DNA of 9,579 nucleotides, taken from the IMG/VR virus record IMGVR_UViG_2541047938_000004. One strand, given 5' to 3'. Both the position numbers and the translations under genes were made by a program. The stretch comes from a virus (lineage: Duplodnaviria > Heunggongvirae > Uroviricota > Caudoviricetes). This document shows, one piece after another, positions 1 through 9,579 of the stretch; positions within the stretch are counted from its first letter, which is position 1, and each line of letters opens with the position of its first letter. Under the pieces are notes generated by a model. It was not told the DNA's origin. It did not search any database and worked only from the letters and a program-made list of their open reading frames with translations.

Positions 1-1236
1 CTACGATAACCGCGCATTCAACATGGCTACCTGTTCGTCGTTCATGTCATCAATCCACATACCGTAAATTTCATACACCATCTGCGCAGTTTCATGCCCC
101 ATCTGGCTGGCTATAAACGCCGGGTTCGCTCCTGCCGTCAACAGCCAGCAGGCAAAAGTATGCCGCGTATGGTACGGATTACGGCGGCGAATACCAGCAC
201 GTTTTACTGCTGCATTCCATCTCGCACCCAAACTGCTTACCGAGTAATAAGGTTTCTGTTTTCCGTTACACACTCTGGGCATGAAAACAAAATGCAGTTT
301 TTGCTTTTCGGTTCTGCCGTACTCCCGATGATAAAAAGTGATTTCGCTTTTGCGATGATGCCCGGTCAGTTTGTATTGCTCCTTCAGTGCTTCAAGAGCA
401 GGCTGCAGTAGTGTTACCGTCCGGATCCCCGCATTTGTTTTTGGGGGACCGAACATATCCAGTATCGTCAGGTTTCTTCTGACATTCACAACTCCCTTCT
501 CGAAATCCACATCCTCCCACGCCAGAGCAGCCAGTTCCCCGTGACGAAGCCCGGAGTATACGGCAAATTTCCACAAGTTCTGGCTCTGTCCTTTTTCACT
601 TTCCATTAATGCATTGAATTCTGTTTTAGATAACGGGTCAGGCTTTATTCTGTTTCTCTGTAATTTCTTTACTCCTTCAAATGGTTTGGTTGATATAAAT
701 CCCGACTGATACGCAAAACGTAACAACGAACAGAGCAGGGCGATATAGTTATCAACTGTGCGCACGGTTCTTCCTTTTTTGTTGGATCTTGGATTATCCA
801 GGTAAAGCGTTTCTCCATGCAGCAGTTCATTCCGGTAGTTTAAGATATCGCTATAACGAATATGCGATATCGGAGTACTCTCACAAATTATTATCCTGAG
901 TGTTTTTAATTGTGATTTCGTTTTCTTCATTGTGTTTGTTGTTAACTCTGTTTCTTTAATTTTTGTCCAGATATCACAAAGCTCCCCGAACGTTTTTATG
1001 ACCCTCGTTGTCACCATTTTTGCCCCAGTGCTGGACTGGGGAAAACGTCTTAAATACTCAAACTCACCGGAATTGATTTCATGAACTATCAACGCTCTTA
1101 AATTCCCGGCTTTTTTAATGTTACTGTTAGTAACCTCCCAGCCTTTCAATGTTTCCCGACATCGTTTTCCTCGAAACATGAACCAGATGCGAATGTATTT
1201 ACCTCGAATCTCGACACCTGTTGGTAATTTAGACAT
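1..1236 (-). CDS. intR: Tyrosine-type site-specific integrase of a Rac-like lambdoid prophage (411 aa, complete; stop codon is window positions 1-3)
   Basis: ATG-initiated 411-codon ORF. The C-terminal region has the tyrosine recombinase signature (NPYHTRHTFACWLL with H-x-x-R, then a Tyr-containing VYEIYGMW segment). N-terminus MSKLPTGVEIRGKYIRIWF matches my memory of Rac IntR. Followed 1 nt upstream by an excisionase-like gene, as in lambdoid int-xis modules. Confidence 0.93.
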   Translation of the reverse strand: MSKLPTGVEIRGKYIRIWFMFRGKRCRETLKGWEVTNSNIKKAGNLRALIVHEINSGEFEYLRRFPQSSTGAKMVTTRVIKTFGELCDIWTKIKETELTTNTMKKTKSQLKTLRIIICESTPISHIRYSDILNYRNELLHGETLYLDNPRSNKKGRTVRTVDNYIALLCSLLRFAYQSGFISTKPFEGVKKLQRNRIKPDPLSKTEFNALMESEKGQSQNLWKFAVYSGLRHGELAALAWEDVDFEKGVVNVRRNLTILDMFGPPKTNAGIRTVTLLQPALEALKEQYKLTGHHRKSEITFYHREYGRTEKQKLHFVFMPRVCNGKQKPYYSVSSLGARWNAAVKRAGIRRRNPYHTRHTFACWLLTAGANPAFIASQMGHETAQMVYEIYGMWIDDMNDEQVAMLNARLS

Positions 1237-1237
1237 A

Positions 1238-1453
1238 TCATGAGTCTTTGATAAACTGATTTATCTTTGGATAGTTATACCAGATAATCCCTCGCTTACT
1301 GTCTGGCTTCCCTAAAGGAGATACTCGTTTGAAGTGGAAGCCTTCCACCCAACAGTTCTGGCGGTATGCTTCAATTTGTCTGGCCCCCAGACCAGTGCGA
1401 AGCATCAGGCCGTATTCAACCATCCACTCTTCATTAAAGATTACTTGTGCCAT
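1238..1453 (-). CDS. xisR: Excisionase-like small DNA-binding protein (71 aa)
   Basis: The six-frame ORF 1238..1477 begins at TTG; the first ATG is at 1453, preceded by GAGG with 7-nt spacing. Product [34 protein letters not shown]... is small and basic, sits immediately upstream of int with a 1-nt gap, and matches my recollection of Rac YdaQ/XisR. Confidence 0.8.
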
Positions 1454-1552
1454 CGCATCACCTCTGGCAGGCGCCAATGTTAGACTTAAATTGACGCCCG
1501 ATGTTGATTATTAATAATCAGCTATGAAGTTTTAATTTGAATACAATGCAAT

Positions 1553-1741
1553 TCACGAGGACTGAAGTTTCTCGCAATTAAAATTTATCAGTTTTACTTT
1601 CTGCTCTCTGGAAACGCCTGCTTCTTTTTTACCTGAGAGCATTTTTTCGCATTCTGATTTCGTTAGTTTAGATTTTGAATATCTTGTCCAGTTAGTAGGA
1701 GTGCCACCTTCCTTTTCAATAGTGGCGGTAATTTTATACAT
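1553..1741 (-). CDS. ydaC: Small prophage protein YdaC-like (start ambiguous: 1741 with GGAGG SD, or 1753)
   Basis: ORF 1553..1813. The internal ATG at 1741 (MYKITATIEKEGG...) is preceded by GGAGGTG with 5-nt spacing; the alternative ATG at 1753 gives MEVFMYK.... Position between xis and ralR matches Rac ydaC. Function unknown. Confidence 0.65.
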   Translation of the reverse strand: MYKITATIEKEGGTPTNWTRYSKSKLTKSECEKMLSGKKEAGVSREQKVKLINFNCEKLQSS

Positions 1742-1928
1742 GAACACCTCCATTATTATTTCCAGTGGTTCGTTTATTTCATCGTTCGAGTGCTTCTTTT
1801 TCACTTCCACCATAACCGGTTCGGGATTCGCATCCGTTACACTTCGCTCGGTAATATCCTGAAATGGCTTTCACCGTTACTGATGGACAACCACAAAATG
1901 GACATGGTTTAACATTGTCATATCTCAT
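1734..1928 (-). pseudogene. ralR: ralR (lar) restriction-alleviation / DNase toxin frame, interrupted by an in-frame TGA at 1779-1781 (codon 50 of a 64-codon frame); intact N-terminal ORF is 1782..1928 (49 codons)
   Basis: Manual translation from ATG 1928 gives MRYDNVKPCPFCGCPSVTVKAISGYYRAKCNGCESRTGYGGSEKEALER, then TGA, then 14 further sense codons (NKRTTGNNNGGVHV) to TAA at 1734-1736. The total of 64 codons equals the length I recall for K-12 RalR, where this position is Trp (TGG) as I remember it. No ORF of 60 aa or more is listed here in the six-frame track, consistent with the interruption. Confidence 0.7.
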
Positions 1929-1983
1929 AATTTTTCTCATAAAAATATTTCAAGTTGGCGGTGCATTACACCGCCAGGCTGAA

Positions 1984-2793
1984 TTATTCCTCTGAATTAT
2001 CGATTACACTGTATTCCCCGGTTAATACAGAGGAATCTGCAGGATCGATTGTCAGTGGTTCCTTTTCATCCATTGATACTGCACGCTGGATCTCAATTGA
2101 TACGGGCAGATATTTGAACAGGCGACGAATAGCCGTTTTCTTTGCCATTTCTTCCCAGTGAGTTACCCACGGCCCGTTATTACCAGCTTTACTCTGGCTG
2201 CGCACCAGCTCAATCTGTTTGCGCGTCATAACTTCAAACTGAGTACCTCCGTCTTTCAGTCTTGCGACAGCATAGACGTGGGTAACAGGGGCATCTTCGT
2301 TTTCTCCTGGGCGGTGTATTAACTTTTCATCAAGGCCAAATTCGAAATTAAACTCGTCACCTTCACGGACAACACGGGCTGACAGGCTGGCGATTTGACC
2401 TGAACGGCGAGCCAGATCAATCATGCCGCGATAGCCAATGATTAGCTGAACGTTTTTTTTACCGCTCTTTTCGTTTTTATTACCAAAAGGCAGTAAATAT
2501 GCATGACCGAGGGCGCTACCGGGCTCAAGTCCGAGCTGTGAACACTGTACGATTGCACTGACAAAACTCATAGTGTCACAGTTTCCTAACGCCGGAACTT
2601 TACGAATTTCTGTGGTGGCGATACGGATCATACGTTCAGCCGTCATATGGCGTGGAAGAGCTGCTGCCAGTTGCTCTTTCATTGATGGCTGGTTAATAAA
2701 ACTAATCACGTCGTTATTTTTAATTGCTGCTGGTGCACGGTTTCCCTGAGTTTTTTGCAGATCGGCTTTTGCGATTGGTGGTTGCTTAGTCAT
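1984..2793 (-). CDS. recT: RecT single-strand annealing recombinase (269 aa)
   Basis: ORF 1984..2850; ATG at 2793 preceded by AAGGA. Product [41 protein letters not shown]... matches my memory of K-12 RecT. The start overlaps the recE stop by 8 nt. Confidence 0.95.
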
Positions 2794-5386
2794 TTGCATA
2801 TTCCTTAGCCCAGCGGGGCAGTGATAACGTCTTAATAGCTGGCCATTCATCGGTATTGAGGCAGTCAGCCAGGGTTCGCAGATTGCGGTGATATTCCAGC
2901 TGACCTGCCAGTTTTGCTTCTTCGCCCATCATGAAAATTTCAACCGGATAACGTCCGCATTCAATAGTTGTGCTGGCAACCAGAAAAACGAAAGTTGGCT
3001 GCACTCCAAACTGTGCTTCATAACCGTCACTGTAGAATGCATCCTGAACGTGATAGCGGTAGTCGTAATAAGCGGTTTTGAATCGTTGAATATCCGCCGT
3101 AGTTTTCACGTCCATGATCCAGTGAAATTCAGGGATAATTTTGTCCGGACGGCACCGACACAAAATTGCTGTTTCAGGATCTTCCCAGTAAATTGATGAT
3201 TCAGCGTGTCCGGCGCTTTCAACAAGCCATTGCCCCAGCGGCAAAGCCATAACGCTCTGATACATGAGTTCAATTTTCCGGCCTTCTTCGGCAGTGATAA
3301 CCGTTTTTCCTGTGCTTGCGCATTCCCTCAGAAACGCTTTCTCTTCTTCTTTTCCGGAGTTTGTCCGGCGGTTAAATTCAGGTGCTACGATAAAGCGGTT
3401 ACTGAATTCTTCCGGCTCAAGTACCCGGCAGTGGAAAGCGGTTCCTAAATCGAGCGTTTTTGTCTTTGTGGTGTCCACGGGGGCATTTTTACGCCACAAA
3501 TACAGTGCCGGAGTATCAGCAATGTCATCGAGCTGAGACTTACTGACACCGGGACCCGCGTGGTAATTCTCATTCGAAATTCCGTAATAAATACCTGGCT
3601 CTATGTCTTCTACGATTACGGGATCTGCGACTTCGCCAGTTTCATCACTGCAATCGCGATGCGGATCGCTGCCAGCATTCTCATTGTGCGGATGTTCAGC
3701 GCCTTCCATTTCCTCCGGATCATTTTCCTTAGCTTCAACCTGACTCTCTTCATCGAATGTTTCCTGGTATGTTGCGTCGCCCATCACCGCACCACAGTCA
3801 GGGCAGTTATCCCCGCCAGTCTGGCCGCAGGCATTGCAGGCTATTTCCGGTTCCTGTTGCACTACTGGCTCAGGTTGATTCATATCCGGGCTGGTTTTTT
3901 CCGTTTCTGGCTGGTTCTGGTACACACAATCGCGAGTCTGGATCCCCTTTACCCATTTCGGATCGTTCGGGTCGCTAATTCCGTCAACAAATTCACCACG
4001 TGATGCAGCAAGCAATTTATCGGCATCGACAGGATTTTTTGATGGAATGTTTTTCCGGGCTTCATGGAGTTCTGCCCGCAGTTCCTGATATTTCGCATCA
4101 ACAGAATTTACCTGTGACTGAGCATCCAGCGGCTGCGTGTCCTGATGATGTTCAGTTGCGTCCGGTTCCATTGTTTCAGCCTCTCCCTGTTCAACTGCCG
4201 TTGTTCCAGATGGTTGCGGTTTTTCTTCATCATCCTGTTTTCCTTCTTCTGTTACTCGCTGCGGCATCGGGGCAGAGGAGCGACCGCAGGCAATATCCAC
4301 GATTTCCGGATCAGGGTTGGCATGATCGGTTTCAGTCAGTACTTTGTTCAGATATTCAGTGACGTGCGCGGGGATGACCTCGATCCCAATTGGTGCTTCT
4401 TTTACGGACGCAACCACGATGGCGCGGGAATAATCCAGCCCGCCAGGCATGGTGATGAATTTGTCGCGGAAAACAGAAAAGGGCGGTTTATTTTCAGCGA
4501 TAATTTCCTCAATGCGTTTAGCGTGTGCCGGATGAAGGTTATAGATGTCCAGATCCATTGAACGGGCCAGTACGCCAGTGGCTACGTCCCGCGCCAGTGA
4601 CGTCAGATCGTGTACGAAACCTTCGCCGCGATCGGTGAGGTTTCCGCCGCCAGCATTAGCACCGGAAGCCGTGCGAGTGATGTGTGAAACACGATTACCC
4701 TTCATCCACTCTTTTGTCAGCAGTCCTCGATCGGTGTAGTCAGCGTTCAGGTATGCTTCGAAAAAAGCAGTTATCAGTCCCAGGTTTGAATTACCAGGAT
4801 TAGGGAAAACTTTGTCAGTGTCACGAACCAGTTTGTGGAGTTCGCGAATTTCCAGCGGGTCGAGCAGGCTGGTTTTGTGGGAAACAGCCAGGGCAGTAAC
4901 AGCCGGTAGTTCTTCAGCCCGAGCAATGTGTAATGCCTGGAGTCCGTCGCGTGAAACGTGCGTTACCGGTTTTTCGCTGCCGTGTTGAGCAAGCCAACGA
5001 ATGGGCAGTTCCTGGCCAGAAATTGGGAGTAGCATATTCTCCTCAATCTCAGTCATGTCTTCGCCGTTGACGTTGGTATTGCCTTGATAGTGAGCGTTGT
5101 CTGGTGCTGCTCCCGGTTTTAGTTCCCATGTCATGGAGTCTTTGCTGAGTTGATAGCGTTCACTCCAGGTAAAATCGATCTCACCTTCAGCGGGCAGGTC
5201 ATTAACGACAGGAAAATTCGTGGCAACAGCTTTAAAATAGCTGCTCAGTTTTTTACCTGACTTAACGATCAGGTAGTCCAGAGTGGCACAGGTCGATTCA
5301 AAATCGTTGCTTGCCCACAGGACGACGTCAGGTTCACCGGATGATTTTTTCGCTTTCCGTAACAGGAAGAGTGGTTTTGTGCTCAT
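2786..5386 (-). CDS. recE: RecE exodeoxyribonuclease VIII (866 aa)
   Basis: ATG-initiated 866-codon [27 protein letters not shown]... with a C-terminal nuclease domain region (…[32 protein letters not shown]…DVKTT…). Length and sequence match my recollection of K-12 RecE. GAGG lies 10 nt upstream of the ATG. Confidence 0.95.
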
Positions 5387-5457
5387 TGTTTTTTAACCTC
5401 AACTCAGATTAAAATTCGTTTTGTTCAGTGAATGATCTTGCCGGATACACACTGTTC

Positions 5458-5482
5458 ATAGCCTGCGCCATACGCAGGCTAT
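5458..5482. other. Perfect 10-bp inverted repeat (ATAGCCTGCG / CGCAGGCTAT, 5-nt loop CCATA) in the racC-recE intergenic region
   Basis: Read directly from the sequence. It lies 6 nt downstream of the racC stop codon (on the transcribed minus strand) and about 72 nt upstream of the recE ATG. A T-rich run (TTCTTTCAGATTT) follows on the plus strand only. Confidence 0.6.
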
Positions 5483-5487
5483 TTCTT

Positions 5488-5763
5488 TCAGATTTCACCT
5501 TTTAATTTCATTGCAATTAGAGTTGCCAGAAATTCGGCTTTTTTTTCTGCGGGCAGATTCTTTCCGATATGCACCAGGCACATTTTTTTGACACCTTCAT
5601 CAAGTGTTTTTACGTTGCCTGATGGACCATCGATATCAACCACAGTGAATGGGGTTTCTTTATTTTCTGTTTTAATTACGTAGCCAATGCGCTTTCCTTC
5701 CAGATTCACCTCGTGAACAATGTCATCGGTAGTTACAACAGTGGCTTCATAATTGGTAATCAT
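5488..5763 (-). CDS. racC: RacC small prophage protein (91 aa)
   Basis: ORF 5488..5811; ATG at 5763 preceded by AAGGAG. Product MITNYEATVVTTDDIVHEVNLEGKRIGYVIKTENKETPFTVVDIDG... matches my memory of K-12 RacC. Confidence 0.85.
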   Translation of the reverse strand: MITNYEATVVTTDDIVHEVNLEGKRIGYVIKTENKETPFTVVDIDGPSGNVKTLDEGVKKMCLVHIGKNLPAEKKAEFLATLIAMKLKGEI

Positions 5764-5837
5764 GTTTTTCTCCTTAATTAAGGTTGAGCGAATACCTGCC
5801 ATTTCTGGCATAAATTCAGTTTCGAATAGTCAATTAA

Positions 5838-6008
5838 TTAAAGTTCATGTGCCATCTGGTCTTTTTCGGCACAAGCTTCACTGCAATATTTTCTCGGTTC
5901 GTCTTTTGATAAAATCCCGTGCATGAAGTGAAGCATTCTTTCAATAGCTTTGCTTTCTTCAACGTCTTTTTTGCAAAGGTGGTAAGCACATTTTATTTTC
6001 TTAGTCAT
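5838..6008 (-). CDS. ydaE: YdaE-like small Cys/His-rich (probable metal-binding) protein (56 aa)
   Basis: Below the 60-aa track threshold; found by manual translation from ATG 6008 to TAA 5838-5840: [56 protein letters not shown]. It has paired Cys motifs (C-x4-C and C-x3-C). The start overlaps the kilR stop (TGATG). Confidence 0.8.
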   Translation of the reverse strand: MTKKIKCAYHLCKKDVEESKAIERMLHFMHGILSKDEPRKYCSEACAEKDQMAHEL

Positions 6009-6229
6009 CACCATGACTCCGCCTTTACAGGTAAACCATCACGACCGAGGAAGACTTTAATCATGCGGTCAGTAATGCATGTTTTTGTGGTCAGGTTACG
6101 AATATATAGTTTTCGCTTTTTAATATTGTTTGCCGAGGCAATATATGTCCGGCCTTCATGAAGAACATAATCGCCAGGAGTCACACACTGACGTGGTATT
6201 TCATCAGTTCCGAAGTGATGTGCAATCAT
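6008..6229 (-). CDS. kilR: KilR cell-division (FtsZ) inhibitor (73 aa)
   Basis: ORF 6008..6241; ATG at 6229 with GGAG at 6-nt spacing. Product [49 protein letters not shown]... matches my recollection of K-12 KilR. Confidence 0.9.
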
Positions 6230-6410
6230 AATTATCTCCATTTTTACAAATGAACTTTGTTGATGCGGTGCCTGGTGCCTCCAGGTGACTGCAACCAGTT
6301 AACAATTACAGTCGGCTTTCCCACCCAAACCAATAAGGACTAACATGACTTTTAACTGTGCCACGTGCGCTTAGCCGCATTCACCGCATCACAAAATTCA
6401 CTTTAAAAAG

Positions 6411-6452
6411 GGCGGACATCAGCCGAACTTCAAGAAAAAAACTGATGCCGCC
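6411..6452 (-). terminator. Candidate intrinsic terminator on the minus strand (about 11-bp GC-rich stem with one bulge, 19-nt loop, then a T-run)
   Basis: GGCGG(A)CATCAG at 6411-6422 pairs with CTGATGCCGCC at 6442-6452. On the minus strand the stem is followed directly by CTTTTTAAAG (plus 6401-6410). The large loop lowers confidence. Confidence 0.35.
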
Positions 6453-6670
6453 AGGACTACACACAGCAATGTCGTTATTTACAACCGGAGGCGCACTCCC
6501 ACCATTTAAATTTAACAGACAAGACCGACTCTTTATGGATATCGGAAATGCGCCTTCGTGTTGTGCCCGGTTTTATTTCACCACCTCCGGGCTTCGGTGG
6601 TCTCGGCTATACCCCTACAGCGAGAGCTTGTGTTAACATTTCAATACCCTTACAGTTGAGAGTTATTGAT

Positions 6671-7159
6671 ATGTTGGATGTATTTACTCCATTGTTGAAA
6701 CTTTTTGCTAACGAGCCACTCGAAATACTTATGTATACGATTATCATTTTTGGTCTCACTCTCTGGCTGATACCGAAAGAGTTTACTGTCGCATTCAATG
6801 CTTATACTGAAATACCTTGGCTCTTTCAGATTATCGTTTTTGCCTTTTCTTTCGTGGTCGCCATTTCCTTCTCAAGATTGCGAGCACATATTCAAAAGCA
6901 TTATTCATTACTACCAGAGCAACGAGTATTGCTTCGTTTATCTGAGAAAGAAATCGCTGTATTTAAAGATTTCCTTAAAACAGGAAATCTTATTATCACT
7001 TCTCCTTGCCGTAACCCGGTTATGAAAAAATTAGAACGGAAGGGCATCATTCAACATCAGAGTGATAGCGCAAACTGTTCTTATTATCTCGTCACCGAAA
7101 AATACTCCCATTTTATGAAGTTATTCTGGAACAGCAGGAGTAGACGTTTTAATCGTTAG
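6671..7159 (+). CDS. sieB: SieB superinfection exclusion protein (162 aa, predicted membrane protein)
   Basis: ATG at 6671 within ORF 6548..7159. Product MLDVFTPLLKLFANEPLEILMYTIIIFGLTLWLIPKEF... has hydrophobic N-terminal segments and matches my memory of Rac SieB. The 162-aa length equals the K-12 length. Confidence 0.9.
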   Translation: MLDVFTPLLKLFANEPLEILMYTIIIFGLTLWLIPKEFTVAFNAYTEIPWLFQIIVFAFSFVVAISFSRLRAHIQKHYSLLPEQRVLLRLSEKEIAVFKDFLKTGNLIITSPCRNPVMKKLERKGIIQHQSDSANCSYYLVTEKYSHFMKLFWNSRSRRFNR

Positions 7160-7311
7160 CTTACTGTGTGCTTCTCCAACCATCGGCGCGCACCAGTTTC
7201 GGTTTTAAATGTTTTGCTTTTGGTATACGTCATGGCAGTGAACGTTCCATCCTGGTTGGGGAACACGCCGCACACCAGGGATTCGTTGTTGCCGAGGTCG
7301 ATTTTTTGCAT
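7156..7311 (-). CDS. ydaF: YdaF small prophage protein (51 aa)
   Basis: Manual translation from ATG 7311 to TAA 7156-7158: MQKIDLGNNESLVCGVFPNQDGTFTAMTYTKSKTFKTETGARRWLEKHTVS. It is convergent with sieB and overlaps it by 4 nt. Confidence 0.8.
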   Translation of the reverse strand: MQKIDLGNNESLVCGVFPNQDGTFTAMTYTKSKTFKTETGARRWLEKHTVS

Positions 7312-7321
7312 TTTGCGAATC

Positions 7322-7456
7322 TCACATCTTGTTGCTGTGTATAGCGACTTCTGCCTGCCAGAGATCCCAGTCGTTGCTGCGTAAAGCCTGCACAGCCTGG
7401 TTGTAAGTGATACCGCAACAATCCATCAAATACTGAACTACTTCGTAATGCACCAT
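7322..7456 (-). CDS. ydaG: YdaG small prophage protein (44 aa)
   Basis: ORF 7322..7504 begins at GTG; the ATG at 7456 is preceded by GGGGAGAG. Product MVHYEVVQYLMDCCGITYNQAVQALRSNDWDLWQAEVAIHSNKM matches the 44-aa K-12 YdaG as I recall it. Confidence 0.8.
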   Translation of the reverse strand: MVHYEVVQYLMDCCGITYNQAVQALRSNDWDLWQAEVAIHSNKM

Positions 7457-7624
7457 CTTATCTCTCCCCTTAACGCCGGGTGGCGGAACTGAAACCTGCT
7501 GCACTGCAAAATCTGAACCCTGCCGTCATGTTCATACGCCTCGGGCTGGCTACTTAACCCCTGACCACTGCCTGGTAACTCGAAGTATTGCCCTGCGTTC
7601 TGTGGGGCGGGGTGGGTTGGTAGG

Positions 7625-7672
7625 TATATAATGTACTTTGTGTTCATTGATGTAAAGTACTTTAAGTACATT
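7625..7672 (-). promoter_or_regulatory. Candidate leftward (pL-like) promoter with overlapping repressor operator repeats upstream of ydaG
   Basis: Motif copies: ATGTACT 7631-7637, AAGTACT 7655-7661, inverted AAGTACA 7664-7670; AAAGTACTTT at 7654-7663 is a perfect 10-bp palindrome. Minus-strand hexamers TTTACA (plus 7651-7656) and CATTAT (plus 7628-7633) are separated by 17 bp. The same ATGTACT motif recurs in the racR/ydaS region. Confidence 0.45.
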
Positions 7673-7746
7673 TTGTGTGTAAAAAAATGAGATGGGATAA
7701 AGTGAAGCACAAACCCGGAGGGGGACGCTACCGGATTTATGCTGGT

Positions 7747-8166
7747 TTAAGAGGCTTTTTGTTTTTTCTTTCGTGCTAGCTCTTCGTAAATTGCATTGTA
7801 CTTCTGTTTTTTCTCCTCAAGAGTTTTTAAAAGTTCATCTGTCTCACTGTCAGGGAGCTCGTCCAGAAGGTCAATGATGATTTTTTGTCTTGGATTTAAC
7901 TCCTGATAGAAACGTACCTGTCCACTTTCTTCTGTATCCTCTCCCAAAAGATAGGTTGGTGTTGTTCCAATGAGTGTTGCTAATTCCCTTAATTTCTCTC
8001 GGCGAGGAATTGTTTCGCCATTAAACCATTTGCTAACCGCTTTTGGTGTTAATTTCATTCGACGGGCAATTTCTGCCTGCCTTCCATGTTGTTCATAACC
8101 AGCGTTTTCACAGGCTAGCGCAAGCCTACTGGCGAACTCTTTACGCGCTTTATCTTCATGAACCAT
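7747..8166 (-). CDS. racR: RacR prophage repressor (cI analogue), HTH XRE-family DNA-binding protein (139 aa in this sequence)
   Basis: ATG at 8166; the in-frame codon 19 codons upstream (8221-8223) is a stop, so the ORF cannot be longer. Helix-turn-helix signature GRQAEIARRMKLTPKAVSKWFNGETIP. Divergent from a Cro-like gene, as in lambdoid immunity regions. Confidence 0.85.
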   Translation of the reverse strand: MVHEDKARKEFASRLALACENAGYEQHGRQAEIARRMKLTPKAVSKWFNGETIPRREKLRELATLIGTTPTYLLGEDTEESGQVRFYQELNPRQKIIIDLLDELPDSETDELLKTLEEKKQKYNAIYEELARKKKQKAS

Positions 8167-8245
8167 AAGTTCAATGATATTCGCTCTTGAATGTACTGTC
8201 AGTTCTGTTATAGCATGTACTCAAAGTTCACATTGTGAGGGTGAT
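8167..8245. promoter_or_regulatory. Divergent racR / ydaS promoter-operator region (OR/PRM/PR analogue)
   Basis: Direct repeats ATGTACT at 8191-8197 and 8215-8221, 24 bp apart. Predicted racR promoter on the minus strand: CTGACA (plus 8197-8202), 17-bp spacer, TATCAT (plus 8174-8179), ending 7 nt before the racR ATG, implying a leaderless or near-leaderless mRNA like lambda cI from PRM. Predicted ydaS promoter on the plus strand: TTGAAT 8187-8192, 18-bp spacer, TAGCAT 8211-8216. Confidence 0.55.
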
Positions 8246-8500
8246 ATGAACCAGAAAACACTTGAAGATGTAATCAAAACTGTTCGCGTTTCTGTTGTGG
8301 CCGACGTTTGTGGTGTCAGCCAAAGAGCAATCTACAAATGGATGGATAACGGAAAATTGCCTCGCACAGAATATACCGGCGAAACAAATTACGCTGAAAA
8401 AATCGCTCATGCATCAAACGGATTATTTTCTGCTGATGTAATTTTAACTATTGGCAGAAATAAAACTACTACGAAAAAGCTGATGGGAGTTGATTCATGA
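8246..8500 (+). CDS. ydaS: YdaS Cro-like HTH regulator (84 aa from ATG 8246; the ORF also allows a 108-aa form from ATG 8174)
   Basis: ATG 8246 is preceded by GAGG (8237-8240) with 5-nt spacing. The upstream ATG 8174 lies inside the predicted racR -10 element, 8 nt from the divergent racR start, and has no SD. Product MNQKTLEDVIKTVRVSVVADVCGVSQRAIYKWMDNGKLP... has an HTH-like segment. Stop overlaps the ydaT start (ATGA). Confidence 0.8.
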   Translation: MNQKTLEDVIKTVRVSVVADVCGVSQRAIYKWMDNGKLPRTEYTGETNYAEKIAHASNGLFSADVILTIGRNKTTTKKLMGVDS

Positions 8501-8919
8501 AAATCAAGCATGAGCACATCGAGTCAGTGTTGTTAGCCCTGGCAGCCGAAAAAGGGCAGGCATGGGTAGCCAATGCCATTACTGAAGAATATCTGCGCCA
8601 GGGGGGCGGCGAATTGCCCCTGGTACCAGGCAAGGACTGGAATAATCAGCAGAATATCTATCACCGTTGGTTGAAAGGTGAAACGAAAACGCAAAGAGAA
8701 AAAATTCAGAAGCTGATCCCAGCAATTCTGGCAATCCTTCCGCGCGAGCTGCGTCACCGACTCTGCATCTTCGATACCCTGGAACGCCGTGCATTACTGG
8801 CGGCGCAGGAAGCGTTAAGTACGGCAATTGATGCGCATGATGATGCAGTCCAAGCCGTTTACCGGAAAGCGCATTTCAGCGGCGGCGGGTCTTCCGACGA
8901 TTCTGTCATTGTTCATTAA
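8497..8919 (+). CDS. ydaT: YdaT (140 aa), reported as a CII-like regulator that is toxic when derepressed
   Basis: ATG-initiated 140-codon ORF, MKIKHEHIESVLLALAAEKGQAWVANAITEEYLRQGGGELPLVPGKDWNNQQ..., coupled to ydaS by ATGA overlap. The 140-aa length equals K-12 YdaT. Confidence 0.85.
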   Translation: MKIKHEHIESVLLALAAEKGQAWVANAITEEYLRQGGGELPLVPGKDWNNQQNIYHRWLKGETKTQREKIQKLIPAILAILPRELRHRLCIFDTLERRALLAAQEALSTAIDAHDDAVQAVYRKAHFSGGGSSDDSVIVH

Positions 8920-8982
8920 GCAAAAGTTTCCATGCTGTTTGTGCTTATTCTAAGCCACCGGGCAGCATCATACGGGGCAATT

Positions 8983-9579
8983 ATGGCCGCATTACCATAC
9001 ATGCAACTGTACATAGCTGATTACCTGGCTGACACCATGCATTTGTCAGCAGAGGAGCATGGTGCGTATTTGTTGCTGATGTTCAATTACTGGCAAACAG
9101 GAAAGCCAATACCTAAAAACAGGCTGGCAAAAATTGCCCGTCTGACTAACGAGCGATGGGCTGATGTTGAACCATCCTTGCAGGAGTTTTTTTGCGATAA
9201 CGGCGAGGAATGGGTGCATCTTCGGATTGAGGAAGATCTGGCATCAGTCAGGGAAAAATTAACCAAAAAATCAGCCGCAGGAAAAGCATCTGTTCAGGCC
9301 AGAAGAAGCAGAAAGGAAGCAGATGTTCAAACAAAACAAGAGAGAAATTTAACAGGTGTTCAAACAGATGTTGAAGTGGTGTTTGAACATGATGTCAACA
9401 CAAAGGCAACTAATAAAGATACAGATAAAGATCTAAAAACAGATCCCCCCCTAAATCCCCCTCGGGGGAATCGAGGTGTCAAAAAGTTTGACCCTCTGGA
9501 TATTGCTTTGTCCGCTTTGTGCCAGGAGCAGACGTTACTAACATCTATCTGCATCAATCTGTGGGGAGCAGAACCGTGA
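8983..9579 (+). CDS. ydaU: YdaU-family putative replication initiator (lambda O-like position), 198 aa from ATG 8983; stop TGA is the last codon of the window
   Basis: ORF 8932..9579. ATG 8983 (MAALPYMQLYIADYLADTMHLSAEEHGAYLLLMFNYWQTGKPIPKNRLAKIARL...) is preceded by a GGGG run; ATG 8932 has no SD. The coding sequence contains an iteron-like repeat array and AT-rich block (separate feature), as lambda O contains ori. Functional assignment is by position and architecture; the name is from my recollection of Rac. Confidence 0.7.
   Translation: MAALPYMQLYIADYLADTMHLSAEEHGAYLLLMFNYWQTGKPIPKNRLAKIARLTNERWADVEPSLQEFFCDNGEEWVHLRIEEDLASVREKLTKKSAAGKASVQARRSRKEADVQTKQERNLTGVQTDVEVVFEHDVNTKATNKDTDKDLKTDPPLNPPRGNRGVKKFDPLDIALSALCQEQTLLTSICINLWGAEP
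9283..9476 (+). other. Candidate replication origin embedded in ydaU: direct repeats at 33-bp spacing, one inverted copy, AT-rich block, GC-rich dyad
   Basis: TGTTCA at 9291, 9324 and 9357 (exactly 33 bp apart). The 10-mer TGTTCAAACA occurs at 9324-9333 and 9357-9366, with its inverted copy TGTTTGAACA at 9380-9389. The block 9401-9444 is about 73 percent A+T. It is followed by the GC-rich dyad CCCCC-TC-GGGGG (9457-9468) within 9445-9476. Confidence 0.45.

Follow-up and report, generated by a model that had tools for sequence, protein, structure and literature searches.

Gene content and Rac context of the locus

The stretch of DNA analyzed here (hereafter the window) has a length of 9,579 nucleotides and stems from a record of a virus of the Caudoviricetes (IMG/VR record IMGVR_UViG_2541047938_000004). 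It shares 98.7% identity over 7.6 kb with positions 1412000–1419619 of the Escherichia coli K-12 MG1655 chromosome, which identifies it as Rac prophage, and the order of the Rac genes (intR, xisR, rcbA/ralA, ralR, recT, recE, racC, ydaE, kilR, sieB) is the same in both sequences. The identification of the gene under study as ralR of Rac, made in the original prediction from the nucleotide sequence, was borne out by its position between recT and rcbA (ydaC). recT (1984–2793, minus strand) is intact, is located upstream of ralR and fixes the Rac context, and none of the ten Rac genes mapped besides ralR is disrupted in the window. The similarity to Rac of K-12 ends at position 7622, and the remainder of the window (7623–9579) represents a different Rac variant. 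This part lies on the side towards immunity and replication, where matching genomes carry ydaU-like genes. The best full-length matches to the window were found in strains FORC_081, MB56, and NCTC10444.

The region that separates the stop codon of recT from the start codon of ralR contains a perfect 7-bp GC-rich hairpin (GGCGGTG-TAATG-CACCGCC; 1957–1975, minus strand), which is not directly followed by a T-run and was not called by the terminator scan. Scanning positions 1400–2100 for promoters and terminators revealed nothing that fits the mapped 5' end of RalA and nothing informative. A T-run upstream of ralR (1940–1945, minus strand) consists of five T in the window versus six in K-12. If translation began at the in-frame ATG at 1940, RalR would gain the residues MRKI, and this start is used in some database entries (e.g., the 68-aa protein P0028).

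A nonsense codon in ralR

When the minus strand of positions 1734–1928 is translated, the frame encodes MRYDNVKPCPFCGCPSVTVKAISGYYRAKCNGCESRTGYGGSEKEALER up to a first stop codon and NKRTTGNNNGGVHV up to a second one. As had been predicted, 49 sense codons from the ATG at 1928 are followed by TGA (1779–1781), 14 further sense codons, and TAA (1734–1736). The gene of K-12 MG1655 (b1348; NC_000913.3, 1413733–1413927; 195 nt) codes for 64 residues and has W at position 50, where the window has the stop; all other residues are the same. The prediction had named both this length and the Trp codon (TGG) for K-12 RalR and had asked for an alignment to b1348, and both the translation and the alignment show TGG instead of TGA in K-12. 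Exactly two nucleotides differ between the genes. One is the G-to-A exchange at nt 150 (position 1779 in the window), which by itself creates the stop at codon 50 and costs the toxin 15 residues, as had been proposed; all other alleles and orthologues that were compared have TGG at this codon. The other is a silent A-to-C exchange at nt 145 (1784, minus strand), which changes the codon of Arg49 from AGA to CGA and precedes the nonsense change by 5 nt. The premature UGA is followed by an A (UGA-A).

The toxin reading frame of the RalR/RalA locus is thus interrupted at codon 50 of 64. The truncated open reading frame (1779–1928, minus strand; 49 codons and TGA) retains the zinc-ribbon part and extends to the middle of the C-terminal helix. 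The former codons 51–64 and the TAA, located 3' of the new stop (1734–1778, minus strand), are unchanged from K-12. This segment also contains the Shine-Dalgarno sequence and start codon of rcbA as well as the last two bases of ralA (1734–1735).

The RalA antitoxin and its target

The gene of the RalA antitoxin sRNA, which was expected nearby in the original prediction, was located at positions 1557–1735 (plus strand) by Rfam family RF02694 (225.1 bits, gathering score 170, model positions 1–179 of 179). It is full length and has no differences from K-12, where b4714 maps to the same coordinates. As in the known RalR/RalA type I locus, ralA is encoded downstream of ralR on the opposite strand. 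The RalA target in the ralR mRNA, AAGTGAAAAAGAAGCA, covers codons 41–46 (1791–1806, minus strand), and the pairing segment of RalA, TGCTTCTTTTTTACCT, is found at 1619–1634 (plus strand) and starts 62 nt from the RalA 5' end. Both are identical to K-12 and represent the two copies of a direct repeat, one inside ralR and one inside rcbA/ralA; 14 of the 16 positions can pair, 11 of them contiguously. This arrangement agrees with the published interaction, in which 16 nt with 11 contiguous matches pair, the second copy lies about 105 nt past the ralR stop, and the pairing segment begins 62 nt from the 5' end of RalA (PMC4041452). The target ends 10 nt before the TGA, and the two single-base changes are situated 7 and 12 nt past its last base. 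An altered RalA pairing caused by these changes was ruled out, as they fall outside the target and both repeat copies are unchanged.

Position of the stop relative to rcbA

rcbA (ydaC, DUF1187; 1553–1741, minus strand) encodes 62 aa in the window and starts with an ATG at 1741 that is preceded by GGAGG. In K-12 the ATG of rcbA overlaps the end of ralR (ATGTATAA), and the predicted overlap of the ydaC start with the end of full-length ralR holds for the full-length frame. The premature stop lies 37 nt before the rcbA ATG, close to the roughly 40 nt originally given, and ribosomes translating ralR of the window would terminate at this distance from the rcbA start, with no overlap. With a GGAGG Shine-Dalgarno sequence of its own, rcbA would be translated from there instead of by ribosomes finishing ralR, so that the TGA probably has little effect on the coupling.

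Codon 63 of rcbA (1553–1555, minus strand) is TGA in the window and AGA in K-12, which results in 62 and 69 aa, respectively. The 62-aa form is common to all six non-K-12-type alleles examined, so that the extension in K-12 looks derived. The single-base difference behind it (1555) is located 2 nt before the mapped RalA 5' end.

Conserved features kept and lost by the truncated protein

The 49-aa product is still recognized by the models of its family. With NCBIfam model NF007260 (cut-off 113) it reached 126.9 bits as compared to 166 bits for the 64-aa form, and with Pfam PF14354 (cut-off 28.6) it reached 39.0 bits over residues 5–48 as compared to 53.5 bits over residues 5–54; profile positions 53–58 of PF14354 are missing from its match. 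The zinc ribbon CPFCG...C-x-x-C (Cys9, Cys12, Cys30, and Cys33) precedes the stop. Among 1.84 billion representative proteins, 1,690 relatives were found, and nearly all matches end at query residues 52–57. An alignment of 54 single-domain Lar-family representatives (33–62% identical) was used to assess conservation. Eight positions are invariant in all 54 sequences (Cys9, Pro10, Phe11, Cys12, Cys30, Cys33, Trp50, and Asn51), Arg53 is conserved in at least 90% of them, and no family member among the 54 ends before the W-N-x-R motif. In the window, Trp50 of this motif is the stop itself, and Asn51 and Arg53 lie beyond it.

An AlphaFold model of RalR, built on ten orthologues (mean pLDDT 71.8), consists of three strands, a single helix at residues 43–54, and a disordered tail (55–64). 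In this model, the stop falls in the middle of the helix, the only one predicted, and the truncation costs the protein two of the eight invariant residues. Residues 55–64 vary among the orthologues, and the loss of this variable tail is probably irrelevant. Replacements in residues 42–46, which fall on the same helix as Trp50, abolish the toxicity of RalR (Guo et al. 2014, PMC4041452), and both the non-specific DNase activity and the toxicity upon over-expression have been shown only for the 64-aa RalR of K-12 (PMC4041452). No catalytic residues of RalR are known, and no solved Lar-family structure was found by sequence search. A Foldseek search with the model retrieved solely generic zinc-ribbon matches with E-values of at least 0.2, from which no functional inference was drawn.

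Distribution of the allele

With a 91-nt query centered on the stop, the TGA haplotype was found as an exact match in 308 of 5,426 complete E. coli genomes, and the K-12 version in 1,108 genomes of the same set. About 1,770–1,890 of the complete E. coli genomes carry ralR of any kind. The carriers of the TGA allele include O26, O111, and O103 STEC, an O157:H7 strain, and isolates from poultry, pig, river water, and human clinical material. The 49-aa protein is encoded on at least 1,000 contigs in a large protein collection, and the RefSeq entry for the identical 150-nt CDS (WP_001443846.1) is named [quoted passage not shown] and bears no pseudogene flag. The allele thus is already catalogued, as a 49-aa RalR in RefSeq, and is widespread, while no mention of a truncated ralR was found in the searchable literature.

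The TGA allele also occurs in three GenBank phage records (ON470614.1, ON470616.1, and ON470590.1). These comprise approximately 38 kb each, entered GenBank as complete genomes of Escherichia phages (vB_EcoS-666R9 and relatives), and start with the block int-xis-rcbA-ralR(TGA)-recT-recE, as in the window. The allele thus resides in Rac-like elements larger than the 23-kb remnant in K-12.

Other lesions of ralR are present in public data as well. They include RalR-RcbA fusion proteins (P0040, P0043, and P0034 are among the lesion proteins) and a ralR that is broken after codon 54 in strain F2_81. The fusion junction of P0040 is located at the 16-nt direct repeat (1791–1806/1619–1634), as if the segment between its copies had been deleted, and a deletion of this kind would also take out most of ralA. 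The occurrence of independent lesions suggests a recurrent loss of the toxin.

Direction of change and origin

All seven other E. coli ralR alleles have TGG at codon 50, and five of these differ from K-12 at 10–15 mostly silent positions. The sequence R-W-N-x-R is also retained in RalR orthologues of Salmonella, Citrobacter, Enterobacter, and Serratia with identities as low as 50%. Since all diverged E. coli alleles and the orthologues have TGG, this comparison of sequences identifies TGG as the ancestral and TGA as the derived state. Purifying selection is apparent in the full-length alleles, with 11 silent changes and 1 replacement in allele L008, and 11 silent changes and 2 replacements in allele L005. 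The stop in the window thus is derived, removes conserved residues, and affects a gene under purifying selection, a combination expected of a pseudogene or a loss-of-function allele.

Across the complete genomes CGA and TGA are completely linked, and no CGA-TGG or AGA-TGA recombinants in the same 91-nt context were found in the 5,426 genomes. The combination CGA-TGG was found on a diverged O145:H28 allele. At an identity of at least 99%, calculated over whatever part aligned, 312 genomes match the window versus the 308 that carry the allele, and in approximately 310 of the 5,426 complete genomes the TGA haplotype occurs together with window-type Rac at this identity. Furthermore, the loci of O157:H7 and the bovine isolate E2865 share identical protein accessions for RecT, RcbA, and XisR. 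The simplest reading of these sequence data is that the allele likely has one origin on one Rac haplotype and later spread across lineages; the mutation would have arisen once on a haplotype marked by the silent CGA at codon 49 and would have been inherited with it.

A 49-aa RalR with an Asn5Asp exchange (P0003) was found on nine draft contigs. Neither of two plausible DNA versions of this Asn5Asp W50* protein was present at 100% identity in the 5,426 complete genomes. P0003 may represent a second origin of the nonsense mutation or a recombinant. Secondary decay after the first lesion was not seen. Approximately 306 genomes carry the identical 195-nt gene, as they match a query with the window allele of ralR everywhere except at one deliberately altered base, and the variants of the 49-aa form on record are rare and differ by one residue. 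The lack of secondary decay does not decide between the possible interpretations because the allele is too young.

Consequences for toxin function

Taken together, these comparisons make it probable that the derived nonsense allele encodes a non-toxic or strongly attenuated toxin that travels with one Rac haplotype. The main product is a 49-residue peptide that keeps the four-cysteine zinc ribbon but loses the second half of the helix together with Trp-Asn-x-Arg, and this peptide would be a non-toxic or strongly attenuated DNase. The RalA sRNA, its 16-nt target, and the neighboring Rac genes are all untouched. If the peptide indeed is non-toxic or attenuated, the locus would be a toxin-dead module with an orphaned antitoxin, RalA, and such a death of the toxin is what usually happens to chromosomal toxins that reside in cryptic prophages. 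Two observations speak against a loss of function: the zinc ribbon is complete in a 49-aa form that scores above the family cut-offs, and there is no further decay, which is expected of a young allele but also compatible with continued function.

One alternative is that the UGA is leaky and that tRNA-Trp decodes it at a low rate that depends on the conditions, so that the locus would express a dose-reduced, stress-tunable toxin. UGA is the leakiest stop codon of E. coli and is read mainly as Trp (PMC11126739, PMC10570021). Because the lost residue was Trp, readthrough would regenerate exactly the wild-type 64-aa RalR, and the 14 codons that follow, like the TAA, are intact and do not differ from K-12. 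The rate of readthrough is set by the competition of Trp-tRNA-Trp with release factor RF2; with a K-12 reporter it was approximately 2% at 37°C and approximately 4% at 25°C (PMC10570021). At premature TGA codons Trp is inserted almost always, and the rates are higher in the cold and during starvation (PMC11126739). By analogy with these reporters, some full-length RalR probably is still made.

However, the hallmarks of programmed recoding, a 3' RNA structure and a UGA that is conserved among diverged homologues, are both missing. The 66 nt around and after the stop have a minimum free energy of −3.8 kcal/mol (z-score +1.44), weaker than 195 of 200 shuffled sequences, and no stimulatory RNA structure is apparent 3' of the UGA. 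A selenocysteine signal or a structured readthrough signal was ruled out by the lack of a hairpin and of an Rfam hit, as in an Rfam search of the whole window only RalA reached the gathering score. Furthermore, the UGA is confined to one young haplotype, whereas all diverged alleles and the orthologues have TGG/Trp. The conservation of the downstream segment is uninformative in this regard because the rcbA start constrains the segment in any case, and ralA constrains the two bases at its end. Finally, the carriers are non-K-12 strains, and the Thr246 variant of RF2 is not known outside K-12. Termination at UGA, including UGAA, is efficient with the B-type RF2, which is more active and abolishes a readthrough product seen in K-12 (PMC5373646). 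A stress-tunable toxin produced by a leaky stop therefore seems unlikely, and it is quite doubtful that the UGA at Trp50 is a functional element through which translational fidelity (temperature, starvation, cAMP, or the RF2 allele) sets the dose of the toxin.

Alternatively, the 49-residue zinc-ribbon peptide could still be active, either in toxicity or restriction alleviation or in a new dominant-negative or DNA-binding role, in which case the truncation would be neutral or adaptive. The peptide keeps all four cysteines and the three predicted strands and scores over the NCBIfam equivalog and Pfam cut-offs, the allele is frequent, and part of the loss would be irrelevant given that residues 55–64 are variable and modelled as disordered. 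Yet Trp50 and Asn51, both among the eight positions that are invariant in the family, are gone, as is Arg53, no natural member in the alignment stops before W-N-x-R, and replacements at residues 42–46 of the same helix already abolish toxicity (PMC4041452), which renders an active peptide improbable.

A sequencing or assembly error, for which nothing speaks except the single-base difference from the reference strain, has a negligible probability and was ruled out by the 308 complete genomes from many laboratories and platforms, the three phage records, and the at least 1,000 contigs with the same base, and by the TGA always coming with the same linked silent change.

Comparison with known systems and implications

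With the loss of toxin function as preferred interpretation, the window can be compared with systems already described. It shares the locus, the gene order, RalA, and the 16-nt site with RalR/RalA of K-12 Rac (RalR = Lar, b1348; PMC4041452), but its toxin stops at codon 50 and that of K-12 at codon 65. Further differences are the one linked silent change, an RcbA of 62 rather than 69 aa, and a T-run upstream of ralR that is shorter by one T. In agreement with its membership in the Lar family (PF14354, TIGR03655), the window product has the CPFCG...C..C zinc ribbon and matches over the cut-off, but it lacks the C-terminal W-N-x-R that closes the domain in all 54 representatives. The hok genes of K-12 were inactivated by insertion sequences or rearrangements, whereas the lesion in the window is a single nonsense codon that is polymorphic within the species. 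These hok homologues of E. coli K-12 are inactivated chromosomal type I toxins (PMC4041452) and resemble the window locus in that the toxin is disabled, the antitoxin RNA gene remains, and the module resides in a cryptic or mobile element. The natural readthrough of UGA by tRNA-Trp in E. coli (PMC10570021, PMC11126739) likewise has its counterpart in the window, with UGA followed by A at a former Trp position, but the window shows no conserved context, no stimulatory structure, and no sign of selection for readthrough.

Approximately one in six of the ralR-carrying complete E. coli genomes, including O157:H7, O26, O111, and O103 strains, probably lacks a working RalR. Because RalR probably does not work in these strains, what has been found with RalR/RalA of K-12 regarding toxicity, fosfomycin tolerance, and restriction alleviation needs to be tried there before it is assumed to apply. 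Since its scores exceed the family cut-offs, annotation pipelines name the 49-aa product “RalR” and do not flag it as a pseudogene, so that surveys of toxin-antitoxin systems by gene content overlook the truncation. If the stop were functionally leaky after all, major STEC lineages would carry a stress-gated toxin gene in place of a constitutive one. The finding itself is an ordinary one in a known system, and its practical value is small but real: it calls for caution in toxin-antitoxin surveys and provides a natural mutant, as the TGG and TGA alleles form a natural control pair for the role of the W-N-x-R motif in the Lar family.

Follow-up and report, generated by a model that had tools for sequence, protein, structure and literature searches.

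Does the cluster of GTAC-centred repeats lying upstream of ydaG in a Rac-like prophage constitute an operator and promoter for the leftward genes, and, if so, which repressor would act there? The stretch of DNA analysed (9,579 nucleotides, IMG/VR record IMGVR_UViG_2541047938_000004; from this point on, the window) represents a Rac-like E. coli prophage, as judged by its best database matches and their RefSeq annotation, which gives the gene order intR, xisR, rcbA, ralR, recT, recE, racC, ydaE, kilR, sieB, ydaF, ydaG, a 139-aa helix-turn-helix (HTH) protein, an 84-aa HTH protein, ydaT and ydaU. The cluster sits in the 290-bp gap that separates ydaG from the 3' end of the gene for the 139-aa protein. 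A preliminary description, made from the sequence, had listed the 7-mers ATGTACT (7631-7637), AAGTACT (7655-7661) and AAGTACA (7664-7670), the 10-bp palindrome AAAGTACTTT (7654-7663) and a pair of minus-strand hexamers, and had read them as an OL/pL analogue under the control of RacR. Direct reading, pattern searches and a promoter scan place every one of these where that description put it, with GTAC cores at 7633, 7657 and 7666, the first two separated by 24 bp.

The 7-mers, correct as to position, do not stand as whole motifs. Since GTWC stands five bases past each ATGTAC, they are half-sites of 17-bp dyads of the form ATGTAC-N5-GTWCAT. ATGTAC (7631-7636) pairs with GTTCAT at 7642-7647, a half-site absent from the preliminary description, and AAGTAC (7655-7660) with GTACAT (7666-7671). 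The palindrome AAAGTACTTT is likewise present but incidental, made up of a single half-site core, which is self-complementary, and the bases that flank it; its centre is at 7658/7659, as against a dyad axis at 7663 for the operator to which it belongs.

Judged from the sequence, positions 7628-7671 most probably comprise the leftward promoter PL and the operators OL1 and OL2 of a Rac-like prophage with an immunity cassette of the HK022 family (7623-8490), a reading to which we give a probability of about 0.85. In a pairwise BLAST, window 7627-7687 aligns with positions 2196-2256 of the HK022 record X16093.1 at 80.3% identity over 61 nt (E 4e-11), and the annotation of the aligned stretch reads pL -10, oL, pL -35, oL (Oberto et al. 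1989). The collinear pL/oL sequences are cttatgATGTACTTAAAGTTCATtaaTGTAAAGTACCAATAGTACATttta in HK022 and tatataATGTACTTTGTGTTCATtgaTGTAAAGTACTTTAAGTACATtttg in the window. OL1, collinear with the annotated HK022 oL site 2201-2215, occupies the PL spacer and overlaps the -10, and OL2, collinear with HK022 oL site 2225-2239, takes in the upstream end of the -35. The centres of the two operators (7639 and 7663) are 24 bp apart, the same distance as between OR1 and OR2, and the promoter scan gives a spacer of 17 nt between TTTACA and CATTAT (minus strand, 7656..7628). CATTAT is a weak -10. PL is located past the 3' end of the repressor gene and points away from it toward ydaG. The OL/pL analogy thus held up: one operator family flanks the repressor gene on either side, and it faces ydaG-ydaF where it overlaps a sigma-70 promoter that reads leftward. 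A third operator, OL3, was sought in 7672-7746 with up to one mismatch and was not found, the nearest thing being a weak resemblance, around 7677-7695, to the HK75 oL3 position; nor did a search of TGWAC-N5-GTWCA with up to one mismatch find an OFR operator. The putative terminator of the repressor transcript, which the terminator scan missed, has a conserved stem and a variable loop among the haplotypes. A minus-strand ORF of 90 aa (7438-7710) that overlaps the operators has no Pfam match and crosses the mosaic junction, and so was rejected as a gene.

Table 1. Features of the left arm and immunity cassette (window coordinates)
Feature	Position	Strand	Details
ydaF	7156-7311	-	
ydaG	7322-7456	-	ATG at 7456, ~175 bp from the motif cluster
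PL transcript 5' leader	7457..7622	-	predicted; reaches the ydaG start codon
Conserved structured RNA	7522..7616	-	95 nt; helices P2b, P2, P1; covariance model 109.6 bits
Predicted PL start, +1	7621..7623	-	coincides with cassette left junction 7622/7623
PL -10	7628..7633	-	CATTAT (promoter scan); HK022 pL -10 CATCAT, reverse complement of 2197-2202
OL1	7631..7647	.	17-bp pseudo-dyad ATGTAC-TTTGT-GTTCAT; 15-mer core 7632-7646; 0 mismatches
PL -35	7651..7656	-	TTTACA (promoter scan); equals annotated HK022 pL -35 (reverse complement of 2220-2225)
OL2	7655..7671	.	17-bp operator; minus-strand reading ATGTAC-TTAAA-GTACTT
Possible weak repressor-transcript terminator	7714..7735	-	UCCGG, 12-nt loop, CCGGG, then GUUUGUGCUU; from direct reading
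Immunity repressor	7747..8166	-	139 aa, WP_000233320.1, HTH_3 domain
OR3-like operator	8158..8174	.	core TGAACCATAAGTTCA, equal to HK022 oR3 exactly; overlaps repressor start codon 8166..8164
Candidate PRM	8174..8202	-	CTGACA-17-TATCAT; from promoter scan
Candidate PR	8187..8214	+	TTGAAT-16-TATAGC, upstream TG; inferred by alignment
OR2-like operator	8191..8207	.	core TGTACTGTCAGTTCT; between PR -35 and -10, overlaps candidate PRM -35
OR1-like operator	8215..8231	.	core TGTACTCAAAGTTCA; 24 bp from OR2
cro-like gene	8246..8500	+	84 aa, 62% identical to HK022 Cro

The other side of the repressor gene tells the same story. A sensitive search of phage records finds window 8006-8416 to be about 70% identical to the cI-OR-cro regions of HK022, HK75 and O276. 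The identity of the OR3 core with HK022 oR3 covers 8159-8173; the other two OR sites and the pR hexamers also align with HK022, whose annotated pR (TTGACT / CATAAT) matches our candidate PR. The candidate PRM would yield a leaderless or nearly leaderless repressor mRNA. By BLASTP, the first 100 or so residues of the repressor are 47% identical to HK022 CI over 99 aa (E 6e-32); the similarity fades past about residue 75 and the alignment stops at residue 102. The recognition helix is nearly identical in the two proteins (TPKAVSKWFNGE in the repressor, TPKAISKWFNGE in HK022 CI), and the C-terminal 60 residues are helical and unrelated to those of HK022 CI. A Pfam search of the repressor returned HTH families and a sub-threshold match to MgtE_N, with no Peptidase_S24 domain, and a search of solved structures returned a weak match to the HTH of P22 C2 only. 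Because the repressor is without an S24 (LexA-like) domain, RecA-mediated cleavage is not expected, and cooperative binding and looping would have to rest on the helical C-terminus.

On this basis, dimers of the 139-aa repressor would bind the two 17-bp ATGTAC-N5-GTWCAT dyads through an HTH like that of HK022 CI, with OL1 covering the spacer and part of the -10 and OL2 the upstream end of the -35. The spacing of the operator centres may permit cooperative occupancy, which would keep RNA polymerase off TTTACA-17-CATTAT, and in the lysogen the leftward operon, that is ydaG and ydaF and then probably kilR, ydaE, racC and recET, would be silenced. The HK022-Cro-like protein probably uses the same operators upon induction. 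A transcript released from repression is predicted to start at about 7621-7623, where the cassette meets the shared left arm, and its first 100 nt or so would fold as a conserved hairpin domain. Binding, repression, cooperativity, looping and the +1 position are what we infer. Looping between OL and OR is plausible at a distance of about 560 bp, and it suggests another reading, in which the sites serve mainly as a distal looping partner, or a sink, that tunes PRM and PR at OR and PL is not a repressible promoter. HK022 CI is known to bind OL and OR cooperatively and to loop them in vivo (PMC8053113), and the short distance here would favor the same. Such looping is, however, compatible with control of PL, the promoter hexamers are conserved along with the operators, and the leader and left operon start at the junction in all immunity classes; as the main role of the sites, looping is therefore very unlikely.

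The junction itself is best appreciated from the leader, which behaves as an independent mosaic module. K-12 has the same leader with a different immunity type, phage Tritos has the same leader with other left-arm genes, and further phages have the leader alone in common. A scan of IMG/VR with the leader core yielded 186 loci in total having upstream sequence, and the 100 nt upstream of the leader in these loci fall into about 21 unrelated immunity classes. Most of the class representatives have a sigma-70 promoter directed into the leader with a -10 that ends 5-8 nt ahead of the junction, which puts the junction near the +1 of PL in most classes; in the window, 5-6 bp separate the proposed -10 from the left edge of the cassette downstream of it. 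In several immunity classes, class-specific 9-mers recur at the OR position. The leader of about 165 nt that had been proposed at the outset gains support from this placement of junction and -10 across the classes, with a predicted +1. The same comparison bears on a rightward promoter with a plus-strand TATAAT as its -10, which is just as unlikely as the looping role. TATAAT is present on the plus strand, and a direct repeat (family D1) makes 7625-7646 resemble the block formed by the PR -10 and OR1 (8209-8230). There is, however, no acceptable -35, the hexamer 17 bp upstream being GGGGCG; HK022 is without TATAAT at the equivalent place; some haplotypes lose it through a T/C polymorphism at 7630; and in the other immunity classes the strong promoter always points into the leader. 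The rightward promoter was rejected on these grounds.

Could the cluster instead be a chance AT-rich repeat, or an accumulation of ScaI (AGTACT) or RsaI (GTAC) sites, without any regulatory role? The single half-sites would allow it. Across the window, WRGTACW is not enriched (8 matches versus 5.1 expected, with at least 8 in 32 of 200 shuffles), nor is GTAC (20 versus 19.4), and the promoter scan is also at chance level (2 sites versus 2.7 expected). The dyad tells otherwise. With up to one mismatch, ATGTAC-N5-GTWC has seven matches at five sites in the window versus 0.68 expected, a number reached in none of 200 shuffles, and every match falls at one or the other end of the repressor gene, within 7631-7671 or 8158-8229. 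A search with the HK022-style pattern TGWAC-N5-GTWCA, again with up to one mismatch, returns the same five sites (7632-7646, 7656-7670, 8159-8173, 8192-8206 and 8216-8230) and one within recE. The interval from the repressor gene to the cro-like gene thus holds three copies of the operator, and apart from these and the two OL sites the window has no other convincing occurrence. This enrichment and its restriction to the repressor-gene ends, together with the homology to annotated HK022 operators and the retention of half-sites while the centres vary, make a chance origin more unlikely still than the two readings above.

The variation just mentioned comes from 78 IMG/VR loci with the same repressor, which present 42 haplotypes of the OL region. 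In all 42 haplotypes, ATGTAC of OL2 and TGAAC of OL1 are invariant, and the OL1 half-sites as wholes are nearly so; repeated variation affects the spacer between the operators and the operator centres (all five bases in OL2, two in OL1). The PL -35 is conserved, and the -10 takes the form CATCAT, that of HK022, in several haplotypes. Within 7628-7671, 6 of the 29 half-site or hexamer positions vary as compared with 12 of the 15 others (Fisher P = 2.6e-4). Drawn against all of the non-coding DNA from 7623 to 7746, the same contrast does not reach significance (P = 0.35), and only the mean minor-haplotype count differs (0.34 for half-site and hexamer positions versus 1.99). The comparison favors the operators and promoter as proposed, in that half-sites and hexamers are kept while centres and spacers vary.

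One element of the preliminary description that fell is the identity of the repressor. BLAST against the K-12 Rac prophage gives 98.7% identity over window 1-7622 and 99.1% over 8491-9510, with no DNA homology across 7623-8490. Because K-12 Rac homology stops at 7622/7623 and resumes at 8491, we regard 7623-8490 as a replaced immunity cassette. The cassette is carried by 1049 of 5426 complete E. coli genomes, and sequenced phages that have it include Tritos and vB_EcoS-666R9. Its repressor shares 12 of 33 HTH residues with K-12 RacR and nothing beyond that stretch, and the 84-aa cro-like protein bears scarcely any resemblance to YdaS. The footprinted operator of K-12 RacR is an inverted repeat, (T/A)TAGGC-n3-GCCTA(T/A) (PMC9638921), and TAGGC-n3-GCCTA is absent from both 7600-7700 and 8150-8250 of the window. 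That the sites are K-12-type operators, at which RacR would bind and repress ydaG-ydaF, is the least likely explanation of all and is refuted at the sequence level: flanking Rac genes about 98-99% identical to K-12, and the derepression of ydaG and ydaF upon RacR depletion there (PMC11014345), speak for it, but the cassette, the repressor and the operator sequence all differ. On these sequences, footprinting with K-12 RacR, as had been suggested, would fail.

K-12 Rac has, all the same, an arrangement of its own that is much alike. Its racR-ydaS gap and the DNA upstream of ydaG both carry ATTAGGC/GCCTAAT repeats, among them a near-identical 24-mer, inverted and with TTGACA within it, and the ydaG-side promoter (TTGACA-17-TATAGT) has a -10 that ends 6 nt before the same junction. 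Since K-12 has its own motif at both equivalent places, operators move with the repressor, as one would expect of an immunity region. PMC5700373 and PMC9638921 describe the racR-ydaS intergenic operators only, and the K-12 OL copy upstream of ydaG is unmentioned in PMC9638921 or PMC11879457. Depletion of RacR in K-12 raises ydaG, ydaF, kilR, ydaE, racC and even ydaC and ralA 40-70-fold, in a study that calls the RacR regulon uncharacterised (PMC11014345). Given that both the proteins and the operator sequence are unrelated, the window cassette and K-12 Rac should be heteroimmune.

The preliminary description had further guessed that the leader could hold regulatory RNA structure, and covariation bears this guess out. 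Folding of the whole leader gives a minimum free energy no better than that of shuffles (z = +1.0; sub-fragments were also folded), which makes the element invisible to thermodynamics alone. We aligned 18 sequences without gaps, anchored on their invariant parts, and derived the structure from these same sequences. In this alignment 84.9% of cells are paired under the three-helix structure versus 65.5% in shuffled controls (0 of 500), with changes on both sides in 13 of 14 pairs, both values being for a structure taken from the sequences scored; the covariation score is 0.57 versus 0.22 for shuffled alignments (0 of 500) and 0.07-0.16 with the partners slid. P1 and P2 were also found independently by RNAalifold, and the G-U/G-C alternations in the table of helix arms fit the PL-sense strand. 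P1 is capped by the loop CAAUAC-NNN-GAGUUA, which is followed by a near-invariant tract of 34 nt, AAGUAGCCAGCCYGAGGCNNANGAACAUGAMGGC. Small ORFs as a cause of this invariance were rejected, as inspection by eye showed stop codons and non-synonymous changes in the frames of both strands.

The element is widespread and extends to other Enterobacterales. Its 30-nt core occurs without any change in 46 stretches from species-representative genomes, belonging to Arsenophonus, Serratia, Symbiopectobacterium, Pectobacterium, Winslowiella, Superficieibacter, Escherichia and Shigella, and 3752 of the 5426 complete E. coli genomes (69%) carry the element, in up to seven copies each. Among the 30 matches listed, nothing is annotated under it. 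An Rfam search of 6200-8600 gave no match in the motif cluster or the leader, nor did a lax search of 7440-7640, and literature searches by strings of the leader core returned unrelated primers only and no paper on the element. The covariance model finds a single copy in each prophage region searched; it has no match on the PR side, nor any in the loci of HK022, HK75 and HK639.

Two known kinds of leader RNA were considered. A lambda-type nutL was rejected, as 7457-7622 contains no boxA (CGCTCTTTAACA-like) string, and neither nutL nor N was found in the window after PL. In Arsenophonus and Symbiopectobacterium a boxA lies downstream of the element, and a boxB-like hairpin joins it in many of the Arsenophonus copies; because these are separate, downstream features, the element is not itself a nut site. 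A put-like reading fared no better. A local resemblance of CGGCAGGGUUCAG to CGGCGGGUUCAGG of putL failed against the put RNAs of HK75 and HK639, from which the leader also differs by eye, and BLAST shows no similarity between leader and put sequence. We would give about even odds that the 95-nt domain represents a class of cis-acting phage RNA new to description. It could bind polymerase or another factor and so govern elongation, termination or stability of the early-left operon; antitermination, stability and factor binding are guesses as to its role. As a separate observation, loss of RacR in K-12 raises the expression of genes as far as about 6 kb downstream, as would fit processive read-through.

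These results fix the switch anatomy of a very common Rac-like immunity type and define exact operator sites for mutagenesis. They also mean that the 'Rac repressor' is not the same protein across strains, so that results obtained with K-12 RacR are not transferable to this type. The structured element opens an operon that includes kilR, recET and ralR, and could explain post-promoter control of a toxic operon. A further question raised is whether an HK022-type DNA-binding domain on a non-cleavable C-terminus can bind cooperatively and be cross-immune with HK022.

Among known systems, HK022 with its pL and oL1-oL2 (Oberto et al. 1989; Carlson and Little 1993, as cited in PMC8053113) is the closest. 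By its sequence, the OL/PL element belongs to the HK022 family of lambdoid operator-promoters and is an ordinary one: the pL of HK022 has the same order of -10, operator, -35 and operator, the same TTTACA and the same 17-nt spacer, and its operators share the consensus TGWAC-N5-GTWCA and the 24-bp spacing. Unlike HK022, the window encodes a 139-aa repressor with a short helical C-terminus and without S24, has no recognisable OL3 (present in HK022) or OFR, and carries a Rac-type leader downstream of PL rather than putL and nun. The put RNAs of HK022 and HK639 are, like the leader element, structured RNAs directly downstream of PL in a lambdoid phage without N there, but they occur as putL and putR copies, whereas the element here is a single copy with none on the PR side. 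The K-12 Rac switch has the same position, the same backbone, operators at both repressor ends (PMC5700373, PMC9638921), a promoter that ends at the same junction and a repressor mRNA that is probably leaderless, yet its repressor, cro-like protein and operator sequence are all unrelated to those of the window. CP-933P is likewise a Rac/YdaT-type lambdoid prophage with a cI-like repressor lacking a peptidase domain and a Cro-like protein, and in it PR, PRM and a distal PL with matching operators are regulated (PMC8630535). Repression of its PL933P, which has OL1-3, by the PaaR2/YdaS switch has been shown by reporters (PMC8630535), which, like the effects of RacR depletion in K-12, supports the logic proposed for the window. 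It differs in its operator consensus of GTTTAGTAA repeats, in its proteins and in having a toxin-antitoxin pair, and the system of the window is one known from sequence. In lambda OL/PL, finally, 17-bp dyads about 24 bp apart likewise overlap the -10 and -35 across the repressor gene from OR, but there is no sequence similarity, and the two operators of the window stand against three in lambda.

The 5' end of the transcript from PL, the predicted leftward early promoter, contains a conserved structured RNA (leader element; see table) with a conserved loop, CAAUAC-NNN-GAGUUA, and a near-invariant tract of 34 nt. It has no Rfam entry, nor is there an annotated feature under any of the 30 RefSeq matches listed. 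Of the complete genomes of E. coli, 69% carry the element, which occurs in several other genera of Enterobacterales as well. About 21 unrelated immunity cassettes are joined to this same leader (window 7622/7623; loci L092-L211). In most immunity-class representatives, the inward promoter -10 ends 5-8 nt before the leader junction, and the recombination junctions therefore cluster at the predicted +1 of PL.

Features of the PL leader, the adjacent immunity region and the kilR-sieB interval
Feature	Position	Strand	Remarks
Conserved structured RNA, 95 nt	7522-7616	-	PL transcript 5' end; covarying helices P1, P2, P2b
Leader 3' part	7457-7521	-	Replaceable insert
DicF-like Rfam match	6410-6465	-	Sub-threshold (39 bits vs gathering score 48)
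STnc100-like Rfam match	6222-6408	-	Sub-threshold
Chimeric repressor gene, 3' part	7747-8005	-	Includes helical C-terminus of ~60 residues
Candidate PRM -10, TATCAT	8179..8174	-	Inside OR3-like site; ends 8 nt before repressor ATG (8166)

The 3' part of the leader is an interchangeable insert. Between a conserved GACGGC and GTTCCGCC(A)CCCGGCGTTAAGGGG it is filled by four or more sequences with no relation to one another, and the first gene downstream varies by locus, being ydaG, a gene of the ydfB/ydfC type, or others. Further along the same strand, the DicF-like and STnc100-like matches both fall between kilR and sieB, the former lying within the stretch that K-12 annotation assigns to the kilS sRNA.

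Five Arsenophonus / Phlomobacter loci (L212, L221, L240, L243 and L252) contain two copies of the leader element on the same strand, 1.8-2.7 kb apart. Where the copies are readable (L212, L221, L240 and L243), each is followed by a boxA and then by a hairpin of differing type. Such pairs may represent either the remains of prophages in tandem or a duplication of the early-left module. PP818812.1, named Actinobacillus phage vB_Apl-pPE4, has an early region like that of E. coli Rac, with recE, kil, ydaT, a repressor of the DicA type and the leader at 79% identity; the Actinobacillus host attribution is odd.

Upstream of ydaG in K-12 Rac (L002 8620-8700) lies an apparent RacR OL set, comprising three GCCTAAT-type repeats and TTGACA-17-TATAGT; part of it nearly duplicates the OR 24-mer in inverted orientation. 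This set goes unmentioned in the RacR papers PMC9638921 and PMC11879457, which treat the racR-ydaS gap only.

The 139-aa repressor of the window is chimeric, joining an HK022-CI-like HTH domain to an unrelated helical C-terminus. Since this C-terminus is without an S24 peptidase domain, induction probably needs an antirepressor or some other route, rather than RecA-mediated cleavage. The closeness of the -10 of PRM, the candidate repressor promoter, to the repressor ATG implies an mRNA that is leaderless or nearly so, as has been reported for lambda cI, racR and paaR2.

Follow-up and report, generated by a model that had tools for sequence, protein, structure and literature searches.

The closest described relatives of the locus analyzed here are the immunity regions of the Stx phages 933W and 24B and of phage HK022. 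The 933W repressor recognizes a symmetric 15-bp site in which positions 2-5 (G, A/T, A, C) are critical, and it binds its homologous sites in vitro (PMC3317979). There are five natural 933W sites and no OL3, binding is non-cooperative, and DNase protection covers two blocks of ∼6 bp (PMC3317979; PMC5977221). The HK022 CI protein is described, in a secondary citation, as binding adjacent operators and looping OL to OR (Carlson & Little 1993, as cited in PMC8053113); our literature search gave secondary citations for the HK022 operators, and the HK022 sites used below were read from the genome record. A different precedent is the Rac prophage of E. coli K-12, whose RacR operators, O1-O3, have been footprinted and are of the form WTAGGC-N3-GCCTAW (PMC9638921). 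The retrieved passages of the RacR papers place O1-O3 between racR and ydaS, together with a half-site in racR, and say that a detailed characterization of the RacR regulon is lacking. Short Gifsy repressors, finally, are inactivated by antirepressors (PMC3121763). The literature search returned no paper on the allele described below, nor any that ties Rac-type prophages to 933W/HK022-type immunity.

We analyzed a window of 9,579 nucleotides, the whole stretch of a Caudoviricetes record (IMGVR_UViG_2541047938_000004), in which a first-pass annotation had singled out direct repeats of ATGTACT as putative RacR operators. The repeats themselves are as described: ATGTACT occurs twice on the + strand, at 8191-8197 and 8215-8221, 24 bp apart, and both copies lie inside the 79-bp gap between a leftward gene for a 139-aa HTH protein (7747-8166) and a rightward gene that starts at 8246. 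The hexamers TTGAAT (8188-8193) and TAGCAT (8211-8216) are present with a 17-bp spacer, each overlapping one copy of the heptamer, and the first copy touches the -35 edge of the predicted leftward repressor promoter (CTGACA-17-TATCAT). The claim that this clustering exceeds chance is also borne out: there are four copies of ATGTACT in the window against 0.83 expected, a number reached in 1 of 200 shuffles. Two further copies, at 7631 (+) and 7665 (-), had escaped notice.

The unit of recognition, and the number of sites, have to be revised. The heptamers had been taken as a direct repeat forming two sites, but each is half of a 15-17-bp rotationally symmetric site: an inverted partner starts 3 bp after each heptamer, producing the 17-bp pseudo-palindrome ATGWACT-N3-AGTWCAT. 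The "direct repeat" is the left halves of two symmetric dimer-type sites (8191 and 8215), and five sites are found in all, the third lying over the repressor start codon and an extra pair 520-590 bp away. GTACT-N3-AGTWC, at 7633, 7657, 8193 and 8217, gives seven strand-matches at four places against 0.48 expected, which none of 200 shuffles reached. With up to two mismatches allowed, ATGWACT-N3-AGTWCAT has five sites in the window against 0.09 expected, and the maximum in 300 simulations was one. All of these sites fall in two clusters (7631 and 7655; 8158, 8191 and 8215), the first a pair 24 bp apart and the second with centers 33 and 24 bp apart, and each of the five differs from the core GWACT-N3-AGTWC at no more than one position. 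Only one other match with up to three mismatches occurs in the window, AATTAATTAAAGTTCAT at 5832-5848; about 1.3 such matches are expected, and we rejected it as chance. Because both patterns were taken from the window's own sites, the independent test of them is provided by the 36 other loci considered below.

Tandem direct repeats are bound by excisionase-like or P2 C-type regulators, and the exact, same-orientation copies of ATGTACT 24 bp apart could be read as a target of that kind; a repeat search does group the sites as direct-repeat families. Against this reading, every copy has an inverted AGTWC 3 bp after it. One of the OL sites moreover faces the other way, and OL2 is perfectly palindromic.

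We name the five palindromic sites after their positional counterparts in lambdoid phages. The OR1-like operator (ATGTACTCAAAGTTCAC, 8215-8231, core 8217-8229) has one mismatch to the 17-mer and holds the second ATGTACT. It is the site closest to the rightward, cro-like gene, and the rightward, PR-like promoter has the end of its -10 and its expected start point within it. The majority of the 36 related loci have a counterpart near -68, counted from the repressor start, and the site matches in position the annotated OR1 of 24B. The OR2-like operator (ATGTACTGTCAGTTCTG, 8191-8207, core 8193-8205) holds the first ATGTACT and overlaps the -35 hexamers of two promoters, the PR-like one and the leftward one of the repressor (CTGACA). 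Its counterpart is found at about -44 in related loci, and in position it matches OR2 of 24B, which likewise contains the -35 of pRM. The OR3-like operator (ATGAACCATAAGTTCAA, 8158-8174, core 8160-8172) has two mismatches to the 17-mer and spans the repressor start codon (8166-8164), the ATG falling in its spacer, as well as the edge of the repressor-promoter -10. About half of the related loci have a counterpart at about -11 (up to three mismatches), and the cI ATG is also covered by OR3 of 24B (CGTACTCATGGTTCA) and by an HK022 site (position 1788 of the HK022 locus, L043).

The remaining two sites lie beyond the other end of the repressor gene. The OL1-like operator (ATGTACTTTGTGTTCAT, 7631-7647, core 7633-7645) overlaps the -10 (CATTAT) and spacer of a leftward, PL-like promoter, and the OL2-like operator (AAGTACTTTAAGTACAT, 7655-7671, core 7657-7669), a perfect GTACT-N3-AGTAC palindrome, abuts or overlaps its -35 (TTTACA). 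The OL2-like core differs from the 933W-type OR1 (GTACT-TTC-AGTAC) only in the spacer. HK022 has two further operators, an OL3 at a distance of 53 bp from OL2 and one located between cro and cII, neither of which was found in the window; the sequence at the position corresponding to OL3 (7708-7724) has no resemblance to such a site, so that the window, like 933W, has two OL sites.

All three predicted promoters are overlapped by at least one of these sites, and the operator word is found at two promoters that face in opposite directions. The PR-like promoter (TTGAAT-17-TAGCAT, 8188-8216, +), which we read from the sequence, would serve the cro-like/ydaT operon. It agrees with the consensus at 8 of 12 positions, one below the cut-off of 9 used by our scanner, and is for that reason absent from the promoter-scan list; its placing relative to OR1 and OR2 is that of the annotated pR of 24B. 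The PRM-like promoter (CTGACA-17-TATCAT, 8174-8202, -) was found by the scan, with 10 of 12 positions. Only 7 nt separate its -10 from the ATG at 8166, and the repressor mRNA is therefore probably leaderless. In 24B, transcription from the annotated pRM begins a single base upstream of the cI ATG, and leaderless mRNAs have been reported for paaR2 as well as for PracR3, a racR promoter of K-12. The PL-like promoter (TTTACA-17-CATTAT, 7628-7656, -) was likewise found by the scan (9 of 12), lies inside the 7631/7655 pair and faces ydaG, ydaF, kilR, ydaE, racC, recE and recT. In the OL sequence of 24B we read TTGATA-17-CATTAT, with the same -10 over the outer edge of OL1.

This overlap with promoters admits another explanation, in which the repeats are mere promoter elements, or resemble one another by chance, and have no dedicated regulator. 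The -35 and -10 hexamers are themselves constrained, the stretch is AT-rich, and the promoter scan is no richer in the window than in shuffled sequence (two found against 1.6 expected). Promoter constraint of this kind leaves unexplained the five sites found where 0.09 are expected, as it does the recurrence of the same word at promoters of opposite direction, and it can be judged further from the conservation of the sites elsewhere.

To compare the sites across related loci, we scanned one genome per species for the repressor domain, which yielded 37 loci; the locus identical to the window was left out and the other 36 were analyzed. They come from genera that include Kluyvera, Klebsiella, Enterobacter, Brenneria, Pantoea, Salmonella and Providencia, and also Vibrio, Photobacterium, Haemophilus and other Pasteurellaceae, Pseudomonas and Salinicola. 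In 33 of the 36, a site with up to two mismatches lies within 105 bp upstream of the repressor start, usually at offsets of -68, -44 and -11 and, in the Pasteurellaceae, at -88, -64 and -31. A second pair, 22-30 bp apart, is found downstream of the repressor gene in 25 of the 36. Site density is 12.8 per kb upstream as against 0.23 per kb elsewhere, and the total of 110 sites observed compares with 0-6 in simulations. Fixed offsets in so many genera, at promoters that differ, together with the binding in vitro of the homologous 933W sites (PMC3317979), argue for a dedicated regulator, and we give hardly any credence to the view that the repeats are promoter elements or accidents.

The same loci bear on the symmetry of the unit. 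Among 284 pooled half-sites, G is found in 282, A in 283 and C in 278, or 98-100%, and the position just ahead of the conserved G holds T in 223 half-sites and C in 1. Left and right halves were pooled in this count, so that both halves are conserved and a one-sided direct repeat is ruled out, and the 933W repressor protects two symmetric blocks (PMC3317979). It is thus very improbable that a tandem-direct-repeat binder, rather than a protein that reads the palindrome, is the regulator of these sites.

Across these loci the repressor homologues are either short (138-151 aa) or bear an S24 domain (235-240 aa), and in both groups the recognition-helix sequence TPKAVSKWFNGE is invariant. One operator word and one layout accompany the TPKAVSKW domain from Enterobacteriaceae to Vibrio, Pasteurellaceae, Pseudomonas and Salinicola, an unusually wide conservation for a phage immunity specificity; the part attached at the C-terminus is an S24 peptidase in some proteins and a short tail in others. 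We also came upon a 1026-bp contig titled Streptomyces sp. NPDC002677 with an HK022-like repressor and operators that have the look of those in enterobacterial prophages; it is probably contamination of the Streptomyces assembly.

We now turn to the identity of the regulator. The first-pass annotation had named the two divergent genes racR and ydaS and had made RacR the silencer, and neither name fits. The 139-aa repressor aligns with K-12 RacR by BLASTP over only 12 of 33 identical residues in the HTH (25.8 bits), and the RefSeq names differ, the repressor not being called RacR. The 84-aa protein has no match to PF15943 (YdaS_toxin), against which K-12 YdaS scores 107.7 bits. Part of the proposal stands: it is very probable that the sites are operator elements that silence the cro-like/ydaT operon, but RacR does not qualify as the protein that binds them.

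The attribution to RacR had position in its favor. The genes take the place of racR and ydaS in a Rac-type prophage at ttcA, with ydaF/ydaG and ydaT alongside, and the geometry is that reported for RacR (6-N3-6 palindromes, three intergenic sites, one over the start codon). The RacR word itself tells otherwise: the exact WTAGGC-N3-GCCTAW is absent from the window, and with up to three mismatches it has four matches there, below the 8.4 expected, none of them in the cassette or in 7600-8300. The DNA that carries the sites is also foreign to K-12. By blastn, K-12-type Rac sequence aligns with 4400-7622 at 99.5% and with 8491-9514 at 99.0%, with no alignment between, so that 7623-8490 is a different immunity cassette. 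This 868-bp cassette, comprising the OL pair, the repressor, the OR triple and cro, replaces the racR-ydaS cassette of K-12 between ydaF/ydaG and ydaT. K-12 RacR as the regulator is refuted at the sequence level, and we leave it practically no chance of being the protein that reads these sites. Work on the essentiality of RacR concerns a different allele and applies to the window cassette by analogy only.

The window is 100% identical to the Rac-type prophage at ttcA of E. coli strain 1428, and the cassette is common. A 1.2-kb query spanning it (7400-8600) is matched over at least 80% of its length in about 1000 of 5426 complete genomes, where the repressor is conserved together with its sites, as against 28% coverage in K-12-type strains. 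In many E. coli genomes related DNA recurs, at up to nine places per genome.

The K-12-type cassette can be read in the same terms. In K-12-type DNA, WTAGGC-N3-GCCTAW has five sites, three between racR and ydaS and two downstream of racR. The downstream sites (ATAGGTAATGCCTAA, 3230-3244, and ATAGGCTATGCCTAA, 3255-3269, of the K-12-type Rac locus L002) are 25 bp apart, at the position equivalent to OL and 10 bp inside the cassette boundary; the passages retrieved from the RacR literature hold no description of this pair. When RacR is lost or lowered in K-12, ydaG, ydaF, kilR, ydaE and racC rise 40-70-fold (PMC11014345). The downstream pair would account for this rise of ydaG, ydaF and kilR, which fits a repressor-controlled leftward promoter at the PL-like position. 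The same layout of two plus three sites, written in different words in the two cassettes, is the familiar pattern of lambdoid immunity regions that can be swapped for one another.

The proteins encoded by the window cassette belong to another family. The repressor gene (7747-8166, -; 139 aa, WP_000233320) combines an HK022/933W-type CI N-terminal DNA-binding domain with a short DicA-like tail. It is intact, and its product shares 100% identity with the protein annotated as CI in Escherichia phage Tritos. Over its first 73 to 102 residues the protein has 50.7% identity to 933W-type CI and 47.5% to HK022 CI. The recognition helix reads PKAVSK in the window, SKGVSK in 933W-type CI and PKAISK in HK022, and K42, V44, S45 and K46 are conserved between the window repressor and 933W-type CI; in the 933W repressor, K42 and K46 have been modelled or mutated as DNA contacts by the Koudelka laboratory (PMC3317979). 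The repressor has no PF00717 match, and the S24 peptidase part is missing from the alignment, which bears on the mechanism of induction and not on the operator class. We also considered membership of the DicA family: the NCBIfam DicA model NF007257 aligns with residues 29-137 at 56.8 bits, below its cut-off of 101, and membership was rejected, although the architecture resembles DicA all the same. Searching the PDB by sequence turned up nothing beyond a weak match (E = 0.0057) to the N-terminal domain of P22 C2, which is uninformative on specificity. Between the repressor stop and the OL pair, CCGGTAGCGTCCCCCTCCGG followed by GTTT (7700-7746, - strand) could be a weak terminator of the repressor transcript, comparable to the annotated tRM of 24B; the terminator scan did not call this region.

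The divergently transcribed cro-like gene (8246-8500, +; 84 aa, WP_001072343) is preceded by a GAGG Shine-Dalgarno sequence at 8236-8239. Its product has 47% identity to the 933W-type Cro of 24B (E = 5e-24), and the alignment begins at residue 4, which supports the start at 8246; the RefSeq start is equivalent. Tritos annotates Cro as a longer, 108-aa ORF that starts inside the operator region, and homology to 933W-type Cro favors the 84-aa start.

The operators are shared by the Cro homologues of lambdoid phages, as is established for lambda and reported for the YdaS of CP-933P, and the main users of the window sites might then be the Cro-like protein or an HK022/933W-type repressor of another prophage in the same cell, with the resident repressor defective or directed to some other target. 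The up to nine places per genome with related DNA, and the unusual C-terminal part of the resident protein, speak for this possibility. Set against them are the intact gene and its complete identity to Tritos CI, the conservation of the repressor with its sites in over 1000 E. coli genomes, and a recognition helix that is the family's invariant TPKAVSKWFNGE. We judge it improbable that the resident repressor is not the main user of its own sites.

The cassette of Tritos itself (2147-3205 of L041) corresponds to window 7465-8520 at 96.5% identity and has other neighbors: DicF, dicB and ydfD on the left and, in the place of ydaT, a "Rha family regulator" on the right. On the left the homology runs ∼155 bp past the junction with K-12, into the PL leader. 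On the right, a perfect YdaT-type inverted repeat, TTGATTCATGAAAATCAA (8490-8507), lies across the stop codon of the cro-like gene and the ydaT ATG. Its K-12 counterpart, ATGATTCATGAAAATCAA, is the "YdaT-box" mapped by footprinting, through which a reverse promoter within ydaS is activated (PMC11879457). The two sequences differ at one base, 8490, with which the swapped cassette ends. Another repeat that resembles the YdaT-box, TTGATTATTAATAATCAG (1504-1521, one mismatch), is found in the interval from xisR to rcbA, immediately ahead of the RalA sRNA; it may be a chance match, since ∼1.2 matches with up to two mismatches are expected in the window. RalA, the antitoxin of RalR and a known Rac element, is at 1557-1735 (+) and scores 225 bits against a gathering score of 170.

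Taken together, the sites, their symmetry, the positions of the promoters and the homology of the two proteins to CI and Cro, with a layout kept across the 36 loci, make it highly probable that the ATGTACT copies are half-sites in a five-operator lambdoid cassette of the HK022/933W specificity class that is read by the 139-aa repressor. Most likely, a dimer of this protein would sit on each site, with one HTH per GWAC half-site. Repressor at OR1 and OR2 would occlude the PR-like promoter, shutting off the cro-like gene, ydaT and whatever lies downstream, and repressor at OL1 and OL2 (7631-7671) would occlude the PL-like promoter that is predicted to drive ydaG, ydaF and kilR, on to recET. At OR3, over its own start codon and the start of its leaderless transcript, the repressor would exert negative autoregulation, and the 84-aa Cro homologue would presumably compete for these sites with the opposite effect. 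Against this reading, the PR-like promoter agrees with only 8 of 12 consensus positions, and OR2 overlaps the -35 of the predicted promoter from which the repressor would have to be expressed in the repressed state; in lambda, OR2 activates the repressor promoter. The order in which the window sites fill, and any cooperativity or looping between OL and OR, we infer rather than observe; the C-terminal part of the repressor is unlike that of HK022 and 933W CI, so that dimerization and cooperativity are not transferable from those proteins. The same part of the protein offers a clue to how repression would be lifted: in a repressor with no S24 autocleavage, an antirepressor, or no induction, is likelier than RecA-stimulated cleavage. 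Together with the DicA-like layout, and by analogy, this makes the antirepressor route of the short Gifsy repressors our best guess.

These results replace annotation by position with annotation by sequence: many E. coli Rac-type prophages do not carry RacR and YdaS, so that K-12 findings on RacR operators and essentiality cannot be transferred to them by name. For the window allele we provide a map of five sites and three promoter predictions. The tie of one word and one layout to one DNA-binding domain in many Gammaproteobacteria, whatever the C-terminal domain, should be useful for predicting immunity groups. We raise tentatively, as a rather unlikely consequence, that the non-cleavable repressor could occupy the operators of co-resident or incoming phages that are HK022-like, or perhaps of 933W-like Stx phages. 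If it did, such cross-occupancy would produce SOS-insensitive cross-immunity, or damped Stx-phage induction, in strains that carry both.

It is instructive to compare the window cassette with each of the known systems. K-12 RacR shares with it the chromosomal position, the flanking genes, 6-N3-6 palindromes, three intergenic sites with one over the start codon and, by our own scan, a pair downstream of the repressor; silencing of ydaT and of the kilR side is presumed in both. In contrast, the repressor, the Cro/YdaS proteins and the operator word are all unrelated in sequence. The Gifsy repressors GfoR and GtgR, and DicA, are likewise short (∼140 aa) and lack an S24 domain, but the DNA-binding domain of the window protein is of the HK022/933W type and its DicA score is below the cut-off. 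With HK022 the likeness is closer: the recognition helix is almost identical (TPKAISKWFNGE as against TPKAVSKWFNGE in the window's family), sites with the same word stand at matching OR and OL positions, one of them over the cI ATG, and the OL pair is 24 bp apart (2563 and 2587 of L043), as in the window. The distance from OL to OR is about 700 bp in HK022 and roughly 550 bp in the window, and HK022 CI, with its 235 aa, includes a C-terminal domain missing from the window repressor.

The correspondence extends to 933W and 24B, which share the core GWACT-N3-AGTWC and the arrangement of three OR and two OL sites with no OL3. The 24B record annotates OR1 as CGTACTTTCAGTACG, OR2 as (T)GAACTGAAAGTTT(T) and OR3 as CGTACTCATGGTTCA, and the 24B operators CGTACTTTCAGTACG, TGAACTGAAAGTTTT and CGTACTCATGGTTCA have the same core as the window sites. 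Center-to-center distances in OR are ∼24.5 and 31.5 bp in 24B and 24 and 33 bp in the window. In 24B the interval from OR1 to OR2 holds the -10 of pR, whose -35 is at the distant edge of OR2, with the -35 of pRM inside OR2, and both promoters are placed alike relative to the sites in the window. The OL pair of 24B (TGAACCAATAGTTCG and AGAACTATTGGTACG) is 24 bp apart (1562 and 1586 of L042), beside nutL, like the 7631/7655 pair, and in both systems OR3 covers the cI start codon and the cI transcript is leaderless, a prediction in the case of the window. The differences lie elsewhere. The 933W and 24B proteins have an S24 autocleavage domain, whereas the window repressor is a 139-aa protein with a DicA-like tail, and the host element is a Stx phage in the one case and a Rac-type prophage in the other. 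The first residue of the recognition helix is S in 933W and P in the window repressor, and the base before the conserved G is C in about half of 933W-type half-sites and T in the window, so that the two specificities may overlap and yet not be identical. The mechanism is that of the standard lambdoid switch, and the window operators are an uncharacterized new case within a well-studied operator class.

Follow-up and report, generated by a model that had tools for sequence, protein, structure and literature searches.

In phage lambda, the replication origin lies within the gene of its own initiator, O, where 18-bp ATCCCTCAAAACGAGGGA iterons, set about 20–24 bp apart and each possessing internal dyad symmetry, occupy positions +349 to +433 and are followed by an A-rich, strand-asymmetric block at +435 to +480. 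The iterons encode the linker joining a DNA-binding N-terminal domain (Phage_rep_O, PF04492) to a C-terminal domain that recruits the loader, P; the genes run in the order cro, cII, initiator, loader, and the N-terminal domain and its iterons together form an exchangeable cassette. Phages of Gram-positive bacteria (SPP1 G38P/oriL, lactococcal and streptococcal phages) also have origins inside their replisome-organizer genes, comprising repeats, both direct and inverted, to which the protein encoded by the same gene binds, with an AT-rich stretch adjoining and a helicase-loader gene downstream; in all of this they resemble the locus as proposed here, although initiator family (DnaD-like/Phage_rep_org_N), repeat sequences and hosts differ. 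In iteron plasmids with winged-helix Rep proteins (including RepA_N proteins such as 4pta), by contrast, iterons are usually 17–22 bp long and lie outside rep or at its edge, and no sequence relationship was found. A further relative is the DnaT–DnaC pair of Escherichia coli: many proteins of the YdaU family carry a C-terminal PF17948 domain and are followed by a DnaC-like gene, mirroring the dnaT–dnaC operon, although DnaT has no origin-specific N-terminal domain and serves PriA-dependent restart rather than a defined origin.

Genetic knowledge of the Rac origin, oriJ, dates from the late 1970s. Diaz and Pritchard reportedly described a Rac fragment replicating autonomously, and oriJ plasmids of Rac are said to have been studied by Potrykus et al. 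in 2000. More recent work reports that Rac carries an origin, oriJ (PMC3945230), and describes the element as replication-defective (PMC11014345; bioRxiv 10.64898/2026.09.06.749655). The literature searched, which did not extend to the original oriJ mapping papers, yielded no sequence-level description or coordinates of oriJ or of the repeats in ydaU.

Within the 9,579-nt stretch of DNA analysed here (the window), positions 9357–9444, inside ydaU, are likely, on sequence grounds, to be the cis-acting replication origin of the Rac-type module, and read in this way they are the best candidate for oriJ. The origin very probably sits within the gene of its own predicted initiator, YdaU, and is very probably built like that of lambda, but with another initiator domain and other candidate binding sites. 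The original prediction had likened the layout inside ydaU to that of lambda ori, and comparison with mapped lambdoid origins bore this out: position and order match the iterons and A-rich block of lambda, the Rac copies lying at +309 to +420 and the A-rich block at +419 to +462 from the ATG at 8983. As in lambda, the candidate origin is within the initiator gene and equally distant from its start, each site has internal dyad symmetry, an A-rich strand-asymmetric block follows the repeats, and the repeats encode a linker between a presumed DNA-binding N-terminal and a presumed loader-recruiting C-terminal domain; N-terminal domain and repeats are again an exchangeable cassette. The placing of ydaU in the position equivalent to that of O also proved correct, the order cro-like gene, cII-like gene, ydaU, DnaC-like loader being found in K-12 and in distant phages. 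K-12 has repeats in the inter-domain linker, an A+T-rich block downstream and the loader gene next, although that loader is the DnaC-like YdaV rather than P. The N-terminal domain is DUF1376 (PF07120) rather than Phage_rep_O, the sites are of about 10 bp, GTT-N1-2-AAC, at 11–12 bp, and Rac has a CCCCCTAAATCCCCC boundary that is missing from lambda. A lambda-type origin in the strict sense was rejected, since YdaU lacks PF04492 and the Rac sites are 10-bp TGTT-NN-AACA sequences, not iterons of the ~18–19-bp ATCCCTCAAAACGAGGGA type.

The ydaU gene and its phased repeat sites

The features of the locus are as follows (window coordinates).

8932–9579, + strand: ydaU ORF as present in the window, 215 aa
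8995–9243, + strand: coding region of the DUF1376 domain (PF07120), a predicted winged helix (domain match)
9274–9306, + strand: codons of the family-invariant basic motif AAGKASVQARR (alignments)
9291–9300, + strand: weak upstream copy, TGTTCAGGCC, a 6-mer match only, overlapping the AAGKAS-VQ codons
9324–9333, + strand: upstream exact copy, TGTTCAAACA, variable among Rac-like alleles
9357–9366, + strand: core site 1, exact copy, TGTTCAAACA (GTT-CA-AAC)
9369–9378, + strand: core site 2, degenerate, TGTTGAAGTG, 12 bp after site 1
9380–9389, − strand: core site 3, inverted exact copy, TGTTTGAACA, in another reading frame than the direct copies
9393–9413, + strand: core sites 4 and 5, TGTCAACACA (9393) and GGCAACTAA (9405), CAAC ends at 9399 and 9410, 11 bp apart
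9401–9444, + strand: A-rich strand-asymmetric block, 72.7% A+T, with a degenerate GATACA hexamer tract (GATACAGATAAAGAT) and GATC at 9430 and 9442
9445–9468, + strand: C7 run, TAAAT and CCCCC-TC-GGGGG; start of the C-terminal module (peptide PPLNPPRG)
9508–9579, + strand: foreign segment in place of the DnaT-like C-terminal domain of YdaU (sequence match)

The start conserved in the family, MAALPY, corresponds to the ATG at 8983. K-12 YdaU has 285 aa, and the window copy is truncated: positions 8900–9514 are 99.5% identical to K-12 MG1655-type records, with divergence after 9514. Rac-derived sequence stops at about 9506–9514 and the ORF continues into foreign DNA; other lambdoid prophages have a stretch 100% identical to 9508–9579, lying unannotated downstream of a DUF977 gene. 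Since the initiator encoded here has lost its C-terminal domain and ydaV falls outside the window, an origin in this copy could fire only with YdaU and YdaV supplied in trans.

DUF1376, the sole Pfam match of YdaU, is presumed to be the origin-binding domain of the initiator; the search for PF04492, negative for YdaU, matched the positive control, Gifsy-2 O. Behind this domain the AAGKASVQARR motif falls within a long predicted helix (model residues 80–123, numbered from the ATG at 8983), in which A99, G100, K101 and S103 are invariant in both alignments and R107 is invariant in one and nearly so in the other. Its serine codons alternate between TCN and AGY among homologues, indicating that the motif is conserved at the protein level, and it may help in DNA recognition. 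Residues 124–166 (nt 9352–9480) are disordered in the AF2 model, a segment spanning the core array, the A-rich block and the GC dyad. The DNA-binding domain of DnaT (PF17948) was found at the C-terminus of many YdaU homologues and in an alternative C-terminal module, and was below threshold in the domain search of K-12 YdaU itself.

TGTTCA occurs at 9291, 9324 and 9357 in steps of 33 bp, every coordinate of the original prediction being correct, and the exact 10-mer TGTTCAAACA, itself a TGTT-NN-AACA dyad, is present on the + strand at 9324 and 9357, on the − strand at 9380–9389 and nowhere else in the window. The 33-bp spacing is real, but it is not the organising period. The degenerate copies at 9369, 9393 and 9405, absent from the original prediction, bring the spacings of AAC half-sites to 12, 11, 12, 11 and 11 bp (a further weak copy lies at 9347), so that the core is an array phased at 11–12 bp over 9357–9413, of which 33 bp is three units. 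Conservation is lowest in the two upstream copies. A 10-mer present three or more times within 70 nt, whichever the strand, was obtained in 1/300 dinucleotide-preserving shuffles, and no other repeat cluster of this kind was found in the window or in K-12 ydaS–ydaW. Self-similarity of 9283–9412 peaked at lags of 33 (z 4.2), 11 (z 4.0) and 23 (z 3.4), values reached by 0/352 segments of the same length elsewhere in the window. Loose matches to the 10-mer (≤2 mismatches) were not enriched (16 versus 15.3 expected).

Among 43 Rac-like alleles the cores of the sites were kept while spacers changed, often non-synonymously. The core of site 1 was invariant across 38 Rac-like alleles; site 2 kept TGTTG with a variable 3′ part (GAAGTG, GGCGTG, GGTGTT); site 3 was nearly invariant, distant enterobacterial genes having CGTTTGAACA at the same place; and CAAC..AACTAATAAAGAT, covering sites 4 and 5, was conserved in Rac-like alleles and distant enterobacterial genes alike. 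Upstream, the 9291 copy had no counterpart in the distant homologues compared and is probably incidental or accessory. The 9324 copy varied among Rac-like alleles (ATATTCAAAAAA, ATGCTCAAACA, TGTTAAAACA, TGTTCAAAAA), was missing in Citrobacter braakii (L094), and is an accessory site at best. In Shigella flexneri, IS2 insertions were observed within the array.

Scans of the repeat region for promoter-like and terminator-like sequences, Rfam families and DnaA boxes were all negative. No DnaA box (TTATNCACA) was found in ydaU, and the sole TTWTNCACA match in the window, at 7676–7684, is at chance level; a DnaA-dependent origin of oriC type, with a DnaA-box cluster beside the unwinding element, was thus rejected.

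Conservation of the array among DUF1376 genes

Conservation at the DNA level was assessed in non-Rac DUF1376 loci, 69 after dereplication. The exact motif GTT(C/G)AAC occurred 55 times at nt +300 to +399 of the gene, in 36/69 loci, a density of 7.97 per kb compared with about 0.17 per kb in the flanks (~45-fold). Consecutive family sites were spaced by 11 bp (51 times), 22–23 bp (14 times) or 33 bp (3 times), and all three reading frames were used (30/20/19). The array is retained from Enterobacteria as far as Achromobacter, Azotobacter and Planctomycete MAGs, in which identity of the flanking protein is 30–45%, and among homologues an A-rich tract of hexamer repeats follows in every case. The unit (GATACA)n, fixed in its nucleotide sequence, extends from Enterobacteria to Planctomycete and Bacillales MAGs, with (AACCAG)n in its place in Achromobacter. 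Codons of the (GATACA)n tract were GAT in 63/63 and ACA in 63/63 instances, compared with 36% and 15% elsewhere in the same ORFs, a fixed usage that holds even in hosts of 62–67% GC.

These data bear on the suggestion, raised by the original prediction itself, that the periodicity reflects only a repeated peptide motif, the repeats being a by-product of a repeated or low-complexity linker peptide (VQT..VQT, DTDKD) with no function as DNA. It is true that 33 is a multiple of three, that the three direct copies share one frame and encode VQ(A/T), that the 9291 copy shares nucleotides with the codons of a conserved protein motif and that (GATACA)n in homologues is always (DT)n. Sites spaced at 11 bp and using all three frames, however, are not a peptide repeat, and within Rac three copies (9369, 9393 and the inverted one at 9380) lie in other frames; spacer amino acids change freely while the cores stay, the codons of the hexamer tract are fixed far beyond their background usage, (AACCAG)n encodes NQ or PE depending on the gene, and the segment is predicted to be disordered. 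The frame analysis largely refutes the peptide reading, which we regard as very unlikely. For the (GATACA)n tract a peptide role is conceivable, since it is always read as Asp-Thr.

The Rac sites differ from those of the family in having a centre of 2 nt (GTT-CA-AAC) instead of 1 nt, and for this reason a position weight matrix trained on exact family sites scores the Rac copies poorly; the window was scored by the lag analysis in place of the matrix. Window and family share the whole of the proposed cassette, namely DUF1376, the AAGKAS..R helix, at least three GTT-N1-2-AAC sites at 11–12 bp and an A-rich tandem-repeat tract. One subclass, with a winged helix 79% identical, has CTACGGTAG-type repeats, and a T5orf172-like insert replaces AAGKASVQARR; since so similar a helix is accompanied by different repeats, the winged helix alone may not set site specificity. 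Matches to DUF1376 genes on plasmids numbered 12, all but one (55 kb) on plasmids of >200 kb and apparently inside prophages. With 11/12 plasmids >200 kb, they were uninformative as to natural DUF1376 replicons.

The A-rich block, the GC dyad and module exchange

The A+T content of 9401–9444, put at about 73 percent in the original prediction, is 72.7%, and the block is presumed to be the DNA unwinding region. It holds the least stable 40-mer in ydaU (start 9407, dG −45.1 versus a window mean of −54.7, sd 4.2); the corresponding region in K-12 has 33% GC and an AT skew of up to +0.6. The GC-rich dyad CCCCC-TC-GGGGG (CCCCCTCGGGGG) is indeed present at 9457–9468, but as a family-wide element of the origin it was rejected: of two genes with the C-terminal module of YdaU, the O gene of phage vB_EcoS-673R7 lacks the GGGGG arm and Gifsy-2 O has it shortened to GGG, and GC dyads at the equivalent position were not enriched across the family (18/69 loci versus 15.1 expected). 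Palindromes of the CCCCC-TC-GGGGG type recur in some Achromobacter/Bordetella-type genes. The sequence CCCCCTAAATCCCCC is common to ydaU, the 673R7 O gene and locus L068, with the variant form CCCCCTTTAATCCCCC in Gifsy-2 O.

Genes sharing only one half of ydaU indicate which parts travel together. The O-type genes of Gifsy-1/Gifsy-2 and the gene of vB_EcoS-673R7 share the YdaU C-terminal module (47% and 87% identity, respectively, over aa 156–268). Gifsy-2 and 673R7 also share with Rac the A-rich block, the CCCCC-TAAAT-CCCCC boundary (CCCCC-TTTAAT-CCCCC in Gifsy-2) and a DnaC-like loader, and each has its own repeat set at the same position in the gene. Those repeats differ from the Rac sites, comprising seven lambda-type ATCCCCGAAAACGGGGAT iterons in 22-bp phase behind a PF04492 N-terminal domain in Gifsy-2 O, and GTTAC/GTAAC repeats behind an N-terminal domain without a Pfam match in 673R7. 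Conversely, some E. coli alleles are 95% identical to Rac through N-terminal domain, repeats and A-rich block up to about 9438 and then have another C-terminal module, followed by a lambda-P-like loader gene; the type of C-terminal domain co-varies with the type of loader (DnaC-like versus P-like). The repeats are thus co-inherited with the N-terminal domain, and the hexamer tract travels with the same N-terminal cassette. A reading of the tract by the DnaT-like C-terminal domain was accordingly dismissed, the tract going with the N-terminal module and being absent from O-type genes that have the same C-terminal module. All observed mosaic joints lay at 9438–9446, and an insertion variant breaks exactly at the joint after the A-rich block. 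L060, considered as a third C-terminal module, proved to be the Rac type with an insertion of roughly 110 aa.

The concentration of every joint at 9438–9446, together with the presence of AACTAATAAAGAT..GATCTAAAAG in otherwise different genes, might suggest that the conserved stretch is a recombination linker for lambdoid module exchange, kept by hitch-hiking. Such a linker has no need of an 11-bp phased palindromic array upstream and would not persist from Enterobacteria to Planctomycete MAGs at the low flanking identities seen, and the same joints would result from a boundary of origin and linker placed between two protein domains; we consider this exceedingly unlikely. It is also unlikely, if less so, that the phased array is a protein-binding site without a role in initiation, such as an autoregulatory site or roadblock of the ydaU–ydaV operon, a centromere-like partition site or a packaging signal. 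The gene that holds the array stands between a cII-like gene and a helicase loader, an A-rich tract always comes after the array, the array takes the place of the bona fide lambda-type iterons of O genes with the same C-terminal module, and no partition ATPase or terminase gene adjoins. Initiator iterons commonly double as autoregulatory sites, and autoregulation would add to an origin role rather than replace it.

oriJ and a proposed mechanism of initiation

It might be argued that oriJ lies elsewhere in Rac, in ydaV or an intergenic AT-rich region, and that the ydaU repeats are a decayed relic. Primers said to frame ‘oriJ’ (De Paepe et al. 2014) amplify K-12 ydaV (L001 4154–4308), about 0.7 kb downstream of the repeats, several intergenic 40-mers of the window have lower duplex stability than the block in ydaU, and the two upstream copies, 9291 and 9324, show decay from allele to allele. 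The ydaV amplicon, however, has no repeats and ordinary composition and encodes the Walker A region; being featureless coding DNA, it was rejected as a mapped origin and is taken to be a Rac-internal amplicon. No further repeat cluster exists in the window or in ydaS–ydaW, and hundreds of E. coli genomes retain the core sites 9357–9413, as does vB_EcoS-683R6, a functional phage whose YdaU is 99.3% identical. An origin elsewhere is in our view quite unlikely, and we return to 9357–9444 as the probable site.

The comparison shows the layout of the sequence, its conservation as DNA, its phase and independence of frame, its co-inheritance with the N-terminal domain, its equivalence in position to lambda-type iterons, and the folds. 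That YdaU binds the sites, that the DNA unwinds, that the loader is recruited and that the locus is oriJ we infer. Dimers of YdaU would bind the GTT-N(1-2)-AAC sites through the N-terminal winged helix, possibly aided by the AAGKAS..R helix, with the copies at 9291 and 9324 perhaps acting as accessory sites. Because the sites are 11–12 bp apart, bound YdaU would sit along a single helical face, wrapping or straining the DNA, and the adjoining A-rich strand-asymmetric block at 9401–9444 would melt. The DnaT-like C-terminal domain of YdaU would then recruit the DnaC-like loader YdaV bearing host DnaB. Repeats of this kind would be tolerated within a gene since the peptide they specify is a disordered linker joining the two domains of the protein, which is also the case in lambda O.

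A broader interpretation, which we put forward tentatively and hold to be fairly unlikely, is that DUF1376/YdaU represents a widespread, undescribed class of phage and prophage origin, in which the initiator coats one helical face by way of 11-bp phased GTT-S-AAC sites and the hexamer tract acts sequence-specifically rather than as mere AT-rich sequence. One possibility, by analogy with the DnaA-trio of bacterial oriC, is that the tract serves in single-strand recognition or as a helicase-loading track.

The analysis provides a base-pair-level candidate for oriJ that is directly testable, and bears on current work on Rac excision, in which Rac is assumed to be non-replicating. Copies of Rac predicted to be origin-dead include those of Shigella flexneri with IS2 in the array and that of the window, with its C-terminally truncated initiator. 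For annotation of prophage origins, phased GTT-S-AAC sites and an A-rich hexamer tract behind a DUF1376 domain offer a motif. DUF1376, common in prophages of Proteobacteria, thereby gains a proposed function, as the origin-recognition module of a lambda-style initiator, and placement in a disordered linker would allow a DNA signal to be maintained within coding sequence across very distant hosts.

Repeats within the ydaU gene of the window

The window carries the immunity and early region of the E. coli Rac prophage (intR, recET, racR, ydaS, ydaT, ydaU, in that order), and its segment 8900–9514 is 99.5% identical to K-12 MG1655-type records and matched in 888/5426 complete E. coli genomes. Across 9200–9505 a single base separates it from K-12, the T of CCCCC-TC-GGGGG, which is C in K-12. 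The Rac match ends at about 9506–9514, so that the ydaU frame stops at 9579 after 215 codons, compared with 285 in K-12, and the DnaT-like C-domain is consequently missing. The final 72 bases (9508–9579) show 100% identity to unannotated DNA 3′ of a DUF977 gene in other E. coli lambdoid prophages; ydaU of the window thus reads as a hybrid Rac/foreign ORF, the junction of which was not found in any complete E. coli genome of the collection. The next gene, ydaV, falls outside the window. The RalA antitoxin sRNA (1557–1735 (+), Rfam RF02694, 225 bits) adjoins the ralR region.

The original prediction proposed a candidate lambdoid origin inside ydaU. Its TGTTCA repeats, inverted copy, A+T-rich block and GC dyad were all recovered at the positions claimed, but four further copies (9347, 9369, 9393 and 9405) had been overlooked.

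Repeat-region features of ydaU
8932–9579 (+), ydaU ORF, conserved start MAALPY at ATG 8983; DUF1376 domain (PF07120) at aa 22–104 of the ORF
9291, TGTTCA
9324, TGTTCA, opening an exact 10-mer TGTTCAAACA
9347, weak copy
9357, TGTTCA, opening an exact 10-mer
9369, degenerate copy TGTTGAAGTG
9380–9389, exact 10-mer, inverted (reverse complement)
9393, degenerate copy TGTCAACACA
9401–9444, A-rich block, 72.7% A+T
9405, degenerate copy GGCAACTAA
9418–9432, Rac hexamer tract, degenerate GATACAGATAAAGAT
9430–9433 and 9442–9445, GATC (Dam) sites in the A-rich block
9457–9468, GC dyad CCCCCTCGGGGG

The 10-mer, itself dyad-symmetric (TGTT-NN-AACA), a symmetry that the prediction had passed over, has only these three exact copies in the window. 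At least three copies of one 10-mer inside 70 nt arose in 1/300 dinucleotide-preserving shuffles, and neither the remainder of the window nor K-12 ydaS–ydaW holds a comparable cluster. Successive AAC half-sites between 9353 and 9410 lie 12, 11, 12, 11 and 11 bp apart, and self-similarity of 9283–9412 peaks at lags of 33 (z 4.2), 11 (z 4.0) and 23 (z 3.4), values reached by 0/352 equal-length segments elsewhere in the window. Duplex stability is lowest within ydaU, though not within the window, at the A-rich block. Scans of the repeat region returned no promoter-like or terminator-like site, Rfam family or DnaA box, so alternative functions gain no support.

The core array and its conservation

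In 43 distinct Rac-like sequences hardly any change was seen in the core of the 9357 copy or the 9380 copy, in CAAC at 9396 and at 9407, or in AACTAATAAAGATACAGAT, while spacers vary, often changing the amino acid (GAAGTG / GGCGTG / GGTGTT; GATGTC / GGCGCA / GACGCA). The 9324 copy is far more variable (ATATTCAAAAAA, ATGCTCAAACA, TGTTAAAACA) and lacks a counterpart in Citrobacter braakii, and the 9291 copy is a 6-mer that overlaps the sequence coding for AAGKAS-VQ, an invariant protein motif. This pattern places the array core at 9357–9413. The 33-bp spacing is real, but 33 bp is three 11-bp units rather than the organising unit, and the 9291 and 9324 copies are accessory at best. In L085, L092 (E. 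coli ECMA0423) and L093 (Shigella flexneri SFBU1023) an IS2 end (TGGATTTGCCCCTATATTTCC...) lies within the array at gene nt about +415, joined just 3′ of the inverted copy (...GAACATGATGC, then TGGATTTGCCC); it parts sites 1–3 from both site 4 and the A-rich block, which presumably leaves these copies without a working origin.

Distant relatives have the same layout. Pseudomonas phages PfDIW6, AH02 and PfAn1 and Bordetella phage IFTN2 encode proteins 32–57% identical to YdaU over the matched stretches, within a cro / cII / initiator / loader order in 3/4. Directly 3′ of the DUF1376 domain all four carry 4–6 copies of ..GTTCAAC.. / ..GTTGAAC.. / ..CAACGA spaced by 11, 12 or 22 bp, followed by an A-rich short tandem repeat, (ATACAG)5, (GAAGA)n or (AACCAG)5, after which IFTN2 has CCCCCTAACCCCCGCAAGCGGGGG. 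Scanning a single genome from each species gave 80 DUF1376 loci (Enterobacteriaceae, Pseudomonas, Achromobacter, Azotobacter and Acinetobacter, with Methylococcaceae, Planctomycete and Bacillales MAGs), most of which combine an array with an A-rich tract.

For 69 dereplicated loci, Rac excluded, exact GTT(C/G)AAC occurred 55 times at gene nt +300..399, spread over 36/69 loci, a density of 7.97 per kb, compared with about 0.17 per kb over 5 kb of flanking sequence. Consecutive sites were 11 bp (51 cases), 12 bp (2), 22–23 bp (14) or 33 bp (3) apart; outside the gene the distribution of spacings was flat. The periodicity could in principle reflect only a repeated peptide motif under protein-level selection. 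An 11-bp period is incompatible with a peptide repeat, however, and the family hits used all three reading frames (30/20/19), so this explanation was not borne out. A smaller peak at +100..199 traces to two conserved peptides, (M/L)FNYW and DVE; two origin-site lookalikes in the DUF1376 coding region (GCTGATGTTCAA at 9075–9086 and GCTGATGTTGAA at 9160–9171, 85 bp apart) are therefore probably protein-driven.

Sites differ between subclasses. The centre is 2 nt in Rac (GTT-CA-AAC) and one in the family consensus (CGTT-S-AACG), and a matrix trained on that consensus, with its 1-nt centre, scores the Rac copies low; both lengths occur together in enterobacterial arrays. In loci L115–L117, L119, L121 and L161 (gene nt +380..+700), whose winged helix shares 79% identity with that of YdaU, the AAGKAS helix gives way to a T5orf172-like insert that falls below the Pfam cut-off, and the repeats are not GTT-S-AAC but CTACGGTAG / CTACTGTAG / GCTACGCGTAG; the GATACA-type tract behind them is exact, (GATACA)n, in L121 and degenerate in the others. 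In the distant DUF1376 genes L157, L162, L163 and L167 (27–30% identity; gene nt +330..+480), NGKKGGRPPK lies 3′ of the domain and AAGKAS is absent; AACCCAG / CTGGGTT repeats, followed by CCCAAT-type tracts, look like a third site type.

The tract 3′ of the array is (GATACA)n in 17 loci, from hosts of 41 to 67% G+C ranging from Gammaproteobacteria to the Planctomycete and Bacillales MAGs. It encodes Asp-Thr in every case, with GAT in 63/63 and ACA in 63/63 codons, whereas elsewhere in the same ORFs, hosts of 62–67% G+C included, GAT supplies 36% of Asp and ACA 15% of Thr. The reading of (AACCAG)n depends on the gene, being either Asn-Gln or Pro-Glu. On this evidence it is the nucleotide unit that appears constrained, beyond peptide or A+T content alone.

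Module exchange and lambda-type origins

STEC alleles are ~95% identical to Rac through N-domain, repeats and A-rich block up to about 9438, past which they carry a different C-terminal module (PF17948, the DnaT DNA-binding domain) and then a lambda-P-like loader; an insertion variant breaks there too. The YdaU C-module (from about 9446) is common to replication proteins with other N-domains. Gifsy-2 O, a lambda-O homologue (PF04492), has seven ATCCCCGAAAACGGGGAT iterons in 22-bp phase and, 3′ of them, an A-rich block ending AAAGATCTAA, then CCCCCTTTAATCCCCC and ..AAGTTTGATCC, colinear with Rac 9430–9500; in vB_EcoS-673R7 the repeats are GTTAC/GTAAC, again followed by an A-rich block and CCCCCTAAATCCCCC. 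One C-module thus stands behind three different N-domain-plus-repeat cassettes, and one cassette before two C-modules, each paired with a different loader, as would be expected of an origin-recognition cassette joined to a loader-recruiting domain. Comparison with lambda-type iterons places the Rac repeats (+309..+420) and A-rich block (+419..+462) like those of Gifsy-2 O and of lambda O (annotated iterons +349..+433, A-rich block +435..+480).

Two further features of this region were noted. In L060 and L063–L067 a Rac-type ydaU has a roughly 110-aa insertion (phrog_1347) right after the A-rich block (gene nt about +465 onward), which opens with its own GC-rich palindrome CCCTTCCGGAAGGG. AGATCTAA is retained in 9/14 enterobacterial DUF1376 loci and also closes the A-rich block of Gifsy-2 O; methylation or SeqA control through the GATC sites is possible.

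The GC dyad is real in the window and recurs in certain lineages (L128, L129, Achromobacter/Bordetella types) but was not supported as a feature of the family. In two genes with the YdaU C-module its GGGGG arm is either absent (673R7 O) or shortened to GGG (Gifsy-2 O), and all-G/C dyads at this position (18/69 loci, 15.1 expected from control windows) show no family enrichment. Conservation is seen in the C-run boundary CCCCCTAAATCCCCC, coding for the PLNPP start of the C-module.

PHROG families label YdaU a ‘primosomal protein’, and for the C-terminal part the matches are to ‘replication initiation O-like’ families; many homologues end in PF17948, and ydaV, next in K-12, encodes a DnaC-like helicase loader. 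An AlphaFold2 model (41 homologues as input) predicts with confidence an N-domain (residues 4–80) and a C-domain (167–235), with a long helix (80–123) and a disordered stretch (124–166, pLDDT below 50) between them; with residues numbered from ATG 8983, the predicted disorder corresponds to nt 9352–9480, spanning core array, A-rich block and dyad. K-12 ydaU–ydaV (L001 3033–4643) and homologues pair a DnaT-like-ended protein with a DnaC-like loader, as does the host dnaT–dnaC operon, which suggests a common origin for the C-domain and DnaT.

Relation to oriJ

Plasmids based on oriJ were reportedly described by Potrykus et al. in 2000. The literature searched, which did not extend to the original mapping papers, gave neither oriJ coordinates nor mention of the ydaU repeats, and we therefore equate the ydaU region with oriJ only by inference. 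PMC3945230 states that Rac carries an origin of that name. The ‘oriJ’ primers in the supplementary table of De Paepe et al. 2014 (PMC3945230) amplify 155 bp of K-12 ydaV (L001 4154–4308) at the Walker A codons, about 0.7 kb 3′ of the repeats; nothing origin-like was seen in this amplicon. Rac is treated as replication-defective in two recent papers, PMC11014345 and bioRxiv 10.64898/2026.09.06.749655.

The origin principle itself is textbook; no description was found, in the literature searched, of a DUF1376-linked array of GTT-S-AAC sites at 11-bp phase that comes with a hexamer tract fixed at nucleotide level and is shared between phyla. We hold with high confidence that the ydaU repeat region is a functional element at the DNA level. 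It most probably serves the Rac-type module as its replication origin, working like ori-lambda, although it lies outside the lambda O/ori-lambda family, from which it differs in initiator domain, sites and phase.
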